Shown: one piece after another, positions 1 through 64,000 of the stretch
Numbering within the stretch: position 1 is the first letter of the stretch
Layout of the letters: the number at the start of each line of letters is the position of its first letter
Source: an uncultured Candidatus Actinomarina sp.
GTDB lineage: Bacteria > Actinomycetota > Acidimicrobiia > Actinomarinales > Actinomarinaceae
Direction of reading: 5' to 3'
DNA length: 64,000 nucleotides
NCBI GenBank assembly: GCA_902566515.1
Contig: CACFIX010000004.1
Location: forward strand, 4,092 to 68,091
Position numbers and translations under genes: made by a program
Notes under the pieces: model-generated
Databases searched by the model: none
What the model saw: the letters and a program-made list of their open reading frames with translations, nothing else
What the model was told of the DNA's origin: nothing

Positions 1-715
1 CGGTAACCTCTCCAAGTCCATAAACTTCAAACGTATTTTCTTTACCAGAAATTATTAATGCAGTGTGTTCATCAATACCAAGTAGATTAGAGTAATTTAT
101 TTCCATTAATTTATTCATCCTATTCTTACCTACATAGCTAAAACTTGTATCATGATTCCCCCCTTCTTTATTATTAAAGTGAGGCACTACAGTACAGGAC
201 AAACCGTACAAGCCAAGCAAATCAAGTCCTTCTTCCCAATAGGGATCTATTCCAACCTTATATATTTCATAAACAGGTAAAGTGTTTTCTCCCAGTGTTG
301 TTGCTGCAGCACTTGCAAATAGAGCGTTTGCACCTTTTTTAATATGATTAAACAATGTTTCTTTAATTTCATTGTTCACCCACAGTTTGCTTGCGTAGCT
401 AGGACTACCAGGGCCTGCAAATATAAAATCTGCTTTTTCTAATAAAGATATCGTTTTAAAGAATGATTTTGTATTTAATTCTTCTTTGTTTCTGTAAGAT
501 GCTAATTTAATTTTTATATTTAAACTTAAATCATAAAAATCTTGAATTTTTTCAACAAGTTGTTCAGCATTTTCCTGGAAACCAAATGGTGAATCTAGCA
601 TGTATGCTTTTACAGGTTTAGGAATTTCCTGTAAAAGTTTTCTATGTACCGCAACTAAATTAGGACTTGTTTCGCCAGACCCTAATATTGCAATTGTTCC
701 AAGTTGATTTGACAT
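1..715 (-). CDS. Class I glutamine amidotransferase-like / peptidase S51 (cyanophycinase-like) protein, runs off the left edge
   Basis: Not in the ORF track. My translation from ATG at 715: MSNQLGTIAILGSGETSPNLVAVHRKLL...FIFAGPGSPSY...LFASAAATTLG...VVPHFNNKEGGNHDT...LGIDEHTAL; open to the window edge. Confidence 0.7.
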   Translation of the reverse strand, partial: MSNQLGTIAILGSGETSPNLVAVHRKLLQEIPKPVKAYMLDSPFGFQENAEQLVEKIQDFYDLSLNIKIKLASYRNKEELNTKSFFKTISLLEKADFIFAGPGSPSYASKLWVNNEIKETLFNHIKKGANALFASAAATTLGENTLPVYEIYKVGIDPYWEEGLDLLGLYGLSCTVVPHFNNKEGGNHDTSFSYVGKNRMNKLMEINYSNLLGIDEHTALIISGKENTFEVYGLGEVT

Positions 716-751
716 CAACCTATTATATATTTTTTTTCTTTTGAACCAAAG

Positions 752-1765
752 GTGTATAATCAAAGTGTGGTAACAATTTTAGCTAAAATATTGGAGAAAT
801 TTACAATTGAGATTATCCCGTCTCTTCCAATGTTTATGAGGACACCTTTATATCTAAATATATTAAAGTTCAGAAAAGTAAAAGACAGATTGAGGCTTGA
901 TGTTACTAAAAAAAATCCTACTTTTGAAGATCGCTTGGATTATGCTCTAGACTCTCGAGCAAATTTAAATAATTCAGGTGAAAAGTTACACAATTTTAAT
1001 TCCAATGTCGCACTCGAAGAAATAAAAGATGGGCCAGTAAAAATTTATAAATTTATTCCACCAAATTCCAGTAAAGATAAATACGGAATCTATTTTCATG
1101 GGGGAGGATATTTTGCCGGAAGTATTACCTCACATAAAAATTTAATTTCCCAAATATCTTATGATTCAAATCTAATTGTTTATTTCTTTGAATATAGGCT
1201 GAGTCCAGAATACAATTTTCCATCTGCTCATGAAGACGCAAAACTTGCAGTAGATTTTATAAAAGCTCTTCATCCGGATGATCAAAGTATTTGGATAGGT
1301 GAATCTGCTGGCGGAGGTCTTGCTACAGGGCTAGTAGTAGATAAAGAGTATCTTGAAAAACCAGATAATCTAATACTTTTATCTCCATGGCTTGATTTGT
1401 CTGATAATTTTGAGGATAAGAAGTTTTTCAAAAACAGTGATGTGACGATAATTATTGAAGGAATGTATGAAGTAGGAGAATATTATGCAGGCGAATATGG
1501 AACAAAAAATCCAATATTATCTCCGGTATATGCTGATGTCGATGATTTTCCAGATGTACTAATTCAGGTATGCACCGATGAGCTTCTTTACAATGATGCA
1601 ATAGAATTTGTAAAAAAATTAGAAGATAAGAATATAAATGTTCAACTGCAAACTTGGGACGGACTTTGGCATGCTTGGCAATTCTTTCCAATTAATGAAG
1701 CATATGAAGCACTTGAAAAGATTGTAGAGTATATTAAATCTTTAGAGTTTCACTCTTCTAAATGA
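752..1765 (+). CDS. Alpha/beta hydrolase, HSL/GDXG esterase-lipase family
   Basis: HGGGY oxyanion motif, GESAGG nucleophile elbow, DELL Asp and LWHAWQ His; start codon uncertain. Confidence 0.9.
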   Translation: MYNQSVVTILAKILEKFTIEIIPSLPMFMRTPLYLNILKFRKVKDRLRLDVTKKNPTFEDRLDYALDSRANLNNSGEKLHNFNSNVALEEIKDGPVKIYKFIPPNSSKDKYGIYFHGGGYFAGSITSHKNLISQISYDSNLIVYFFEYRLSPEYNFPSAHEDAKLAVDFIKALHPDDQSIWIGESAGGGLATGLVVDKEYLEKPDNLILLSPWLDLSDNFEDKKFFKNSDVTIIIEGMYEVGEYYAGEYGTKNPILSPVYADVDDFPDVLIQVCTDELLYNDAIEFVKKLEDKNINVQLQTWDGLWHAWQFFPINEAYEALEKIVEYIKSLEFHSSK

Positions 1766-2496
1766 TGTAGGGCAAATCCATAAGGTAATTCAAGCCGATT
1801 TTCTTCCATTATTTTTTTGTCTTTAAGAATCTCATAGGTTTTCATATCAGTAGTAATTTCTCCATTATTTAAGATAATACTCCTGTCACAAATCTCTAGA
1901 GCCATTGGTAAATCATGAGTTACTAATATAAGTGAAATTTCCAAACTTTTTAGAATTTCGATTAATTCTCTTCGAGATGCTGGATCAAGATTAGAACTAG
2001 GTTCATCTAGAACTAGAAGCTCAGGTTCTGATGCTAAAACACTAGCAATAGCAACTTTTCTTTTTTGGCCAAAGCTTAAATGGTGTGGAGGCTTATCAAT
2101 GAAATTATCCATCTTAACTTTTTTTAATGCATTTATAGCATTATTTTCAGCTTCTTCATTTGAAAAGCCAAAGTTCTTAGGTCCAAACATAACATCTTCT
2201 AAAACTGTAGGCATAAATAATTGGTCATCTGGGTCCTGGAAAACTAAACCTACAGTTTTACGAATTCTGCTAATGTTTTGTTCATTATATAAAAAATTAT
2301 CAATTTTAATTTTTTCATCAAGATTTCCAAGAATTCCATTTAAATGAAGAATAAGAGTTGTTTTTCCTGCACCATTTGGACCAAGAACTGCAATTCTCTC
2401 GTTTTTCTCAATTTGAAAATTAATATTATGTAAAGCTTTAAATCCATCTGGATACTCAAAATTTAAATTATTTACACTTAGGTAGCTATTATTCAT
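1750..2496 (-). CDS. cbiO: ECF-type Co/Ni transporter ATPase (CbiO/NikO)
   Basis: GPNGAGKTT, FQDPDDQLF, LSFGQKRK, LVLDEP; follows a CbiQ-like gene. Confidence 0.88.
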   Translation of the reverse strand: MNNSYLSVNNLNFEYPDGFKALHNINFQIEKNERIAVLGPNGAGKTTLILHLNGILGNLDEKIKIDNFLYNEQNISRIRKTVGLVFQDPDDQLFMPTVLEDVMFGPKNFGFSNEEAENNAINALKKVKMDNFIDKPPHHLSFGQKRKVAIASVLASEPELLVLDEPSSNLDPASRRELIEILKSLEISLILVTHDLPMALEICDRSIILNNGEITTDMKTYEILKDKKIMEENRLELPYGFALHHLEE

Positions 2497-3257
2497 ATGA
2501 GAAATCTTTCCACAATAGTTGTAGCAATTGAAATAAATGATAAATAATAAAGAAGAGAAGACTTTTTAAATTCTCTTTTCTTAAGTTCAATTGAACCGTT
2601 GAAACCTCTGGATATCATTGAGTTATAAACTCTTTCACCTCTTTCATACCCTCTTATCAACATTGCACCAGAAGCATATGCAATTGGTTTTAATCCCCTT
2701 AATCCTTTTTGATCATAACCTCTTGATTTCATTGCAACTTTAACTCTTTTAAATTCATCAATAAAAACATCAATATATCTAATTGCAAAAGATAATATTG
2801 AAATTAACAACGGTGAAATTTTTAATTTTTGCAAACCATAAATAATCTCAATATTTGATGTAGTAGCAGTTAAAACAATTGCTAACGAAACACACAGTGT
2901 AATTTTAATTAATATTGAAATCATTTCATTGAAACCAGTTTCATAAATAGGCAATGAAAAAAATTCAAACATCACAGTACTATCTCCTTTACTTAAAAAA
3001 GGGAGAAATAAAGCAAACAATACAAAGGGTATGTCGATTGAAAGTCTTTTAAAATATGTAGATATTTTTATTTTAGATAAATACAACAACAATAATACAA
3101 CGAAAGTTTGTACAATTATTGCTAAATTTTTCTCAAGGCTTAAGAAAGCAATAGACAAGACAATTATAAATGTTGTTGCAATTTTGATTTCAGGTCTGGT
3201 GTTACTGAGAACAGAGTTTCTGTGAATTTCTAGATGATGCGAGTGTGTTGTTTCCAT
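2493..3257 (-). CDS. cbiQ: ECF-type Co/Ni transporter T component (CbiQ/NikQ)
   Basis: His-rich N-terminus, multiple TM segments, AMKSRG and ERGERVYNSMISRGF motifs. Confidence 0.88.
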   Translation of the reverse strand: METTHSHHLEIHRNSVLSNTRPEIKIATTFIIVLSIAFLSLEKNLAIIVQTFVVLLLLYLSKIKISTYFKRLSIDIPFVLFALFLPFLSKGDSTVMFEFFSLPIYETGFNEMISILIKITLCVSLAIVLTATTSNIEIIYGLQKLKISPLLISILSFAIRYIDVFIDEFKRVKVAMKSRGYDQKGLRGLKPIAYASGAMLIRGYERGERVYNSMISRGFNGSIELKKREFKKSSLLYYLSFISIATTIVERFLI

Positions 3258-3261
3258 ATAA

Positions 3262-3298
3262 AAATATGTTAATGCAAATTATTTGCAATAACATATTT
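3262..3298. promoter_or_regulatory. 37-bp inverted repeat with a Nur-box-like core (aTGCAA-N5-TTGCAA, 3272..3288) over the cbiQO promoter
   Basis: aaatatgttaatgcaaat-t-atttgcaataacatattt: 18-bp arms with one mismatch; contains a minus-strand TAACAT -10 (3266..3271) 8 nt before the cbiQ ATG. Confidence 0.7.
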
Positions 3299-3707
3299 AT
3301 TTACACTTTTTACATATACCTGAATATATAAAATGATGATTTATAATCTTAAAATTACTATCTTTAATTAAAATTTTGTTAATTTCCTCTTTAGTTTCTG
3401 TTTTCAAATCAGAGATTGAATTGCATGAATCACAAATAATATGGTTATTATCATATTCACTTTTTAAATAATATATTCCTGAACCATGAACTTGGTGAGA
3501 GTGTTCAACGATGTCTACTTTTTCTAACAACTCTAGAGTTCTATAAACAGTTGCCAAATCTATATTTTGATCTTTTTTCAATGCTAAATTATGTAATTTT
3601 TCAACAGTAAAATGTTCATGTCCCGCAGTTTCTAAAATGTTACAAATCACCTCCCGCGGACTAGTGATTCTGTGACCCCTTTTTTTTAATTCATTAACGA
3701 AATCCAT
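3297..3707 (-). CDS. Fur-family metalloregulator, Nur-like
   Basis: TVYRTLELL helix, EHSHQVHG, two CxxC pairs, HHFIYSG; ATG 3707 or TTG 3713 start. Confidence 0.9.
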   Translation of the reverse strand: MDFVNELKKRGHRITSPREVICNILETAGHEHFTVEKLHNLALKKDQNIDLATVYRTLELLEKVDIVEHSHQVHGSGIYYLKSEYDNNHIICDSCNSISDLKTETKEEINKILIKDSNFKIINHHFIYSGICKKCK

Positions 3708-3741
3708 ATTCAAGTATATTATAAGGTTTGATAAGGGACTT

Positions 3742-4215
3742 ATGAAAAGAAAATTTCTAAAGATACTTAATCGGTATAGTTTAATTTATTTACCTTTAGG
3801 ATGGGTTATTGGATTAGCAATTTTCTTTTTTGCATTTGAGCCTTCAGCTGTCTTATATTTTCTAAGTTTTTTTGTTCTTGGAATATTTTATTTTCTGATT
3901 TCATATACTTCAAATCGCATAATGGTTGACTCGTCTTATTCATATTCAGATTATGAAAATTCAATTATTGAATTTTACTCTGATTATTGACTAGGTTGTA
4001 CTGCTTCAAAATTCATAGTTGATGAATTTAAAAAAGAAAATCCAGAAGTTTTTTTTGTATCAATTAATGCTAGTAAACAAAAAGATCATCCATTTATTGA
4101 TGAGTACAAATTATTCAATACTCCAACATATGTTTTGATAAATAATAAAGGTGAAAAAATAGTCAGAAGAGTTGGCACATTTAATCCAAGCTATTTTAAA
4201 AAATATTTAGCTTAA
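3742..4215 (+). CDS. Membrane-anchored thioredoxin-fold protein with an in-frame UGA, probable selenoprotein (U83xxC86)
   Basis: Frame stays open for 74 codons past TGA 3988..3990: IIEFYSDY-U-LGCTASKFIVDEF...LFNTPTYVLINNKGEKIVRRVGTFNPSYFKKYLA*; N-terminal hydrophobic helices; stop overlaps the convergent csaA stop. Confidence 0.82.
4009..4029 (+). promoter_or_regulatory. Candidate bacterial SECIS hairpin
   Basis: Perfect 8-bp stem AAATTCAT/ATGAATTT, loop AGTTG with G at loop position 2 followed by U, 26 nt between the UGA and the loop. Confidence 0.6.
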
Positions 4216-4547
4216 GATACTCTATCGCCTAATTCTGAACCCTCTTCAGGGGACAACAAAAGCACATCTCCATTATTTGATGTTGAACCTAATACTAGAC
4301 ACTGGCTCATTATTGGACCAATTTGCTTATCACCTAAATTAATAACAGCTATACATTTTTTATTCGAAAGACTATTTAAATCATAATTTGTAATTTGAGC
4401 ACTTGTTTTTTTGAGGCCAATTTCTACACCAAAATCAATAGTTAGAATATAAGCAGGTTTTATAGCTTCTTCAAATACTTCAGCTTTAATAATTTTTCCA
4501 ACTCTAATATCTAATTTAGAAAATAAACCTACATTTTCACTATTCAT
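4212..4547 (-). CDS. csaA: CsaA/Trbp111 tRNA-binding OB-fold protein
   Basis: LDIRVGKII, KKTSAQIT, NLGDKQIG..MSQCLVLG, GDRV; likely start is ATG 4547 rather than 4628. Confidence 0.85.
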   Translation of the reverse strand: MNSENVGLFSKLDIRVGKIIKAEVFEEAIKPAYILTIDFGVEIGLKKTSAQITNYDLNSLSNKKCIAVINLGDKQIGPIMSQCLVLGSTSNNGDVLLLSPEEGSELGDRVS

Positions 4548-4575
4548 ATAACAAACATAATTACATACTGATAAC

Positions 4576-5121
4576 ATGTCAAAAATTTTCATCCTAAGTG
4601 CAGGAACAAGTCCTGACTCATATAACAATCAACTGGCGAAGCACCTAAGTACTTATTTTGAAAAAAAAGGTTTAGAAAATGTTCTGTTCGATAATCTGTA
4701 TTCTGATATTCCATTTTTACTGGATACTTATGATGATGTTCCAGAAAAAATTCTTGAAATGAGAAAATCATTGGAGATATCTGAAAAAATAATTATTTTT
4801 AGCCCCGTTTACAACGGTGGGTTTTTAGCACATTTAAAAAATACTTTAGATTGGCTGTCACTTGCATATGATGGAAACCGTTATAGTGCGTTATTTAAAG
4901 AAAAAAAAGTTGCAGTTATTACAACCGTTAAGGGGGCTGGAGGTAATGCCCAAAAAGCATTTGAAATTCTAAGTATGCAATTATCAAACTATGATTTGCA
5001 AGTTTTTGAAAAATTTCATTTAATCACTAAATCGGAACATCAAAATGAAAAAAGTATTCTAAATAATCAAGATGTTATTGAATCATTGAATAGCTATGTA
5101 GAAGAGTTTTTAGATTTATAG
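4576..5121 (+). CDS. NAD(P)H-dependent FMN reductase (flavodoxin-like)
   Basis: SAGTSPDSYN, SPVYNGGFLAHLKNTLDWLS. Confidence 0.85.
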   Translation: MSKIFILSAGTSPDSYNNQLAKHLSTYFEKKGLENVLFDNLYSDIPFLLDTYDDVPEKILEMRKSLEISEKIIIFSPVYNGGFLAHLKNTLDWLSLAYDGNRYSALFKEKKVAVITTVKGAGGNAQKAFEILSMQLSNYDLQVFEKFHLITKSEHQNEKSILNNQDVIESLNSYVEEFLDL

Positions 5122-5838
5122 TCTACTTTCTATTAAAGACTCCATTTTTGAAGTTAGTTCATCGACAGTGTAATCATTCACATTATAAATTGGATCTAAT
5201 ATCTCAATTTTAATTTTGCCACTTTTAAGCCATACTTTTCCTTTTACCATCAAGTTATGAGCATTATGGGAAACAACTGGAATTACTGGGAGATTAAAAT
5301 CTTTTGCAATAAAAGCTGCCCCTTTTTTAAATGGCAACAACTCTTTTTGATTACTTCTCTTTCCTTCAGGAAATATCATAATTGAATTACCCAGCTTGAT
5401 AACTTGGTTAATAGAGTCATTAATTTTTTCAAAATTGGCTTTCGCGTTTTTCCTATCAATTCTTGGTAATCCTAGGGTTTTTAAAACTCTTCCAAAAATT
5501 GGTATTCTAAATAATTCTGTTTTTGTAAGAAATCTAATTGAAACAGGCAGAGCAGTTATATGTGTAAAGATATCAAGAGTTGATGGATGATTTCCAATAA
5601 CTACGTAACTTTTTTTTGTATCTATTTTTTCCGCTCCAATAACATTCAATTCAACACCTACAAGTACAATTCCTATCCAGCCAAAGAATTCATATAGTTT
5701 TGTTGCAAGAACCCGCCCTTTTGGAACAAATGCTGTTATTACGATCAATACACACAATGGAAACATAATAAAAATCATGAATAGTGGAAACAAGATGACA
5801 GTTTTTAAAAAGATTTTGATATTCATTCTTGCATCCAT
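5116..5838 (-). CDS. plsC: 1-acyl-sn-glycerol-3-phosphate acyltransferase
   Basis: NHPSTLD (NHxxxxD) and FPEGKRS motifs. Confidence 0.88.
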   Translation of the reverse strand: MDARMNIKIFLKTVILFPLFMIFIMFPLCVLIVITAFVPKGRVLATKLYEFFGWIGIVLVGVELNVIGAEKIDTKKSYVVIGNHPSTLDIFTHITALPVSIRFLTKTELFRIPIFGRVLKTLGLPRIDRKNAKANFEKINDSINQVIKLGNSIMIFPEGKRSNQKELLPFKKGAAFIAKDFNLPVIPVVSHNAHNLMVKGKVWLKSGKIKIEILDPIYNVNDYTVDELTSKMESLIESRL

Positions 5839-5870
5839 AGTGCTATTTTAAGAAATAAATCTATGAGTTA

Positions 5871-6746
5871 TCAAATATTTATACCAAATTGTTTTTTTAC
5901 ACTCAAGCTTAAGAAATAAAATGAGCTTGCACATAATGTAAAACCTAATGTTGGTGGAATTAAATTCCAATAATTGGTTCCACCTAGATAAGAACCGTAT
6001 GTGATTGAATCATAAATCATCATTCCCCAATTAGGCGTCCATCCAACTTGTCCATAAAATGATGCAAAACCATATGCTAATATTCCATAGGTCGTACTTG
6101 CTAACATGTAACTTACTGCGTACGGAACAACTACTGGCATTATGTGTCTTGTTGCGATGTATAGGTTTTTTCCACCTAACAATTTAGATGCATTGATAAA
6201 TTCTTGATTTGATATCTCTACAACTGCTGACCTTACAATTAAATAGCAGACACCTAGACCTGATAAAATTCCATAAATTATACCAACTGATGACGGTGTC
6301 AAAATATCTGTAAAATCTCCAGTTCCTAAAATAAGTAAAATTATTGGAGGAGAAATTAAAATTAATCCGGATGAAATTTCTTTAAAGATAAGATCTGTTC
6401 TTTTGAAAATAAAAGGGATTGTTGTACCCAAAAAAAGGCTTATTGATATTCCAATAAAAAAAGAAAATATTGATAGTTTAATTAGAGGGCCAGATCCAGC
6501 TAAAAACATACTTAAGACATCTCTACCAAGTGGATCTGTACCTAATAAGTGTGCTTTTGAAGGTGTTGTTGGATGTGGAAAAACTTGTAAATCAAATCCG
6601 ACAATTGGATCATAAATGCTTTCAGGCCAGATATTTCCTAGAAGCCAAGAATGAATTAGATTTCCAGTTATAAGTAAAAGTAAGAAAAAATATCCTATTT
6701 TTCCGTGGTAAGTTTTATAAGTACTGTTAATGATATATTTGATCAT
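5871..6746 (-). CDS. Peptide/nickel ABC transporter permease, OppC/DppC-like
   Basis: HLLGTDPLGRDVLS, EAA loop EFINASKLLGG, RHIMP, PNWGMMI. Confidence 0.85.
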   Translation of the reverse strand: MIKYIINSTYKTYHGKIGYFFLLLLITGNLIHSWLLGNIWPESIYDPIVGFDLQVFPHPTTPSKAHLLGTDPLGRDVLSMFLAGSGPLIKLSIFSFFIGISISLFLGTTIPFIFKRTDLIFKEISSGLILISPPIILLILGTGDFTDILTPSSVGIIYGILSGLGVCYLIVRSAVVEISNQEFINASKLLGGKNLYIATRHIMPVVVPYAVSYMLASTTYGILAYGFASFYGQVGWTPNWGMMIYDSITYGSYLGGTNYWNLIPPTLGFTLCASSFYFLSLSVKKQFGINI

Positions 6747-7873
6747 TTTGTCCTTACTCTAGGGTCAATAATCATCTGAATTAAGGAAATTGTAATTCTT
6801 AAAATAATTGTTAATAATGCCAATAATAAAAACAAACCCATTGCAGCATTTGAATCTTGATTCAATATTGTTTGATATAGTAAACTTCCCATTCCATTCC
6901 AATTTGTTGTTGATTCAACTATGACTAGTGATGCTATTGTAAAAGGCAATCCGAGCCCTATTCGGGTGGCAAATGGACCAAAAGAATTCCTTATAATGTG
7001 TTTTGAGAAAATTTTACTATTTGAATAACCCAAAGCTCTAGCGGTAAGTATGTGAGGCTCTCTAGCTATATTTTGAGTAATGACATTAGTTAGGAGTACG
7101 TATTCTCCAATAAAAAATATAGTAAGAATAGATATTGTTTTGAATGCATTTTTCGAGAGTAGAGCTACCTCATTAAATAGAATTGTGTCCGAATTGAAAA
7201 TAAAAATGATAAAAATAAATACAATAATTGAAATTTTCAAAATAAATATTTTTAAATTGGTAAATATATCAATTAAACATGAGATAAAAATTGTTATTCC
7301 AAGCAAGAGTAAGAATAAAAATATATTTATTTTTAATTCACTAATTTCTAATAAGCTAATAGGTGTTTTTTCTATATTAAAAAAAGAAACTAGATATAAA
7401 TATAAGTTATCAAACTTTGATCCAATAAGAAAAAGTATTATTGGAGGAAATAAGCTTATGAGAAAAGTTGCAAAAGTATCTGAAAAGATTTTGTTTTTAT
7501 GCAATTTTTTTATTGGCGTATTGATTGATGGAATTCTTGAAATATAAAATGCAAGCAAAAATGACGGAATAAGAATTTGAATAGTTGGAAAGAATGTTGA
7601 AGTAATATCTTTTCCCGATCTTTGTCTAAAACCACCAGTAGTTATCTCTCCATTAAAAACTCCTAAAATCCATCTAAAATATCTGTGGTATAAAGGATCA
7701 TTCACCCCTAGTGATTCTCTTAGAGCATCTAACTCTGCTTGGCTCATCATAAGTCTCAATGGGGTTAAAAAATCACCTGGAATTAGTAAGTTTATTCCAT
7801 AAAACATAATTAGTAAGAAAATAAATAAAGAGATTAAAGAAGAAAAAATTTCTCTAATGATAAATTTAATCAT
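6743..7873 (-). CDS. Peptide/nickel ABC transporter permease, OppB/DppB-like
   Basis: LIPGD..., LGVNDPLYHRYFRW, TARALGYS..KHIIRNS, W.GMGSLLY, DPRVR. Confidence 0.82.
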   Translation of the reverse strand: MIKFIIREIFSSLISLFIFLLIMFYGINLLIPGDFLTPLRLMMSQAELDALRESLGVNDPLYHRYFRWILGVFNGEITTGGFRQRSGKDITSTFFPTIQILIPSFLLAFYISRIPSINTPIKKLHKNKIFSDTFATFLISLFPPIILFLIGSKFDNLYLYLVSFFNIEKTPISLLEISELKINIFLFLLLLGITIFISCLIDIFTNLKIFILKISIIVFIFIIFIFNSDTILFNEVALLSKNAFKTISILTIFFIGEYVLLTNVITQNIAREPHILTARALGYSNSKIFSKHIIRNSFGPFATRIGLGLPFTIASLVIVESTTNWNGMGSLLYQTILNQDSNAAMGLFLLLALLTIILRITISLIQMIIDPRVRTK

Positions 7874-8453
7874 TTTTTCGCATATCTACATATGGTAAAA
7901 CTAGTTGAACTACTGGCCCTATACCGATTACAAACAGAATAGTAACATAACCAACTAATCCACCTAAAAGCCAACCAGTTAAAAAAGCAAATAATTCAAT
8001 TAAATTTCTAGCTGTTCCAATTTTTAATCCAATTGTTTCAAGACCAACCATAACTCCGTCTCGTGGTCCAGCTCCCAAATCTGCTCCAACATATATCGCA
8101 GTACCGGAACCAATTAAAATTATTCCAAAGGCAATAAGAGTAAGACTCAAAAAGATACTGTCTGATAATTCAAAATTTAAAATTATTAAATCTGCAACAA
8201 TACCAACCAAAAAGATATCAACAATTGTGCCTATTCCTGGTTTTTGCTTTAAAGGAATCCAAAGCAGCATTACAGCAACTCCAGTAATTATTATTGTTCT
8301 ACCATAACTAATACCAAGCGTTTTAGAGAGTCCGTCATGAAAAACTCCCCAAGGTCCTAATCCTAAATTTGCCAAGTAATTTAATGAAATTCCTATACCA
8401 ATTAGAGATGTTCCTGAGAAGACTTGAATAAATTGTCTAATTTTTGTCAACAT
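7866..8453 (-). CDS. YczE/YyaS/YitT-family membrane protein
   Basis: LGLGPWGVFHDG, PGIGTIV, LGAGPRDGVM motifs. Confidence 0.85.
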   Translation of the reverse strand: MLTKIRQFIQVFSGTSLIGIGISLNYLANLGLGPWGVFHDGLSKTLGISYGRTIIITGVAVMLLWIPLKQKPGIGTIVDIFLVGIVADLIILNFELSDSIFLSLTLIAFGIILIGSGTAIYVGADLGAGPRDGVMVGLETIGLKIGTARNLIELFAFLTGWLLGGLVGYVTILFVIGIGPVVQLVLPYVDMRKND

Positions 8454-8504
8454 TCATATAGGATACAAGTTAAAAAAAATAATAAACTAAGTAGAATATT
8501 CTCA

Positions 8505-9221
8505 ATGAGAAATAAATACATCTTTTTTTTATTATTATTAATTTTCTGTAGCCAGGAAAGCTCAATACAAGAAGTTGATTTAACTACAACCTCTATGATG
8601 GAAGAAAGTCAAGCTCTTGACGAAGATGCAACAACTACAACTTCAGTTGAGATTGTACAATTAGAAACTTTTGAAAATATAAAATTTGTAATTGTAAAAG
8701 AAGACAGCAGAGTTAGTTATTTAGCACCAAAACAGTTTTTAAATTCTGGTTTAGATATTGTTGAAGGTACTACTCGTGAAATCATTGGTGAGTTTACTTT
8801 AACTTTATCTGATTGTGACCAAGCTGACTCATGTTTGTATATAAAAAATCTGTCAATTAGAGCAGATATATCAACTTTAAAAAGTAACAATGTGATCAGA
8901 GATCAAGCTTTAAACAATCAATGGCTTCAGTCGGCACTTTTCCCAGAAGCTATATTTAGAATTGATGAATTAGTGTTGCCAAATAAAAATTTTGATTCAA
9001 AAGTAGAAGATACTATCGTTGGAAAATTATCAATTAGGGAAATAGAACTTGATACACCTTTTTCAATCACTGCTTATCTTGAAGATGACAAAATATTTAT
9101 ATCTGGTTTTACTGAGATTGATACTACTTGGTTTGGATTTGATGCACCAACAAGATTCAATGCTTGGGAAGTTTTAAATCCCATTGGTATAAAGGTAGAG
9201 TTAGTAGCAAAAAGAAGTTAA
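8505..9221 (+). CDS. YceI-like lipid/polyisoprenoid-binding protein, probable lipoprotein
   Basis: Signal peptide with Cys (LLIFC), DISTLKSNNVIRD, FPEAIF, GKLSIREI, FGFDAP; start ATG 8505 preceded by TAGAAT. Confidence 0.75.
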   Translation: MRNKYIFFLLLLIFCSQESSIQEVDLTTTSMMEESQALDEDATTTTSVEIVQLETFENIKFVIVKEDSRVSYLAPKQFLNSGLDIVEGTTREIIGEFTLTLSDCDQADSCLYIKNLSIRADISTLKSNNVIRDQALNNQWLQSALFPEAIFRIDELVLPNKNFDSKVEDTIVGKLSIREIELDTPFSITAYLEDDKIFISGFTEIDTTWFGFDAPTRFNAWEVLNPIGIKVELVAKRS

Positions 9222-9743
9222 TTGATAGAAAATTTTGCATTTCAAGATTTGAATCAACCATATGATTCTATAGATTCAGACTATGCTGCAGTTTCTATAT
9301 TAGTTTATAAAAATAAGGAAATACTTTTTATTAAAAGGTCTGATAACATGCCTACTCATAAGGGCCATATTGCATTTCCTGGAGGTAAAAAAGAATTATC
9401 TGACTCTACTGTTGTTGCCACAGCTGTCAGAGAGGCATCAGAAGAACTGTTGATTTCAGAACACCTAATCAAACCTGTCGGTATTTTAGAGGCAATAGAT
9501 ACAGTTGAATATAAATTTTTAGTTTATCCGATACTGTGCAATTTATCTATTAGACCTAAACAATTTAACACCATTGAAGTTCAAAAAGTAATTTATGAAC
9601 CAATAAGAAATTTGATGAATAAGGATAATTGGTCATTTAGAGGTGCATATTCTGATGACTGGATATATATGTTAGAAGATGAAATTCTTTGGGGTGCAAC
9701 AGCAAAAATGATTAGATCATTGCTTAAATTGAAATTAGTTTAA
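9222..9743 (+). CDS. Nudix hydrolase, CoA pyrophosphatase-like
   Basis: HKGHIAFPGGK..ATAVREASEE Nudix box, ILWGATA. Confidence 0.88.
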   Translation: MIENFAFQDLNQPYDSIDSDYAAVSILVYKNKEILFIKRSDNMPTHKGHIAFPGGKKELSDSTVVATAVREASEELLISEHLIKPVGILEAIDTVEYKFLVYPILCNLSIRPKQFNTIEVQKVIYEPIRNLMNKDNWSFRGAYSDDWIYMLEDEILWGATAKMIRSLLKLKLV

Positions 9744-10622
9744 GTTTTCAGATTCATCTTTTACAGCTAGATACAGTGAGATAAAAATTAAAATTAAAGT
9801 TATAAAAAAGATATTATCAACAATTTCGTTGAGAAATATGTATCCAACCAAAATTCCAACAATTGGAACAACGTAATCAACTAAAGTACTAAAAGTTGCT
9901 GACAGTCTCTTAATTGTGTATAGAAATAAGGAATAATTAAAAATATCTATAAACGCAAGTCCAAACAATTTTGAAAATTCACCGGCTGTCAATATTTCGA
10001 ATTTTCCATCTAATATGAAAAATAAAATAATTGATATAACTGACCCAACCAACCATTGAGTTAAGAGATATGTTTTAGACGGTATATACTGCAAGTGTTT
10101 TTTATTTGTTATATTGCTTAGTGCTAGGCCTTGAACTCCAAGTACCGCAAGCAATCCACCAATAAGCAAATTTCCCTCATTAGATAATCCAGTTGCTCCT
10201 GAGAGAAAGAGAATAATCAGTCCAATAAGACCAGTCAATACTGAAACAATTTTTAAATTTGTAATTTTTTCATCTTTATATAACAAGAGCACCCAAAAAA
10301 CTGTGAATAAAGGAATTGTAGAAATGAAAATACTTTGAAGTCCGGAAGAAATGTACTTAAGGGCATAAATAAAAGCCCATCCAGGAATAAAGATTGCAAG
10401 TATTCCAGATAGGGAGCCTTTTAGAAAATACTCTACAGAAATTGATGAAATAAATTCTCTAAAGCAATAAATTCCAATGAGTAAAGTAACCACAGATATT
10501 CTTGATGTAACAATAAAAATTTCATTTACTCCATCAATGAGAAGACTTCGATTTAGTAACCCATGAAAACCAAAAAGGGTACCAATTAAAATTATGTTTC
10601 TTAAGCCAGCATATGCAGACAT
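9735..10622 (-). CDS. DMT/EamA family transporter
   Basis: About ten TM helices in two repeats, YVVPIVGILVGYIFLNE. Confidence 0.85.
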   Translation of the reverse strand: MSAYAGLRNIILIGTLFGFHGLLNRSLLIDGVNEIFIVTSRISVVTLLIGIYCFREFISSISVEYFLKGSLSGILAIFIPGWAFIYALKYISSGLQSIFISTIPLFTVFWVLLLYKDEKITNLKIVSVLTGLIGLIILFLSGATGLSNEGNLLIGGLLAVLGVQGLALSNITNKKHLQYIPSKTYLLTQWLVGSVISIILFFILDGKFEILTAGEFSKLFGLAFIDIFNYSLFLYTIKRLSATFSTLVDYVVPIVGILVGYIFLNEIVDNIFFITLILIFISLYLAVKDESENLN

Positions 10623-10681
10623 TGAATATTCAGGTTTGATAAAAACACTCCAATTTAAATTAGTTTATTAGAATAGCAGAT

Positions 10682-11656
10682 ATGAAAACAGTTTTTTCCG
10701 GAATTCAACCTAGTGGGTTAGTTCATTTGGGTAATCTCCTGGGAGCAATAAACAATTGGGCAAAATTATCAAATGAAGAATCAAAAAATTATTTTTGTAT
10801 TGTTGACCTTCATTCTTTAACGGCAATGCCTAATAAATCTGACTTACAAGATAGCATCAAAAACACATTGAAAGTTTTATTAGCATCTGGAATTAATTTA
10901 GAAAATTCTGTAATTTATGTACAAAGCGATCTAAAAGACCACGCCTATTTATCTTGGATACTGTCAAATTTTTGCCAAGTTGGTGAGTTACAACGTATGA
11001 CGCAATTTAAGGAGAAAGCTTCTTCGTTTGGAACACACTCTGGTCTTTTGACTTACCCCATCCTAATGGCGGCAGATATTTTAATTCATAAAGCAAATGA
11101 GGTCCCAGTAGGCGACGATCAAACTCAACATTTAGAATTAACAAGAAATATAGCTGAAAGGTTTAATAACAATTATGGTGAGATATTTCCAATACCTGAA
11201 AAAACTAGTGGAAAATATGGGGCTCGATTAATGTCTTTGAGACATCCAGAAAACAAAATGTCAAAAAGCTCCGATGATATTAATGGAACAATTTATTTCA
11301 ATGATTCAAAAGATTCAATTATCAAAAAATTTAGATCTTCTGTTACAGACTCAAGTAATTCAATAGCATATGATATTAAATCAAAGGCGGGGATAAGTAA
11401 TTTGATAGAGATATACTCATCTATCAATAATTTAGAAATAAAAGAAACTGAAAAAAAGTTTAATGATTATCAATATGGAGAATTCAAAATTGCTGTAGCA
11501 GAGTCAGTAATTTCATACTTGGAACCAATCAATGAAAAATTTAATAATCTAGGTGACAAAGAAGTAGATGAAATAATTAGAAAAAATTTAGAATTAGCAA
11601 AACAATCTTCTGAACTTACAATATCAGAAGTAGAAGAAGCTTTAGGTATAAGTTAA
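10682..11656 (+). CDS. trpS: Tryptophan--tRNA ligase
   Basis: SGIQPSG..HLGN, YPILMAADIL, VPVGDDQTQHLE, KMSKS. Confidence 0.97.
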   Translation: MKTVFSGIQPSGLVHLGNLLGAINNWAKLSNEESKNYFCIVDLHSLTAMPNKSDLQDSIKNTLKVLLASGINLENSVIYVQSDLKDHAYLSWILSNFCQVGELQRMTQFKEKASSFGTHSGLLTYPILMAADILIHKANEVPVGDDQTQHLELTRNIAERFNNNYGEIFPIPEKTSGKYGARLMSLRHPENKMSKSSDDINGTIYFNDSKDSIIKKFRSSVTDSSNSIAYDIKSKAGISNLIEIYSSINNLEIKETEKKFNDYQYGEFKIAVAESVISYLEPINEKFNNLGDKEVDEIIRKNLELAKQSSELTISEVEEALGIS

Positions 11657-11691
11657 TCAATGAGTATAAAGATAGAAAAGCCTAAATCTTA

Positions 11692-13833
11692 ATGTCATTG
11701 GATTCTAATTTACCGGAAGACTGGAAAAAATTACTAAACCCAAGTCAGATTCAAGCCATAGAAACAATTAATGGACCTGTATTAATAATGGCAGGAGCAG
11801 GTTCAGGTAAAACTAGAGTGTTGACTCATAGGTATGCTCATTTAGTAAAACACCATAATGTAGATGTAGAGCAAATATTGGCTATTACATTTACAAATAA
11901 AGCAGCTGAAGAAATGAAATCAAGAATAAGTAAGCTTCTAAATTTAAAAATTTCACCAAAATGGATATCAACTTTTCATAGTTTGTGTGTAAAAATTTTA
12001 AGAATCCATGGAGACAAGATAGGCTATAAAAGCAACTTTACTATTTATGATCAATCTGATTCAAATAAAGTTGTAAGGAATTGTATGTCTGAAAACAATG
12101 TTGATCTTAAACAATATTCACCAAAACGTTTCCAGGCACATATATCTAATCTTAAGAACAGCATGATAAGCCCTGGAGAGGCACTGGAGAATGCAGAATC
12201 TTTTTTTGAGGTAAAAGTTGCCGAAATTTATTCAAGTTATGAAAAAAAATTAATGTTTGCTAATTCAATGGATTTTGATGATCTTTTAATTAAAACCGTA
12301 GAACTTTTACAAACAAATGAAAGCATTTTGAAGTTTTGGTCTAATAAATTTCAATTCATCATGGTTGATGAATATCAAGATACAAATTTTGTACAATACA
12401 AATTGGTTGAGCTTCTTGGTTCAAATAATAAAAATGTTTGTGTAGTTGGTGACTCTGATCAAAGCATCTATGCGTTTAGGGGTGCGGATATTAGAAACAT
12501 TATTGAATTTGAAAAAGATTTTAGCAATGCAACAGTTATTCAATTAGATAAAAACTACAGATCTTCTAAAAAGATTCTAAATTTAGCTAACTCAGTCATC
12601 TCAAATAATCCACGAAAAATTGAAAAAAATCTTTGGACTGATAATGATGATGGTTTAGATATTTCATCATTTAGATTTAGATCTGAAAAAGATGAAGCAA
12701 GATGGGTTGCAGAAGAAGTTAAAAGCCTGATAGATTCATCTAAAGATAATGAGATTGCAATTTTTTATAGAACTAATAGCCAATCACGTTTACTTGAGGA
12801 AGAACTAAGAATATTAAATATTAATTATAAAGTCATCGGTAGTGTGAGATTTTATGACAGAAAAGAGATAAAAGATGTAATCTCATACCTACAATTTTTA
12901 GTAAATGATAGTGACACAGTTGCATTCGAAAGAATTGTGAATGTTCCCAGGCGAGGAATAGGAGAGTCTACTGTAAAAAAAATAAGGGCATATCTTAACG
13001 AAACAGGAAAGACTATATTTGAAGCTCTAGAATCAATAGAGGAAATTAAAAATATTTCTCCAAGAATTAAAGGAAGTCTCTTAGAATTTAAAGATTTAAT
13101 TACGGATCTAAAGTCTTATTCTCTTCAAGGTCCTTCGAAAACAATCCAAAAAGTTTTGGAACTTACAGGATATAAAATGAGTTTGATTAAAGAAGGTACA
13201 TTAGAGTCACAAATGCGCATTGAAAATATTGAAGAACTTCTAAATTCTGCAGTTAGTTTTGAGAATTTGTATGAAGAAGATATTGATGAACCTTATGGAA
13301 TGCTCAGAGATTACCTGGAATCCATTGCCCTTTTTTCTGAAACTGATAAATTGGAAGATGCTGATAGAGTTTTGTTGATGACTCTACATAATGCAAAAGG
13401 CCTAGAGTTTCCATATGTGTTTATGACTGGAATGGAAGAAAATTTATTTCCGCATGAAAGAAGTTCACAGGGCGATAACTCTGAAATTGAGGAAGAGAGA
13501 AGACTTTGCTATGTAGGAATAACAAGAGCTGAAAAAAAGCTTTATTTAACACATGCGTGGTCCAGGACACTTTGGGGTGGCACAGTTTATAATTTACCAA
13601 GCCGGTTTCTAGAGGAAGGCTCTAGTCATTTTGAAACTGTAGATTTTTCACTTGATACTCACCAAAAAGATTCAACTGAGATTGAAGTTGGTACAGGTCA
13701 AAAAATAATTCATGAAAAATATGGAGAAGGGCTTGTTTTAGAAGTTCAGGGAAACGAAATAACCGTTCAATTTAACGATGATATTGGAGTAAAGTATCTT
13801 GATGTTGAATGGGCACCCATAAAATTTCAATAA
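11692..13833 (+). CDS. pcrA: ATP-dependent DNA helicase PcrA/UvrD
   Basis: AGAGSGKT, VDEYQDTN, VGDSDQSIYAFRGA, TLHNAKGLEF, EERRLCYVGITRA. Confidence 0.95.
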   Translation: MSLDSNLPEDWKKLLNPSQIQAIETINGPVLIMAGAGSGKTRVLTHRYAHLVKHHNVDVEQILAITFTNKAAEEMKSRISKLLNLKISPKWISTFHSLCVKILRIHGDKIGYKSNFTIYDQSDSNKVVRNCMSENNVDLKQYSPKRFQAHISNLKNSMISPGEALENAESFFEVKVAEIYSSYEKKLMFANSMDFDDLLIKTVELLQTNESILKFWSNKFQFIMVDEYQDTNFVQYKLVELLGSNNKNVCVVGDSDQSIYAFRGADIRNIIEFEKDFSNATVIQLDKNYRSSKKILNLANSVISNNPRKIEKNLWTDNDDGLDISSFRFRSEKDEARWVAEEVKSLIDSSKDNEIAIFYRTNSQSRLLEEELRILNINYKVIGSVRFYDRKEIKDVISYLQFLVNDSDTVAFERIVNVPRRGIGESTVKKIRAYLNETGKTIFEALESIEEIKNISPRIKGSLLEFKDLITDLKSYSLQGPSKTIQKVLELTGYKMSLIKEGTLESQMRIENIEELLNSAVSFENLYEEDIDEPYGMLRDYLESIALFSETDKLEDADRVLLMTLHNAKGLEFPYVFMTGMEENLFPHERSSQGDNSEIEEERRLCYVGITRAEKKLYLTHAWSRTLWGGTVYNLPSRFLEEGSSHFETVDFSLDTHQKDSTEIEVGTGQKIIHEKYGEGLVLEVQGNEITVQFNDDIGVKYLDVEWAPIKFQ

Positions 13834-13886
13834 AATATGAAGCATAATTTCATTTTATTTGTAATCTATATTCTTGTTACAAGATT

Positions 13887-15020
13887 ATGAACCTATTTGA
13901 ATATCAAGGCAAAGATTTATATAAAAAATATTCTATAACAACACCTAAATCAATTTTTATAAACTCTATTTCTGATTTAACAGAAAATCATGGTTTAAGT
14001 TTTCCATTAGTTGTAAAAGCCCAAGTTCAAGTTGGAGGAAGAGGAAAGGCAGGAGGAATAAAAGTTGCACAAAACCACCAAGAACTAGAAGAATATATAG
14101 ATGCAATTTTAGGTATGGACATTAAAGATCATAAAGTTGAAAGCTTATTGATTGAGGAAGCTTCTGAAATTATAAGTGAATATTATATTTCATTTACTTT
14201 GGACAGGTCTGAAAAAAAATATTTGATGATGTTGAGCTCCAAAGGTGGAATGGATATTGAAGAAGTCGCAGCTAATAGTCCAGATGACTTAATTAAAATA
14301 CATATATCTCCATCATTGGGACTTGAAAGTAACGTAATTACACAAGCAATAAAAGATGCAAACCTCAATCTTGATTACATTGATGAACTCCATGAAATTA
14401 TTTCTAAACTTTACAAGCTTTTTACTGAAGGTGACTGCGATCTTGTTGAAGTAAACCCATTGGCAATAACAAATCAAGGTGTTTCTGCTCTAGATTCTAA
14501 AGTGTCACTAGATATGAATGCAATCTATCGACAAGATGATTTTAAAAAATATGAAGAGGAAATTCCTATCCCAGAATCCGAAAAGTTTGCCAAAAGTAAA
14601 GGTTTAAATTTTATCAAGTTGGATGGCAGTGTTGGAATTATTGGTAATGGTGCAGGATTAGTTATGTCAACTCTAGATGTTGTAGCAGAGCATGGTGGAA
14701 AAGCAGCAAATTTTTGTGATATTGGAGGGGGAGCAAAAGCTGAAACCGTTACGGCAGCTTTAGAAGTTTTAGAATCAGAAGAAGAGGTAACAAGTGTTTT
14801 AATTAATATATTCGGAGGCATTACAAGATGTGATTTAGTAGCTGAAGGAATTGTAGAGGCAACAAAAGGCAAAGTACTTAAATGGCCTTTGATAGTTAGA
14901 TTAGATGGTACAAACTCAAAAGAAGGTTTAGAAATTTTGTCTAAAAATTCAAATGAAAAAATAATAATATCTGATTCTATGGATGATGCAGCGAAAGCTG
15001 CTGTCGAAGGTGGTAAATAA
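13887..15020 (+). CDS. sucC: Succinyl-CoA synthetase beta subunit
   Basis: [45 protein letters not shown]. Confidence 0.97.
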
Positions 15021-15889
15021 TGGCTGTATTTATAAATGAAGAAACAAAAGTCGTTGTTCAAGGCTTAACAGGGAGAGAAGGAAAGTTTCATGCTTTGCGA
15101 AATAAGGACTATGGAACAAAAGTGGTTGCAGGAACAAGGCCAGGTAAAGGTGGAGAGGAAGTTGAAGGCATCCCCATTTTTAATACTGTTTTTGATGCGG
15201 TAAAAGAAACTGGTGCAAATACAGCTATGACTTTTGTACCTCCAGCATTTGCAATGGATGCAGTTCTCGAAGCAGGTGAAGCTGGTTGCGATTTAATAGT
15301 TTGCATTACTGAAGGAATTCCTGCTAAAGATGAAGCACTAATGTATGACTTGCTAAAAAGAAATACATCTTCACAACTATTAGGGCCTAATTGTCCCGGA
15401 CTAATCTCTCCAGGAAAATCAAATGTAGGTATTATGCCACACGAAATAACTAAAGAAGGAAATGTAGGAGTTGTTTCAAGGTCTGGAACTTTAACTTATC
15501 AAGCAGTTCATGAATTAACTAGATTAGACATCGGACAGTCTACATGCATTGGTATCGGCGGTGACCCTGTGCCAGGAATGTCCTTTATTGACGTTTTAAA
15601 GGCATTTGAAAAAGATGAACAGACAGAAGCAATCGTAATGATTGGTGAGATAGGTGGCAGCGCTGAAGAAGAAGCAGCCGAGTATATAAGTAAGCTAGTT
15701 AGAAAACCAGTAGTTTCTTACATTGCTGGAGTAACCGCACCACCAGGAAAAAAAATGGGACATGCTGGAGCAATTGTTTCTGGAAATATGGGCACAGCCT
15801 CTGCTAAAATTGAAGCACTTACTAACGCAGGTGTCAATGTTGTTAACAACCCTACCAAAATTGGACAAGCAATAAAGGAATTGATTTGA
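15020..15889 (+). CDS. sucD: Succinyl-CoA synthetase alpha subunit
   Basis: [27 protein letters not shown] phospho-His motif. Confidence 0.97.
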
Positions 15890-17121
15890 AAGAAAATTTA
15901 AATAGAGAAGAATTATCTACAGCAATTTCTGATACTAGAAAATCTTTTGATACTGATAATCCTATAGTCCCGTTTATCGAAGGTGACGGAATAGGTATAG
16001 ACATATGGCCTGCTTCTCAAAAAGTATTTGATTCAGCTGTTGAAAAAGCTTATAACAATCAAAGAAAAATTGAATGGATGGAAGTTTTAGCTGGTCAAAA
16101 AGCATATGATAATGAAAATGAGTGGTTGCCTGAAAAAACAATTGATATGTTTGATAAACATGGGATAGGAATTAAAGGACCTTTAACTACTCCTGTTGGA
16201 GGTGGAATCAGGTCTATAAATGTCACAATAAGGCAAAAATTAGACCTTTATGCTTGTGTCAGGCCTTTGAGGTGGTTTAAAGGTGTTGAAACGCCAACTA
16301 AGAACCCCGGAGATGTAGACATTGCTTTATTTAGAGAAAATACCGAAGATGTTTATTCAGGCAAAGAATTGGAGATGGGTTCTGAAGAAGTCAAAACATT
16401 ACATAACTTTCTCAATTCTGAATTTGGATGGGAAATTAGAGAAGATAGCGGTATTGGAATTAAACCAATATCCCAGACTGCATCAGAGAGATTAATTAGA
16501 GCAGCATTGAATTATGCAATAGAGAATGGAAAGAAAAACCTAGCAATAGTACATAAAGGAAACATAATGAAATTTACCGAGGGAGCATTTCGAGGCTGGG
16601 GTTATGAATTAGTTAAAAATGAATTTTCAGATGTTGCAGTATCTTGGGAAGATTGTGAAGGTGAACCAGGAGATAAGATTCTAGTTCAGGACGTAATAGC
16701 TGATGCTTTTTTACAACAAGTATTAATTAAACCTCATGAATTTGAAGTGATTGCTACCACAAATCTTAACGGAGATTATGCATCCGATGCACTAGCAGCT
16801 CAAATTGGAGGAATTGGAATAAGTCCTGGTGGAAATATAAATTATGAAAATGGTAAATCAGTTTTTGAAGCGACTCATGGAACAGCCCCAAAATATGCTG
16901 GACAGGACAAAGCTAACCCTGGATCACTTATACTTTCAGGTGAAATGATGTTTAGGTATATGGGATGGAATGAAGCTGCAGATCTAGTAATTAAAGCTAT
17001 GGAAAAATCAATAGGTGAAGGTAATGTTACATACGACTTAGCGAGAGGTAGATCTGATGCAAAAACTTTACCTTCATCAGAATTTGCCAAATCCTTAATC
17101 GAAAATATAGAAAGCTTTTAA
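15886..17121 (+). CDS. icd: NADP-dependent isocitrate dehydrogenase, homodimeric E. coli/Bacillus type
   Basis: [46 protein letters not shown] and TYDLAR NADP determinants. Confidence 0.95.
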
Positions 17122-17124
17122 GTC

Positions 17125-18063
17125 ATGACAAAAGTAACAGTTGTTGGATCAGGTAAATATGGATCAATGACAGCTCTTAGAGTTGCAGAATATGATATAG
17201 CTGATACGGTAGTCATGACAGATATAGTTGAAGGCCTTCCTGAAGGTCTTGCTTTAGACATGAATCAATCAAGATTTGTAGAAAAATTTTCATCAAAAAT
17301 TATTGGAACTAATAGTTATGAAGATACTTTTGATAGTGATGTCGTTGTCATCACTGCAGGCTTACCAAGAAAGCCAGGAATGTCACGCATGGATTTATTA
17401 GAGGTTAATGCAAATATTGTAACTGAGGTAACAAGTAACATTATGAAACATTCAAAGAATCCAATAATTATTGTTGTTACAAATCCTTTAGATCAAATGA
17501 CAACTTTAGTTTCTGATGTTTCTGGCTTACCTAAAAGCAGAGTTATCGGTCAGGCAGGAGTTCTTGATTCATCTCGATTTGCTTATTTTATATCAGAGAA
17601 ATTAAATGTCAATATGAATGAAGTCGAAGCTTGGACTCTGGGTAGTCATGGTGAAACTATGGTGCCTGCACCATCACAGTGTAAAGTTAATGGGAAGCCT
17701 TTAACTGAGTTACTTACAAATGATGAGATAGATGAGTTAGTAAAAAGAACTTCTGATGGAGGTGCTGAAATTGTTGCATTATTAAAAACAGGTAGTGCTT
17801 ACTTTGCGCCTTCTTCGGCTGCTGCAACGATGGTAAAGTCAATTATTTCAGATTCGAATAATGTTCTACCTTGTTGTTCATGGGTCTCTGGAGAGTATGG
17901 AATTAGTGATGTTTACTTGGGTGTGCCAACTAAATTAGGTAAAGATGGCGTAACTGAAATTGTAGAACTTGATTTAAATACTGATGAGCTAGAAAACCTA
18001 AAATCAGCTGCTGATTCAGTAAAACAAAAAGTTTTAGAACTGAATGACCTAAAAACCCAATAA
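17125..18063 (+). CDS. mdh: Malate dehydrogenase (LDH-like)
   Basis: GSGKYG, TAGLPRKPGMSRMDLL, VVTNPLD, LDSSRF, GSHG. Confidence 0.95.
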   Translation: MTKVTVVGSGKYGSMTALRVAEYDIADTVVMTDIVEGLPEGLALDMNQSRFVEKFSSKIIGTNSYEDTFDSDVVVITAGLPRKPGMSRMDLLEVNANIVTEVTSNIMKHSKNPIIIVVTNPLDQMTTLVSDVSGLPKSRVIGQAGVLDSSRFAYFISEKLNVNMNEVEAWTLGSHGETMVPAPSQCKVNGKPLTELLTNDEIDELVKRTSDGGAEIVALLKTGSAYFAPSSAAATMVKSIISDSNNVLPCCSWVSGEYGISDVYLGVPTKLGKDGVTEIVELDLNTDELENLKSAADSVKQKVLELNDLKTQ

Positions 18064-18155
18064 AACTAGGCTTTTATAGCAAAAAATTTATGGTTAGCAT
18101 AAAAACTTAATAAAATCAGCAGTTTATAAAAAAAAGTCAATAAATTTAGGGTTTT

Positions 18156-18183
18156 ATGACAAATTAATTAAAAAAACTATAAT
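18156..18183 (+). promoter_or_regulatory. Sigma-70-type promoter for hup
   Basis: ATGACA-16 bp-TATAAT, followed by a small 5' UTR hairpin GAGTTTT/AAAACTC (18193..18210). Confidence 0.5.
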
Positions 18184-18230
18184 GTTTGTAGGGAGTTTTA
18201 AAAAAAACTCAATAAAGAAAGCGGATTCTA

Positions 18231-18503
18231 ATGAATAAAGATGATTTAGCAAGTGCTGTTGCAGCTGCAGTAGGGTTGTCACAAGCAGACGCTAAAAAAG
18301 CAGTAGAAGCCGTGTTTGATGGAGTCACAGGTGGTATGAAAGACGGCGTAAAAGTAAGCGTTGCCGGTTTTGGTACATTTGAATCCAGATACAGGGCTGC
18401 AAGACAAGGTAGAAATCCAGCAACAGGTGAAACAATCCAAATTGCTGCGAAAAATGCCCCAGCTTTTAAAGCTGCAAAAGGATTAAAAGACGCTTTAAAT
18501 TAA
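18231..18503 (+). CDS. hup: HU histone-like DNA-binding protein
   Basis: MNKDDLA, GFGTFE, ARQGRNPATGETIQI, PAFKA. Confidence 0.95.
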   Translation: MNKDDLASAVAAAVGLSQADAKKAVEAVFDGVTGGMKDGVKVSVAGFGTFESRYRAARQGRNPATGETIQIAAKNAPAFKAAKGLKDALN

Positions 18504-18522
18504 AGTTCTTTTAGTTAAATTT

Positions 18523-18553
18523 GAAAAGACGGCAAAAGCCGTCTTTTCTTTTT
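18523..18553 (+). terminator. Intrinsic terminator, likely bidirectional, between hup and the sdh operon
   Basis: gaaaagacggc-aaaa-gccgtcttttc followed by a T run. Confidence 0.9.
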
Positions 18554-18821
18554 AGGAAATAAGACTTATATCACCAGATATTTTAATTTTTTTATCAAAC
18601 ATAAGGTCTTCAGGATGTATTTCAGCATTTACAATTTTATAAAGATCGACAGAAGACATTTTAAATTTTAGAAAATTTTCATCGTTAATATTTTTAATTT
18701 CAGAACAGTTGTCTAGAGAATATGTTTTTTCTAAATCTGTAAATTCAAAATAAATATACTCAATTTTGTATTCATAGTTAGAAATTTTTTCTTTAAAATC
18801 TTTTAGCGTATCTTCTATCAA
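18552..18821 (-). CDS. Small protein, SCP2 sterol/lipid-binding-domain-like
   Basis: C-terminal DLYKIVNAEIHPEDLMFDKKIKISGD resembles SCP2; coupled to sdhB. Confidence 0.5.
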   Translation of the reverse strand: MIEDTLKDFKEKISNYEYKIEYIYFEFTDLEKTYSLDNCSEIKNINDENFLKFKMSSVDLYKIVNAEIHPEDLMFDKKIKISGDISLIS

Positions 18822-19513
18822 TTAATTGTTAATGTTTCTCTTTTAACGTCTTCTATAGCTTTGGTAACTTGTATGCCTCTAGGACATGCTGTAGTACAGT
18901 TAAATGCTGTTCTGCATCTAAAAGCTCCATTCACATCTTTAAGTATTTCTAATCTTTGTTTTGAGGCATTATCTCTTGAATCAAACACAAATCTATGCGC
19001 ATTAACAATTGCTGCTGGGCCAACATAAGTATCCGCAGTCCAAAAAACTGGACAACTAGTTGTACAAGCTGCACAGAGAATACATTTTGTAGTATCTTCA
19101 AACTTATCTCTATCTTCTGGAGATTGTAACCTTTCTCTTTCTCCTGGCTCTTCATCACTTACAAGGTAAGGCATAACTTTTTTGTAAGATTCAAAGAATG
19201 TTTCCATATCAACAACTAAATCTTTTATAACAGGAAGACCTCTAATTGGCTCAATTTTTATTGGATTGCTAACTTCTTTTACCAAGACTTGGCAGGCAAG
19301 CATATTTTCTCCATTAACAACCATTGCATCAGAACCACATACTCCATGAGCACATGATCTTCTAAAAGCTAGACTACCATCATCAAACCATTTAACTTTG
19401 TGCAGAAGATCCAAGATTCTCTCATCTGGATCTGCTTCAATGTTATATTCTTCCCAATGGCCTTTTCTATCTGTTTCAGGATTGAATCTAAGAATTCTAA
19501 GTTTTATATCCAT
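18818..19513 (-). CDS. sdhB: Succinate dehydrogenase iron-sulfur subunit
   Basis: SCAHGVCGSD, CILCAACTTSCP, CRTAFNCTTACP. Confidence 0.96.
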   Translation of the reverse strand: MDIKLRILRFNPETDRKGHWEEYNIEADPDERILDLLHKVKWFDDGSLAFRRSCAHGVCGSDAMVVNGENMLACQVLVKEVSNPIKIEPIRGLPVIKDLVVDMETFFESYKKVMPYLVSDEEPGERERLQSPEDRDKFEDTTKCILCAACTTSCPVFWTADTYVGPAAIVNAHRFVFDSRDNASKQRLEILKDVNGAFRCRTAFNCTTACPRGIQVTKAIEDVKRETLTIN

Positions 19514-21255
19514 TAATATTTTCTTTCTTTTGGTTCATAGTTACCAAGTTCGACATCTTTATAGTCAAGTTTAACCGAGTCGCCATTCTTAAATGCAAAT
19601 GAGTGTTTTAACCAATTTGAATCGTCTCTTTCAACATGATCTACTCTTGAATGTGCTCCACGACTTTCTTTTCTTTCTAAAGCGCTAGCAACAGTTGTGT
19701 CTGACATATCTAACAAGTACTCAAGCTCAATTGCTTCTAATAACTCTGTATTAAAAACTTTTCCTTTGTCAGAAATAGTAACATTTTGATATCTGTCTCT
19801 TAATTCTGACAAAATTTCTTTCTGTTTTGTTAAACTTTCTTCAGATCTAAAAATTTTGGCATTTTCTTCCATTGAATCTTGAAGTTCTTCTCTTATCTTT
19901 GCTACTGAAAAATTAGGGTCATGTTCTTTATCAATATAGTTACTTATTTTGTTTTTTAGATCTTCGCCAGCATTTTCAGATAAGGAAAATGGTTTTGTAG
20001 AAGAAACATAATCAACCATACTTTGACCTGCTCTTTTCCCAAAAACCACTATATCTAGTAGGGAATTAGTGCCTAATCTATTTGCACCATGAACACTTAC
20101 ACAAGCAGACTCTCCCGCTGAATATACACCTGGAAGGATTGTGCCTTGAGCATCGCTTAAAACTTTCGCATCTACATCAGTGGGAATACCTCCCATAGCG
20201 TAATGAGCCGTTGGTTGAACTGGAATTGGCTCATCTATAGGTTCAATTTTTACATATGTCCTAACAAAATCTGTAATATCGGGCAATTTCTGTTTTATTG
20301 TTTCTGCACCCAAATGTGTTAAATCTAAATATACGAAATCATTGTTTGGTCCTGCTCCGTTACCTACACTTATTTCAGTTGCGATAGCTCTTGAAACCAT
20401 ATCTCTCGGAGCGAGATCTTTAATTGATGGAGCATATCTTTCCATAAACCTCTCACCATCTTTGTTTCTTAAGATTCCACCCTCACCTCTTGCAGCTTCT
20501 GACAAAAGTATTCCAAGTCGATATATTCCTGTTGGGTGAAACTGGTAGAATTCCATGTCTTCTAACGGTATGCCCTTCTGATATAAAATTCCTGGACCAT
20601 CACCTGTTAATGAGTGAGCATTGGAGCTAACCTTGTATATTTTTCCAAAACCACCAGTAGCGAACGTAACAGCTCTGGCCTCAAATATGTGTATATCACC
20701 GGTTGCAATTTCATAAGCTACGACACCTTTACAAACTCCGTCATCAATTTTTATATCTAAAACTTGAAATTCGTCAAAAAAGGTTACTCCCATCGAAACA
20801 CATTTCTGATATAAAGTTTGAAGAATCATATGACCAGTTCTATCTGCTGCATAGCAGGCTCTAAAAGCTGGTGCCTCACCTTCTTTAACAGTATGTCCTC
20901 CAAATCTTCTTTGAGCAATTTTGCCATTTTCTAATCTACTAAATGGAAGTCCCCAATGTTCTAACTCAACTACAGAGTCAATTGCTTCTTTGCACAAAAT
21001 ATCTACAGCTGGTTGATCTGCTAAGTAATCTGATCCTTTCACTGTATCAAATGCATGCCAATTCCAATTATCTTCTTCTACATTTGCTAATGCGGCACTC
21101 ATACCACCTTGGGCTGCACCAGTGTGTGATCTGGTTGGATATAGTTTTGTTATCACAGCTAACTTCATATGGGGTGCTGCTTCAATTGCAGCTCTTAGAC
21201 CTGCTCCACCAGCACCAACGATTACTCCATCAAAAGAGTGCTTGATTATTTTCAT
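19513..21255 (-). CDS. sdhA: Succinate dehydrogenase flavoprotein subunit
   Basis: GAGGAG, RSHTGAAQGG covalent FAD His, QFHPTG, HYAMGG, VHGANRLGTNSL. Confidence 0.97.
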   Translation of the reverse strand: MKIIKHSFDGVIVGAGGAGLRAAIEAAPHMKLAVITKLYPTRSHTGAAQGGMSAALANVEEDNWNWHAFDTVKGSDYLADQPAVDILCKEAIDSVVELEHWGLPFSRLENGKIAQRRFGGHTVKEGEAPAFRACYAADRTGHMILQTLYQKCVSMGVTFFDEFQVLDIKIDDGVCKGVVAYEIATGDIHIFEARAVTFATGGFGKIYKVSSNAHSLTGDGPGILYQKGIPLEDMEFYQFHPTGIYRLGILLSEAARGEGGILRNKDGERFMERYAPSIKDLAPRDMVSRAIATEISVGNGAGPNNDFVYLDLTHLGAETIKQKLPDITDFVRTYVKIEPIDEPIPVQPTAHYAMGGIPTDVDAKVLSDAQGTILPGVYSAGESACVSVHGANRLGTNSLLDIVVFGKRAGQSMVDYVSSTKPFSLSENAGEDLKNKISNYIDKEHDPNFSVAKIREELQDSMEENAKIFRSEESLTKQKEILSELRDRYQNVTISDKGKVFNTELLEAIELEYLLDMSDTTVASALERKESRGAHSRVDHVERDDSNWLKHSFAFKNGDSVKLDYKDVELGNYEPKERKY

Positions 21256-21662
21256 GCCTGCCTCACAAATGCTACTAAAACATATGTACCTAATATAAAA
21301 AACGCGGTTGATACAAAATACAAACTATATAAAGCAAGACTTCTATGGAGTTTGTTTGCAATATTGTCGTGCATAACTATTCTTAATCCATTTGTTCCAT
21401 GAAGAATACTTAGAGCGAGCAAAAGCCAATCAAAAGTTCTCCAATAAGGGGTATCCCATCTTGCAGCAACAAATTCATAATCAAGATTAAGCGTATCATT
21501 AAATACATGCATAATAAACATATGTCCAGCAGCTAATAAAACCAGAAATAAGCCACTTACTCTCATGAAAAACCATGCATATAATTCAAAATTACTTCCA
21601 CCAATAGGCGGTTGCCTTCTTCCCCAATCAGTTCTAGTTGTATTCTGCATTATGATTTCCAA
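21252..21662 (-). CDS. sdhD: Succinate dehydrogenase membrane anchor
   Basis: WFFMRVSG, three TM helices, LHGTNGLR heme His; operon context. Confidence 0.85.
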   Translation of the reverse strand: MEIIMQNTTRTDWGRRQPPIGGSNFELYAWFFMRVSGLFLVLLAAGHMFIMHVFNDTLNLDYEFVAARWDTPYWRTFDWLLLALSILHGTNGLRIVMHDNIANKLHRSLALYSLYFVSTAFFILGTYVLVAFVRQA

Positions 21663-22108
21663 TCTGGCAATGGTCGTACCATACAGTCAACAACTGTTGT
21701 TCCAGGTGAACTTTTTTCAATACAAATATCAAAATATGAAGTTATCATTCTATAAGTCGTTGGAACAAAAATTCCAATAAAAATTAGCAGCGCAACAGCG
21801 TTAAGAGATTTTTGATAATCTGATCCTTTTTTCCAAAGATCAACAGTGATGATTCTTAACCCATTTATTGCATGAGCTAATACTGCGGCCATTAAACCAA
21901 CCTCACCGAGTCTAAAATAAAAGTTTTTGTATATTGCTTCTGCACCTTCATATATTTCAGGACCCGCAAGTATTAATGCGGTAGAAATAATATGTAAAAG
22001 TAAATAACCAAATAACGCAACACCAGTGATTCGATGAAAAAGATATAACCACATGCTAGTCCTGCCTTTATAAACAGAACCAGTAGAAACAATTTCCTGA
22101 TAAGCCAT
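21650..22108 (-). CDS. sdhC: Succinate dehydrogenase cytochrome b556 subunit
   Basis: HRITGVA, HAINGLRI..D; operon context. Confidence 0.88.
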   Translation of the reverse strand: MAYQEIVSTGSVYKGRTSMWLYLFHRITGVALFGYLLLHIISTALILAGPEIYEGAEAIYKNFYFRLGEVGLMAAVLAHAINGLRIITVDLWKKGSDYQKSLNAVALLIFIGIFVPTTYRMITSYFDICIEKSSPGTTVVDCMVRPLPDWKS

Positions 22109-22163
22109 ATTTAATTATCCTACATTGGAAAAATAACTATAAATTAATTAGACAATTCACCCC

Positions 22164-22192
22164 TTGACATTTTTATGTTCCCGTAATAAATT
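22164..22192 (+). promoter_or_regulatory. Sigma-70-type promoter of whiB
   Basis: TTGACA (22164..22169)-17 bp-TAAATT (22187..22192). Confidence 0.7.
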
Positions 22193-22223
22193 ACACATAT
22201 GTAATTTACTTAAAGGAGTACTG

Positions 22224-22505
22224 GTGGAGCAATCAATAGTAGAAGAATTAATCGGTGGAATGCCATCATGGACAGAAGAGGCAAATTGTAAAGGGGCAGA
22301 CGCAGATTTATTTTTTCCAGAAAGAGGAGCTTCTACTAGAAAAGCTAAAGCAGTTTGTAGAGCATGCACCGTCCAAGACCAATGCTTGGAGTATGCAGTA
22401 GAGAACTCAGAAAAATTCGGAATTTGGGGCGGCCTATCAGAGCGCGAACGCAGACGAATTAAAAGACAGCGTGCTGCAGAATTTGATATTCGAGACGTAG
22501 GTTAG
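22224..22505 (+). CDS. whiB: WhiB-family Fe-S transcription factor
   Basis: Four Cys (ANC, VCRAC, QC), LFFPERG, GIWGGLSERERR; GTG 22224 follows the SD AAAGGAG. Confidence 0.93.
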   Translation: MEQSIVEELIGGMPSWTEEANCKGADADLFFPERGASTRKAKAVCRACTVQDQCLEYAVENSEKFGIWGGLSERERRRIKRQRAAEFDIRDVG

Positions 22506-22957
22506 ATACTAAAACTTTCTGAATATTCTCTGAAGTCTCTTTCAACTCCAATTTCATCACTTTTTATTATTTCAGTAATAGTGTTTTCTTCATCTGTTAT
22601 AAATGTATACCTTAAAGAAATACCAGCTCCCTCGTGAAAGCAACCAAATTTCTTGGCTACTTCACCATGAGGCCAAAAGTCTGACAAAATTGGGAATTCA
22701 ATATTATGGTGTGCTGCCCATGATCCATTAGTTGGACTTGCACCTACTGTAATAAGTATTGTATTTGTATCATCTTTCAAAAAAGATTCTTGATAATCGC
22801 GTAATTCGCATATTTCTTTATCACAAACACTACTATATGGGAATGGCATAAAAACAAACATTGTTTTTTGACCCAAAAAATCTTTGTCGCTGTGCTTTGT
22901 TTTGTCATAATTGAATAATTCAAATTCTGGAATTTTATCTCCGATATTTAATGACAT
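22502..22957 (-). CDS. Peroxiredoxin, AhpE/BCP-like
   Basis: PFPYSSVC (PxxxSxxC), LSDFWPHGEVAKKFG, RYTFI. Confidence 0.88.
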   Translation of the reverse strand: MSLNIGDKIPEFELFNYDKTKHSDKDFLGQKTMFVFMPFPYSSVCDKEICELRDYQESFLKDDTNTILITVGASPTNGSWAAHHNIEFPILSDFWPHGEVAKKFGCFHEGAGISLRYTFITDEENTITEIIKSDEIGVERDFREYSESFSI

Positions 22958-23000
22958 TTTTCAATCCTTTCTTACTAAAGTAATCATAGCTAAGTTTGAA

Positions 23001-24041
23001 TTAAATAGGTGGCAATGAAGTCCTAGCTGCCCAAGAAATTGGATCATCTAATTCGTCAACTGAAGGAATAAGATTTATGTTTGAAATTATATCATTTAAT
23101 CCTAATTCATTTTTTGATTCGTCTAAGAATGTGATAAAGGAATCAGACTTTTCATCATATTTAGAGATTTTTGATTCGAAATCACTACCGGGTCCTTGGT
23201 TAGCGACTAGGCCTAGGTCCATAATTAGATCAAATACACTTGGGTCAATAAAATCAATTAAATTTTTTGCATAGTGCTTGATTACTGATCTATAAAAACT
23301 AAGTGGCGCAAAAATAATATCAAGAATTGAATCAATGTCAAAGTTATTCAATTCAGGCATGTTATTCATGAGGTCTTCAGGATTAGAAAAATTACTTGGG
23401 TCAAAATTTGGTTCAATATCTTTTATGTTTGCTAAAAGCTCTTCATTACTTTTTTTCATTTGTTTCAGCAAGTAATTGAAGGGAGCTGTGTGCTCACCAA
23501 GTGTCAGGGTTATATATTCTAGAAGCATTAATGCAATTGTTGCTTCCTTTTCATCGATTGAAAATTGACTTATTCTTAAATCAAAATTATTTTTATTTAT
23601 TGCGAGAGAGCTATTTCTTGGAAGAATAATCCCAAAATGGCTAAGACCCCAAGTGTTCTTACTTAAAAATCCAGCAATGTTACCTAATTGCATTCCTATT
23701 ATTGATGATTGAGCTCCTCCAATACCTGTAGGTAAACCTTCAAACATTTGAAGTTCAGAAAAATCAAAATGCTTAATAGAATTTAGAAACCAGGTTCCAT
23801 ACTTTTTTGAATTCATAATTGAAATTTCCAATGGTGTGAACTCATTTTTTATTGAAGATTCTTGGCTCAATTCAATAACTCTAAATATTTCTTGATAATT
23901 TAAGTCTGAATTAGAAAGCAATCTATCTTCATGAATATCTTTATTAATATGGTTATTAATTTGTTCAGCCAATTGCCAATTTACATCTCCATCATCATTA
24001 TTAAATAGACTGAATAGTTGGGAAAAAATATCGTCAGACAT
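23001..24041 (-). CDS. Actinobacterial zincin-like protein (DUF2342/Rv3195-like), degenerate
   Basis: N-terminal GDVNWQLAEQI, QLGNIAGFLSK, DELDDPISWAAR; no HExxH visible. Confidence 0.55.
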   Translation of the reverse strand: MSDDIFSQLFSLFNNDDGDVNWQLAEQINNHINKDIHEDRLLSNSDLNYQEIFRVIELSQESSIKNEFTPLEISIMNSKKYGTWFLNSIKHFDFSELQMFEGLPTGIGGAQSSIIGMQLGNIAGFLSKNTWGLSHFGIILPRNSSLAINKNNFDLRISQFSIDEKEATIALMLLEYITLTLGEHTAPFNYLLKQMKKSNEELLANIKDIEPNFDPSNFSNPEDLMNNMPELNNFDIDSILDIIFAPLSFYRSVIKHYAKNLIDFIDPSVFDLIMDLGLVANQGPGSDFESKISKYDEKSDSFITFLDESKNELGLNDIISNINLIPSVDELDDPISWAARTSLPPI

Positions 24042-25249
24042 TAAACGTCAGATGGACGTAAATCCAATTCAAAAACAAGTGTAATTGCTTGTGATTCTCT
24101 TAGTATTTCAATCTCCACTTGTTCACCAGCTCTTTTTGTTCTTAAAATAGTAATCAAACCATCGAGTGTTTTTACTGTTTCACCATTTATTTTTTTTATA
24201 ACATCACCCGGTAGTGCTCCAGCTTTTCCTATAGCGAATATTTCGCCTCCAGGACCATAAAGTTCCTGTATAAAGACTCCTGAAAATACTCTTGCACCAT
24301 CATCTGCAATATCAAAATGCTGAGCTCCTAAAATTCCAAGAAAAGCGTGAAGAATTTTTCCATCTTTTAACAAACCTTCTGCAATGTTTAATGCAAGATT
24401 TACAGGTACAGCAAAGCCTAACCCTTCAGCACCAACATCTGCTGTTGCGATTGCAGTAGTAATACCAATTAATTCTCCATTTTTATTTATAAGAGCGCCT
24501 CCACTAGACCCTCTTGTTATGGGCGCATCAGTTTGTATAAGTCCAAACAAAGTTACTGAAGTTCCCATAACATCACCACCAACATCCAATCTTCTTTCAA
24601 GCGCAGAAACAACACCAGTAGTTACTGTAGGTGCAGCACCAAGTGTAAGAGGATGTCCAATGGCAACTGCTAAATCACCGACTAACATTTTATCGCTATT
24701 CCCAATTGCTATAGGTATCAAATTTGAAGCTGCAATCTTTACAAGCCCGATATCAGTCAATCTGTCAGAACCAATTACATTTGCTTCGTACATTCGCCCA
24801 TCTTCGAAAATAACTCGGACTTCAGTGGAATTATCGATAACATGATGATTTGTCATTATAAGACCATCATTAGCTATTACAACTCCTGAACCTCCACCTG
24901 CTGATAAAAACTCTCCATCTTCAGTCAATGTACCAACTTGAACTTGGACTATTGTCTTTGTAGCCAATTCAGCTATTGAAACAACCTCGGTCGAATCTAC
25001 TCTTGGCATTACTAATTCTTTTTCTTTAATTGTCTCAGTAATTGTTATTGGTTCTGGTAAAACGATTTCTTCTTCTTCAAAAAGACCAAATAAAAATAAA
25101 AATCCAATAACAATACCACTTGAAAGCAGAGCTGAGCCAATTACAACATTTAAAGAACTTCTTTTCTTTTCAGTTTTTTCTTCAATTAGATCTGAAATAT
25201 ATTTTTTTTGTTCAAATAATTCTTGCTGTGAATAATTGCCTTCTTCCAT
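24041..25249 (-). CDS. htrA: HtrA/DegP serine protease with TM anchor and PDZ domain
   Basis: GSGVV, TNHHV, TDIGL, IQTDAPITRGSSGGAL. Confidence 0.92.
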   Translation of the reverse strand: MEEGNYSQQELFEQKKYISDLIEEKTEKKRSSLNVVIGSALLSSGIVIGFLFLFGLFEEEEIVLPEPITITETIKEKELVMPRVDSTEVVSIAELATKTIVQVQVGTLTEDGEFLSAGGGSGVVIANDGLIMTNHHVIDNSTEVRVIFEDGRMYEANVIGSDRLTDIGLVKIAASNLIPIAIGNSDKMLVGDLAVAIGHPLTLGAAPTVTTGVVSALERRLDVGGDVMGTSVTLFGLIQTDAPITRGSSGGALINKNGELIGITTAIATADVGAEGLGFAVPVNLALNIAEGLLKDGKILHAFLGILGAQHFDIADDGARVFSGVFIQELYGPGGEIFAIGKAGALPGDVIKKINGETVKTLDGLITILRTKRAGEQVEIEILRESQAITLVFELDLRPSDV

Positions 25250-25381
25250 ACATTCATATTAAATATGGAAAGATTCTAACCAATATTACAAATCAAATTT
25301 TTTAAAAGGTTTCAATGTTTGTTGCTTTAAATCTTCTATAAGTTGAAAAATGTTTTACGTTTCCTTAAAGTTAAAAGGTAA

Positions 25382-26170
25382 ATGTTATCTGTTAAAAACT
25401 TAGAAGTTGTATATCAAGATGTAATTTTAGTTCTCAGAGGTATCTCTTTTGAAATACCAAAAGGAGAAATTGTTTCTCTTTTAGGAAGTAATGGTTCCGG
25501 AAAAACAACAGTAATTAGATCGATTACAGGTTTACTTGACATTCAAAATGGTGATATAACTAAGGGAAGTATATCTGTTGACGGCGAAGAAATTACCAAT
25601 TTAAACCCATCAAAGATTGTTGAGAAAGGAATTGCACAAGTACTTGAAGGTAGAAGAGTTTTTTCAGAACTCACCGTTGTTGAAAATTTACGTTTGGGTG
25701 GTCATACAAATAGTCAAGATGTACCAAAAAATATAGAAAGAGTTTTTGAATTATTTCCTGTATTGAAAAATAGATCTAAAGGAGAAGCAGGCTATTTATC
25801 AGGTGGAGAACAACAAATGCTTGCAATTGGTCGAGCATTAATGTCAAATCCAAATTATTTGTTACTTGATGAACCTAGCCTAGGTCTTGCACCAAAATTA
25901 GTAGATCAAATTGCTGAATTGATTAGAGAAATAAACTCACAAGGAGTTACTGTATTACTTGTTGAACAAAATGCAAATATGGCTTTGAATGTATCAAGTC
26001 ATGGATACATAATGGAGACTGGAAATATTGTTATGGACAACCCAAGCGATGTATTGTTAAAAGATGAGGATGTCAGAGAGTTTTATCTTGGATTAAATCC
26101 AGAAGGAACGAACAGAAAATCATTTAAAGATGTTAAGCATTACAAACGAAAGAAAAGATGGCTTTCATGA
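25382..26170 (+). CDS. HAAT (Liv-type) ABC transporter ATPase, LivF-like
   Basis: GSNGSGKTT, LSGGEQQMLAIGRALM, LDEPSLGLAP, VEQNA. Confidence 0.92.
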   Translation: MLSVKNLEVVYQDVILVLRGISFEIPKGEIVSLLGSNGSGKTTVIRSITGLLDIQNGDITKGSISVDGEEITNLNPSKIVEKGIAQVLEGRRVFSELTVVENLRLGGHTNSQDVPKNIERVFELFPVLKNRSKGEAGYLSGGEQQMLAIGRALMSNPNYLLLDEPSLGLAPKLVDQIAELIREINSQGVTVLLVEQNANMALNVSSHGYIMETGNIVMDNPSDVLLKDEDVREFYLGLNPEGTNRKSFKDVKHYKRKKRWLS

Positions 26171-26928
26171 GATCGTTAAAATTCAATAGTGTAAGTTTAA
26201 AATTTGGTGGAATCACAGCATTAAACAATGTCAGTTTTGAAGTAAAACCATATACTCTTTATGCAATAATTGGTCCTAATGGAGCTGGTAAAACATCAAT
26301 TTTTAATTGTATAAGTGGAATTTATAGACCTACACTTGGCTCCGTTACTTATGGTGATAACGACATTAAAGAATTGAGACCAGACCAAGTTGCTAATCTA
26401 GGTATTGCTAGAACCTTTCAAAATATTGAATTATTTGAAAATATGACAGTTTTAGACAATATTCTTATTGGTGCTCATCGGCATCTAAATTATGGCTCAG
26501 TCTCTGGTTTATTTTATAATAAGAAAGCTAGAAGAAGTGAGTTGAAAGCAAGAATGATTGCTGAAGAAATCATTGATTTTTTAGAAATTGAACAGTTTAG
26601 ATATTCATATATTTTGTCATTACCATACGGAGTTCAAAAGAGGGTAGAAATAGGCAGAGCTTTAGCACTTAATCCTGATGTATTGTTACTTGATGAACCT
26701 GCTGCAGGTATGAACAATGAGGAAACTGAAGATATTGCCCGTTTTATTATTGATATACATGAAGAAATGGGAAAAACTGTAGTATTAGTTGATCATGATA
26801 TGAATATGGTTATGGATATTGCACAGGAAGTAATGGTTTTGAATTTTGGAGAGAAATTAGCTGAAGGTACGCCTGAAGTTATAGTTAAAGATGCAAATGT
26901 AATAGAAGCTTATTTAGGAGTAAGTTAG
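26167..26928 (+). CDS. HAAT ABC transporter ATPase, LivG-like
   Basis: GPNGAGKTS, ARTFQN, LPYGVQKRVE, LDEPAAG; ATGA overlap suggests start 26167 (track gives 26158). Confidence 0.92.
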   Translation: MRSLKFNSVSLKFGGITALNNVSFEVKPYTLYAIIGPNGAGKTSIFNCISGIYRPTLGSVTYGDNDIKELRPDQVANLGIARTFQNIELFENMTVLDNILIGAHRHLNYGSVSGLFYNKKARRSELKARMIAEEIIDFLEIEQFRYSYILSLPYGVQKRVEIGRALALNPDVLLLDEPAAGMNNEETEDIARFIIDIHEEMGKTVVLVDHDMNMVMDIAQEVMVLNFGEKLAEGTPEVIVKDANVIEAYLGVS

Positions 26929-26930
26929 TT

Positions 26931-28781
26931 ATGGCTATGTCAATGACAGAAATTTATGACGAAATTTTAAAAGATGGTGGAAAGACTCCATCAAAAAAAA
27001 TACAGGAAACATCAATAAGGTTCCCAGATAAAGTAGCAATGAGATACAAGGAATTCGGTGTATGGCAAGAGACTACATATGAAGAATTTTGGAAAAAATC
27101 TAATTATTTATCAATGGGCTTAAAGTTTTTTGGAATTGAAAAAAGTGATTCTGTTGCAATTCACTCTGAAAATAGGCCAGAGTGGTTTATAGCTGATATT
27201 GGAATTCAGTCTATCGGTGCTGTAAGTGTGGGCTTGTATCCTACAAATCCTGCTTCTGAAGTAGAATATTTGCTATCTCACTCAGAATCAAAAATCTTAT
27301 TTGCAGAGGATCAAGAACAAGTTGATAAAGCCTTACAAGTTATTGAGGAGCTACCACAATTAGAAAAAATTGTTTACTTTGAGGATAGAGGTCTCTATAG
27401 CTATAACCATCCTAAGTTAATGCACTTTGATGAATTTCTTGAAATTGGAAAGTCTGAGTTTGAAGCTCACCCCGAGTATGTTAATGAACAACTAGCGAAA
27501 ATTGAAGATCATGATGTTGCGTTTTTAGTGTATACTTCCGGCACTACCGGAAGACCTAAAGGCTCTATGATTACACATGGAAATATCGCTTGGGTTGCAT
27601 CTCAAATTCCAAATTTTTCATTAGTAGAAAATGTAAAGTCAAAAGAACCGCAGTTTCTCTCATATTTACCGTTGTGTCATATTTTTGGAAGGCTAATAGA
27701 TTTACTTGTAGCGTCACACACAATGGCAACAATTAATTTTGCAGAATCAATAGATACCGTACAAAGTGATTTAGTTGAAATACAACCAACAATTTTTCCA
27801 GCAGTTCCAAGAATTCTTGAAAGAATGCATTCAGGAGCAATTGTTAGAATGAAAGATGCTACTTTTTTAAAGCGTCAATTATTTAAAATTTCAATGTATC
27901 TTGGCAACATTGCAGCGGAAAGAAAGCTTGAAAGAGATTTTAATGATCCAATAGCAAAAATTTTGTTGGGTATAGGATGGTTATTATCTTTTAGAACTTT
28001 AAAGAAAAAACTGGGCCTTAGTAAGGCTGAGACAGCTATTTCAGGTGCAGCGCCTATTGCCCCTGAAATTTTAAAATTTTTCCTAGCACTTGGTGTTCCA
28101 ATATTTGAAGGTTATGGTATGACAGAAAATTGTGGTTTTGCAACAGGAAACAATGAGAAAAAAATAAAGTTAGGTACTGTTGGAGTACCAAATCATGGCA
28201 TGGAAATAAAGCTTGCCGAAGATGGAGAAGTTCTAACAAGAGGTGGTGCAGTTTTTAAAGGTTACTTTAAAAATGAAGAAGCAACCAGAGAAACAATAGA
28301 TGAAGATGGTTGGCTTCATACAGGTGATGTTGGAGTTTTTGACGGAGAATTTCTTAAAATCGTGGATAGAAAAAAAGACATTATCATTACTAGTGGAGGA
28401 AAGAATGTATCACCACAAGAAATAGAAAATAAAATTAAAATTTCTCCTTTTATAAAAGATGCAATTGTTATAGGTGACAAAAGGAAATTCTTATCTGCTT
28501 TAATAGCAATAGAATTTGATACAGTTTCTAATTGGGCTTTAAGAAAAAATATTCCTCATACTACATATAGAGATCTCTCAGAAAAAAAAGAAGTTCAAGA
28601 TTTAGTATGGAAAGAAATTATTAAAGCAAATGAGGAAACTTCATCATTAGAGATTAGAAAATTTAGAATGATTCCGAAAGAATTAGATCATGAAGATGGT
28701 GAGTTAACAGCTACACAAAAAATAAAGAGGAATGTATTGATAGAACAATTTAGTGATCTCATTGAGGAGATGTATTCTTGA
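26931..28781 (+). CDS. Long-chain fatty acyl-CoA synthetase (AMP-binding)
   Basis: YTSGTTGRPKG, YLPLCH, EGYGMTE, GWLHTGD, DRKKDIIITSGGKN. Confidence 0.9.
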   Translation: MAMSMTEIYDEILKDGGKTPSKKIQETSIRFPDKVAMRYKEFGVWQETTYEEFWKKSNYLSMGLKFFGIEKSDSVAIHSENRPEWFIADIGIQSIGAVSVGLYPTNPASEVEYLLSHSESKILFAEDQEQVDKALQVIEELPQLEKIVYFEDRGLYSYNHPKLMHFDEFLEIGKSEFEAHPEYVNEQLAKIEDHDVAFLVYTSGTTGRPKGSMITHGNIAWVASQIPNFSLVENVKSKEPQFLSYLPLCHIFGRLIDLLVASHTMATINFAESIDTVQSDLVEIQPTIFPAVPRILERMHSGAIVRMKDATFLKRQLFKISMYLGNIAAERKLERDFNDPIAKILLGIGWLLSFRTLKKKLGLSKAETAISGAAPIAPEILKFFLALGVPIFEGYGMTENCGFATGNNEKKIKLGTVGVPNHGMEIKLAEDGEVLTRGGAVFKGYFKNEEATRETIDEDGWLHTGDVGVFDGEFLKIVDRKKDIIITSGGKNVSPQEIENKIKISPFIKDAIVIGDKRKFLSALIAIEFDTVSNWALRKNIPHTTYRDLSEKKEVQDLVWKEIIKANEETSSLEIRKFRMIPKELDHEDGELTATQKIKRNVLIEQFSDLIEEMYS

Positions 28782-29698
28782 CAACTTTTTTACAAGCCAC
28801 TGTTGAGGGCCTTTCATTAGCCGCTATATATTCACTTGTTGCAATTGGGTTTGTGTTGATTTACAAATCAATGGATGTATTAAGTTTTGCACAACCGGCT
28901 TTAGCAGTTGTTGGTGCTGGAATTATTAGTGCTTTAGCTGTAGATAGGGGGTTTCCTTTTTTACCCTCACTATTTCTTGCAATCTTATTAACAGGGATAT
29001 TAAGTTCAATTGTTGAGAGAACGTTTCTTCGGCCTATGGTGGGAGAACCTGTTTTTGCTGTAGCTGTATTGACAATTGGTATAGATATTCTTTTAAGAAC
29101 ATTGTTAGATAGCTGGATTGGGGTCAGTCCAAGATATCTTGGAGACCCATTTCCTACTTATGGAACATTGGGTTCATTTAATATTGCAGGTGTTAATTTA
29201 AAATATTTGGAAATATCTGCTCTGATAACAGCGATAATACTGATTTCAATTTTGTCAATTTTCTTTAAAAGGTCTAAATATGGCGTAGCTATGAGAGCAA
29301 CTTCTTTTGATCAAGAAGCTGCATTAGCTCAAGGTATTAATGTAGGAAGAATATTTGGATTGGTGTGGTTTATTGCCGGAATATTGGCAGCTTTTTCAGG
29401 TTTTTTTATGACCGGAGGTTTTAACACCCTATCACCACTTAGCTTTGCAAAAGCTCTCAGAGCTTTACCTGCTGTTGTTATAGGCGGTCTTGATTCAATT
29501 CCTGGTGCAATTGTTGGTTCAATAATTATTGGTCTCACTCAGGGATATGTTGCTTATTACCAATTTCAATTAGAGGGCGTATTTGACATAACTCTTGGAA
29601 ATGGATTTTCATTATTGGCACCATATCTAATAATGTTTGTTATTTTGATATTTAAACCAGATGGCCTTTTTGGAACAGAGGAGGTTGAAAGAGTATGA
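28778..29698 (+). CDS. HAAT ABC permease, LivH-like
   Basis: GLSLAAIYSLVAIG, GVAMRA, IGGLDSIPGA. Confidence 0.9.
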   Translation: MTTFLQATVEGLSLAAIYSLVAIGFVLIYKSMDVLSFAQPALAVVGAGIISALAVDRGFPFLPSLFLAILLTGILSSIVERTFLRPMVGEPVFAVAVLTIGIDILLRTLLDSWIGVSPRYLGDPFPTYGTLGSFNIAGVNLKYLEISALITAIILISILSIFFKRSKYGVAMRATSFDQEAALAQGINVGRIFGLVWFIAGILAAFSGFFMTGGFNTLSPLSFAKALRALPAVVIGGLDSIPGAIVGSIIIGLTQGYVAYYQFQLEGVFDITLGNGFSLLAPYLIMFVILIFKPDGLFGTEEVERV

Positions 29699-30798
29699 GA
29701 GGTAGACCAGGCTTATATACGAATTATTCAAAAGAATCTGCGATATTTGCAAACAATACTCAAAAGTTTTGGTTTATAATTGTTGTTTTTTTTGCAGTCT
29801 CACTTTGTTTTCTTGCATCTGAATATTGGGTTTTACTATTAACAACATCTTTTTTAATTTCTGTTGCCTGTTGGGGGCTAAATATTGTCTCAGGTTTAGC
29901 AGGACAAATTAATTTAGCACATGGATTTTTTGTTGGTATCGGCACATATACATCAGCAATTATAGGAGGTATAGCTACTACAAATGTAATTGGTTATGAG
30001 CTTGACATGATTATTTGGTTGCCTTTAGCTGGTATTGTTTCAGCAATTGTAGGATTGATCATTGCACCGATAACTGTAAGATTGAAAGGGCTCAACTTGG
30101 CTCTAGTAACACTTGCTCTAGTATTTATTGGGTCACATGTCTTTTCTAATTTTAAATCTATCACTGGTGGCGCAGGTATAGGTAGAAAAGTTGCAAAACT
30201 AAAACTATTTGGTATTGATTTAGAATCAGGTATTTCACTAGGTGCTTATTTTATAGATAAAAATGAAATCATATATTTAATTAGCCTTACACTTTGTATT
30301 TTCACAGGTTTAGGTGTAAAGAATTTAGTAAGATCAAGATCTGGTAGAGCTTTTGCTGCAATAAGAGATGGAGATATAGCTGCTGAAGCTATTGGTATAA
30401 ATCTTTTTAAATATAAGTCAGCCGCTTTTGCTTTATCAAGCTTTTTCGCAGGAGTTAGTGGTTCGATGTTTTTTACAGTCTCAGGGGGAGTTGAACCAGG
30501 AACATTTAGCCTCATATATTCTATAATTTTTGTTGCAATCGTTGTAATAGGTGGTGCAGGAACTGTTCTGGGCCCACTTTTTGGATCATTTTTCTACACA
30601 TTATTTCCAGCATTTATATTGTTGGCGTTAAAAACATTTGAAATAGCTGAGCAATCGCTTCCGCTTAATATGGGACAGTTGGAAAGAATTTTATTTGGTT
30701 TGTTTATTATTTTATTTTTAATATTTGAACCACGTGGTTTATGGGGTATTTGGTTTAGGTTACGTAATTATTTTAAAGCTTGGCCATTTTCCTACTAA
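29695..30798 (+). CDS. HAAT ABC permease, LivM-like
   Basis: GLAGQINLAH, GRAFAAIRD, IGGAGTVLGP, EPRGL. Confidence 0.9.
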   Translation: MRGRPGLYTNYSKESAIFANNTQKFWFIIVVFFAVSLCFLASEYWVLLLTTSFLISVACWGLNIVSGLAGQINLAHGFFVGIGTYTSAIIGGIATTNVIGYELDMIIWLPLAGIVSAIVGLIIAPITVRLKGLNLALVTLALVFIGSHVFSNFKSITGGAGIGRKVAKLKLFGIDLESGISLGAYFIDKNEIIYLISLTLCIFTGLGVKNLVRSRSGRAFAAIRDGDIAAEAIGINLFKYKSAAFALSSFFAGVSGSMFFTVSGGVEPGTFSLIYSIIFVAIVVIGGAGTVLGPLFGSFFYTLFPAFILLALKTFEIAEQSLPLNMGQLERILFGLFIILFLIFEPRGLWGIWFRLRNYFKAWPFSY

Positions 30799-30857
30799 GA
30801 TTAAAAAATCATAGTAATCTATTATTAATTAGTACTAATTAAATTAAGGGGGAGAAA

Positions 30858-32243
30858 ATGAAACCATTGCGTAAGCAGGGAATCATTCTTTTTACTATCC
30901 TAGCCCTGATTATGGTAGCTTGTGGTGGCGATACCGCAGAAGAAACAGTTGAAGTTGAAGAAGCAGCTCCTGAAGTTGTTGAAACTCTAGATTCTCCTGC
31001 AGTTACTACAGCATCTACTGTTAAAACAGGTGTTGGGGTTACATCAGACCCTTGTCCAGAAGTTATAGGAGGAATTCCTACTGGTGCAGATCCATCAAAA
31101 GGTTGTATTTACCTTGGATTATTGAATGACTATACAGGACCTTTTGGTCCATATGGTATTCCACTAGAAACTGGCCAAAGAGGGTTTTGGTTATGGGCAA
31201 ACCAATCTGGTGGAATTGGAGATTATAGCGTAGCTATTATAGAAGGTTACGATACTCAATATAATCCGCAAAAACATTTAGAAGGTTATAAGGCGATACG
31301 AGGCGAAGTTGCTGCATTAGCAATGTCATTAGGAACACCTCAAACTCAATTTATCTTAGACGATATGGATGCAGACAATATGATTGCTGCTCCAATGTCA
31401 TGGTATTCAGGGTGGTCTTATAAAGGTAGCGACAGAGGATTAGTTGTCGAGTTCGGTGCAGCGTATTGTGCAGATGGTATGAACGCAGTTGACTGGGCTA
31501 TGGCTAATTTGCCTGTTGATATTAAAACAATAGGTGTAATGGGATATGCCGGTGATTACGGTGGAGACTATGCGGCTGGTATTAGAGTCGCAGCTGAGGC
31601 AAATGGAATTGAAGTTGCTTGGGAATATATTGTTCCAAGTACTGAATTTGATGTTGCTCAAGCAGTTGGTCTTATGGTAACAAAACCAGTTGATGCATAC
31701 TTCCCAGCTATTGGGCCTACATTTATGGCACAAGTTGCTGGTGGAGCTTTCCAACAAGGATTGACTCCAATTGCAATGATGGCTGCACCTTCATACAATG
31801 ATGCATTTACTGCAGAAGGTTTCGCATTAGCACCATTGTTCCAGTCTGGATCAATGTATCTTATGGCTTTTATTGCTCCATATGAGGCTGACACTCCTGG
31901 TCATGCTGCTATGAGAGCAACTCTTACAGCTATGGGAGTTGATTCTGGTAACTTATTCTTAACTGCTGGTTGGGCTTCTCAGCACCACATTAAAGGTGTA
32001 TTAGAAGCTGCGGTCAAAGGTGGAGACTTAACAAGAGCTGGAATTAGGCGTGCTGCTGCCAACGTTTATGTTGACTCTGACGGCATGATGCCAACTAGAG
32101 AGTTAGGACAAAACAGAGCTGACGCAGAAAGCTTTATCGGAATACCTGACGAAAGTCAAACAAGCGGTATCAGATTACTTTCTGGCAACTATGTTGGTCC
32201 AACAGCTGCTGGTTATGACTGGGAAGCTGGTCCATGTAGCTAA
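30858..32243 (+). CDS. HAAT ABC substrate-binding lipoprotein (type I periplasmic binding fold)
   Basis: Lipobox MVAC, LGLLNDYTGP, strong SD GGGGAG, terminal position in the liv operon. Confidence 0.85.
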   Translation: MKPLRKQGIILFTILALIMVACGGDTAEETVEVEEAAPEVVETLDSPAVTTASTVKTGVGVTSDPCPEVIGGIPTGADPSKGCIYLGLLNDYTGPFGPYGIPLETGQRGFWLWANQSGGIGDYSVAIIEGYDTQYNPQKHLEGYKAIRGEVAALAMSLGTPQTQFILDDMDADNMIAAPMSWYSGWSYKGSDRGLVVEFGAAYCADGMNAVDWAMANLPVDIKTIGVMGYAGDYGGDYAAGIRVAAEANGIEVAWEYIVPSTEFDVAQAVGLMVTKPVDAYFPAIGPTFMAQVAGGAFQQGLTPIAMMAAPSYNDAFTAEGFALAPLFQSGSMYLMAFIAPYEADTPGHAAMRATLTAMGVDSGNLFLTAGWASQHHIKGVLEAAVKGGDLTRAGIRRAAANVYVDSDGMMPTRELGQNRADAESFIGIPDESQTSGIRLLSGNYVGPTAAGYDWEAGPCS

Positions 32244-32265
32244 TTAAGTTTGAATTAACTTATTT

Positions 32266-32296
32266 TAAAGAGCCGGTATCTACCGGCTCTTTATTT
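32266..32296 (+). terminator. Intrinsic terminator after the ABC operon
   Basis: taaagagccggt-atct-accggctcttta followed by ttt. Confidence 0.85.
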
Positions 32297-32321
32297 ATAT
32301 CTTGAATCTAAAATTAAAGTT

Positions 32322-33344
32322 GTGAAAAATTTAAATATAAAACAAAAAAAGCTTTTAATAACGGTTTTATCAATTTTCATAGTTATTGGATCATTAACTT
32401 TTGTCAAAACAGATTATTACTTTATGTCTCCAGGTCCGCCTTATCAGTGGGATATTGAATATGGAAACATTGAAAATTATCAATTCGATGGCAACCTTTT
32501 TCAATTAACAGTAAGAAGAGATGAAGCAAATGCATTAATTTATGCTTGGTCTTATATAGATAACTCTATCGATTTATACCCTAGAGAAGTTATTTTGCCA
32601 AAAGGAGTTACACCTGACGAATTAACTCAAATAAGTATTCAAAATATGAAAACCTCTGAAAATGTTGCCATTGCGGTTGCTCTAACTTACATTGGATATG
32701 ATATTGGCTCAAAAGGTGACGGTGTATCCGTAGTAGGAATTCTTGATGATTCACCTGTTAAAGACAAGTTACAAAAGGGAGATTTATTAAATTCCATTAA
32801 TGGAGAAGAAATTTCGTCAGCTACAGAATTTATTGCAACATTACGAAGATATCAAATAGGAGATATTGTAAGCATAGGTGTAGAAAGAGATTTTGACGGT
32901 GAAAGAAAAAATATAGAAGTACAAACAAAATTAATTGAACACGTTGAGTATAAAGGTGAACCTATGGTGGGGTTTCTTGCTACAACTGTAAACGAAAGAT
33001 TCGATTTTCCGTTTGAAGTAGATATTAAAACTGGAAATGTTGGTGGACCATCAGCAGGTCTGATGATGGCTTTAAATGTTTACAATAATTTAATACAGGA
33101 AGATATAACAAATTCCTTAGTTATAGCAGGAACGGGCACAATAGAGATTGATGGATCAGTTGGTCCCGTTGGCGGTATAAAACAAAAAGTTATTGCTGCA
33201 AAACGAGCAGGGGCAGAACTTATTTTGGTACCAACTGCTAATTTTGAAGAAGCACGTCCCATGGCAACAGAATCAACAGCTATCATTGCGATTGATTCAT
33301 TTGAAGAAGCTTTAAAAGTAATTTCAGAGTTTAGTTCACGTTAA
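32322..33344 (+). CDS. YlbL/Rv3194c-like PDZ-domain Lon-type (S16) protease
   Basis: N-terminal TM, PDZ, GGPSAGL Ser and GIKQKVIAA Lys dyad. Confidence 0.9.
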   Translation: MKNLNIKQKKLLITVLSIFIVIGSLTFVKTDYYFMSPGPPYQWDIEYGNIENYQFDGNLFQLTVRRDEANALIYAWSYIDNSIDLYPREVILPKGVTPDELTQISIQNMKTSENVAIAVALTYIGYDIGSKGDGVSVVGILDDSPVKDKLQKGDLLNSINGEEISSATEFIATLRRYQIGDIVSIGVERDFDGERKNIEVQTKLIEHVEYKGEPMVGFLATTVNERFDFPFEVDIKTGNVGGPSAGLMMALNVYNNLIQEDITNSLVIAGTGTIEIDGSVGPVGGIKQKVIAAKRAGAELILVPTANFEEARPMATESTAIIAIDSFEEALKVISEFSSR

Positions 33345-33370
33345 AGACAAGAAATAAATAAAATAATAAC

Positions 33371-36178
33371 ATGGTAAATATTGGCGGTACAAACAATAAT
33401 GAAAGAAGAGGCCTCTCTTTTATTGTTTTTGTTGCAATAATAGGTTTTTCAGTTGCAAGAGCTATTGCTACATTTTTTACTAATTATTTATGGTTTGATT
33501 CAGTAAATTTAAATTCTGTATGGTTAAAAATTTTACTTACGAAAGGCGCTCTGGTTGGCGCCACATCGTTATTGGCTTTTGTGTTTATTTTTACAAATTT
33601 AAGATTTGCTGTGAGAGCAACTCCAGTAATGGATATTTTTGAATCTTTTGAATCTCAAGACCCTTTATCAAGGTTTAGAGCCTGGACAAACGAAAGATTC
33701 TCAAGATACCGACTTTTGGGATCAATTGGTCTTTCACTTTTTTTAGGTGCAGGAGCATCACAATTATGGGAACAAGTTTTATTGTTTTTGAATCAACACA
33801 ACTTTGGTGTCAATGATCCAGTCTTTCAAGCAGATGTATCTAGATATGTTTTTGGATTACCTCTTTATAGACTATTTGTCTCTTGGGGTTTTCAACTTGT
33901 AATTTTTACGTCATTAATAATTTTATTATTTTTTGTTGCGACTGGTGCATTACAACTTAGACAAGGTAGATTACCTGAAGTTAGTAGTGGTGCAAAAGCA
34001 CATCTGTCTGTCCTTCTTGCATTCATAGCAATCTTGAAAGCCTTTGCATATCGTCTTGACTCCATGGAACTTCTTTACTCACCGAGAGGAAAGGTTTTTG
34101 GTGCAAGCTACACAGATGTTGTTGCACACTTACCAGCGTTAAACTTACTTATCCTAATCTCCCTTTTTGGTGCAGTTTTGCTTTTAGTAAACATAAAAAG
34201 AAGAGGATGGTTACTTCCTGCGACAGCCATAAGTTTATGGTTAGCAGTATCAATTATTGTTGGAGGTCTTGTCCCTGCAGCAATACAGAGATTTAGAGTA
34301 GTTCCTGACGAATTAAATAAAGAGCTACCCTATGTCGATAGTCACATTGACTATACAAGACTTGCTTATGGATTAGATAGTATAGAAGAGAAGTCATTTG
34401 CAGCATCTCCTGATTTATCACAAAATGATATTTCCAATAATAAGCAGACTGTTGATAACATTAGGCTTTGGGATCCAACAGTACTCGCTGAAACATACAG
34501 TCAGCTGCAGGAAATTAGGGCATACTATGCACTTCAAGAAGTCGATGTTGATAGATATAAAATCAACGGAGAATTAACTCAAGTAATGGTTGCAGCGAGA
34601 GAACTTGATCAAACCAATTTACCTGCTGTTGGTTGGGTTAATGAGAGACTACAATACACTCACGGTTTTGGTGTAGTTTTTAGTCCAGCTAATAATGTTG
34701 CAAGTCAAGGTCAACCTGATTTTTATGTCAAAGGCGTTCCAGCAACCACTACCGTTACTGAGTTAGAGGTAGAACAACCAAGAATTTACTTTGGTGAATC
34801 TGCTGATTCTGTAGAGTATGTTGTTGTTAATTCACTTCAAGATGAAGTTGATTATCCATTATCAACTGAAGGTCAATCTGTTGCCTACACAAATTATTCT
34901 GGAGATGGTGGAGTAGGAATTGGCTCTTTCTTTAGGAGACTTGGTTTTGCATTAAGATATGGTGAGTTGAATCTTCTAATTTCTAATCAGTTATCAGATG
35001 ATTCCAAATTAATTATGGAAAGAAATATTGTAAGTAGAGTCAAAAAAGCTGCACCATTTCTTTATACAGATAACGATCCATATTTAGCCTTAATTGATGG
35101 AAATTTATTTTGGATTATTGATATGTACACAGTAAGTGACAAATATCCGTATGCCCAACCTGCAGATACTAGGAGATTAAATGAAAACTCAGGATTGCCG
35201 ATAAACTTCAACTACCTAAGAAATTCTGTAAAAGCAGTTGTAAATGCTTATGACGGCACTATGAATTTTTATGTCGTCGATGAAAATGATCCATTAATGT
35301 CTGCTTACAATGACATTTTTCCAAATCTGTTTTCACCAAAGAGTGAAATGAGCTCAGAATTATTAGATCACATTAGGTATCCAGAAGATTTATTCACTAT
35401 CCAGTCTGATATGTATCGGGATTATCACATGACGGATCCAAGGGTTTTTTATGCAGACGAAGATCCATGGGTCATTCCATCTGATTCATCCACAACTCCG
35501 AGAGTCGGTACTTTGAGAGGTGAATTTACGGAGATAGGTTTTAAGCCAATGTTGCCTTACTATCTTTTAATGAGCTTGCCGGGTGAAAGTGATTTAAGTT
35601 ATTTAATTTTTCAACCATTTAATCCAGAGAACAGACCTAACATGCAGTCATTTTTAGTTGCAGATGCTGACCCGGAAAACTATGGACAGCTAATAGACTT
35701 TAGGCTACCAAAGGGAGAATTTGTTGACGGACCAAGCCAGGTAGCAACTAGAATAAACCAAGATCCAGACATTTCTCAAATATTTACACTGTTAGACCAA
35801 CAGGGTTCTAGCGTTATCAAGGGTAATTTGTTTGTTGTTCCAATCAATCAGTCAATTCTTTACTATCAACCAATATACCTTCAAGGAGAACAGAATCCTT
35901 TACCAGAATTTAAATTTGTTGTTGTTGTCTTTCAGGACAGAATCATAATGAGAGAGACTCTCTCAGAAGCTCTAGCTAATATTTTTGGAGATGAGTTAAT
36001 TAGTGATGTTATTGAGGAAACTGAAGGTGAAAACCCATTAGATATATTAGCTAAAGCAACGAAGGCTTTTGAACAAGCGCAGGAAGAATTACAAAAAGGT
36101 AATCTTGGTAGATATCAAGAATTAATTGATCAAGCTCAACAGTATGTAGATCTTGCAATTGAACTTTTAAATAAATAA
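33371..36178 (+). CDS. UPF0182 family membrane protein
   Basis: YLWFDSV, DPVFQADVSRYVF, NIRLWDP, DVDRY, YTHGFG, NYLRNSVKA, PQVA-like GPSQV. Confidence 0.93.
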   Translation: MVNIGGTNNNERRGLSFIVFVAIIGFSVARAIATFFTNYLWFDSVNLNSVWLKILLTKGALVGATSLLAFVFIFTNLRFAVRATPVMDIFESFESQDPLSRFRAWTNERFSRYRLLGSIGLSLFLGAGASQLWEQVLLFLNQHNFGVNDPVFQADVSRYVFGLPLYRLFVSWGFQLVIFTSLIILLFFVATGALQLRQGRLPEVSSGAKAHLSVLLAFIAILKAFAYRLDSMELLYSPRGKVFGASYTDVVAHLPALNLLILISLFGAVLLLVNIKRRGWLLPATAISLWLAVSIIVGGLVPAAIQRFRVVPDELNKELPYVDSHIDYTRLAYGLDSIEEKSFAASPDLSQNDISNNKQTVDNIRLWDPTVLAETYSQLQEIRAYYALQEVDVDRYKINGELTQVMVAARELDQTNLPAVGWVNERLQYTHGFGVVFSPANNVASQGQPDFYVKGVPATTTVTELEVEQPRIYFGESADSVEYVVVNSLQDEVDYPLSTEGQSVAYTNYSGDGGVGIGSFFRRLGFALRYGELNLLISNQLSDDSKLIMERNIVSRVKKAAPFLYTDNDPYLALIDGNLFWIIDMYTVSDKYPYAQPADTRRLNENSGLPINFNYLRNSVKAVVNAYDGTMNFYVVDENDPLMSAYNDIFPNLFSPKSEMSSELLDHIRYPEDLFTIQSDMYRDYHMTDPRVFYADEDPWVIPSDSSTTPRVGTLRGEFTEIGFKPMLPYYLLMSLPGESDLSYLIFQPFNPENRPNMQSFLVADADPENYGQLIDFRLPKGEFVDGPSQVATRINQDPDISQIFTLLDQQGSSVIKGNLFVVPINQSILYYQPIYLQGEQNPLPEFKFVVVVFQDRIIMRETLSEALANIFGDELISDVIEETEGENPLDILAKATKAFEQAQEELQKGNLGRYQELIDQAQQYVDLAIELLNK

Positions 36179-36231
36179 CAAAAATTTTTTTCTTGAGTTT
36201 AATTTAAAGTAAGTTACTATTAATTATTCAG

Positions 36232-36305
36232 CGCGGGGTGGAGCAGTCTGGTAGCTCGCTGGGCTCATAACCCAGAGGTCGTAGGTTCAAATCCTACCCC
36301 CGCTA
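36232..36305 (+). tRNA. tRNA-fMet (CAT), initiator
   Basis: Cloverleaf; C1-U72 mismatch and GGG/CCC anticodon stem; CCA not encoded. Confidence 0.95.
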
Positions 36306-36309
36306 CTAA

Positions 36310-36447
36310 TTACCTAATGAATAAATCTATTATTCTTTTTCTTCCAGTTGAAGCCGCAATTAATTTAAGAGTAAATAGCCCAGAAGCTCCAAGATAAAGT
36401 AAGCTACCTAGCACTAAGAAAATTCTCCAAAATAAAATTGCATCCAT
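36310..36447 (-). CDS. Small 45-aa membrane protein
   Basis: Below the track cutoff: MDAILFWRIFLVLGSLLYLGASGLFTLKLIAASTGRKRIIDLFIR*; fills the gap downstream of tlpA. Confidence 0.5.
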   Translation of the reverse strand: MDAILFWRIFLVLGSLLYLGASGLFTLKLIAASTGRKRIIDLFIR

Positions 36448-36478
36448 AATTGAATTATAAACTGCCTCTAGATAATCA

Positions 36479-36967
36479 CTACCTGGTTAATTCAAAAATT
36501 TCCTTGGCTGTTATTTCACCATTGATTGTTGAGATAATTTTAAAATTATCATCTAGCACTAGAGTAGTAGGAATACCACTCCAAACAAACTGTATAAGAA
36601 TACTCTCTGCTCTGGTGTTGTCTAATATATTTTGATACGATATTTCATTTTTTATGATAAATTCTTTGCCATTTTCTTTTGAGTCTTCAACCAAAATTCC
36701 GATAACATAATATTCTTTAGTCTCTGATAATATTTTTAACTCACTTACTTCGTTTTGGCACGGTATACACCAACTTGCCCAAATATTTAAAATGACAAAT
36801 TTTTCATTTGAATTTAAGTTAGAGATCTCTTTCAAGTCTTCTAGTACAATTCCATCATTTATATTTGAGACGCTAGCAATTTCTAATTCATCATTATTTG
36901 TCGAATTGATTATGACAATTACGACAGTCATAGTTAGTAGTAAGAGAATAAAATTTCTTTTGAACAT
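36479..36967 (-). CDS. TlpA/ResA-like thiol-disulfide oxidoreductase
   Basis: N-terminal TM, LNIWASWCIPC, GIPTT. Confidence 0.9.
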   Translation of the reverse strand: MFKRNFILLLLTMTVVIVIINSTNNDELEIASVSNINDGIVLEDLKEISNLNSNEKFVILNIWASWCIPCQNEVSELKILSETKEYYVIGILVEDSKENGKEFIIKNEISYQNILDNTRAESILIQFVWSGIPTTLVLDDNFKIISTINGEITAKEIFELTR

Positions 36968-37006
36968 AATTTAATTTAATAACCTAATACAAATACAATA
37001 CTAATA

Positions 37007-38032
37007 ATGGAATTAGAAAACATTATTTATCCTGGATTTAATAAAACATTATCCGAATTAAATGCCCTTTCGAAAGTTAAAAAGAAATCATGTGAAATTG
37101 TTGATTTAACCGAAATTGAATGGGTGCGTGATGTTTTGCGACATAGAGTTGAGGAAATCGGCTCTTATGATATTAAATTTAGAAAACCGACGGAAGAAGA
37201 AATTCAAACTGTATCAAAAATTGTTGGTGCTGATATTGATATGGATGAGTTAAAAAATAATTTCCATAAAAATAAAAGAATCATCGGGATTACTTCTGGT
37301 AAAGGTGGAGTTGGAAAATCTACTATAACTTCATTATTGGGTATTGCATTTGATGAGTTAGGTAAAAAAGTTGGAATAATGGATTCAGATATTTGGGGTT
37401 ATTCAGTCCCAAAAATATTAGGAGCAAAATTTCCACCTATACCCTTTAATGAGAGAATATTCCCATCACGTATAAATAATCTTAATGTCATCTCAATGGA
37501 TTATTTTGTTAAACAGGATGAAGCTGTAATTTGGAGAGGCCCAATGTTACATAAAGCAATAGAACAATTTTTATTTGAAGTTCTGTGGCATGAAATTGAT
37601 ATTTTACTTATAGATATGCCACCTGGTACCGGCGATGTTTCTATTTCTTTATCTCAATTTTTAAAGTATTTTGAAAATATAGTTGTTACAACTCCTCAAA
37701 CAAATGCAACTATAGTTGCTGAACGATCTGGAATTATGTCAAAAAAAGTAAATGCTAGCATTATTGGTGTCATTGAAAACATGTCATACATGGAATCAGA
37801 AGGAAATAAAATATATCCTTTTGGTAAAGATGGTGGGAAAGAATTGTCTAAAAAGTTAGATGTACCGTTTATTGGAGAAATCCCTCTTTTAGAGGATATA
37901 ACCGTATCTTCGGAAGGAAGTAATTTATTTGCTTTTAAAGAAAGTTCAGAATTTCAAAATATACTTTCAATAGCTAATGAAATTTTAAAATTTCAACCAA
38001 AGAAAAAACCTATCGATTTAAAAATCAATTAA
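37007..38032 (+). CDS. mrp: Mrp/ApbC/NBP35 P-loop ATPase (Fe-S carrier family)
   Basis: SGKGGVGKST, DSDIWGYS, WRGPMLHKA, DMPPGTGD, VTTPQ, IENMS. Confidence 0.92.
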   Translation: MELENIIYPGFNKTLSELNALSKVKKKSCEIVDLTEIEWVRDVLRHRVEEIGSYDIKFRKPTEEEIQTVSKIVGADIDMDELKNNFHKNKRIIGITSGKGGVGKSTITSLLGIAFDELGKKVGIMDSDIWGYSVPKILGAKFPPIPFNERIFPSRINNLNVISMDYFVKQDEAVIWRGPMLHKAIEQFLFEVLWHEIDILLIDMPPGTGDVSISLSQFLKYFENIVVTTPQTNATIVAERSGIMSKKVNASIIGVIENMSYMESEGNKIYPFGKDGGKELSKKLDVPFIGEIPLLEDITVSSEGSNLFAFKESSEFQNILSIANEILKFQPKKKPIDLKIN

Positions 38033-38780
38033 GCACAAAACTTACAACTGAAAGAAGCAAACAGTAGAATCCAAAATATTGTAATTTTGAATTTGTAGTG
38101 AACTTTACAAGAAGCTTAATCGCAAACATCCCAGTAAAGAAAGCAGCAACTGATGGAATAATAATATTTGTATTTATTTCAAAAGATTGATTAACAAATG
38201 TTAAACTCCATGCTCCAAAGATTGTTGGTATTCCAAGAAGTAGAGAATAATATATTGCATCAGCTTTTTTAACCCCTATGTACATGGCAGCTAAGAGAGT
38301 AATTCCAGATCTTGAGATTCCTGGAAAAAGAGCAAAAGCCTGAGCTATTCCAATTATGAATGCATGGTTAATAGTTATTTCATTAATACTAAAAGCATTT
38401 TTAGTGTTAATTTTTTCAGAAAATATTAACAATATAGAAAGGAAAAAATAAGCAATTCCTGTGTAAATCAATATTTGAGAGCTGTTATCTATCGTGTCTT
38501 GTATTGGTGTAAATAATCCAATTACAACAGCTGGAAGAACCCCAACAGTAATGATTTTGAGATAATATTTAAAAACATCAAAATTTTTAAAAATGCTTAA
38601 AATTCTAGTCCTATAAAAAATCAAAATTGAAAACAATGTTCCTATATGAAGAAATGCAATATCATTTGTGTCTAGGTTTACTTCAGGTAATAATTCATCA
38701 AATATTACTAGGTGACCACTTGAAGATATTGGTAAAAACTCTGTTATACCTTGAATGATTCCTAAAAATATATCAGTCAT
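38025..38780 (-). CDS. uppP: Undecaprenyl-diphosphate phosphatase
   Basis: GIIQGITEFLPISSSGHL, PGISRSG. Confidence 0.95.
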   Translation of the reverse strand: MTDIFLGIIQGITEFLPISSSGHLVIFDELLPEVNLDTNDIAFLHIGTLFSILIFYRTRILSIFKNFDVFKYYLKIITVGVLPAVVIGLFTPIQDTIDNSSQILIYTGIAYFFLSILLIFSEKINTKNAFSINEITINHAFIIGIAQAFALFPGISRSGITLLAAMYIGVKKADAIYYSLLLGIPTIFGAWSLTFVNQSFEINTNIIIPSVAAFFTGMFAIKLLVKFTTNSKLQYFGFYCLLLSVVSFVLN

Positions 38781-38781
38781 G

Positions 38782-38937
38782 TCAGTTTATTGTTGAAAAA
38801 TGCCAGCCATTACAATCACTGCAATTATATATACGAAATTTCTTATTGTACTCCTTTTCTATGTACAGTCTTTCCTTTCTTGCATCAACTTCGTTGTTAT
38901 ATCTACGTTTATGCTGACATCTATTCTCTTTTTTCAT
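38782..38937 (-). CDS. Small 51-aa Cys/His zinc-finger-like protein
   Basis: Not in the track: MKKENRCQHKRRYNNEVDARKERLYIEKEYNKKFRIYNCSDCNGWHFSTIN*; stop lies 1 nt from the uppP ATG. Confidence 0.7.
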   Translation of the reverse strand: MKKENRCQHKRRYNNEVDARKERLYIEKEYNKKFRIYNCSDCNGWHFSTIN

Positions 38938-39015
38938 TACATTAATTACATTAAATTTGAAAAATGTATATATGTGCTCTAACTAATTTATTTTTATTAA
39001 AGTAAAGTAAGAACT

Positions 39016-39618
39016 GTGAGTTATTTATTTGTTGCTTTAAGTTATCTAATTGGTTCTATAAATTTCGCATATTTAGTAGCAAAATATAAAAAATTGGACA
39101 TATCTTCTTCAGGAAGCGGAAATCCTGGGACTTCGAATGTAATGAGAACCATTGGGAAAAAGTATGCCGCAATTGTGTTAATCGGAGATGTATTAAAAGG
39201 CTTTCTTCCAATTTTCATATTTGATGAAAATTTACTTCTGTGTGGATTTGCTGCTGTTATTGGACATATTTATCCAATATTTTATAAATTTAAAGGTGGT
39301 AAAGGGGTTGCAACATACCTAGGCGTGTACATTGCTTTTTCTACACTTAACCCTCTCTCGTATGATTTATTTGAAACTTCTTATTTCTTATTTTTGAATA
39401 TTCCTGTACTTGCAATTTTTTATTTTGTAGTTTTTAAAATTTCTAGAATTTCTGCGATTGCAAGTTTGTTAACTGTATTTATATCCAATCTTATATTATT
39501 GACATCTTTTAATGTTTTTCAAGATCGATTAGTTGTCTTTTTGTTATTTTGGTTAATTGTTTTCAAACACTCTGAAAACATAAAAAGACTTAATGAGGGC
39601 AAAGAAAATAAATTCTAA
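39016..39618 (+). CDS. plsY: Acyl-phosphate:glycerol-3-phosphate acyltransferase
   Basis: YLIGSI, GSGNPGTSNVMR, DVLKG, GHIYP, FKGGKGVAT, HSENIKRL. Confidence 0.93.
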   Translation: MSYLFVALSYLIGSINFAYLVAKYKKLDISSSGSGNPGTSNVMRTIGKKYAAIVLIGDVLKGFLPIFIFDENLLLCGFAAVIGHIYPIFYKFKGGKGVATYLGVYIAFSTLNPLSYDLFETSYFLFLNIPVLAIFYFVVFKISRISAIASLLTVFISNLILLTSFNVFQDRLVVFLLFWLIVFKHSENIKRLNEGKENKF

Positions 39619-39684
39619 AAAAAAGAAAAATAAAAATTAATTAGTTAATATTAAATCAAGTAAACGTTTAGTTGGGACAGGGCA

Positions 39685-40050
39685 ATGGGATCAACACTTG
39701 TATTAATATGTTTAATGTTATCGCTATCGATAGCTGTAATTTTTCCAGAAATGAAATATTCTCAAACTAGCAATACCTCGATTTCTTCAGAATTTGAATA
39801 TATGGTAAGTAAACAACGTAAAGGTTTTTTAATTTTAGGCTTATTAGCACTTCTTACTTTTTTTACCTCTATTCAAACTCTTTCTGTAGGTACATTTGTA
39901 CTTCATCTTTTATTAGATGTAGTTTTTGGTATTTATGCCTATGCATCATTCCAAGTAAGAGCTTCCTTGATACAGATGCAAAATATTAGTTCTGTTGATG
40001 AGGATATTCTTGATCTTGATGAATACGAGTATTTAAAGCAAGCTGTTTAA
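39685..40050 (+). CDS. Hypothetical membrane protein
   Basis: Three hydrophobic segments and an acidic tail; no motif recognised. Confidence 0.6.
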   Translation: MGSTLVLICLMLSLSIAVIFPEMKYSQTSNTSISSEFEYMVSKQRKGFLILGLLALLTFFTSIQTLSVGTFVLHLLLDVVFGIYAYASFQVRASLIQMQNISSVDEDILDLDEYEYLKQAV

Positions 40051-40051
40051 T

Positions 40052-40681
40052 TTGGCCAATTTAGAGTCTAATTTAAATAATCTTTCTGAAACATTTGATA
40101 AATTAAATGAAATCCGAGAGACTTCTCTAACTATATCTAGAGCCATTGTTAGAGATTGTTCAAAGAGCATCAGGTTTATTCATAGAAACGATATAAATGG
40201 TGCTGAGGAATTTATTGATAGTGCAAAAAAGAAAATAACAGAGCTAAAAAAGCTTACTGAAAAAGTATCTGAGATTAGTTTTGCTGGATATGTTCTCGAT
40301 GCTGAGAGAGAGTATGTAGAAGCAGTTCTATTTTATATATATGAATCAAAGGGATACATTGAACCTTTTGAGAAATTTAATGTTCATCCATCAAGTTATA
40401 TTCAGGGAATTGGGGATACTATTGGAGAGTGGAGAAGAAAAGCTTTGGATAATTTAAGAAACTTAGAACTTGTAAAGTCAGAATCTTATCTCAATATTAT
40501 GGAAGAAGGTTTAGGAATTCTAAACGAGCTCGATTATCCAGATGCTTTAACTGGGGGATTAAGAAGATATGCTGATAATGCCAGAGGTACTATTGAAAGG
40601 ACAAGATCTGATATAACAAATGCATTTGTCAATGAGTCATTAAGAAATGATATCTCTAATATAAAGAAAGATGAAATATAA
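40052..40681 (+). CDS. Translin/TRAX-like protein (COG2178 type)
   Basis: All-helical; IRE..L.ISR, REYVEA, Y..GIGD.IGEWRR, LRR..D..R..IERT. Confidence 0.8.
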   Translation: MANLESNLNNLSETFDKLNEIRETSLTISRAIVRDCSKSIRFIHRNDINGAEEFIDSAKKKITELKKLTEKVSEISFAGYVLDAEREYVEAVLFYIYESKGYIEPFEKFNVHPSSYIQGIGDTIGEWRRKALDNLRNLELVKSESYLNIMEEGLGILNELDYPDALTGGLRRYADNARGTIERTRSDITNAFVNESLRNDISNIKKDEI

Positions 40682-41171
40682 ATATATAACTGGAAAAGTT
40701 TTAGAGATTGATCCAAAATCTGGTTGGAAAGACGGTCTGCTTTTAGAAGAAATTTATCCAGACTCTTCTTTTGTTAGTGGTAATAATCCAGAAAGCATGA
40801 TGATGAAACCATTCATAAAAGATAGAAAAGTTTATACAAAATATACATTTGAAAAAAGATTCGAAGGTGGCCCTGGATTGGTACATGGTGGAATTTTATC
40901 AGCTGCTTTAGATGATATGATGGGCTACTCAACAATAATTCATAATAAGTTTGCAGTTACTGCAAATCTTGAAGTTAATTTTCTAATTCCAACACCTGTA
41001 TTAAAAGAATTTGAAATATATGCATGGGTTAAAGATATAGACGGAAAAAAAATTTACACTGAGTCGTTGATCAAGTCAGATGAGCATACTCATGTAGAGT
41101 CTTCTGCAATGTTTATTGATTTAGGATTAGATGCAGCAGAGTTTTTTGCACCAGACAAAAATTATCCATAA
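40671..41171 (+). CDS. PaaI-family hotdog thioesterase
   Basis: EGGPGLVHGGILSAALDDMMG, TANLEVNF. Confidence 0.88.
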   Translation: MKYKYITGKVLEIDPKSGWKDGLLLEEIYPDSSFVSGNNPESMMMKPFIKDRKVYTKYTFEKRFEGGPGLVHGGILSAALDDMMGYSTIIHNKFAVTANLEVNFLIPTPVLKEFEIYAWVKDIDGKKIYTESLIKSDEHTHVESSAMFIDLGLDAAEFFAPDKNYP

Positions 41172-41172
41172 T

Positions 41173-43014
41173 TTAAATTTTTGACATTAAAAAGTGACTC
41201 ATAGACTGAATACTAATCATTGGATTCACACCTGAACAACGAGGGAAGGTAGAAGCATCGACAATATAGACATTGTCTAAACCATGTACTTTTCCATCTA
41301 AATCAACCACACCATGTTCGGGGTTAGGATTGATTCTCGCAGTACCCATTTGATGTGCTGACCCAAGAAGCATTCGATACGGTTCATTTTTTATTAATTC
41401 AACTTTGTTAATAAAGTCTTCGATACTTTCATTTGAAGACTTTTTCCAATGCATCGTAGGTGAACTTGCAACCATAATTTCTTCTGCTCCAGCTAAGTAA
41501 TTAGCCTTTACAAGACTCACTATCCCGTGAATTAAATTAGTGTGATCAAAGTCATTTAACTTATAATCCCATAAATGTTGAGGGTGTTTATTGATTATGT
41601 ATCCAGAACTTGTATCGGATGTCAAAACAATGCTTCCAGACCAATAATTATAACTTTTTATGAATTCACTAAAACTATCTAAATTATTTGGAAAAAACGG
41701 GAAGAAAAGGCTTGGATGCATTGGAAGACCTTCTAATAGGTAACCATAATTATCTTTTAGAAATAAATTATCATCCGAATAAATTCCCTGCATTGTACCT
41801 GCCCATGGTTTTTGTTCTTCTGAAAACTTACCTGCAACACCTGAAACAGGATGAAGTTTTAAATTACGACCAAGATGTCTATTTTTATATCCGCTATCGA
41901 GCAAAATTTTAGGAGTATTTAAGGAACCTGCTGCAAGAATTACCCTGTTAACAGCAATCTCATGTAATGTACCATTATTTTCAACATTAATATGGGTAGC
42001 TTTTCCATTTGATATATTGAGACTTCTAATATTTGTATCACCAAATACATTATTGGGTTCAAATCTTTCTTCTGAAAACCAAATTTTGTTGGAGGAGTTG
42101 ATGCTTTCGTCATAACGACCAAAAGTACTGAAACCTGATTCTGTGCAATCTGCGTTACTTGTATTCCTTGGGATAATTTTATAGTTTAAATTATTCAGCT
42201 CTAACCCCTCAGCCAATTTTTTTTCTTTTTGTGGTATTCGATTATTTTTTATATCAACATTTAATTCCTTGCACACATAATCCATACTGTTTTTAAATTC
42301 GCTGGAATTGAAATAATTAGTTTGTTTGGTTAGTGTATCCCATTCACTCAAAATTTTATCTGGAGTCCTGAGTGAAGTTGTCCAGTTCACACTTGTGCCA
42401 CCACCAATTCCCATTCCAGCTAAAAGTAAAACTTTATACCCTCTTGTTTGTTGAATTCCATAAGTATCGTAAAAGTTGTGATATCCGAATGTTTCATTGT
42501 TGGTCATACCATTTCCGGAACTTCCTTTTTCAAAAATACCTACTTCATATTTTTCATTGAGAACACTAGCTGCGATACCTCCACCGGAACCACTTCCAAT
42601 TACTGCTACTTCAATACTTTTAGGAATTGATATATTCTTCTTTTCAATTTTTGTATTTTTATATATTGGATAATCAAGATGTTTATATACAGATCCCTCT
42701 CCATCAAGAGATCTTGCAGTACTTAATCCAAATAATGCAGTAATACCAGAACCAAGTTTTCTCAATAACGATAAGTTGGAGCTTTGTAGATTTGTCACAA
42801 ATGTTGGAATACTTGAATCCTTTATAAAAATTTTTCTTGCTTTAAAAGAAAATATAAAAAAGACAACTTTAAGCAGTGCAATTTCTGATCTATCAGGAAA
42901 ATTCTCAAGAATAAAATTAAAATACTTTTCAGAGTTTTTTGTTTCTTCTTCGTTGAAATCTGGATACAAACTTGAAAAAATGACCCTAAATGTTTTTGAT
43001 ATTCTTTTATCCAT
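41173..43014 (-). CDS. GMC-family flavoprotein oxidoreductase, long-chain alcohol oxidase-like
   Basis: GSGSGGG, GGGTSVNW, LAAGSLNTP, NLKLHP, SAHQMGT, DASTFP..SGVNPM. Confidence 0.88.
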   Translation of the reverse strand: MDKRISKTFRVIFSSLYPDFNEEETKNSEKYFNFILENFPDRSEIALLKVVFFIFSFKARKIFIKDSSIPTFVTNLQSSNLSLLRKLGSGITALFGLSTARSLDGEGSVYKHLDYPIYKNTKIEKKNISIPKSIEVAVIGSGSGGGIAASVLNEKYEVGIFEKGSSGNGMTNNETFGYHNFYDTYGIQQTRGYKVLLLAGMGIGGGTSVNWTTSLRTPDKILSEWDTLTKQTNYFNSSEFKNSMDYVCKELNVDIKNNRIPQKEKKLAEGLELNNLNYKIIPRNTSNADCTESGFSTFGRYDESINSSNKIWFSEERFEPNNVFGDTNIRSLNISNGKATHINVENNGTLHEIAVNRVILAAGSLNTPKILLDSGYKNRHLGRNLKLHPVSGVAGKFSEEQKPWAGTMQGIYSDDNLFLKDNYGYLLEGLPMHPSLFFPFFPNNLDSFSEFIKSYNYWSGSIVLTSDTSSGYIINKHPQHLWDYKLNDFDHTNLIHGIVSLVKANYLAGAEEIMVASSPTMHWKKSSNESIEDFINKVELIKNEPYRMLLGSAHQMGTARINPNPEHGVVDLDGKVHGLDNVYIVDASTFPRCSGVNPMISIQSMSHFLMSKI

Positions 43015-43064
43015 ATATATATTCTACAGGTAGTTCGTTGACGTACTATTTGTCATAACAAAAT

Positions 43065-44006
43065 TTAAGGATTTAAAATTACAGTATTTCCACCCATTCC
43101 AAAGTGGTTTTCACAATATATATAAAGCTTGGTTGGAGTATCAGAAGTTATTTCAATTTCTATGTATGCTCCTGTAGTTCCTGCAGTTCCACTTGTCATA
43201 ACATTAGAAGAGTATTCACTTCCATTTTGTGTTGCTGAAAATCGCAAAGGGTGTCCAGAATTACTAGAGTCGCTAAGATCAAAACGGTATTTGTTGCCCG
43301 TTGTTACATTTAAAGTAACATCTTGAGTACCATTTAGAAAATATTTATTGACTCCTTGTCCATTATTTGCAACAGTCACACCAATAGTAGTTGTAGTCTG
43401 AGGAACAGTAGTTGTTGTAGTCGTAGTAGTTGTAGTCTGAGGAACAGTAGTTGTTGTAGTCGTAGTAGTTGTAGTCTGAGGAACAGTAGTTGTTGTAGTC
43501 GTAGTAGTTGTAGTCTGAGGAACAGTAGTTGTTGTAGTCGTAGTAGTTGTAGTCTGAGGAACAGTAGTTGTTGTAGTCGTAGTAGTTGTAGTCTGAGGAA
43601 CAGTAGTTGTTGTAGTCGTAGTAGTTGTAGTCTGAGGAACAGTAGTTGTTGTAGTCGTAGTAGTTGTAGTCTGAGGAACAGTAGTTGTTGTAGTCGTAGT
43701 AGTTGTAGTCTGAGGAACAGTAGTAGTTGTTGGGGTATATAAATTTGGTGAATCATCTTCATCAATGGGATAAATCGGCACGGGATAAGTTGTACTTGTT
43801 GTATTGTCACTAATTGGTGACAATTTCACAATTGATGAAACAGGAAATTGATTAAAGAGTGTTGTTGTAGTTGTATCTATTGAAGAATTTAATGACCTAC
43901 TATTTAAGGCATCATTAGTAATCTGTATATCTGTAATTGTTTCTGGATAATCTGAGTTTCCACAGTATATAAGTATAAAAATTAAAAAAAAAGATTTTTT
44001 TATCAT
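43065..44006 (-). CDS. Probable lipoprotein with a Thr-rich repeat stalk and a C-terminal cupredoxin-like domain
   Basis: Signal ending LIYC; nine VPQ-containing Thr repeats; C-terminal SGHPLRF...YIYCENHFGMGG. Confidence 0.8.
   Translation of the reverse strand: MIKKSFFLIFILIYCGNSDYPETITDIQITNDALNSRSLNSSIDTTTTTLFNQFPVSSIVKLSPISDNTTSTTYPVPIYPIDEDDSPNLYTPTTTTVPQTTTTTTTTTTVPQTTTTTTTTTTVPQTTTTTTTTTTVPQTTTTTTTTTTVPQTTTTTTTTTTVPQTTTTTTTTTTVPQTTTTTTTTTTVPQTTTTTTTTTTVPQTTTTIGVTVANNGQGVNKYFLNGTQDVTLNVTTGNKYRFDLSDSSNSGHPLRFSATQNGSEYSSNVMTSGTAGTTGAYIEIEITSDTPTKLYIYCENHFGMGGNTVILNP
43387..43723. repeat. Perfect 39-bp tandem repeat, about 8.6 copies
   Basis: Unit gtagttgtagtctgaggaacagtagttgttgtagtcgta; encodes a 13-aa T10-VPQ unit on the minus strand. 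Confidence 0.97.
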
Positions 44007-44109
44007 GAATCCATTATTTCACACAACAAACTTAAGCTTTAATTTTTAATGTTTAAAAAATACTTTTTGCATGCTCATTACATACACATTTTATTGATAG
44101 AATTTCAGT

Positions 44110-45561
44110 ATGGCCGAAGTTGATAATACTTTTACATCCAGTAAATTAAATAACATTTCTCAATGTCATAGTTCTTATGGAAAAAATAATCAGCTAGCTA
44201 AGCCTAAATTGGATCGTTGGAAAGATTTAAATAATGCAATTATTGATTGGATGAATAATGACGCTATTGAAGAGACTTCTGTAAGAATTGCTGAACAAAA
44301 TAATTTTCAATTCTACGACAAAATTCAAAAAGCAATATTGTCTGATTTATTTACAAGATTTAGAACAATATATCCTAAAAGAGAAGTTGAATTCAATCAT
44401 GATTTTCCGATTAAAGAAATAAATAAAGAAATTAATGGTGAAGAGTATGCTTTAACAACATACTTTACATATGAGTTCATTGACCAGGGCTCTTCTGAAT
44501 TTATAAAATTAAAAACTGCTTTTGATCCCGAACCTGAGTTAATTGATAAAGCTATAATTTCAAAATTAAAAGCAGACAATGAAGATTTTTATACTGCCTC
44601 GATTGAGCGTGAAGACTTAGAAGAAATAGATTTAGTTGATAATCCAGATGAAATTATTGATCAACATTTTGCTATATTAGAAAACTTTTTAAACAATAGA
44701 CAAGCTCGCAATCCAGGTGAATTGTGTAGTAGGGGATGTGATATGGCATCACGCTGTGGTCAATTTCCTTTAATTAATATAGATAAACTTACTAATCGAA
44801 TAAGAGAGGTAAAAATATCAAAGACAAACACTATTAAGTTACAAAATTGTGAAAGAAGAGCTGCCTGGAATGTTCAGTATGGAATACCAAGAGAAGACTA
44901 CATTGAATATGAGTTTGAATCATCAGGAACCAAGTTCCATAACTACTCACAGGAAATGCTCGTTAATAATAACAACTTTACAAATGACGAAGATATTCAG
45001 AGATTTAATAAAATAACTGAAAGTGAAGAATCAATAACACGTGAAAAACTTTTTAGCAAATATAAGGAACTGATTGAAATGTTAAAGCCATATAGTAATT
45101 TATCAATCACAAAGTCCGAATTTAATTTAGGATTCACAATTGTTGCTGATGGTAAAGGTTTAAAAAATGGAGAAGTAGTTGATAAAAAAGTTGCAAGTGT
45201 GTTTATGGGGCGTGCAGATTTAGTTGGACGAGTTGATGGCACTCCGATAATTATTGAACTTAAAACTAGGCCTGAATTATCAGAAGATTTTCTTGAAGCA
45301 CAACTTTATGCCCTAGGTGCGTCAAAATTACTCAATGTTAACGAAATAACAATATTACATATTTATCTGCCGGATGAAGACACGATTATAAAGGAGAGAA
45401 AATTTTCCGAAAGTGAGTTAGAAGAGGCTGAGAAAAAATATGAATCTTTAGCAATCAAATCTGCTTCATGGATTCCTTTTGATGCGTTAAGCCCTGCATA
45501 TAACCTAGGAGACTGGTGTGAATTTTGCGAGTTTAAAAATACCTGTTTAGAAAATAGATAA
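44110..45561 (+). CDS. PD-(D/E)XK nuclease family protein (RecB/AddB/Cas4-like) with two tandem modules
   Basis: C-terminal module: NC..., GTKFH, GRADLV, IIELKT, QLYALG, CEFC.....C; N-terminal module: QC ... IKLKT ... C...C....C. Confidence 0.78.
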   Translation: MAEVDNTFTSSKLNNISQCHSSYGKNNQLAKPKLDRWKDLNNAIIDWMNNDAIEETSVRIAEQNNFQFYDKIQKAILSDLFTRFRTIYPKREVEFNHDFPIKEINKEINGEEYALTTYFTYEFIDQGSSEFIKLKTAFDPEPELIDKAIISKLKADNEDFYTASIEREDLEEIDLVDNPDEIIDQHFAILENFLNNRQARNPGELCSRGCDMASRCGQFPLINIDKLTNRIREVKISKTNTIKLQNCERRAAWNVQYGIPREDYIEYEFESSGTKFHNYSQEMLVNNNNFTNDEDIQRFNKITESEESITREKLFSKYKELIEMLKPYSNLSITKSEFNLGFTIVADGKGLKNGEVVDKKVASVFMGRADLVGRVDGTPIIIELKTRPELSEDFLEAQLYALGASKLLNVNEITILHIYLPDEDTIIKERKFSESELEEAEKKYESLAIKSASWIPFDALSPAYNLGDWCEFCEFKNTCLENR

Positions 45562-45599
45562 GTGTATGTTTAGATGTAAACAAATATATACTTATTAAG

Positions 45600-47861
45600 A
45601 TGGATCTTTCAAAAACACATATTGAGTTAGTTGAAAAAGTGTATGCAAAACTTGAAGATAATATTGCAAAACTAAGATCAAGAAAATCTGACTCATTAAC
45701 TTTGGCAGAGAAAATTCTTTTTGGTCATGCTAGAAACGTTAACGAAGTATCTATGAATAGAGGAGAAGACTTCGGTGATTTCTTGCCTGACAGAGTTGCA
45801 ATGCAAGATGCTACCGCCCAGATGGCTTTACTGCAATTTATGCAGGCTGATCTTCCGAATACTGCAGTTCCCACAACAGTTCACTGTGATCACTTAATTC
45901 AAGCTTATGAAGGTGCAAATAGTGACTTAAAGGTAGCAAATAAGAACCACAAGGAAGTATTTGATTTTTTAAGAACTGCTTCTCAAAAATATAATATTGG
46001 TTTTTGGGGGCCTGGAGCTGGAATCATTCATCAAGTAGTTCTTGAACAGTATGCTTTTCCTGGGGGAATGATGATTGGAACAGACAGTCATACTCCAAAT
46101 GCTGGGGGTATTGGTATGATTGCAATTGGCGTTGGTGGCGCAGATGCTGTAGATGTAATGGCTGGCATGCCCTTTAATACAAAAATACCAAAACTAATCG
46201 GAATAAAATTGACAGGTTCTTTAAGTGGATGGACTTCTCCAAAAGACATTATCTTAAAAGTTGCAGAGATACTTACTGTAAAGGGAGGTACAAATGCAAT
46301 TGTTGAATATTTTGGAGAAGGTACCGAATCAATATCCACAACTGGAAAAGCTACGATAACCAACATGGGTGCTGAAATTGGTGCAACCTGTTCAATATTT
46401 CCATTTGATTCCAAAGGTGAAGAATACTTAATTGCCACGGGAAGATCTGATATTGCAAAACTAGCAAAAAATAATATGCATTTGTTAACAGCTGACCAGG
46501 ACGTTATTGAAAATCCAAAATCATATTTTGATCAAGTTATTGAGATAAACTTAGATTCACTTGTTCCACATATAGTAGGTCCACATACTCCAGATTTAGC
46601 TCGCCCGATAACAGAGTTAAAAGATGATGCTGAAAAAAATAATTATCCTGTAGAAATTTCTAATGCTTTGATAGGATCTTGTACTAATTCATCTTATGAA
46701 GATATAGGTCGTGCAGCATTTATAGCAAGAGAAGCTGCAAAAAAAGGGTTAAAGTCAAAAGTTCCTTTAATGGTTACTCCAGGTTCAGAAGTTACAAGGG
46801 CAACTATTGAAAGAGATGGATATCTTAAAGATTTGGAATCTATTGGAGCTACGGTGTTGGCAAATGCTTGCGGGCCTTGTATTGGTCAGTGGAAAAGAGA
46901 TGATATAGGTGAAGGTGAAATTAATACAATTGTTTCCTCGTATAACAGAAATTTTCCCGCTAGAAATGATGGAAATAAAGAAACACTTTCATTTATTGGC
47001 TCACCAGAGTCTGTAATTGGATTAGCTCTAGGTGGTTCTTTAGATTTTGATTTTTTAAAAGATTCTTTAATCAATGATTCAGGAGAAGAGGTAAAACTAA
47101 CACCTCCTGTTGCAGAAGAGTTGCCTTCAGAAGGATTTGCAAATACACTAGAAGGATTTATTCAACCTGCAAATGGTGATGAAGTAGATGTGAAAATTGA
47201 TCCAAAATCTGAAAGACTCCAGGTTTTAACTCCATTTGATTCATTTGCTCCAAACAATTATTTGGATATGACCGTAATAATGAAAGCTGTTGGCAAGTGT
47301 ACTACAGATCATATTTCGCCTGCTGGAAAATGGTTAAGGTTCAGGGGGCACTTAGAAAACATCTCACAAAATTTATTTATTGGTGTAAATAACGCTTTTA
47401 CCGAAGAGTCCGGAACAGGCATTAATACTTTGAATGATGAAGTGATGACACTTCCAGATCTTGCTAAAGCTTATCATGAGAACTCAGTGAACTGGATTGC
47501 TATTGGGGATGAAAACTATGGCGAAGGTTCTTCCAGAGAACACGCTGCAATGGAACCAAGGTTTAGAGGGTGTAGAGTGGTTTTAGTCAAAAGCTTTGCA
47601 AGAATACATGAAGCAAATTTAAAAAAACAAGGTATCTTGCCTTTAACTTTCTCTGATAAAAATGACTATGAGAAAATTGAACAAAACGACAAAATTACAA
47701 TAACTAACCTTGATGAAATAAGTCCAGGCAGCACTGTTACAGTAACTCTCCAAAAAGAAGATGGTTCCTCAGTTGACATTACTGCTAATCATTCTCTTTC
47801 GGATGAGCAAATAAAATGGTTTGAAAGTGGTTCAGCTTTAAATCACATAAAAGATAATTAA
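45600..47861 (+). CDS. acn: Aconitate hydratase, mitochondrial-type
   Basis: DRVAMQDATAQMA, HCDHLI, GTDSHTPNAGG, GSCTNSSYED, NACGPCIGQW, GEGSSREHAA. Confidence 0.95.
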   Translation: MDLSKTHIELVEKVYAKLEDNIAKLRSRKSDSLTLAEKILFGHARNVNEVSMNRGEDFGDFLPDRVAMQDATAQMALLQFMQADLPNTAVPTTVHCDHLIQAYEGANSDLKVANKNHKEVFDFLRTASQKYNIGFWGPGAGIIHQVVLEQYAFPGGMMIGTDSHTPNAGGIGMIAIGVGGADAVDVMAGMPFNTKIPKLIGIKLTGSLSGWTSPKDIILKVAEILTVKGGTNAIVEYFGEGTESISTTGKATITNMGAEIGATCSIFPFDSKGEEYLIATGRSDIAKLAKNNMHLLTADQDVIENPKSYFDQVIEINLDSLVPHIVGPHTPDLARPITELKDDAEKNNYPVEISNALIGSCTNSSYEDIGRAAFIAREAAKKGLKSKVPLMVTPGSEVTRATIERDGYLKDLESIGATVLANACGPCIGQWKRDDIGEGEINTIVSSYNRNFPARNDGNKETLSFIGSPESVIGLALGGSLDFDFLKDSLINDSGEEVKLTPPVAEELPSEGFANTLEGFIQPANGDEVDVKIDPKSERLQVLTPFDSFAPNNYLDMTVIMKAVGKCTTDHISPAGKWLRFRGHLENISQNLFIGVNNAFTEESGTGINTLNDEVMTLPDLAKAYHENSVNWIAIGDENYGEGSSREHAAMEPRFRGCRVVLVKSFARIHEANLKKQGILPLTFSDKNDYEKIEQNDKITITNLDEISPGSTVTVTLQKEDGSSVDITANHSLSDEQIKWFESGSALNHIKDN

Positions 47862-48508
47862 TGGATAACTTATCTGAAAAAATAAAACAATTAAGAAACG
47901 AATATAGCGATTCAGATTTTTTAATCGAACATTTAGACAAAAATCCAGTACGGCAATTTACAAACTGGCTAGATGATGCAATTGAAACAAAAATTTACGA
48001 ACCAAATGCTATGGTTCTGGCTACATCTGTTGATGATCAATCAAGATCTCGTTATGTACTCTTTAAAAATATTGTTGAGGATAAATTAATTTTTCATACT
48101 CATTACGAGAGTCCCAAAGCACTTGAAATGCTTGCAAATCCAAATATTTCAGGAATATTCTATTGGGCAGAAATTCACAGACAAGTGAGATTTCAAGGTA
48201 TTGCAAAAAAAGCTGATAAAACAATATCTGATGAATATTTTTCAACTAGACCTAGAGGAGGTCAGCTAAGTGCATGGGCTTCAGATCAAAGCTCAATTAT
48301 CCAAAATAGAGAAGAAGTAACAAATAAAATAGCTGAGTTAGACAAAAAATTTGAAAACCAAGAAGTACCAAGACCAGATTTTTGGGGAGGTTTTGAGATT
48401 GAAGTAAATTATTGGGAGTTCTGGCAAGGAAGAAGAAATAGAACTCATGATAGGTTTTGTTACACTCAAAACACCCAAGGTTGGAATATCGAAAGGATGT
48501 CTCCATAA
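47861..48508 (+). CDS. pdxH: Pyridoxine/pyridoxamine 5'-phosphate oxidase
   Basis: EPNAMVLAT, SRYVLFK, RQVRFQG, RPRGGQLSAWASDQS, EFWQGR.NRTHDR. Confidence 0.95.
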   Translation: MDNLSEKIKQLRNEYSDSDFLIEHLDKNPVRQFTNWLDDAIETKIYEPNAMVLATSVDDQSRSRYVLFKNIVEDKLIFHTHYESPKALEMLANPNISGIFYWAEIHRQVRFQGIAKKADKTISDEYFSTRPRGGQLSAWASDQSSIIQNREEVTNKIAELDKKFENQEVPRPDFWGGFEIEVNYWEFWQGRRNRTHDRFCYTQNTQGWNIERMSP

Positions 48509-49170
48509 TGAGAGAAATCAAAGTTACCAAAAATTTCATTAATTCAGCAGAAAATTCTGTGTTGTACGAGTCTGGAAATACGAAAGTATTGGTTACAGTC
48601 TCAGTTACAGACCGAGTTCCTGATTGGTTATCAAATTCTGAAAAAGGCTGGGTTACGGCTGAATACAATATGCTTCCAGGTTCATCCGGCAATAGAATTT
48701 CTAGAAAATCGTTCGAAAGTGGAAGGTCAAAAGAAATTTCAAGATTAATCGGCCGTTCTCTCAGAGCTGTTTGTAATTTAGGGTTAATTAATGGTTATTC
48801 TTTTACTGTAGATTGTGATGTTCTAGAAGCAGATGGTGGAACTAGAACAGCATCAATTAACGGTGCTTGGATAGCTTTAAATGATACTTTCACAAAGATG
48901 GTAAATGAAAACAAGTTAGTACAAAACCCATTAACAAGCAAAGTCGGTGCAATTTCTGTTGGTATTGTAGATGGAGAGCTAGTAGCTGACTTAGATTATG
49001 CTAAGGATTCAAATGCTGAGGTTGACCTAAACCTTGTTTTAGATGAAAAATTTGAAATCTTGGAGATTCAAGGCACAGCTGAAGGTAAACCATTTTCAAA
49101 AGATAATCTTAATAGCTTATTTAACATTGCAAAAGAATGTGTTGAAGAAATATTTAAGATACAAAATTAA
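48508..49170 (+). CDS. rph: Ribonuclease PH
   Basis: TAEYNMLPGS, GRSKEISRLIGRSLRA, DGGTRTASING, EIQGTAEG; start ATG 48508 by TAATG overlap. Confidence 0.93.
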   Translation: MREIKVTKNFINSAENSVLYESGNTKVLVTVSVTDRVPDWLSNSEKGWVTAEYNMLPGSSGNRISRKSFESGRSKEISRLIGRSLRAVCNLGLINGYSFTVDCDVLEADGGTRTASINGAWIALNDTFTKMVNENKLVQNPLTSKVGAISVGIVDGELVADLDYAKDSNAEVDLNLVLDEKFEILEIQGTAEGKPFSKDNLNSLFNIAKECVEEIFKIQN

Positions 49171-49175
49171 TAAGA

Positions 49176-49745
49176 ATGCAAATCATTTTAGCTAGTCAGA
49201 ATAAAAATAAGTTAAAGGAATTATCTACAATATTTCAAATAAATTCAAGTAAACATTCTTTGGTGTTTCCCAGTAGAGTTTTGAATGTAACTGAGGATAA
49301 AGAAACTATAAAAGAAAATGCTGAAAAGAAGGCCTTAGAGTATTTTGAGTTTTATGATTTACCAGTAATTGCAGATGACTCAGGTCTTTTTGTAGATGCA
49401 CTTAATGGTGCTCCCGGTGTTCATTCAGCTCGTTTTTCAGGAGAAAATGCAAATGATGAAAAAAATAATGATAAATTATTAGATTTGCTTCAAAATAATT
49501 CAAATAGATCAGCAACTTTCAAAACAGTTTTATGTTTTTATGATGGTAAAGAATTTATGAATACCTTAGGTGAACTAAATGGTGAAATTTTATCATCACC
49601 GAGAGGAGAAAATGGTTTTGGTTACGATCCTATATTTGAAGTAAATGGTAAAACTCTTGCTGAAATGACATTAGAAGAAAAATCGGAGATTAGTCATAGA
49701 AAAATTGCGACAATTAAGATGGTTGAGTTGTTAAATGAAATATAA
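49176..49745 (+). CDS. rdgB: RdgB/HAM1 dITP/XTP pyrophosphatase
   Basis: ASQNKNKLKE, ADDSGL.VDALNGAPGV.SAR, GFGYDPIF, SHR. Confidence 0.95.
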   Translation: MQIILASQNKNKLKELSTIFQINSSKHSLVFPSRVLNVTEDKETIKENAEKKALEYFEFYDLPVIADDSGLFVDALNGAPGVHSARFSGENANDEKNNDKLLDLLQNNSNRSATFKTVLCFYDGKEFMNTLGELNGEILSSPRGENGFGYDPIFEVNGKTLAEMTLEEKSEISHRKIATIKMVELLNEI

Positions 49746-50418
49746 AACATTATTAAAATTTCTATTTGTTTTTCTTGTATTTTCTGCATGTGAAGTTAAG
49801 TGGGACATGGAAATTTCTTTCGAAGAAGACTTATCGGGAAGTTACTCAATAGCAGTATTGATAGATCAAGAAGCACAAATGTATGCGGTTGAGACTGGGC
49901 AATCCTCAATTGGAGGCTTAGATGCAATACTGTCAAATCTTCCAGATGGTTTCGGTTCAAGTGTTTATCAAGAAGGAAACTATTTGGGAATTCTTATTAG
50001 AAACGATTTTGAAGATACAGATGAGTTGTTATTACAGTTTGAACAATTAAAGTCTGAGGAAAATACTGCTTTATTAATGTTACCAATTCAGGAAATTCGA
50101 TTTGATAAAAGTGAACGTGATTTTGGAATTACAGGCAAGTTTGCAGAAATTTTTGTAACAGATGAAGAAAACTTAGAGGGTTTTAAAAGAATATTCGACG
50201 GCCAACTATCAATTATTGTTCCAGGTAATATTACAGATCCTCAAATTAGCGAAATAGTAGATAATACAATTATTTTTGAAAACGATGGTCTTTCGGTAAA
50301 AACTTTTAAGTTGGTCACAAGAACTAAACCAATTTTTACGCCAGAGCTAATTGCTGCGCTATTAGCAATTTTTGGTCTAATAATTTATTTTGTTAGACAA
50401 TCTGTCAAAAAGAAGTAA
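49735..50418 (+). CDS. Hypothetical lipoprotein with C-terminal TM (LppM/DUF3153-like)
   Basis: Lipobox FSAC, VPGNIT motif, C-terminal hydrophobic anchor. Confidence 0.55.
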   Translation: MKYKTLLKFLFVFLVFSACEVKWDMEISFEEDLSGSYSIAVLIDQEAQMYAVETGQSSIGGLDAILSNLPDGFGSSVYQEGNYLGILIRNDFEDTDELLLQFEQLKSEENTALLMLPIQEIRFDKSERDFGITGKFAEIFVTDEENLEGFKRIFDGQLSIIVPGNITDPQISEIVDNTIIFENDGLSVKTFKLVTRTKPIFTPELIAALLAIFGLIIYFVRQSVKKK

Positions 50419-50428
50419 TATTGTCTCA

Positions 50429-50455
50429 ATGAAAAAAATTATAATTATTATTTAG
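50429..50455 (+). CDS. Ile-rich leader peptide MKKIIIII*
   Basis: ATG AAA AAA ATT ATA ATT ATT ATT TAG; TAATAT -10 element 7 nt upstream (50416..50421). Confidence 0.75.
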   Translation: MKKIIIII

Positions 50456-50480
50456 GAGCAGCGTTTACAACGTTGTTACC
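50455..50480 (+). promoter_or_regulatory. Putative antiterminator hairpin
   Basis: GGAGCAGCGTT (50455..50465) pairs with AACGTTGTT-a-CC (50469..50480), taking bases from the 5' arm of the terminator. Confidence 0.55.
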
Positions 50481-50504
50481 CTTGCATGGCAAGGGTTTTT
50501 TTTT
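50478..50504 (+). terminator. Attenuator terminator upstream of cimA
   Basis: ACCCTTGC-atg-GCAAGGGT with a 9-T run (50496..50504), ending 5 nt before the cimA ATG. Confidence 0.85.
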
Positions 50505-50509
50505 AGACT

Positions 50510-52066
50510 ATGAAAATTGATATATTTGATACAACTTTAAGAGACGGCTTTCAACAAGAAGGAATTTCACCTTCTGTAAAAGATAAACTCGAAATTGCAA
50601 AATTATTAGATAATCTTGGAGTATCTTTTATTGAAGGTGGTTGGCCTGGTGCTTCTCCTAAAGAAGAAGAGTTTTTCAAAAAAGCAAAATCAGAACTTAA
50701 TCTTGCTAATTCAAAACTTGTTAGCTTTGGATCAACAAGAAAACTTAATTTGAGCGCTGACAAAGACCCTCAAGTACAAGCATTGCTTGATGCAGATACA
50801 GAATATGTATGCATAGTGGGAAAGTCTTCAAAACTACATATTACAAAAGCTATACAAGCCACTGTCGATGAAGCAATAGAAATGGCAGTTGATACCATTA
50901 ATTATTTAGTACAAAATAAAAAGAAAGTATTTTTTGATGCAGAACATTTTTTTGACGGTTACAAAGAAGAACCAGAAACAAGTTTAAAAATATTAGATGC
51001 TGTAATTTCTACAAAAGTAGAATGTTTTGTATTTTGTGACACAAACGGTGGAACTCTTCCAAGTGAAGTCCATGAGATAATTTCAGAAATAATTTCAAAA
51101 TATCCAAAAGCAAACTTTGGCGTACACTTCCAAAACGACAATGGTTGTGCAGTAGCTAATTCAATGGTTGCAGTTGATTTAGGTGTAAATCATGTTCAAG
51201 GAACCATTAATGGGTATGGTGAAAGAACAGGAAATGCTGATTTATGTACTTTAATCCCCAATTTAACATTAAAGAAAGGCTATAAAACAATTCCTGAACA
51301 CTCACTAGGCCAATTAACTCAAACAGCAAATCATATTGCTGAGTTAGTAAATGTAGTGATTGATTCACGTCATCCTTATGTAGGTTCCTCAGCTTTTACA
51401 CATAAAGCTGGATTACATGCATCTGGAATGGCAAAGGATAGCTCACTTTATGAACACATTGATTCAGCCGCGGTTGGGAATTTTACAAGGACAACAGTAT
51501 CTGAATTAGCTGGTAGAGCTAGTGTTCTAACAAAAGCAGAGGAATTTGGTTTGGAATTTAACAATGATGATGCCAAAAAATTAATTGAAGAAGTGCAGAA
51601 TCTTGAACATATGGGATATCAATTTGAAGCAGCTGATGGATCGCTATTTATATTGATGAACAAACTCAAGAATATTGAACCCAACTTTTTCAAATTTGAA
51701 AGCTTTAGGGTATTTTCTGAAAGACGAAATTCTGAAAATGTTGTTTCAGAAGCAGTTTGTAAAATTATTGTAGATGAAAATAGATACGTTAAAACTGGAG
51801 AAGGAGTCGGCCCAGTTGATGCTTTGAGCAAAGCTTTGAAATCTGCTTTAGAAAATGATTATTCAAAAGTAAATGAAATCAAGCTTATTGATTACAAAGT
51901 TAGAATTATAGATTCTTCAGATGGAACTGAAGCAAAAACACGGGTCTTGATTGAATTTACAGATTCCAATAAGAAATGGAGTACTATCGGAGTTCATGAA
52001 AATATAATCAATGCTTCATGGAATGCTTTGTGTGATGGTTTTAATTATTATTTTATGACTTCTTAA
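50510..52066 (+). CDS. cimA: (R)-citramalate synthase (LeuA family)
   Basis: DTTLRDG, IEGGWPG.SPK, FFDAEHFFDG, CDTNGG, VQGTINGYGERTGNA, HKAGLHAS, GVGPVDAL, WSTIGVHENII.ASW. Confidence 0.85.
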   Translation: MKIDIFDTTLRDGFQQEGISPSVKDKLEIAKLLDNLGVSFIEGGWPGASPKEEEFFKKAKSELNLANSKLVSFGSTRKLNLSADKDPQVQALLDADTEYVCIVGKSSKLHITKAIQATVDEAIEMAVDTINYLVQNKKKVFFDAEHFFDGYKEEPETSLKILDAVISTKVECFVFCDTNGGTLPSEVHEIISEIISKYPKANFGVHFQNDNGCAVANSMVAVDLGVNHVQGTINGYGERTGNADLCTLIPNLTLKKGYKTIPEHSLGQLTQTANHIAELVNVVIDSRHPYVGSSAFTHKAGLHASGMAKDSSLYEHIDSAAVGNFTRTTVSELAGRASVLTKAEEFGLEFNNDDAKKLIEEVQNLEHMGYQFEAADGSLFILMNKLKNIEPNFFKFESFRVFSERRNSENVVSEAVCKIIVDENRYVKTGEGVGPVDALSKALKSALENDYSKVNEIKLIDYKVRIIDSSDGTEAKTRVLIEFTDSNKKWSTIGVHENIINASWNALCDGFNYYFMTS

Positions 52067-52115
52067 GTAGATTTTTCACTTCATTGATATATATACTATT
52101 TTAGGGAATATAAAT

Positions 52116-54062
52116 ATGAATGAAAAAATCGAAAATTTACTTAAAGAAGAACGAAAATTCCCTCCTTCGAAAGAACTTACAGAAAATGCAAACGCAACAT
52201 CTTCATGGTATGAAGATGCAGATAAAAATCGCTTAGAATTTTGGCAGAAGCAAGCTTTAACAAGAATCTCTTGGTATAAAGAACCAACAGAAGTTTTAGA
52301 TGATTCAAACCCTCCTTTTTTTAAATGGTTTAAAGATGGAGAGCTTAATTTATCTTATAACTGTTTAGACCGTCATCTAGAAACTGATTCAGATAGAGTA
52401 GCTTTTTATTGGGAAGGTGAACCTGGAGATACGCAAGAAATAACTTATCAAGATCTTTATGAAAGAGTCTGTAAGTTATCTAATGCATTAAAACAACTTG
52501 GAGTTCAAAAAGGTGATAGGGTAGCAATTTATTTAGGCATGACTCCAGAGATTGTTGTTTCAATGTTAGCATGTGCAAGAATTGGTGCAGTTCATTCAGT
52601 TGTCTTTGGAGGTTTTTCTTCGGAAGCACTTGCTGACAGAATTAATGATGCAAAGGCAAAGACTGTTATTACAGCTGATGGAGCATGGAGAAGAGGGGAT
52701 ATAGTTCCACTTAAAAACAATGTCGATGGTTCACTTGATTTAACAGACTATGTTGAAAATGTAATAGTTGTAAGACGAACAGAACAAGAAATAAATATGG
52801 ATGATGGTAGAGATCACTGGTATCACGAAATAACAGAAAAACAATCTTCTGAATGTGAGCCTGAAGTAATGAATGCTGAAGATTTGTTATACATTTTATA
52901 TACATCAGGAACAACAGCTAAACCTAAAGGTATCGTCCATACACAGGCTGGTTACCTCACTGGAGTTACAACTACTCATCATGAGGTATTTGATGTTAAA
53001 GAGGATGATATTTATTGGTGTGCTGCAGATTGTGGTTGGGTAACAGGTCATAGTTATATTGTTTATGGACCTTTAGCAAATAAAGCAACAAGTGTAATGT
53101 ACGAAGGTGCACCAAATGCCCCCGATGAAAAAAGATTATGGAGCATAATTGAAAAATATAAAGTTAATATTTTTTATACTGCACCAACGGCAATTAGAGC
53201 ATTTATGAAATGGGGAGTTGAGCATCCGCAAGCTCACGATTTAAGTTCGTTGAGAATACTTGGCACTGTTGGGGAGCCAATTAATCCTGAAGCCTGGATG
53301 TGGTACCACAAAAATATTGGTGGAGAAAATTGTGCAATTGTTGATACTTGGTGGCAGACAGAAACAGGTTCAATTATGATTTCACCTTTGCCAGGCGTAA
53401 CAAGCACTAAACCAGGATCTGCCTGTGGTCCTTTACCTGGTATCGAATCTGTAATTATTGACAATGATGGAAATGAAGTGGGCAAAGGAGAAGGTGGATT
53501 TTTAGCAATCAAATCTCCGTGGCCATCAATGCTTCGAACAGTATATGGAGATGACGCAAGGTATATTGATACATATTGGTCTCAACATAAAGGTTTATAT
53601 TTTGCCGGCGATGGTGCAAAATATGATGAAGAGGGTTACATTTGGCTTTTAGGTCGTGTTGATGACGTAATGAATATATCTGGACATAGAATATCTACTG
53701 CGGAAGTTGAAAGTGCGTTAGTTTCACATAATGCTGTTGCTGAGGCAGCAGTTATCGGTCGAAGTGATGAAATAACCGGAGAAGCAATTGCTGCCTTTGT
53801 ATCTTTAATTGGGACTGAGGAAGGCAATGAAGATTTGATTGCGGAACTTAGACAGCATGTAAGTGACAAAATTGGTCCGATTGCAAAACCTAAAAGCATA
53901 GTAATTACTGCTGATCTTCCAAAAACGAGAAGTGGAAAAATTATGAGAAGATTACTTAAAGATATTTCAGAAGAAAGAAAATTAGGTGATGTAACAACAT
54001 TAGCAAATGCTGATATTGTTTCAGAGCTTCAAACTAGAGCTTCAGATTCTGACGATGAATGA
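52116..54062 (+). CDS. acs: Acetyl-CoA synthetase
   Basis: YTSGTTAKPKG, GTVGEPINPEAW, DTWWQTETG, GRVDDV, LPKTRSGKIMRR. Confidence 0.96.
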   Translation: MNEKIENLLKEERKFPPSKELTENANATSSWYEDADKNRLEFWQKQALTRISWYKEPTEVLDDSNPPFFKWFKDGELNLSYNCLDRHLETDSDRVAFYWEGEPGDTQEITYQDLYERVCKLSNALKQLGVQKGDRVAIYLGMTPEIVVSMLACARIGAVHSVVFGGFSSEALADRINDAKAKTVITADGAWRRGDIVPLKNNVDGSLDLTDYVENVIVVRRTEQEINMDDGRDHWYHEITEKQSSECEPEVMNAEDLLYILYTSGTTAKPKGIVHTQAGYLTGVTTTHHEVFDVKEDDIYWCAADCGWVTGHSYIVYGPLANKATSVMYEGAPNAPDEKRLWSIIEKYKVNIFYTAPTAIRAFMKWGVEHPQAHDLSSLRILGTVGEPINPEAWMWYHKNIGGENCAIVDTWWQTETGSIMISPLPGVTSTKPGSACGPLPGIESVIIDNDGNEVGKGEGGFLAIKSPWPSMLRTVYGDDARYIDTYWSQHKGLYFAGDGAKYDEEGYIWLLGRVDDVMNISGHRISTAEVESALVSHNAVAEAAVIGRSDEITGEAIAAFVSLIGTEEGNEDLIAELRQHVSDKIGPIAKPKSIVITADLPKTRSGKIMRRLLKDISEERKLGDVTTLANADIVSELQTRASDSDDE

Positions 54063-54549
54063 AAGAACCTTTTCATGGCATCTTCCAGAAGATGCAGTTC
54101 AAAAACTAGTTAGTTTAGACAAAAAAGATCGGAGAGAATTCTTTTCAAATCTTCCAATCAATAATGTACCAATTGGTTCTCTTATGGATTTTTCAAATAT
54201 ATCTTTAGACGATAAAGGACAAGTTTCATTTTATATTGTTCCTCAAGAGTTCCATTACAACCCACTTGGGACTGTACACGGTGGATTAGCAGCAACAATC
54301 TTGGATTCTTGCAACAGTATTTCAGCAAACTGTCAACTTGATAAAGGATTTTTGACTATGACTACTGATATAAGAGTAAATTATTTACGACCAATCACTG
54401 TCTCAACTGGTGAACTTATAGCTACAGCAACAATTGAAAAAGTAGGAAGAAAAGTTATATTTGTGAATGGCTCACTGTATGACAAAAGTGGAAAAGTATA
54501 TGCTACTGCAAATTCAACAGAATTGGTTGTAGAAGTTCCATTGGGCTAA
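54055..54549 (+). CDS. PaaI-family hotdog thioesterase
   Basis: NPLGTVHGGLAATILDS, TTDIRVNYLRP; start ATG 54055 overlaps the acs end. Confidence 0.88.
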   Translation: MNERTFSWHLPEDAVQKLVSLDKKDRREFFSNLPINNVPIGSLMDFSNISLDDKGQVSFYIVPQEFHYNPLGTVHGGLAATILDSCNSISANCQLDKGFLTMTTDIRVNYLRPITVSTGELIATATIEKVGRKVIFVNGSLYDKSGKVYATANSTELVVEVPLG

Positions 54550-54563
54550 TAATCAAAACATAG

Positions 54564-54646
54564 TGCGGATGAGAGGAGTCGAACCTCCACGAGCAAAGCT
54601 CACTGGATCCTAAATCCAGCGCGTCTACCAGTTCCGCCACATCCGC
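54564..54646 (-). tRNA. tRNA-Leu (TAG)
   Basis: GCGGATG acceptor, CTGGA-TTTAGGA-TCCAG anticodon arm, long variable arm. Confidence 0.95.
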
Positions 54647-54657
54647 TAAATGTAACG

Positions 54658-54731
54658 TGGGTCGCCGGGGACTTGAACCCCGAACCTGCGGATTAAGAGT
54701 CCGATGCTCTGCCAAATTGAGCTAGCGACCC
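54658..54731 (-). tRNA. tRNA-Lys (CTT)
   Basis: GGGTCGC acceptor, anticodon loop CTCTTAA, TTCAAGT T-loop. Confidence 0.93.
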
Positions 54732-54825
54732 CTTTTAAAGAATAACTTAGATTATGATAGATAAGTATATATTTTTTCTATTTATTGTTTAATTAAATCA
54801 GTTAACATAGAAAATAATTAAGTTG

Positions 54826-54900
54826 CGGGCTGTGGCTCAGTTTGGCTAGAGCGCTTGGTTTGGGACCAAGAGGTCGTGAGTTCGAATCTCACCAGCCCGA
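54826..54900 (+). tRNA. tRNA-Pro (TGG)
   Basis: CGGGCTG/CAGCCCG acceptor, CTTGG-TTTGGGA-CCAAG. Confidence 0.95.
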
Positions 54901-54907
54901 CATCCTA

Positions 54908-54978
54908 GCGGGTGTAGCTTAATGGCAAAGCTCCAGCCTTCCAAGCTGGCTATGAGGGTTCGATTCCCTTCACCCGCT
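54908..54978 (+). tRNA. tRNA-Gly (TCC)
   Basis: GCGGGTG acceptor, CCAGC-CTTCCAA-GCTGG, U discriminator. Confidence 0.95.
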
Positions 54979-54986
54979 CTGGCAGA

Positions 54987-55060
54987 GCTCTCGTAGCTCA
55001 AATGGATAGAGCAACAGACTTCTAATCTGTAGGTTGTAGGTTCGAGTCCTACCGAGAGCG
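54987..55060 (+). tRNA. tRNA-Arg (TCT)
   Basis: GCTCTCG/CGAGAGC acceptor, ACAGA-CTTCTAA-TCTGT. Confidence 0.95.
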
Positions 55061-55064
55061 CCGT

Positions 55065-55139
55065 GGTGATCGTAGCTCAGTTGGTTAGAGCGCCTGGTTG
55101 TGGTCCAGGAGGTCGCGGGTTCGAATCCCGTCGGTCACC
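55065..55139 (+). tRNA. tRNA-His (GTG)
   Basis: Encoded G-1 opposite C73, CCTGG-TTGTGGT-CCAGG. Confidence 0.95.
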
Positions 55140-55158
55140 CTCAATTTATAGGAGATAA

Positions 55159-56472
55159 ATGAAATATAAAGTAAAGAAAATTAGTGACTTTGAGTTGTCT
55201 ATTGAAATTACTGTTGATTTTGATGATTTAGAAGAAAAAAAAGATGAAGCAATTTCAAAAATTAGTAAGTCTTTGAAAGTAAAAGGATTTAGACCAGGTA
55301 AAATCCCAAAAAATATTGTTGTAAGAGAAGTTGGCGAAGATTATGTTTTAGAGGAAGCTATAGACATATATTTGCCAGAACAAATTTTTGAGATTTTAAG
55401 TAAAGAAGAAATAAGCCCTGCTGTAAGACCAGTAATAAAAGACCTAAAAAAAGAAAAAAAATTATACAAGATTGAAGCTCTCATTACTTTGTGGCCAAAG
55501 CTTTTAAAACTTCCTAAATTAAATCAAACAGTTGAAGTTGAATCCATAGAGCCAACTGAAGAGGAAATAAATGAACAAATTGAAAGAATTAAGCTTCAGT
55601 TTGGGGATGTTGAAAAAGTTGATAGACCTTCAAAAGAATCAGATTATTTATTGCTCAATATTTCTGGTTCAGAGAATGGTACAGAGTTAAAAGATTTTAA
55701 CTATCAAGATTATCTTTATGAACTGGGCAGTGCGTTACTTACTCCATCTTTAGATTCAAAATTAGAGGGTGTATCTAGTGGGGCTATTATCAAATTTAAT
55801 GATGATATTCCGGCTTTAGGTAAGAGTAATATTGAAATATCTGTTCTAGTTAAAGAAATTAAAGAAAAAATTATGCCAGAACTTACAGATGATTGGGTTT
55901 CATCGGTTACGGAGTTTGATACTGTTAAAGAGATGAACGAAGAATTATACAAAAACATTGAGAGTGTAAAAAAAAGACAGATAGCAAATCAATACCAAAG
56001 TCTGTTGACTTCAAAATTAATCGAGGAATCAAAATTAGAACTTCCTGAGCAGTTAGTAATAGCCGAAATGGATAGTATATTGCAAAACTTTATGAACGAA
56101 TTGCAACAAAATAATATAAAAATCGAAGACTATTTACAAATAACTGGCTTAACTGAGGAAACACTCCAAGAGGATCTTAAAAATCAGGCAACTCGAAATT
56201 TATCCATGGTGGTAATTTTAGATAAGGTTGTTGACGACCAAAAATTAAAGCTTGATGAAAAAGAAGCTAGCTTTATTGATGAACATGTTGCTAATCTAGA
56301 TGGAAACGATGTAGATGCTGCTAGTCGTAGATTAAATCTTGAAACAGAATCACTAAGAAATAAGGCAATGTTACATATTTTACAGCAAGGAATATCAATT
56401 GATAAGAATGGTGAAAAAGTATACCTGCAAGATGTGTACAATCAAGAAGAGGAGTTAGGAGAGGAAGAATAA
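55159..56472 (+). CDS. tig: Trigger factor
   Basis: GFRPGKIP signature, FKBP-like middle domain, precedes clpP-clpX. Confidence 0.93.
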
Positions 56473-56473
56473 T

Positions 56474-57091
56474 ATGAAAGATTTACCTTCAAATTATGTT
56501 ATACCTACAGTAATTGAAAATACTAATAGGGGCGAAAGAGCCTTCGATATATATTCAAGACTTTTAAAGGACAGAATTATATTTTTAGGAACACCAATTG
56601 ATGATGGTGTTGCGAACTCAATAATGGCTCAGTTATTGCATTTAGAGTCAGAAGATCCGGATAAAGATATTTTTATGTATATTAATTCTCCGGGCGGCTC
56701 TATTACTTCATTGTTTACAATTTATGACACAATGAATTACATTAAACCTGACATTTCAACAGTTTGCATGGGCTTGGCAGCTTCAGCAGCTTCAGTTATT
56801 TTGGCTGGAGGTACTGAAGGAAAAAGATACAGCCTTCCAAATGCAAGGATAATGTTACATCAACCTTCAGGTGGAATGGAAGGAACTGTGGCTGATATGG
56901 AGCGAAATTTTGATTTGATAGTATCTATGAGAACTCAATTAAACGGTTTATTGGCTGATTTTACTGGTCAAGACGTTGAAAAAGTTGCAGAAGACACAGA
57001 TAGAGATTTTTGGATGACCGCGCAAGAAGCAAAAGAATACGGTATAGTAGATGAAGTGCTAATTCAAAGGGAGTTAGCCGAAAAAAAATAA
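56474..57091 (+). CDS. clpP: ATP-dependent Clp protease proteolytic subunit
   Basis: [35 protein letters not shown]. Confidence 0.96.
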
Positions 57092-57117
57092 CTAAAAAAA
57101 CAACAGGGTAGTTAAAA

Positions 57118-58374
57118 ATGGCAAATAAAGATTCATCTCAAGCACTTAAGTGCAGTTTTTGTGGTAAATCTCAAAAACAAGTAATAAAACTTATAGCTGG
57201 TCCAGGTGTTTATATTTGTGACGAATGTATAGAGCTTTGTGTTGAAATTATTGAAGAAGAAAAAGTAGAAAAAATTGATACCGCTCCTGAAGAATATCTA
57301 CCTTTACCTAAGGAAATAAATCAGTCTTTAAATGAATTTATCATAGGCCAAGAAGAAGCAAAAAAAACGCTATCTGTAGCTGTTTACAATCACTATAAAA
57401 GAATTTACAAAGGTGATTCAGTTGATAGTGACTTAGAAATTCAAAAATCTAATGTTCTTTTACTTGGACCAACGGGTAGTGGAAAAACTCTTCTTGCACA
57501 AACTTTAGCTAAAACTCTAAATGTGCCCTTTGCAATTGCAGACGCTACAACTCTTACTGAGGCTGGATATGTCGGTGAAGATGTTGAAAATATTCTACTC
57601 ACATTGATTCAAGCAGCTGACTATGACATTCAACGTGCAGAAAAAGGAATAATTTATATTGATGAAATTGATAAGATAACAAGAAAATCTGACAACCCAT
57701 CAATTACTAGAGATGTTTCTGGAGAGGGTGTCCAGCAAGCTTTATTAAAAATCCTTGAAGGAACAACTGCACAAGTTCCTCCGCAAGGTGGCAGAAAGCA
57801 TCCACAGCAGGAATATTTGCAAATTGATACAACAAATGTGCTTTTTATAGTGGGTGGGGCGTTTGATGGTCTTGATCAAATTATCAGTAAACGCCTAGGA
57901 GAAAATACAATTGGATTTAATACAACAATTAATGATGTTAAAGATTACAAGAAGGAAGAGTTATTCAAATTTGTTGAACCAAAAGATCTAATCAAGTATG
58001 GATTAATTCCAGAATTTATAGGCAGATTACCAATAGCGACAAGTGTAAATGAATTAGACAAAGAAGCATTAATTGAAATTTTGACTAAACCAAAGAATGC
58101 AATTACAAAACAATTTGTAAAAATGTTTCAATTAGATGATATTGATTTAGTTTTCACTGACGATTCATTAGAGGCTATGGCTGATCTAGCATTAGCAAGA
58201 AAAACTGGTGCAAGAGGTTTAAGATCAATTCTAGAAAAAATTCTTCTAGAGCAGATGTATGAATCACCTTCAAGGAAAGATATTACTAAAATAATCATCG
58301 ACAAAGAAAATGTACTTGATGATATTGCTCCAAAAATGGTTCTAAAGGAGTCAAAAGACGACAAAACAGCATAA
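57118..58374 (+). CDS. clpX: Clp protease ATP-binding subunit ClpX
   Basis: CSFCGK..ICDEC zinc finger, [30 protein letters not shown]. Confidence 0.97.
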
Positions 58375-58383
58375 AATATACTT

Positions 58384-60978
58384 ATGCAAAATGAAACCTA
58401 TGATCCATTATCTATAGAGTCAAAATGGCAGGAAAAGTGGGAACAAGGTAAAAAGTTTCAACCTATTGAATCTGATAAAAAGTTTTCAATTGTAATACCT
58501 CCTCCGAATGTGACCGGTTCTCTTCATATGGGTCATGCATTAGAGCACTCAATAATTGATGTGATAACAAGGGTTAAAAGAATGAACGGCTTTCAAACTC
58601 TATGGCTTCCCGGTACAGACCATGCTGGAATTATTACACAACTTTTAGTAGAGAAAGATCTTGAGGAATCTGGAGTTACAAAACATGATTTAGGAAGAGA
58701 TAATTTTTTATCAAAAGTATGGGAATGGAAAGAAAAATCAGGTGACAATATTACAAATCAAATGAAGTCATTAGGAATGAGTTGTGATTGGTCAAGAGAA
58801 AGATTCACCATGGATGAAGGCTTATCTAAAGCTGTTTTAGAAGTTTTTGTTTCTTTATATGAAAATGATTTAATTTACAAAGGAACCAGGATGGTTAATT
58901 GGGACACAAAGTTAAAGTCTGCAGTATCAGATCTTGAAGTATCTTCAGAGACGCAATTAGGAAAATTGTGGACAATTAAGTACAAAGTCGGTGAAGAATA
59001 TTTGTCAATCGCAACAACACGACCTGAAACTTTGTTAGGGGATACAGCAGTAGCAGTTAATCCAACTGACGAAAGATATAAACATTTAATTGGTAAAACT
59101 ATTCAAATTCCCGTTGTCAATAGAGATGTAAAAATAATTGCTGATGAATATGTTGATAAAGATTTTGGATCAGGATGTGTAAAAATAACTCCAGCACATG
59201 ATTTTAATGATTATGAAATTGGCCAAAGGCAAGATCTTGAATTAATACAATGTATTGATTTCGATGGAAAAATTGTAAGTGATGATTTTGTTCCTGAGCA
59301 CCTTAGAGGTCTGGAAAGGTTTAAAGCAAGAGAAAAAATAATCCAAATTTTGGAAAAAGAAGGTCTTCTTGAGAAAGTTGAAGATCATGAAATACAAATT
59401 CCAAAAGGAGATAGATCAAAAACTATTTTGGAACCAATGATTTCTGATCAATGGTTTGTAAAAACCGAAAAACTTGCAAAAGATGCGATTCGTGTCGTTG
59501 AAGAAGATGAAGTTAAATTCATTCCCAAAAATTGGGAGAAAACCTATTTTGAATGGATGTACAATATCCAAGACTGGTGTGTTTCACGGCAACAATGGTG
59601 GGGTCACAGAATTCCGGCATGGTACGATTCTGAAAAAAATGTATATGTAGGCTTAAGTGAAGAAGACGTTCGTAATAAATATAAATTAGACAATAATGTT
59701 CAACTTATTCAAGATGAAGACGTTCTTGATACATGGTTTTCGTCAGCCTTGTGGCCTTTTAGTACTCTTGGTTGGCCTGAAGAAACAGAGGATTTGTCTA
59801 CCTTTTATCCCACTACACTTCTTGTAACTGGTTTTGATATTATTTTCTTTTGGGTGGCTCGTATGATAATGATGGGCCTTTACTCAATGAATGCAATCCC
59901 TTTTGGTGATATTTTAATTCATGGACTTGTTAGAGATTCAAAAGGCAGAAAAATGTCCAAAAGCCTTGGCAATACTCTTGATCCTTTAGAATTATCTGAG
60001 AAACATGGAGCAGATGCACTAAGATTTTCGTTAATTGAAAAAGCTAACCCCGGTCAAGATGTACCATTTGATGAGGAGTGGACACAGGCTGCTAAAAAAT
60101 TTGGAAATAAGATATGGAATGCAGCAAAATTTATTCATATTTATACCAAAGGTCTTGAAGACAGAAAATTAACTGAAGTTGAGTTAATAGAGAATCGTTG
60201 GATATTAAAAGAATTTAACAATTGTTTGGAACAATTTAATATACTTTTTAATGAATATAAAATTTCAGATGCTTATAAGTTACTTTACAATTTTCTATGG
60301 TCTGATTTATTTGATTGGTATTTCGAATTTTCAAAAAATTTGGTCGATAATGAAAATTATAAAGATGAAACACAAAAGGTCCTATTAAATGTTTTTCTCA
60401 ACTCAATAAAAATGTTAAATCCTGCAATGCCACATCTAACTGAAGAGATATGGTCTACATTCAATGATGAATTAATAATTGATAGTTCCTGGCCTACTAA
60501 TTTTGATATAAAATTTTTTGATAATGCTGAGTTTGATGATTTAAAATCCATTATTAATCAAATTAGAAACTTTAAATCAAATTATAATTTAAAAAATAAT
60601 CTTGTATTAGATGTCGTTAAGCAAACTAATTATCCGGAATGGTATGACAATCAACTGGAAAGTATTGCAAAAATCAATGTATTAAACGTGGATACCCAAC
60701 GAAAATCAAAAGATAAAATCTTGACGTTTCAATCAGGTAAAGTAGTTTTTGAAATATCAGCTAACAAGTATATAGATATTCAAAGTGAGATAAAAAGACT
60801 AAGTCAAAAAATTGAAAAGTTAAGAAAATCACTAGATGTTTCTAAAAATCGTTTAGAGAATGATAAGTTTGTAAAAAATGCAAAAGAAGAGTTGATTGAA
60901 GAAGAGAAAGCAAATATTGAAAAACTTTCATCTGAAATAGAAACTATTCAAAAAACACTATCTTCACTCGATAATTGA
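58384..60978 (+). CDS. valS: Valine--tRNA ligase
   Basis: PPPNVTGSLHMGH, DWCVSRQQWWGHRIP, KMSKS, C-terminal coiled coil. Confidence 0.97.
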   Translation: MQNETYDPLSIESKWQEKWEQGKKFQPIESDKKFSIVIPPPNVTGSLHMGHALEHSIIDVITRVKRMNGFQTLWLPGTDHAGIITQLLVEKDLEESGVTKHDLGRDNFLSKVWEWKEKSGDNITNQMKSLGMSCDWSRERFTMDEGLSKAVLEVFVSLYENDLIYKGTRMVNWDTKLKSAVSDLEVSSETQLGKLWTIKYKVGEEYLSIATTRPETLLGDTAVAVNPTDERYKHLIGKTIQIPVVNRDVKIIADEYVDKDFGSGCVKITPAHDFNDYEIGQRQDLELIQCIDFDGKIVSDDFVPEHLRGLERFKAREKIIQILEKEGLLEKVEDHEIQIPKGDRSKTILEPMISDQWFVKTEKLAKDAIRVVEEDEVKFIPKNWEKTYFEWMYNIQDWCVSRQQWWGHRIPAWYDSEKNVYVGLSEEDVRNKYKLDNNVQLIQDEDVLDTWFSSALWPFSTLGWPEETEDLSTFYPTTLLVTGFDIIFFWVARMIMMGLYSMNAIPFGDILIHGLVRDSKGRKMSKSLGNTLDPLELSEKHGADALRFSLIEKANPGQDVPFDEEWTQAAKKFGNKIWNAAKFIHIYTKGLEDRKLTEVELIENRWILKEFNNCLEQFNILFNEYKISDAYKLLYNFLWSDLFDWYFEFSKNLVDNENYKDETQKVLLNVFLNSIKMLNPAMPHLTEEIWSTFNDELIIDSSWPTNFDIKFFDNAEFDDLKSIINQIRNFKSNYNLKNNLVLDVVKQTNYPEWYDNQLESIAKINVLNVDTQRKSKDKILTFQSGKVVFEISANKYIDIQSEIKRLSQKIEKLRKSLDVSKNRLENDKFVKNAKEELIEEEKANIEKLSSEIETIQKTLSSLDN

Positions 60979-62132
60979 CTAATTTAAAAAACTATCTAGA
61001 AGCAAAAGTAAATAGTCGTGGGAATAAAAATTTAAATTACCTAAGTAGTTTTTTTTCAGAAACTGAATTATCAATTCTTTCTGAGAAGACAATTTCTATT
61101 GTTGGTACAAATGGTAAATCTTCAACTGCGAATAATATAGCTATGTTATTAGGAGGGTTAGATAAATCATATATTGCATTTACTTCTCCTCATTTATATG
61201 ACTACAAGGAAAGAATAACCGCTCATAAAGACTTGAATTTGAATCAATATATTGAATATTTAGAAAACTTTGAGTTGGAAAATAATATTATTTTAGGTTA
61301 TTTTGAATCTACATTTTTAATTGCTGCTAAAGCATTTTTATACAATGATTTTGATTATTTTATTTGTGAAGCAGGTATTGGAGGTAAATACGATACAACT
61401 TCAATAATTCAAAGCAAAACTGTCGTTTTAACTTCAATTGGATTAGATCACACTGATATATTGGGAAATAAAATAACCGATATATTAGAACAAAAAATCT
61501 ATGTATCCAATAATATTGAAAATCTGTTTGTTAGCGTTTTGAATGAAGATTTAATTGAGATTATTAAATCAGAATATACAAATTACTCAAAATCTATTTT
61601 TTTAAGTGAATATTTAAATAGTAAAAATATTTCATTCTCTAAATTAATATTTAAAGATTTAAATTATTACCTATCTTTAATGGTTGTAGATTTGCTACTT
61701 CAAGATACAAAATATGCTGATTTAGCAAATATAAAAATTAAAGAGGCAAAAGGCAGATTTGAAATTGTAAATGATTCTCCTATAAAAATAATTGATGGAG
61801 CACACAATTATGAAGGAGTAGAAATACTTTTGCGTAATTATGAAAACAAATATGGAAATTTAAATACTGATATATTTCTTGGATTTAAAAAAGGAAAAGA
61901 TATTAATAACATTCTCAATTTGATCATTGGAAAAACAAATTACAATCTTCATTTAATTGAAGATGACACTTTTTTCGACCAAAAGATTACAAAAGAAATC
62001 GGCTATTTATTGGATAAACATGGTAAAAATTATAAAATTACATCTTTAGAGCAATTTAAAAAAAATAAAAATCCTTCTATATTGTTAGGTAGTTTATATT
62101 TAATTGGAGAATATAAAAAAAGGGAATTGTAA
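60975..62132 (+). CDS. folC: Folylpolyglutamate synthase/dihydrofolate synthase, compact and divergent
   Basis: [38 protein letters not shown]; valS-folC synteny. Confidence 0.85.
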
Positions 62133-62527
62133 TGAAAACGTTTTTTATGATTAAGCCAGATGGCGTAAAACGAAATCTCATTGGTGAAATAATATCGCGA
62201 GTTGAAGAAAAAGGTTTTAAAATAACAAAAATCAAAATGATGATAATTAGTCAAGATTTAGCTGAGGAACACTACGGAGAACACAAAGATAAACCATTTT
62301 TTAGTGATCTTGTGAGTTTTATAACAAGTGGTCCTGTTGTAGCTATGCAAGTTGAGGGCGAAAATGTAGTGACACAAATAAGAAATCTTATGGGAGCTAC
62401 TAATCCTTCAGATGCAACTCCAGGTTCAATCAGAGGAGATTTAGCAACAGAACTTGATAAAAATGTAGTACACGGTTCAGATTCTGATGAAAGTGCCGAG
62501 AGAGAACTAAATTTATTCTTTTCGTAA
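62132..62527 (+). CDS. ndk: Nucleoside diphosphate kinase
   Basis: [22 protein letters not shown]. Confidence 0.97.
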
Positions 62528-62572
62528 TAAATTTATTTTAAATGCATATTTAATAGATTAACCTAAGTATAC

Positions 62573-63616
62573 ATGGCTGGTTTAAATTTAAGAAGAACAT
62601 TATTTGGTGGTAATGATATTGCCATAGATTTGGGAACTGCAAATACATTAATTTATGTAAAAGGAGTAGGTGTAGTAGTTGATGAACCAACCTTGCTGGC
62701 AGTGAATAAAGATGATCAATCAATTTTAACAATCGGTAAAGACGCAAAAAAATTAGTTGGACGTGTTCCAGACTCTATTGAATTAGTTAAGCCATTAAGA
62801 GACGGAGTTATTTCTGAAATAGAAATGGCAGAAGAGCTTGTTAAAACATTACTTACAAAGGCTATAGGAAGATCATATTCTTCACCAAGAATTGTAATTT
62901 GTGTTCCTAATGGTGTTACAAGTGTAGAACAAAGGTCTATTGAGACTGCTGCACATGCAACGGGAGCATCTGAAGTTTTTACTATAGAAGAACCAATGGC
63001 GGCAGCTATTGGAAGTGGTTTAAATATTTTTGAGCCATATGGAAATATGATTATTGATATTGGTGGAGGTACTACGGAAATTGCAGTTATTTCAATGGGA
63101 GATATTGTGAATGCTAATTCAGTAAGAGTTGGCGGAGAAGATATGACAGAGGTTTTAATTGACTGGCTGCGTGCTGAGCATCAAATATTAGTTGATTCAG
63201 GTATTGCTGAAAGCATCAAGCATGCTGTTGGATCTGCTTATCAATATGAAAGAGAGCCTCAAGTAACTGTAACTGGTAGAGATATTGTCAAAGGAATACC
63301 AAAACAGGTACTATTAGAAGCCAGTGATGTTAGAAATGCTTTAGCACCAGTTGTTAATAATATAGTTGAGGCAATTAGAATTTCTCTTTCTCAGACACCG
63401 CCAGCTTTAGTATCAGACATAGACAAGGACGGTGCATGGATTACTGGTGGAGGATCTCTGCTAAAGCAAATAGATAAAAAGATTGCAGAAGAACTTGGTA
63501 TTCCAATTAATACATCAGAAGATCCTTTAAGCTCAGTTGTCATTGGATCAGGCATATGTCTTGAAAGGTTTCAAGATTTTAAATCTATATTAAAATTATC
63601 TCCAAGACCAAATTAA
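62573..63616 (+). CDS. mreB: Rod shape-determining protein MreB
   Basis: IDLGTANT, EEPMAAAIG, DIGGGTTE, TGGGSLL. Confidence 0.95.
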   Translation: MAGLNLRRTLFGGNDIAIDLGTANTLIYVKGVGVVVDEPTLLAVNKDDQSILTIGKDAKKLVGRVPDSIELVKPLRDGVISEIEMAEELVKTLLTKAIGRSYSSPRIVICVPNGVTSVEQRSIETAAHATGASEVFTIEEPMAAAIGSGLNIFEPYGNMIIDIGGGTTEIAVISMGDIVNANSVRVGGEDMTEVLIDWLRAEHQILVDSGIAESIKHAVGSAYQYEREPQVTVTGRDIVKGIPKQVLLEASDVRNALAPVVNNIVEAIRISLSQTPPALVSDIDKDGAWITGGGSLLKQIDKKIAEELGIPINTSEDPLSSVVIGSGICLERFQDFKSILKLSPRPN

Positions 63617-63619
63617 AAC

Positions 63620-64000
63620 ATGCAAAGTACAGAAGCTTTACCAAAAAGGAGTTATATCCTTTATATTCTTTTTATATTATTAAGTAGTTTGTTAATTCTG
63701 ATTGATTACTTTTCTAATAAAGAATTGTCTAGTTATTTTCCAAATTCAGTAAATTTTGAATTTGAATTAAACAGTGACTTTACTTTCATACAAAGATTTG
63801 ATACCTTATTTGAACAAAGGGCACAATTAGTAAGTGAGAACATTAGGTTGGAACAAGAAGTTCAAGATTTGCGAAGTCTTGAAATTGTGAATCAAGAGTT
63901 ACAACTCCAACTAGAGTCTTATGAAGCGATTTCAAATGTGTCAAATGTTCAAAATTTTGAACTTCTATCCAGTGGTTTCATTACAAAAAATTTAAATCTC
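63620..64000 (+). CDS. mreC: Probable MreC, truncated by the window edge
   Basis: ATG 63620 right after mreB; TM helix then coiled coil (LVSENIRLEQEVQDL); open to the edge. Confidence 0.65.
   Translation, partial: MQSTEALPKRSYILYILFILLSSLLILIDYFSNKELSSYFPNSVNFEFELNSDFTFIQRFDTLFEQRAQLVSENIRLEQEVQDLRSLEIVNQELQLQLESYEAISNVSNVQNFELLSSGFITKNLNL

Follow-up and report, generated by a model that had tools for sequence, protein, structure and literature searches.

Among free-living actinobacteria of the surface ocean, Candidatus Actinomarina ranks with the smallest and most abundant. In the window, the whole 64,000-nucleotide stretch of DNA from an uncultured Candidatus Actinomarina sp. that was analyzed here, a Fur-family regulator gene precedes genes for two parts of an ECF metal importer, for which public annotation gives a "ferric uptake" protein and a "cobalt" transporter. 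Which metal does this regulator sense, what does it control, and where is the substrate-binding S component that the importer needs? The original prediction, made from the sequence alone, was of a compact nickel-sensing module that represses a NikQO-type importer.

A regulator gene and two ECF transporter genes

The locus occupies positions 1750 to 3713 of the reverse strand. In order, it comprises the regulator gene, a palindrome-filled gap of 39 bp, and the genes for the ECF T component (CbiQ/NikQ) and the ATPase (CbiO/NikO).

1750..2496, reverse strand: nikO/cbiO, ECF ATPase (A component); PF00005, E value 1e-29
2493..3257, reverse strand: nikQ/cbiQ, T (transmembrane coupling) component; PF02361, E value 1.8e-33
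3297..3707, reverse strand: nur, Fur-family Nur-type regulator; PF01475, E value 4.7e-27; 136 amino acids from the ATG at 3707

The nur reading frame extends over 3297..3713 on the reverse strand, with an in-frame TTG at 3713 that would lengthen the protein by two residues, but public gene calls begin at the ATG at 3707 and give 136 amino acids. The gap between nur and nikQ spans 3258..3296 and has the predicted length of 39 bp. NikQ scores 133.5 bits against TIGR02454 (cutoff, 111.8), and the best NCBIfam matches of NikO are the ECF ATPases TIGR04521 and TIGR04520 (E values of 1e-69 to 1e-71). The nikO start codon overlaps the nikQ stop codon (ATGA), which suggests translational coupling. NikQ has a His-rich N terminus, M-E-T-T-H-S-H-H-L-E-I-H, and an N terminus of the HxHxLxxH type is also found in four of seven Acidimicrobiia NikQ ORFs.

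The operator and its conservation

Four sequence features were noted around nur.

3257..3303, no strand: extended palindrome around the operator; arms 3257-3279 and 3281-3303, 23 nt each, 87% complementary
3266..3271, reverse strand: candidate −10 hexamer of nikQO, TAACAT, as read from the sequence
3269..3291, no strand: Nur-box operator; on the gene strand, TTATTGCAA-ATAAT-TTGCATTAA (9-5-9)
3718..3746, reverse strand: nur promoter-like site TTCATA-17-TATAAT, a consensus match only (10/12)

The predicted core, ATGCAA-ATTAT-TTGCAA, lies at 3272..3288, and the Nur box given in that prediction agrees with the published one, tTGCaa-N5-ttGCAA, a footprinted 6-5-6 palindrome whose sites in Streptomyces coelicolor include the nikM promoter (PMC2691836). 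The conserved core in Actinomarina, TTATTGCAA-N5-TTGCATTAA, is a 9-5-9 extension of this box, a pattern expected by chance 0.13 times per window. When the 837-kb assembly was scanned with a weight matrix, as had been proposed, only two strong sites were found (34.8 and 33.1 bits; next best, 13.3 bits), one at nikQO and one at nikM(N). The two loci share the consensus TTATTGCAA-N5-TTGCA(A/T)TAA; the inner TTGCAA-N5-TTGCA(A/T) is present at both, is otherwise absent from the genome, and has free spacers. Zero-mismatch matches in the genus genomes listed likewise occur only at the nikQO and nikM(N) loci. Two other candidates were set aside: a third exact TGCAA-N5-TTGCA (contig C7, position 47861) lies inside a 575-amino-acid ORF, has a different spacer, and was judged a chance match (about 0.85 expected), and a match with one mismatch, seen repeatedly in the genus, is part of the dnaA coding sequence.

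The original prediction was to stand or fall with the presence of the palindrome upstream of orthologous cbiQ genes. The box was found upstream of every one examined (29 loci and the additional locus L066; regulator identity, 51 to 99%), with invariant half-sites and variable spacers. The nikQO operator is invariably imperfect (TTGCAT), in contrast to the perfect copy at nikM(N).

The gap had been described as a 37-bp palindrome (3262..3298). A palindrome with 23-nt arms of 87% complementarity is indeed present, but only its central 23 bp is conserved in relatives, and the complementarity of the outer arms is just 2 to 5 of 8 in most other lineages. We therefore rejected the 37-bp palindrome as the unit in favor of the 23-bp core, the outer arms being lineage specific.

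Written as RNA, the extended palindrome gives a hairpin followed by a U-run (UUUUU), with a folding energy of −16.3 kcal/mol (z score of −5.1), and both boxes lie directly 3′ of the stop codon of a co-directional gene (nur in one case and a hydrolase gene upstream of nikM in the other). These properties would fit an intrinsic terminator or attenuator at the 3′ ends of nur and the hydrolase gene, so that the palindrome would be chiefly an RNA element and not an operator. However, the half-sites do not covary but are invariant, conservation does not extend to the outer stem, and the folding energy in many orthologs is only −5 to −8 kcal/mol, with no U-run. The same sequence is found at just two loci, which are unrelated, and is that of a protein-binding site known from footprinting (PMC2691836); in GC-rich relatives the box either separates divergent genes or immediately follows a −10-like TATAGT. 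We regard a primarily RNA-based function as extremely improbable, but the palindrome could still have a secondary role as a terminator in this lineage.

Read as an operator, the box coincides with a candidate promoter. The putative −10 hexamer TAACAT overlaps the 3′ flank of the operator 8 nt before the nikQ ATG, in line with the predicted −10 element under the palindrome, and orthologous loci have a hexamer of the TAAnaT type, namely TAACAT, TAAGAT, TAAAAT, TAAGCT, TAATAT, or TAAACT, 6 to 8 nt before this codon. Because the candidate −10 hexamer is so close to the ATG, the nikQO mRNA would be leaderless or nearly so. We infer these promoter positions, and leaderless starts at both nikQ and nikM, from sequence. 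The promoter-like site upstream of nur has no Nur box, and the matrix gave no other match in the window, so nur probably does not regulate itself.

The S component is encoded elsewhere under the same box

The original prediction had noted that no CbiM/NikM gene adjoins nikQO and that the S component must be encoded elsewhere or be an unrecognized protein. The window has no CbiM; the only one in the genome is a fused NikM-NikN-like gene on a different contig (C2:56293-57231). A perfect copy of the box precedes this gene by 45 nt, and the box is present upstream of nikM in 30 of the 30 genus genomes sampled. With nikM(N) on contig C2 and nikQO on contig C4, the importer is not encoded in a single operon, and the two loci are apart in every genus genome in which both were found, often on different contigs.

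The encoded protein matches PF01891 (E value of 9.6e-50), starts with MHVPDG, and in an alignment to TtNikM2 (4M58) keeps Met1, His2, His67, Gln94, Gly101/102, and Asn109, so that the planar N-terminal metal site (Met1/His2/His67) is intact. Its fused C-terminal domain is PDGLE (PF13190; 30.5 bits against a cutoff of 27), with no Pfam CbiN match and weak matches to NCBIfam models named CbiN (E value of 1e-4). A literature search for a link between PDGLE and NikN returned nothing relevant.

Rhodobacter capsulatus Nik(MN)QO and Thermoanaerobacter tengcongensis NikM2 are type 1 ECF nickel transporters. The Actinomarina system shares with them the M-subunit start Met-His-x-Pro-Asp/Glu-Gly, the residues His67, Gln94, Gly101/102, and Asn109, and dedicated Q and O components, and it shares with R. 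capsulatus Nik(MN) the fusion of M to a two-helix N-type domain. It differs from both in having the S component apart from Q and O, an N-type domain recognized only as PDGLE, and a His-rich NikQ N terminus. Group II vitamin ECF systems normally encode the S component separately, whereas metal ECF systems do not.

Loci from other Acidimicrobiia indicate how this arrangement arose. In seven of the eight sampled (55 to 72% GC), nur, the box, and nikM(N)QO form one cluster, in which the box sits 10 to 42 nt before the Met-His start of nikM. The Acidimicrobiia clusters (L089 to L096) resemble the Actinomarina system in the clade signature of the regulator, the box directly upstream of nikM, and the four transporter functions. 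They differ in that the genes stand in one cluster and the regulators keep both His81 and His88, whereas in Actinomarina nikM(N) has been relocated together with a box of its own. Since seven of these eight loci keep nur and nikM(N)QO together, we conclude that Actinomarina split an ancestral operon.

The regulator within the Fur family

The top PDB sequence match of the regulator is S. coelicolor Nur (ScNur; 3EYY, E value of 2.3e-19), whereas Nur ranks only 13th among the matches of a second Fur paralog in the genome. The regulator contains the motifs EHSHQVHG, HHFIYSG, and YDNNH, and a HMMER alignment to 3EYY reproduced the predicted residue mapping: His70, His72, and His126 are kept, while His86 is replaced by Tyr and His88 by Asn. 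In ScNur, the three kept residues are the ligands of the Ni-site, which is described as unique to Nur, and all are essential (PMC2691836). Of the nine orthologs sampled, all have the His70 and His72 equivalents and seven have the His126 equivalent; the His75 equivalent is also conserved. The triad occurs in 46 of 49 Nur-clade rows versus 1 of 70 Fur-family rows outside that clade and Actinomarina; this signature marks the clade holding ScNur.

Phylogeny was less direct. The representative of the ScNur cluster ranked 66th of 6615 family matches, and in a free quick tree the Actinomarina clade, whose branch is long and skewed in composition, fell outside the Nur clade and near Fur-like sequences, without support. 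A tree constrained to unite Actinomarina with the Nur clade was 40 lnL units better (p-AU = 0.85), with the constrained group named after the free tree had been seen, which makes the result supportive rather than conclusive. By the AU test, the free search had missed a better tree, and its placement outside Nur was set aside. Clustering with Nur is supported by the top PDB match, the triad, and the constrained tree, but not by the free tree. Constrained-tree likelihood, residue signature, operator, and gene context together lead us to treat the protein as a Nur ortholog, although the free tree disagreed.

Could it instead be an iron, zinc, or peroxide sensor of the Fur, Zur, or PerR type, with a coincidental His triad? 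The free tree points that way, as do its best, subthreshold NCBIfam matches, which are Fur models, and the loss of a near-universal residue, His88, may mean that its metal chemistry has changed. Yet the free-tree placement is the unsupported one and is 40 lnL units worse, and NCBIfam could not score the protein as Nur because no Nur-named model was returned for it. An AF2 model (pLDDT of 84) matched only Fur-family structures in Foldseek; against the PDB, the whole family was returned with Fur structures first and Nur at rank 19, so that the fold comparison cannot tell Fur-family members apart. Moreover, the second paralog carries the classical HHHH motif and would be available for Fe or Zn duty, and Ni/Co transporter genes are the only members of the regulon. 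An iron, zinc, or peroxide sensor is very improbable, and a Nur-type regulator is the reading adopted below.

Nickel as the probable metal

A Ni-SOD with the hook HCDLPCGVY is encoded in 33 of 41 genus genomes, whereas Fe/Mn-SOD, urease, and CobQ (cobyric acid synthase) above the cutoff were each found in 0 of 41. This pattern of presence and absence points to nickel as the metal. The original prediction had proposed a scan for sodN and sodF. The nickel enzyme was found in the genus as a whole, but a regular-expression search for the Ni-hook found no Ni-SOD in this assembly, probably owing to its 69% completeness since most relatives have the gene.

A cobalt-responsive Fur-family repressor acting on a CbiMNQO cobalt importer would agree with the Cbi names that Pfam and NCBIfam give to the parts, with the weak CbiN matches of the C-terminal extension, and with the finding that the planar N-terminal site of NikM/CbiM can also bind Co2+ (PMC3945884). 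However, no CobQ match in the genus genomes exceeded the cutoff, so that there is no trace of corrin synthesis, and the genus depends on Ni-SOD. Against the nickel protein TtNikM2 (E value of 3e-18), the M subunit gains 30 bits more than against the cobalt protein RcCbiM (5e-9), its N-type domain is PDGLE without a Pfam CbiN match, and the regulator bears the Ni-site triad of the Ni-specific Nur. We consider a cobalt system improbable; nickel rather than cobalt as the importer substrate is supported indirectly, as suggested by the gene content and homology outlined above. The present analysis provides a better-founded annotation of regulator and transporter than the public labels.

In six relatives, a matrix search found no Nur box near sodN. 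With no Fe/Mn-SOD in the 41 genomes, there is no sign here of a Streptomyces-type SOD switch; the switch is a trait of the Streptomyces regulon and not of the Nur protein family as such. Literature searches brought up no relevant work on Nur or nickel in Actinomarina.

A proposed nickel-uptake regulon

The triad, the box, and an S component under the same box support the original interpretation, and we think it likely that Candidatus Actinomarina has a nickel-uptake regulon composed of a Nur-type repressor, two operators, and a split importer. When nickel is sufficient, a Ni-loaded Nur-type dimer would bind the 9-5-9 palindrome. The first copy, between nur and nikQ, would cover the −10 region of the leaderless nikQO promoter, and the second, perfect copy on the other contig would cover the −35 region of a leaderless nikM(N) promoter, from which the substrate-capture subunit with its fused N-type domain would be made. 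When nickel is scarce, the repressor would leave both sites and all importer parts would be produced together. Nickel is the presumed effector, and repression as opposed to activation is the presumed mode of control. The imported nickel would most likely serve Ni-SOD; no other superoxide dismutase was found in the genus. Because the only recognizable SOD is a nickel enzyme, nickel supply would be tied to oxidative-stress defense. These two operators apparently make up the whole nickel-control circuit of Candidatus Actinomarina and offer clear markers of nickel stress for metatranscriptomes.

Overall, this is a solid if unsurprising further instance of the Nur system known from Streptomyces. 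It shares with ScNur, whose targets are sodF, sodF2, nikABCDE, and nikMNOQ, the Fur fold, His70/72/126, His75, all four Cys residues, the 6-5-6 operator TTGCAA-N5-TTGCAA, an ECF-type nikM promoter as a target, and an actinobacterial host with Ni-SOD. In contrast, the two regulators share only about 30% identity, the Actinomarina box extends to 9-5-9, the target operon has come apart into nur-nikQO and a remote nikM(N), the promoters look leaderless, and neither sodF nor a sodN box is present, leaving an uptake-only regulon.

An altered M-site

The regulator also differs from ScNur in its M-site (His33, His86, His88, and His90), of which only His33 and His90 are kept. The His86 equivalent is Tyr, Gln, or Glu, at a position that varies within the Nur clade too, and the His88 equivalent is Asn, Ser, or Thr in nine of nine orthologs examined. 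In ScNur, H86A is silent and H88A abolishes DNA binding (PMC2691836). Of 119 other Fur-family rows sampled, 113 retain His88, and the loss of this otherwise near-universal residue is the one unusual trait of the Actinomarina system. The ligand at position 81 is likewise lost (Tyr or Phe), and an invariant His has been gained at position 31.

Given the nonconserved M-site positions 81 and 88, the sensing mechanism may differ from that of ScNur. It is conceivable, though doubtful, that the Actinomarina protein is a single-site or rewired Fur variant and that its perfect nikM(N) and imperfect nikQO operators give graded, subunit-specific repression. Nickel would then be sensed by the Nur-specific Ni-site alone or by a rebuilt His31/His33/His90/Asp101 site. 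With the near-universal His88 missing, such a Nur amounts to a natural mutant in which to ask which of the metal sites does the sensing.

A probable nickel-type ECF locus and its intergenic palindrome

The assembly that includes contig C4, on which the window lies, is 837 kb long, 32% GC, and 69% complete. Three genes lie co-directionally on the minus strand at window positions 1750-3713:

3297..3713, minus strand: Fur-family regulator (nur), from a TTG at 3713 (PF01475, E = 4.7e-27)
2493..3257, minus strand: CbiQ/NikQ, ECF T component (TIGR02454, 133.5 bits, above the cut-off of 111.8 bits)
1750..2496, minus strand: ECF ATPase (nikO), its start overlapping the nikQ stop

In public gene calls, nur starts at the ATG at 3707 and encodes 136 aa. 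At the other end, nikO and an alpha/beta-hydrolase gene (752..1765, plus strand) are convergent, with 3' ends overlapping by 16 bp (1750-1765).

The 39-bp gap between nur and nikQ (3258..3296) is palindromic. An inverted-repeat search returned arms at 3257-3279 and 3281-3303 (87% complementary) around the core ATGCAA-ATTAT-TTGCAA at 3272..3288. The original prediction had described genes, gap, and core accurately; its 37-bp palindrome is present here, but the outer arms are not conserved outside this lineage. The core resembles the Nur box tTGCaa-N5-ttGCAA, which An et al. (2009, PMC2691836) defined by footprinting, with the nikM promoter among the footprinted sites.

The regulator is a putative member of the Nur lineage

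In a PDB sequence search, the top match of the regulator was Streptomyces coelicolor Nur (3EYY, E = 2.3e-19); public records label these regulators only “Fur family” or “ferric uptake.” In Nur, the specific Ni-site consists of His70, His72, and His126, all essential, and the M-site of His33, His86, His88, and His90, where H88A and H90A abolish binding and H86A is silent (PMC2691836). HMMER alignment to Nur showed that the window regulator keeps all four Cys as well as His33, 70, 72, 75, 90, and 126, and has Tyr in place of His86 and Asn in place of His88, bearing out the earlier reading that the Ni-site is retained and two M-site histidines are replaced. The orthologs share the Ni-site triad, apart from two that deviate at position 126; they vary at positions 86 and 88, where none has His, and all of them have an additional His at position 31.

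In a family tree of 128 rows, a clade of 49 holds S. coelicolor Nur and seven of the eight sampled regulators from other Acidimicrobiia. The His70/72/126 triad occurs in 46/49 rows of this clade versus 1/70 rows outside both it and Actinomarina. The Actinomarina branch is long and of unusual composition; a free quick search set it outside the Nur clade without support, and joining the two improved the tree by 40 lnL units (p-AU 0.85). Evidence against a Fur- or Zur-type sensor comes from this AU test, the residue signature, the regulon content described below, and the presence of a second, classical paralog:

C2:10012-10446, plus strand: second Fur-family paralog on another contig, with an HHHH-x-C-x2-C motif and Fur, PerR, and Zur PDB matches at similar scores

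Nur ranked only 13th in the PDB search with this paralog, which is probably the iron or zinc sensor of the cell. We read the window regulator as a likely Nur-lineage member with a derived M-site.

A single S component gene carries the same box

The genome contains exactly one CbiM/NikM gene (C2:56293-57231, PF01891, E about 1e-50), so the S component missing beside nikQ is encoded elsewhere, as had been proposed. The 312-aa NikM(N) begins MHVPDG and ends in a PDGLE domain (PF13190, 30.5 bits) that replaces a separate N subunit. Among solved structures, the nickel protein TtNikM2 matches it best (4M58, E = 3e-18) and cobalt RcCbiM less well (5X3X, E = 5e-9); the planar metal site residues (PMC3945884) Met1, His2, His67, Gln94, Gly101/102, and Asn109 are all kept. 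A perfect box, TTATTGCAA-ATAAT-TTGCAATAA, lies 45 nt upstream of the ATG. A box occupies about this position in all 30 nikM upstream regions examined (CbiM identity 66-100%; consensus nctTATTGCAAannntTTGCAaTAAgn).

The predicted operator is conserved and specific

The palindrome was also expected upstream of orthologous cbiQ genes, and a box follows the nur stop by 8-11 nt in every nur-nikQ gap examined (29 loci spanning 51-99% regulator identity, plus locus L066; consensus TtTTATTGCAAAtnaTTTGCATTAAnA). No variation is seen in the half-sites or the TTA/TAA flanks, but the 5-nt spacer is free to vary, the footprint of a putative operator for a dimeric protein. With a weight matrix trained on orthologous sites, the two real sites scored 34.8 and 33.1 bits and the next best in 837 kb scored 13.3. 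Among genus genomes whose matches were listed, zero-mismatch TTGCAA-N5-TTGCAWTAA occurred only at the nur-nikQ and nikM loci; a reversed-pattern control gave almost no matches.

The assembly has three exact copies of TGCAA-N5-TTGCA; the one beyond these two sites, inside a 575-aa ORF and with a different spacer, was judged to be chance. A recurrent one-mismatch match is dnaA coding sequence (C2:29846-29862 here), found in several genus genomes because that sequence is conserved, which calls for caution when regulons are scanned by motif in a genus this AT-rich.

At nikQ, the half-site nearer the promoter (3272-3277; loci L038-L067) reads TTGCAT in almost every genus genome examined and TTGCAG in two; nikM sites, unlike nikQ sites, are mostly perfect TTGCAA. 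This conserved asymmetry may reflect −10 overlap or a deliberately weaker operator.

Among eight loci from other Acidimicrobiia (55-72% GC), seven have a Nur-like gene adjoining nikM(N)-nikQ-nikO; in these, a TTGCAA/TTGCGA-N5-TTGCAA/TCGCAA box, often sharing the TTA/TAA flanks, lies 10-42 nt upstream of nikM, which starts Met/Val-His. This arrangement points to nur-[box]-nikM(N)QO as the likely ancestral layout. Actinomarina would have relocated nikM(N) with its own box, the other copy staying before nikQO; the split is common to the genus genomes sampled. A purely RNA role for the palindrome fails against this arrangement, the conservation pattern, and the genome-wide uniqueness of the sites, even though this lineage's copy folds at −16.3 kcal/mol (z = −5.1) with a U-run; a secondary role as terminator after nur is possible.

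In S. coelicolor, Nur is already known to control the ECF nikM promoter by way of this box (PMC2691836); our literature search found no description of such control for Actinomarina. The Actinomarina system shows four variant traits: its metal ECF operon is split and the operators duplicated, the box has a 9-5-9 form, the regulon covers uptake only, and the regulator lacks His88.

Nickel is the probable substrate

Of 41 genus genomes, 33 carry Ni-SOD (PF09055), whose hook has the canonical sequence HCDLPCGVYDP; the enzyme was not found in this assembly, which fits 69% completeness. None of the 41 encodes Fe/Mn-SOD, urease, or cobyric acid synthase above its cut-off. There is thus an obvious essential client for nickel, and none for cobalt by way of corrin synthesis. 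This inventory, combined with the NikM2-like S component and the Nur-type Ni-site, is indirect evidence that disfavors a cobalt system and makes nickel considerably the more probable substrate.

Promoters and minor features

A TATAAT-like hexamer precedes the nikM ATG by exactly 6 nt; the −35 position would fall on the downstream half-site of the box. The candidate −10 of nikQ is a TAAnaT-type hexamer that lies 6-8 nt upstream of the ATG and overlaps the box at its 3' flank. The consensus-matching promoter-like site of nur (TTCATA-17-TATAAT, 3746..3718) has no Nur box. Since neither nikM nor nikQ has a Shine-Dalgarno sequence, both transcripts are probably leaderless. None precedes nur either, and −10-like hexamers 6-10 nt before all three start codons (window 3705-3723 and 3255-3271; nikM locus L002, 7230-7250) suggest leaderless or near-leaderless mRNAs.

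Divergent from nur, a small membrane ORF (3742-4215, plus strand) terminates at a TGA; if this codon is read as selenocysteine, the frame runs on into a thioredoxin-like domain that contains a U-L-G-C motif. The ORF has no Nur box and lies outside the regulon. NikQ has a His-rich start (residues 1-12, METTHSHHLEIH; 3222-3257, minus strand), and a similar HxHxLxxH-like N terminus occurs in four of seven NikQ ORFs from other Acidimicrobiia (e.g., GTHAHALTVHGH); this stretch of the T component might bind metal in the cytoplasm or serve to hand it off there.

Follow-up and report, generated by a model that had tools for sequence, protein, structure and literature searches.

The window, that is, the whole stretch of 64,000 nucleotides analysed here, contains on its forward strand a reading frame that starts at ATG 3742, encounters an in-frame TGA at codon 83 (3988..3990) and then continues for 74 sense codons to TAA 4213..4215. 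In the readthrough translation the TGA lies within the active-site context IIEFYSDY-U-LGC-TASK, and the sequence NTPTYVLI follows further downstream. Standard gene callers stop the ORF at 3990; without readthrough, 221 bp (3991..4211) of a tightly packed region would remain non-coding, up to a convergent neighbour that ends at 4212. The coordinates, the codon number, the two motifs and the closure of a 221-bp gap, on which the initial annotation had based its proposal of a hidden selenoprotein, are all borne out by the window sequence. The locus comprises the following features:

3297..3713, reverse strand: divergent gene for a Fur-family regulator (Pfam FUR, 95 bits)
3742..4215, forward strand: predicted selenoprotein gene, complete with 157 codons and a TAA stop; codon 83 is UGA (probably Sec)
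3778..3912, forward strand: predicted two-helix membrane hairpin, residues 13-57 (AlphaFold2 helices; hydropathy and charge analysis)
3958..4212, forward strand: thioredoxin-fold domain, residues 73-157 (Pfam, AlphaFold2, Foldseek), with a T127-P128-T129 loop (Pro codon 4123-4125)
3988..3990, forward strand: UGA, probably read as Sec (U83), at the first, presumably nucleophilic position of the U-L-G-C redox motif (TGA in 29 of 29 orthologues; aligned with Cys in 20 CxxC homologues; just before helix 84-99)
3997..3999, forward strand: TGT codon of Cys86, the putative resolving cysteine of the UxxC motif, invariant in the wider family alignment (A2)
4009..4029, forward strand: SECIS-type hairpin, stem 4009-4016 / 4022-4029, core of 7 bp 4010-4016 / 4022-4028, apical loop AGUUG 4017-4021
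4212..4628, reverse strand: convergent gene for a protein with a tRNA-binding domain (Pfam tRNA_bind, 43.6 bits)

The gene order at the locus is CbiM-CbiQ-ABC, Fur-family regulator, selenoprotein gene, tRNA_bind and FMN_red. The Fur-family gene, which in the window lies 28 bp from the selenoprotein gene, adjoins it in all 29 orthologous loci and in a syntenic locus encoding a Cys form (L092); it is a conserved neighbour that may be functionally linked to the selenoprotein gene. On the other side, the stop codon of the tRNA_bind gene overlaps that of the selenoprotein gene, and the region past the UGA is therefore tightly boxed in, an arrangement likewise kept in 29/29 loci. A separate gene downstream of the TGA was considered and rejected, as the window sequence offers no in-frame start codon shortly 3' of the TGA and the thioredoxin fold spans this codon. 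Scanning positions 3550-4350 for promoters and terminators gave six matches compared with 4.7 expected from shuffled sequences, which is not above the shuffled level.

Conservation of the in-frame TGA

By six-frame search, the gene was detected in 31 of 36 other Actinomarina species genomes, with exactly one internal TGA per match, while the same search returned no homologue in 24 genomes of other genera of the class. All 29 full-length orthologues (45-94% identical to the window gene) consist of 157 codons and carry the TGA at codon 83. The ratio dN/dS amounts to 0.19 upstream of the TGA and to 0.23 downstream of it (codons 84-157), with dS above 1 and hence saturating; for codons 104-157, which lie outside the hairpin, it is 0.28. 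These values indicate purifying selection downstream of the TGA, and therefore that the part 3' of this codon is translated.

The TGA could in principle be a genuine stop, either in a pseudogene or through a sequencing error, in which case an 82-residue membrane peptide or nothing at all would be made. This is how gene callers treat the ORF, and public databases indeed hold 82-residue and C-terminal fragment entries (P0080, P0081), in keeping with the expectation of the initial annotation that standard pipelines would truncate or split the gene. However, the same TGA in an unchanged 157-codon frame across 29 species, the low dN/dS past it and a thioredoxin fold that is intact across it all speak against termination. 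The codon also recurs in independent ocean metagenome contigs, and because it is shared by these contigs and by 29 species genomes, it is not a sequencing error. Nor is it a nonsense mutation confined to this strain, another circumstance that had been named as fatal to the proposal, given its presence in 29/29 full-length orthologues and the Cys forms in other lineages. Judged from the sequence comparisons, conservation has effectively refuted a genuine stop already, and we assign it next to no probability.

Cysteine homologues and the wider family

Distant members of the family were retrieved by a profile search of 1.8 billion representative proteins. They are about 160 residues long; an N-x-Y-S motif at the N-terminus is followed by two hydrophobic helices and a thioredoxin domain. 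In the alignment of this wider family (A2), 20 CxxC members, with motifs such as CVAC, CLGC and CVGC, have Cys at the position of the TGA; they are read with table 11 and need no recoding. One Cys form stems from a Chloroflexota MAG, and others are labelled 'thiol-disulfide isomerase/thioredoxin' by JGI. The protein P0089 (motif CAGC, 30% identical) is encoded in the same Fur / tRNA_bind / FMN_red gene context as the window gene and is its syntenic, positional Cys orthologue from a related lineage. Three further distant members (P0120, P0136 and P0126; 21-24% identical) also have TGA at the Sec position. Both kinds of homologue that the initial annotation had proposed to look for, those with Cys and those with a conserved TGA at codon 83, were thus found.

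Maximum-likelihood analysis separates the Sec forms into two clades, both of them sister to Cys forms (support 98/96 and 92/87). Since there are two such clades, the family may have switched between Cys and Sec at least twice. Within the genus, codon 86 is TGT or TGC in 28 of 29 orthologues and TTT in the remaining one (L017), which hence lacks a resolving Cys.

Selenocysteine machinery and genetic code

The assembly that contains the window comprises 837 kb in 35 contigs, with 32% GC, and is 69% complete. It encodes a tRNA-Sec with anticodon tca (C32:1287-1379; 75.4 bits against RF01852) and, on contig C9, selD (367 bits), whose own Sec codon lies in the context SHGAG-U-ACK. No match to selA or selB was obtained in this 69%-complete assembly. 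We therefore see the proposed search for Sec machinery answered in part: tRNA-Sec and selD are present, and selA and selB are missing here, though they occur in the closest relative and in most of the genus. Across 41 genus genomes (40 relatives plus the window's assembly), selA scores above cut-off in 34, tRNA-Sec reaches at least 70 bits in 36, and 39 contain selD with one TGA. Next to selA lies a selB-like gene encoding about 560 residues; in full-length matches its score of 184-223 bits falls short of the NCBIfam cut-off of 242.

The closest relative, G033, possesses all four genes, with selA and the selB-like gene adjacent to each other. Its selAB neighbourhood spans 18 kb and 20 ORFs, for which the window's assembly contains no orthologue; the single match obtained there is 43% identical and probably paralogous. 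Because this whole neighbourhood is without a counterpart, we attribute the absence of selA and selB to an assembly gap. Two relatives assembled in few contigs (G009 and G010) also yielded no match to selA or selB, yet contain the TGA gene, tRNA-Sec and selD. A recent preprint reports selA, a divergent selB, selC and a Sec-containing selD in all 84 complete Actinomarina genomes, together with about five predicted selenoproteins per genome (deep-Sep), and locates selA on the border of a hypervariable region, a kind of site at which fragmented assemblies are prone to break (bioRxiv 10.64898/2026.04.03.716425). The machinery described there agrees with the tRNA-Sec, selD, selA and selB-like genes found here. 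Sec machinery is accordingly present both in this genome (selC, selD) and in its relatives, the complete lack of which had been put forward as a refutation.

A different reading would be that the TGA is translated without Sec, either as a standard amino acid (Trp as in code 4, Gly as in code 25) or by unspecific readthrough. Many full-length public entries of 157 residues do display W83, but these originate from gene callers that apply TGA=W to short, low-GC contigs. In the genome itself, 718 ORFs reach 150 aa or more, and TGA ends 166 of them; beyond it the frame stays open for a median of 5 codons. TGA is therefore an ordinary stop here, and a genome-wide reassignment is excluded. Moreover, tRNA-Sec is the only tRNA with anticodon UCA in the genome, the homologues contain Cys at position 83 instead of Trp or Gly, and the UGA is followed by a hairpin that is specific to the Sec forms. 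Translation of the codon as a standard amino acid is consequently very improbable.

A SECIS-type hairpin downstream of the UGA

Bacterial SECIS elements are stem-loops located just 3' of the UGA with a small, G-containing apical loop (PMC1088965), and the hairpin in the window is of this form. It consists of an 8-bp stem, AAAUUCAU / AGUUG / AUGAAUUU, starts 18 nt past the UGA and has its loop beginning 26 nt after the A of the UGA, exactly matching the stem length, loop and distance given in the initial annotation. For an estimate of chance occurrence, we defined a hairpin as at least 7 bp with a loop of 4-6 nt, GU at loop positions 2-3 and a start 10-30 nt after TGA. Such a structure follows 0.44% of all TGA trinucleotides in the genome; among ORFs of 100 aa or more that end in TGA, 2 of 219 have one after the stop.

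Within the genus, codons 89-95 (TCA AAA TTC ATA GTT GAT GAA) are essentially frozen at synonymous sites, as opposed to the flanking invariant residues Y79, S80, D81, Y82, L84, G85, A88 and A110, each of which is encoded by 2-4 different codons. Where the stem does vary, it does so in a paired manner: in the orthologue L028 a U-to-C change in the 5' arm is matched by A-to-G in the 3' arm, and L027 exhibits the G.U intermediate. In the joint alignment 93% of cells are paired and four of the eight pairs have changed on both sides, that is, in a compensatory fashion. The observed covariation score was reached by none of 500 shuffles, and slid registers collapse to 13-60% paired.

Of the three distant members with TGA, those at L083 and L086 (21% identical) display a hairpin at equal offset, with the loop AGUUG retained and with other stems, AGCCUAU/AUAGGUU and AAGCCUGU/AUAGGCUU, respectively. 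The third (L096, 24% identical) has a variant hairpin with the loop CGUUG and one mismatch. At that offset no hairpin is present in any of the three Cys forms checked (L092, L089 and L094). The loop nucleotides GUUGA encode a V-D dipeptide that is also conserved in Cys forms; the protein sequence thus accounts for some of the loop conservation, but not for the covariation of the stem. Taken together, the hairpin is an RNA element that is specific to Sec forms among those sampled.

An Rfam scan of positions 3700-4300 with E values up to 10 yielded only chance matches of the snoRNA type and no SECIS family. The structure that follows the UGA of selD in this genus is of a different kind, as it includes the UGA itself and has no loop in common with the window hairpin, and a genus-wide SECIS consensus thus finds no support from this comparison. 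Two additional candidate selenoprotein genes in the genome, one SelW-like and one AhpD-like, have apical loops with GU after their UGA codons (AGUUA and GGUC, respectively).

Fold, membrane anchor and orientation

An AlphaFold2 model computed from a 13-sequence alignment (pLDDT 90.8) predicts helices at residues 2-11, 13-31 and 36-57. The first of these is basic and, together with a conserved N-x-Y-S motif (N10, Y12, S13), precedes the membrane hairpin. All three motif residues are invariant in 13 genus sequences, and N10 and S13 are found in at least 90% of alignment A2. The modelled thioredoxin domain is composed of strand 73-79, helix 84-99, strand 104-109, helix 117-121, strands 129-134 and 139-144, and helix 149-153, with U83 situated directly before helix 84-99; P128 in the T-P-T loop is invariant in A2. 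Thioredoxins are the best PDB matches in Foldseek (probability 1.00, TM-score about 0.7-0.8 on the target), and the domain scores 23.7 bits against Pfam Thioredoxin (PF00085, cut-off 23.5) and 24.2 bits against Thioredoxin_2 (cut-off 27). The model, with two membrane helices and a thioredoxin fold, is consistent with the membrane-anchored UxxC thioredoxin originally envisaged for this frame. Fold and motif suggest that the protein is a membrane-tethered thiol-disulfide oxidoreductase, most likely a reductase.

In members from Actinomarinales, 4-5 Lys/Arg residues precede helix 1, and the short, acidic loop that joins the two helices has none. In most of the distant homologues this pattern is reversed: the N-terminal tail is uncharged, the loop contains 2-4 Lys/Arg, and helix 2 is followed by an acidic segment. 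By the positive-inside rule, the charge counts favour a cytoplasmic location of both termini, and hence of the thioredoxin domain, in Actinomarinales. Anchored redoxins of the TlpA/ResA/CcmG type and DsbD gamma have this domain on the outer face, an orientation that the charges of most distant homologues may reflect.

Relation to known systems

Whether the family is already catalogued, a question the initial annotation had raised, can be answered in the affirmative. The supplement of the 2005 Sargasso Sea selenoproteome lists three entries under 'Thioredoxin', AACY01000927, AACY01011298 and AACY01037136 (Zhang, Fomenko & Gladyshev, PMC1088965), all of which read ...IIEFYSDY-u-LGCTASKFIV... and share the C-terminal domain with the window protein; they belong to the same gene family. 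AACY01000927 is identical to the orthologue L024 across its 113 listed residues, and AACY01011298 matches L028, including its compensated hairpin. The ORF models of 2005 start at internal codons and so lack the N-x-Y-S motif and the two membrane helices; the sequences were assigned to no organism and were grouped with ordinary soluble thioredoxins. The selenoprotein has thus been known as a prediction since 2005, and a report on the Sec trait of the genus followed in 2026.

Out of 69 'families' in all, those named in the text of the Actinomarina preprint are limited to a 78-aa family, selD and a K07090 family, and Rfam models gave its authors no SECIS elements (bioRxiv 10.64898/2026.04.03.716425); the word thioredoxin is absent from its text. 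Among the abundant marine thioredoxin-fold selenoproteins are the GOS 'Trx-like 1/2/3' UxxC families, which have many Cys homologues (Zhang & Gladyshev 2008, PMC2398784). The top GOS families (SelW-like, SelD, Trx-like and AhpD-like) mirror the set of candidates in the window's genome, and in the accessible part of the supplement text of PMC2398784 the motif of the window protein was not found.

The protein resembles TrxA (PF00085 / TIGR01068) and the gamma domain of DsbD in its thioredoxin fold, in a redox motif placed where helix 1 begins and in the conserved T-P loop; the family motifs CVAC, CLGC and CVGC and weak NCBIfam matches recall the C-terminal domain of DsbD in particular. In contrast to TrxA, however, its motif is Y-U-L-G-C instead of WCGPC and it scores 29.3 bits with TIGR01068 (cut-off 96.8); the DsbD model gives 18 bits (cut-off 330), and the window protein carries a two-helix anchor and an N-x-Y-S motif of its own. 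With scores far under the cut-offs, another motif and an anchor of its own, identity with the TrxA equivalog or with DsbD was rejected. The curated models of NCBIfam release 20 for selenoproteins with a thioredoxin-like fold, SaoT (NF040730), HUIPC (NF047660), GOS_C (NF045500), VPGUxxT (NF041383) and WAxxUGC (NF041054), gave no match with E up to 0.01.

What the present analysis adds is a full-length gene model with a previously unrecognised membrane anchor, an N-x-Y-S family that includes both Sec and Cys forms, the covariation of the SECIS-type hairpin, and the tracing of the W83 entries to TGA=W.

Discussion

The conserved UGA, the selection on the codons that follow it, the covarying hairpin, the Cys homologues, the fold and the machinery all support the initial inference that this actinobacterium decodes Sec. 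On the basis of these comparisons of sequences, we consider it very likely that UGA codon 83 encodes Sec and that positions 3742..4215 constitute a single intact gene for a membrane-tethered selenoprotein of the thioredoxin fold.

We propose that UGA codon 83 is read as Sec during translation, for which the hairpin with the AGUUG loop would act as a bacterial SECIS element and bring SelB, together with Sec-tRNA(Sec), to the ribosome. The two N-terminal helices would tether the enzyme to the membrane. Its attacking nucleophile would be Sec83 of the U-L-G-C centre, located where the first helix of the thioredoxin fold begins. Sec83 might form a selenenylsulfide with a cysteine of the substrate or react to this end with a sulfenic acid, and Cys86 would then resolve the selenenylsulfide bond.

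Sec insertion in bacteria competes with release factor 2 at the UGA. Insertion at codon 83 might accordingly be real but inefficient or conditional, and termination would then release a second product, an 82-residue membrane peptide of two helices with a possibly regulatory, selenium-dependent role. Besides this general competition, the AlphaFold2 model is compatible with such a product, as the N-terminal part alone is a well-formed membrane hairpin. However, no sequence data suggest a role for a truncated form, and in the Cys homologues the N-x-Y-S motif and the two-helix module are always joined to the thioredoxin domain. We regard this reading as very improbable and retain the reading of the UGA as a Sec codon within one full-length gene.

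More tentatively, the proteins may make up a distinct and so far undescribed family in which an N-terminal N-x-Y-S motif and a membrane hairpin of two helices precede a thioredoxin domain that carries (C/U)-x-[GA]-C. Such a family would extend over several phyla and would have exchanged Cys and Sec at least twice. Both Sec clades would place a SECIS element with an AGUUG loop on the codons for (I/V)-V-D. In Actinomarinales, where the charge bias is the reverse of that in most other members, the thioredoxin domain could have changed sides, from the outer to the cytoplasmic face of the membrane, beside a Fur-family regulator and a CbiMQO-type metal transporter. We offer this composite picture as a possibility that is, on present evidence, rather doubtful as a whole.

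The gene also bears on annotation. Pipelines truncate it at 82 residues, split it or mistranslate its Sec as Trp (code 4, on short low-GC contigs). As a result, protein databases contain hundreds of erroneous entries for a gene whose host ranks among the most abundant bacteria of the surface ocean. The hairpin, with its compensatory changes and the contrast between Sec and Cys forms, provides a clean natural test set for models of bacterial SECIS elements, of which Rfam has none. The current understanding is unchanged by our results, as the prediction of 2005 and the Sec trait reported for the genus in 2026 precede them. Within the biology of the organism, the gene would belong to the few selenoprotein genes that account for the retention of a whole Sec machinery in a genome of about 1 Mb.

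Conservation of the thioredoxin-like gene

The gene encoding the thioredoxin-like selenoprotein is embedded in a conserved block:

Window 2493-5121: five genes, namely CbiQ, a Fur-family regulator, the thioredoxin-like gene, tRNA_bind and FMN_red.

This arrangement, from CbiQ to FMN_red, is kept in 29 of 29 species (orthologous loci L004-L032) as well as in the lineage with the Cys form (L092). The start codons of the divergent Fur-family and thioredoxin-like genes lie 28 bp apart, and the convergent stops of the thioredoxin-like gene and tRNA_bind overlap at 4212-4215 (TTAA). The resolving Cys is replaced in only one species ortholog (L017, G032:C29), where codon 86 is TTT (Phe) and the motif becomes U-L-G-F. 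P0023, which is a metagenome protein from this lineage, has Cys at this position. The Phe reflects either an error in a single genome or a true loss of the resolving residue.

Full-length family entries in public collections (P0002-P0064, P0120, P0126 and P0136) display Trp at the Sec position, because gene callers, working on short contigs of low GC content, translated TGA as W; the look-up returned 'with_TGA=W' for every family entry checked. Other entries are 82-residue or C-terminal fragments.

In the alignment of the wider family (A2, 26 proteins), the segments flanking the two membrane helices show a charge bias. Whereas Actinomarinales members combine a basic N-tail with an acidic loop, the bias is reversed in most other members, which have an uncharged N-tail and a basic loop. 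Judged from sequence, this reversal suggests that the thioredoxin domain of Actinomarinales is oriented oppositely in the membrane to that of most other members of the same family.

Selenocysteine machinery and further candidate selenoprotein genes

Two relatives' genomes, G009 (one contig) and G010 (five contigs), each contain a TGA-bearing thioredoxin-like gene, tRNA-Sec and Sec-selD. Despite the very few contigs, neither yielded a selA match or a full-length selB match. Since selA is located at the edge of a hypervariable region (2026 preprint 'Actinomarina, resolved', bioRxiv 10.64898/2026.04.03.716425), both assemblies may be non-closed.

Three genes of the source assembly outside the window carry an in-frame TGA:

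C9:12085-13125, + strand: selD with its own Sec codon, SHGAG-U-ACK (relatives' loci L045-L073).
C3:32578-33138, + strand: AhpD/CMD-like ORF, NECEY-U-IRAH (CxxU).
C2:88486-88722, + strand: SelW-like ORF of 78 residues, TGA at codon 11.

A single TGA is present in selD in 39 of the 41 genus genomes searched; the same preprint reports the Sec form in only about half of genomes. Unlike the AGUUG hairpin of the thioredoxin-like gene, the structure following the selD UGA includes the UGA itself in base pairing. The AhpD/CMD-like candidate matches Pfam CMD with 30.9 bits, and its UGA is followed by the hairpin UCUCC-GGUC-GGAGA.

The SelW-like candidate (MEIKLEFCVV-U-NYTPRA) matches Pfam Rdx with 58.8 bits. 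Its hairpin 3' of the UGA, UCGUGC-AGUUA-GUACGA, has a loop nearly identical to that of the thioredoxin-like gene (AGUUG). This ORF looks like the most abundant selenoprotein family of the preprint, a 78-aa family termed 'uncharacterized' there; if the two are the same, that family would correspond to the SelW-like CxxU protein, which is well known.

Follow-up and report, generated by a model that had tools for sequence, protein, structure and literature searches.

The enterobacterial leaders trpL, hisL, leuL, thrL and ilvL/ivbL contain a short ORF in which codons for the end product of the pathway are repeated, an intrinsic terminator ahead of the first structural gene, and a stop codon placed so that the terminating ribosome occludes the next hairpin. 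The leader described here, which lies upstream of the citramalate synthase gene cimA in an uncultured Candidatus Actinomarina, has the same organization. ThrL mixes Thr and Ile codons, as do the cimA leaders of Acidimicrobiia outside Actinomarina. Unlike the enterobacterial elements, the cimA leader lacks an antiterminator with a strand in common with the terminator, having only two hairpins, which abut. Furthermore, its ORF is predicted to be leaderless and has no Shine-Dalgarno sequence, its target is cimA, and it falls into no Rfam leader family.

The ilvB leaders of Corynebacterium and Mycobacterium are leaderless or BCAA-rich and carry terminators (PMC1262725, PMC11857589, PMC13236596). 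In C. glutamicum ilvBNC, a leaderless leader peptide is combined with a three-hairpin model in which a boundary GCC trinucleotide is common to the antiterminator and the terminator (PMC11857589). This system and the cimA leader are both actinobacterial, with translation starting at or next to the 5' end (a prediction in the case of cimA), and they are alike in having the would-be antiterminator and terminator nearly adjacent and competing only for 2-3 boundary nucleotides. The Actinomarina genome's own ilvB leader behaves like that of C. glutamicum. In the cimA leader, however, the shared pairs are bulged, weaker than the terminator's own and not conserved class-wide; there is no anti-antiterminator, the codons are for Ile only, and the regulated gene would be cimA, not ilvB. 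The M. tuberculosis ilvB1NC leader has a uORF with LVVI regulatory codons and a Rho-independent terminator (PMC13236596). It resembles the cimA leader in its BCAA-rich uORF, its U-tract intrinsic terminator and its ribosome-position logic, but it is about 166 nt long, is predicted to have an antiterminator mutually exclusive with the terminator, responds to several amino acids and acts on the common pathway.

A further type is represented by E. coli pyrBI and pyrE, in which the ribosome itself blocks the terminator, the leader ORF extends through the whole terminator, and UTP-dependent polymerase pausing provides the signal. The likeness lies in the lack of an antiterminator RNA and in terminator formation being set by the closeness of ribosome and RNA polymerase. 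The cimA leader ORF, in contrast, ends 22 nt before the terminator; the signal would be a ribosome stalled upstream, with a hairpin shortening the tether. A literature search combining citramalate synthase or cimA with leader peptide or attenuator found no report, and cimA is absent from the survey of actinobacterial amino-acid leaders by Seliverstov et al. (2005). As described below, the element upstream of cimA is very probably an Ile-specific transcription attenuator, ribosome-mediated and leaderless, through which the availability of charged tRNA-Ile would set the expression of cimA.

Organization of the cimA leader

The window (the whole 64,000-nt stretch of DNA analysed; all features below are on its + strand) contains, within 50394-50509, a promoter, an ATG, the ORF MKKIIIII*, a hairpin (H1) and a terminator (T), after which cimA begins. 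A consensus scan places a -35-like hexamer, TAGACA, at 50394..50399; of the 42 distinct Actinomarina leaders, 41 have exactly this hexamer, both inside and outside the upstream coding sequence. A 16-nt spacer separates it from the -10 hexamer TAATAT (50416..50421), which overlaps the TAA stop of the upstream ORF 49735..50418 and precedes the ATG at 50429 by 7 nt, as a preliminary description had it. The distance is 6-7 nt across the aligned Actinomarina leaders. Such spacing implies a leaderless transcript, with a predicted start at ATG 50429 or 1 nt before it.

The leader ORF (50429..50455) consists of 8 codons plus TAG, as claimed earlier: ATG and two AAA codons are followed by five consecutive Ile codons, ATT ATA ATT ATT ATT (50438..50452), the presumed regulatory codons. 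The ATA had been called rare; in fact it makes up 34% of Ile codons in this genome, and the rare one is ATC (10%). H1 (50457..50477) is formed by 50457-50465 pairing with 50469-50477, giving 9 bp, 3 of them G-U, with a UAC loop and a stability of about -7.5 kcal/mol. It had been described as starting at the stop codon, but its first nucleotide lies 2 nt past the stop, and the stop-codon G is reached only through a 2-bp extension discussed below. T (50478..50496) abuts H1 and is formed by 50478-50485 pairing with 50489-50496 (8 bp, 5 G-C, loop AUG, -11.4 kcal/mol). The nine-U tract (50496..50504), the first U of which pairs with A50478, ends 5 nt ahead of the cimA ATG (50510), so that the terminator and tail reported just before cimA are indeed there. 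The whole element is 76 nt. A separate cimA promoter downstream of T was considered and rejected, there being only 5 nt of space and no -10 at a usable distance. A cmscan of 49900-50900 against Rfam (E up to 10) gave only chance-level matches, the best scoring 19.6 bits against a gathering score of 70, and none of the leader or T-box families (Thr_leader, Leu_leader, His_leader, Trp_leader, T-box) was matched.

The product of cimA (50510..52066, 518 aa) scores 612.9 bits against TIGR00977 (cut-off 450), and all leuA models stay below their own cut-offs. A separate leuA is found at C1:48395-49867 (616 bits, cut-off 598.7). A search for threonine dehydratase gave no hit in any of 37 Actinomarina genomes but was positive in 14 of 14 reference genomes; the citramalate route is apparently the only route to 2-oxobutanoate in Actinomarina. 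These results uphold the earlier assignment as CimA rather than LeuA. The cimA gene in the window has no Shine-Dalgarno sequence, and an SD-like motif precedes only 105 of the genome's 357 long ORFs. The leuA gene sits in an ilvBNC-leuA operon behind its own leaderless leader with mixed Leu/Val/Ile codons, and a Trp leader precedes a trpB2-like (tryptophan synthase beta) gene, which shows that this genome does use leader-peptide attenuation. The mixed codon type is thus found before ilvB, and the cimA leader has Ile codons only.

Could the arrangement be a coincidence, T simply terminating the upstream gene (49735..50418) and the mini-ORF having arisen by chance in an AT-rich spacer? ATT and ATA strings are common in a genome of 32% G+C, and polymerases reading on from the upstream gene would be halted at T as well. 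On the other side, at least 4 consecutive Ile codons occur in only 3 of the 8,241 ATG mini-ORFs of 6-13 codons in the 837-kb genome. The other two (on contigs C3 and C7) were rejected as chance occurrences, one lying within thrS and one having no terminator. Among the genome's 25 strong terminator-like sites, the cimA leader provides the only Ile-run ORF ending at most 45 nt away. Another mini-ORF, MFVNII*, before a terminator upstream of rimP (contig C5), was judged to be followed by an ordinary terminator of the preceding gene. The fold of the leader has a z-score of -3.2, and 0 of 200 shuffles fold equally well. The 5-14 nt between T and cimA hold no promoter, so that cimA would be transcribed only through T. 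The comparative data bear on the same point.

Conservation in Actinomarina and other Acidimicrobiia

The preliminary description had proposed aligning cimA upstream regions across Actinomarinales, and the outcome of such a comparison is in its favour. Reading frame, Ile run, hairpin and terminator are kept in all 42 distinct Actinomarina leaders, taken from loci with a CimA 76-99% identical to that of the window, and an Ile-run ORF precedes cimA in 54 of 87 other Acidimicrobiia loci. Among Actinomarina, the frame, the length (7-9 codons) and the stop position of the ORF are conserved while the peptide varies, e.g., MQKIIIIV, MINIKIIF, MMNIIIIN, MINFIIII, MNIIIII and MKIIGIIIM. The 53 scorable leaders from outside Actinomarina also have two hairpins and a U-rich tail, with hairpin sequences unrelated to those of Actinomarina and Ile runs of ATC and ATT codons, rich in ATC. 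Over 94 leaders, the Ile run has 2-5 codons and ends 0-2 codons ahead of the stop. GC-rich relatives spell it with ATC, so that the codon meaning is conserved and not the nucleotides. A CATACT-type -10 lies 5-9 nt before a start codon in 34 of 54 relatives, as against 2-10 of 54 at shifted control positions.

Pairs were counted in an alignment of 33 Actinomarina leaders (A1). There, 94.7% of cells are paired, compared with 35-54% when the partners are slid; the value is 91% for the H1 helix and 98.5% for T. One pair in total, 37:44 in H1, changes in a compensatory manner (AU in 16 leaders, UA in 10, UG in 4). The T run in columns 72-79 (window-row positions 68-76) is invariant, and the G preceding it is altered only in leader L088.

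The comparisons confirm that the element is a real, non-chance conserved unit. Promoter, ORF, H1 and T are kept together where the upstream gene is a different one (the L021-L029 group) and also in the GC-rich relatives. The coincidence suggested above is already contradicted by these comparative data, and its probability is judged to be close to nil.

Ribosome position, hairpin H1 and the terminator

The layout common to the class is stop codon, H1, 0-8 nt, T. Counted from the last nucleotide of the stop codon, H1 starts between -3 and +2 nt in the 94 leaders. With the last Ile codon in the A site, H1 lies at the mRNA entrance of the ribosome; its first paired nucleotide falls between +9 and +15, counted from where the P-site codon begins (+10 to +13 in 82 of the 94), Actinomarina and the other lineages arriving at the same position by different combinations of spacing. 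In folds constrained by a ribosome, H1 is intact with the A site on Ile1 to Ile4, weakened on Ile5 and lost on the stop codon. Thus a terminating ribosome is predicted to occlude H1 and a ribosome stalled on the Ile codons is not, which bears out the earlier claim that a ribosome at UAG masks the hairpin: on these folds, it must unwind H1. The terminator behaves differently. Its pair probabilities are 0.78-1.0 at equilibrium whatever the ribosome position, and T is identical in the stalled and stop states in 88 of 94 leaders. These models show that the folding of H1 depends on ribosome position and that the predicted folding of T does not.

The preliminary description had the hairpin pairing into the first nucleotides of the terminator and acting as an antiterminator. 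Part of this stands. H1 can be extended by G50455-C50480 and G50456-C50479 with A50478 bulged, but the minimum-energy fold contains both H1 and T, side by side. The extended H1 with a truncated T amounts to -15.4 kcal/mol compared with -20.1 for H1 with full T, i.e., it is 4.7 kcal/mol worse. Since the extension is just two bulged base pairs and is absent from most relatives, an antiterminator as originally stated is not supported. A reading in the classical manner, with alternative hairpins, would make the extended H1 the true antiterminator and the truncated 5-bp T, split from its U-tract, unable to terminate. The extension does reach probabilities of 0.6-0.94 when the ribosome is on Ile1 to Ile4 and the RNA ends at T's loop. 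In that state, 33 of 41 Actinomarina leaders pair at least 2 nt of the T 5' arm with upstream nucleotides, and the MMNIIIIN group and leader L078 pair 5 nt (UAAGG with CCUUG). Moreover, the stability of T falls to only -3.1 kcal/mol when its 3 bottom pairs are removed, 2 boundary nucleotides are common to the ilvB leader of the same genome and its terminator in a state favoured by 1.2 kcal/mol, and C. glutamicum ilvBNC operates via a 3-nt boundary (PMC11857589).

Several observations run counter to such an antiterminator. Once the 3' arm of T is made, H1 with full T is preferred by the same 4.7 kcal/mol, and displacement of 2 bp should be fast. The extension requires the bulge, and 8 of 41 Actinomarina leaders lack it, among them those encoding MINFIIII, with UAAGAAC; in A1, 27 of 33 leaders have the G-C pair at columns 29:54, and 17 of 33 have the one at columns 28:55. 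A ribosome on the last Ile codon holds the G-G dinucleotide (50455-50456) inside. Among the 53 leaders of other Acidimicrobiia, at least 2 terminator nucleotides are sequestered in only 6, and 41 have no nucleotide in common with T, yet their layout is unchanged. The folds give the cimA leader no antiterminator mutually exclusive with T; the trp leader of this genome does have one by the same test. With the ribosome on the last Ile codon and before the 3' arm exists, the 5' arm of T is free, a median of 3.5% of its nucleotides being paired. The same test finds sequestration in the trp leader (4/8 nt) and the ilvB leader (2/7 nt) of this genome, and is therefore able to detect competition. By these predictions H1 is not a classical antiterminator, and the alternative-hairpin reading appears improbable. 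The Actinomarina H1 can, in the models, borrow 2-5 nt of T's base before the 3' arm is made, a weak "boundary nucleotide" competition.

Other pairings were examined as candidates and rejected. The H1 5' arm with the T 5' arm (GCAA with UUGC) and the H1 3' arm with the T 3' arm give only 4 bp each, neither stable nor conserved; the same lack of stability and conservation applies to Ile codons pairing with the cimA start. The A-run of the Lys codons does pair with the U-tract when the window's leader is folded to minimum energy, but other leaders do not keep this A-run.

In the proposed attenuator, a 70S ribosome would translate MKKIIIII from the predicted 5' end as RNA polymerase proceeds through H1 and T. 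Given ample Ile-tRNA, the ribosome would reach TAG and unwind the H1 5' arm; T would then fold unhindered, transcription would end at U9, and cimA would be off. When Ile-tRNA is scarce, the ribosome would wait on one of the five Ile codons with H1 folded at the mRNA entrance, termination at T would be reduced, and cimA would be made. Translation of the ORF, the response to Ile and, above all, the opposition of folded H1 to T are the parts that we infer. Because the adjacency of stop codon, H1 and T is the common factor among the leaders, we think that the stalled ribosome together with folded H1 hinders the completion of T sterically or kinetically.

A distinct design without antiterminator RNA might also be considered, in which termination would be prevented by the stalled ribosome itself, the part of H1 being to collapse the ribosome-polymerase tether. 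With the last Ile codon in the A site, 9-19 unfolded nucleotides (median 13) separate the base of T from the start of the P-site codon. For a terminator hairpin to be complete, it has to extend to within about 9-10 nt of the RNA 3' end. The stalled P site would then be about 18-29 nt from the polymerase active site when T completes, which is less than the 34 nt of the collided expressome, where the entrance of the ribosome already lines up with the exit channel of the polymerase (10.1101/2020.03.01.971028); hence T could not be completed. When the stop codon occupies the A site, H1 is unwound, the base of T is at +28 to +46 (median +33), and under this design T would fold and transcription would stop. 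This remains a tentative proposal, on balance unlikely.

H1 might instead be only a pause or synchronisation hairpin, like hairpin 1:2 in trp leaders, or simply an obstacle in the ribosome's path, with T a constitutive partial attenuator insensitive to Ile, or with control exerted elsewhere, through the stability of the leaderless mRNA or the translation of cimA. The lack of base-pairing competition between H1 and T fits such a role, and a hairpin 0-8 nt upstream would put a hairpin-dependent pause in the 5' arm or loop of T, a placement that rests on his-type pauses. Precedent exists for actinobacterial leader ORFs in which codon mutations lack effect: when the candidate regulatory codons of the Streptomyces coelicolor ilvB leader were mutated, regulation was unchanged (reported in PMC1262725), and so a conserved leader ORF is not proof of attenuation. 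A pause or barrier leaves unexplained, however, why an Ile run spelled one way at 32% G+C and another way at about 70% stays within 0-2 codons of the stop in 94 leaders of a gene belonging to the isoleucine pathway, and why the hairpin is flush with the stop codon. The cimA start, 5-14 nt past the U-tract and unpaired in every predicted fold, also speaks against this reading. Overall, it is given little credence.

Implications for Actinomarina

If the proposed Ile-responsive attenuator is correct, leader-peptide attenuation extends to the citramalate route to isoleucine. It would also mean a clean division of labour in a genome of less than 1 Mb, an Ile-only leader serving cimA, a Leu/Val/Ile leader serving ilvBNC-leuA and a Trp leader serving the trpB2-like gene. 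A 76-nt element would be a very compact model for coupling between RNA polymerase and a ribosome on a leaderless transcript, and its conserved layout without a shared strand poses a testable question: how ribosome position might be conveyed to a terminator without RNA competition. Next to nothing is known of regulation in the uncultured bacteria that abound in the ocean. A set of three cis-acting switches, each of 75-90 nt and needing no regulatory protein, would fit genome streamlining and could be read directly in metatranscriptomes.

Anatomy of the cimA leader

The leader of cimA (50394-50509, + strand) starts with a -35-like hexamer, TAGACA, 16 nt upstream of a -10 hexamer, TAATAT, that overlaps the TAA stop of an upstream ORF (49735..50418). 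Seven nt after the -10 lies the leader ORF MKKIIIII* (50429-50455, + strand; ATG AAA AAA ATT ATA ATT ATT ATT TAG), followed on the same strand by two directly abutting hairpins: i) H1, just 3' of the leader stop (50457-65 paired with 50469-77; 9 bp, 3 G-U, about -7.5 kcal/mol); and ii) T, an intrinsic terminator (50478-85 paired with 50489-96; 8 bp, -11.4 kcal/mol), continuous with a tract of nine U (50496-50504). The cimA ATG is 5 nt past the U-tract, also on the + strand. The preliminary description had named these parts, from the -10 and Ile-run mini-ORF to the hairpin and the terminator with U9, and all are present in the sequence; however, the 5' end of H1 is 2 nt past the stop codon rather than at it, and ATA, taken there for a rare codon, makes up 34% of Ile codons here, the rare one being ATC. 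The fold of the 100-nt leader stretch is better than 200 of 200 shuffles (z = -3.2). An Rfam search of the leader region returned no family for the element.

The 518-aa citramalate synthase ORF scores 612.9 bits against TIGR00977 (cut-off 450) and every leuA model falls under its own cut-off, bearing out the earlier choice of CimA over LeuA. A separate, true leuA is found elsewhere in the genome, immediately after ilvC (616 bits vs cut-off 598.7). The upstream ORF (+ strand) encodes 227 aa with no NCBIfam match, having a hydrophobic stretch near its end and then ...YFVRQSVKKK; the leader -35 is inside its conserved VRQ codons. No Shine-Dalgarno-like motif precedes cimA in the window, and by a loose definition the motif is upstream of only 105 of the 357 long ORFs in the whole genome. 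Unlike the window's cimA, those of the MINF- and MMN-type Actinomarina lineages have GGAAGA-rich spacers before them.

Under a strict rule, strong terminator-like sites number only 25 in the whole genome, an assembly of 35 contigs totalling 837 kb at 32% G+C, in which the window is C4:4092-68091. Uninterrupted runs of at least four Ile codons occur in only 3 of its 8,241 ATG mini-ORFs of 6-13 codons; of the other two, one is inside thrS and one is without a terminator. The co-occurrence of an Ile-run ORF and a terminator before cimA is not due to chance.

Conservation in Actinomarina and other Acidimicrobiia

The element is present in all 29 same-genus loci searched and in further Actinomarina records, giving 42 distinct leader sequences; CimA at these loci shares 76-99% identity with that of the window. 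When the cimA upstream regions were compared, as had been proposed, the Ile run and hairpins were kept in these 42 and at 54 of 87 cimA loci of other Acidimicrobiia. The Actinomarina ORF always has 7-9 codons, with 6-7 nt between the -10 and its start, and contains 2-5 consecutive Ile codons (MKKIIIII, MQKIIIIV, MKKIIIIV, MINIKIIF, MMNIIIIN, MINIIIIN, MMNIIIII, MNIIIII, MINFIIII, MINFMIII, MINFIIIT, MKIIGIIIM). In an alignment of 33 Actinomarina leaders, 94.7% of H1 and T cells form pairs, vs 35-54% with the 3' partners slid. One H1 pair varies on both sides (AU 16, UA 10, UG 4); the remaining H1 and T pairs show only G-U variation or are invariant.

The decisive support for H1 as a predicted structure comes from leaders outside Actinomarina. 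In the 87-locus sample (CimA 48-56% identical, including many GC-rich sequences), the ORFs at the 54 loci end in an Ile run of mostly ATC codons (e.g., MFDTTPTIIIN, MSASIIIIA, MTETATTIIIM). Two hairpins come next, the first strong and of unrelated sequence, and then a U-rich tail. In many of the remaining loci another gene, provisionally ilvE, ends directly before cimA, and therefore any leader would be further upstream. Promoters outside Actinomarina have TTGAC, 17-18 nt, then CATACT, with 8-9 nt left to the start codon. Of the 54 leaders, 34 have a -10-like hexamer 5-9 nt 5' of a candidate start, vs 2-10 of 54 at shifted control positions. Because the -10 is so close to the start codon in the relatives, leaderless or near-leaderless expression is predicted to be general among these leaders. 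In the cimA leaders of the other Acidimicrobiia, Thr accounts for 22% (66/300) of residues at the six positions before the Ile run (e.g., MIKTATTIIIT and MNTITTTVIIII), resembling thrL-type Thr+Ile leaders; Thr is absent from the Actinomarina leaders in the same comparison.

Ribosome position and the terminator

To represent the ribosome in the folds, no structure was allowed up to about 8-13 nt beyond the first nucleotide of the codon in the A site. H1 stays intact when that codon is any of Ile1-Ile4, is weakened at Ile5 and is destroyed at the stop codon; seven GC-rich relatives tested behave likewise. The window's T forms in every ribosome state (pair probabilities 0.78-1.0). The preliminary description proposed an antiterminator made by overlap of H1 with T. 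Such pairs do form while T's 3' arm is still missing and the ribosome is on Ile1-Ile4 (G50455-C50480 and G50456-C50479, probability 0.6-0.94, A50478 bulged), but once the arm is present H1 plus full T (-20.1) beats extended H1 plus truncated T (-15.4) by 4.7 kcal/mol. The extension G-C pairs are present in only 27/33 and 17/33 leaders.

Exactly two hairpins were found in every one of 94 leaders scored (41 Actinomarina, 53 other Acidimicrobiia), the one 3' of the leader ORF being strong (median -14.6 kcal/mol). In 88 of the 94, T does not differ between a stalled ribosome and one at the stop; when the ribosome occupies the last Ile codon and T has no 3' arm yet, a median of 3.5% of T 5'-arm nucleotides are paired. 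For a ribosome at the first Ile codon, at least two T nucleotides pair upstream in 33/41 Actinomarina leaders but in only 6/53 others. The same test detects real competition, being positive for the trp and ilvB leaders of this genome. A T largely unaffected by ribosome state, with a mostly free 5' arm, argues that the family lacks a classical antiterminator; Actinomarina leaders have at most a weak "boundary nucleotide" competition, as described for C. glutamicum ilvBNC (PMC11857589).

The spacings are conserved instead. H1 starts -3 to +2 nt relative to the stop-codon end, and 0-2 codons separate the last Ile codon from the stop (typically 0 codons and +1 nt in Actinomarina, 1 codon and -1 nt in most other lineages). 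These spacings compensate; thus, with the last Ile in the A site, H1's first paired nucleotide stays at +9 to +15, counted from the P-site codon's first nucleotide, and at +10 to +13 in 82 of 94. This is where mRNA enters the ribosome, as seen in footprints and toeprints; this geometric argument takes its footprint limits, and its distance from hairpin to 3' end, from general background. The H1-T spacer is 0-8 nt. While the ribosome waits for Ile, H1 would be flush with the entrance and the T base separated by 9-19 unfolded nucleotides from the P-site codon's first nucleotide; once the A site holds the stop codon, the T base is at +28 to +46. In the collided expressome 34 nt separate the P site from the polymerase active site (10.1101/2020.03.01.971028), hence T completion in the stalled state would demand a closer approach. 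A steric "tether collapse" of this kind fits the conserved adjacencies, though we consider it a tentative reading, less likely than not.

The cimA element is predicted to work like a leader-peptide attenuator: it combines a terminator and a run of cognate codons with a stop codon placed against the following hairpin, and its target belongs to the matching biosynthetic pathway; the fold tests of the 94 leaders gave no mutually exclusive antiterminator. The earlier interpretation was right in kind, its antiterminator being weak and not general. The nearest relatives in kind are actinobacterial ilvB leaders (PMC1262725, PMC11857589, PMC13236596), from which the cimA leader differs in target gene, single-amino-acid sensing, small size and non-overlapping hairpins. 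No paper linking cimA to a leader peptide or attenuator was found in the literature searched.

Isoleucine pathway and other leaders

Threonine dehydratase (TIGR01127, E <= 0.001) has no match in 37 Actinomarina genomes, vs 14/14 control genomes; Actinomarina therefore probably makes 2-oxobutanoate only through CimA, by the citramalate route. An acetate-CoA ligase gene, acs (52116-54062, + strand; TIGR02188 and PRK00174 both well above cut-off), begins 49 nt 3' of cimA, and the + strand between the two has no terminator-like site. The two genes may share a transcript, in which case the ligase would provide acetyl-CoA for CimA. A cluster of six tRNA genes (Leu-tag, Lys-ctt, Pro-tgg, Gly-tcc, Arg-tct, His-gtg) is at 54563-55140; the 64-kb window has no tRNA-Ile gene.

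On contig C1 of the same genome, a leaderless ilvB leader, MKNLSVFISVLVLLLI* (- strand, ATG at plus coordinate ~53209, TATAGT 7 nt upstream), has a hairpin from the stop codon and an abutting terminator with U9, then ilvB-ilvN-ilvC-leuA. Its hairpin shares two boundary nt (GC) with the terminator, sequestering 2/7 T-arm nt, a state favoured by 1.2 kcal/mol with a stalled ribosome in the fold model. The Trp leader MKNVTSWNWWSTT* (C2, ~2949-3040, + strand), before a trpB2-like tryptophan synthase beta gene, has a classical antiterminator (GUGCCC paired with GGGCAC, -10.2 kcal/mol) that overlaps the terminator and sequesters 4/8 of its 5'-arm nt. A TATAAT-led, ~70-nt segment of C7 (~42000-42125 in reverse-strand coordinates, - strand), which lacks an ORF and ends in a U9 terminator directly 5' of a gene provisionally read as infC, may be another leader, e.g., responding to a ribosomal protein or IF3. 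Leaders before cimA, ilvB and the trpB2-like gene suggest that this genome uses leader peptides as a system, with a predicted Ile-only sensor on the Ile-specific branch.
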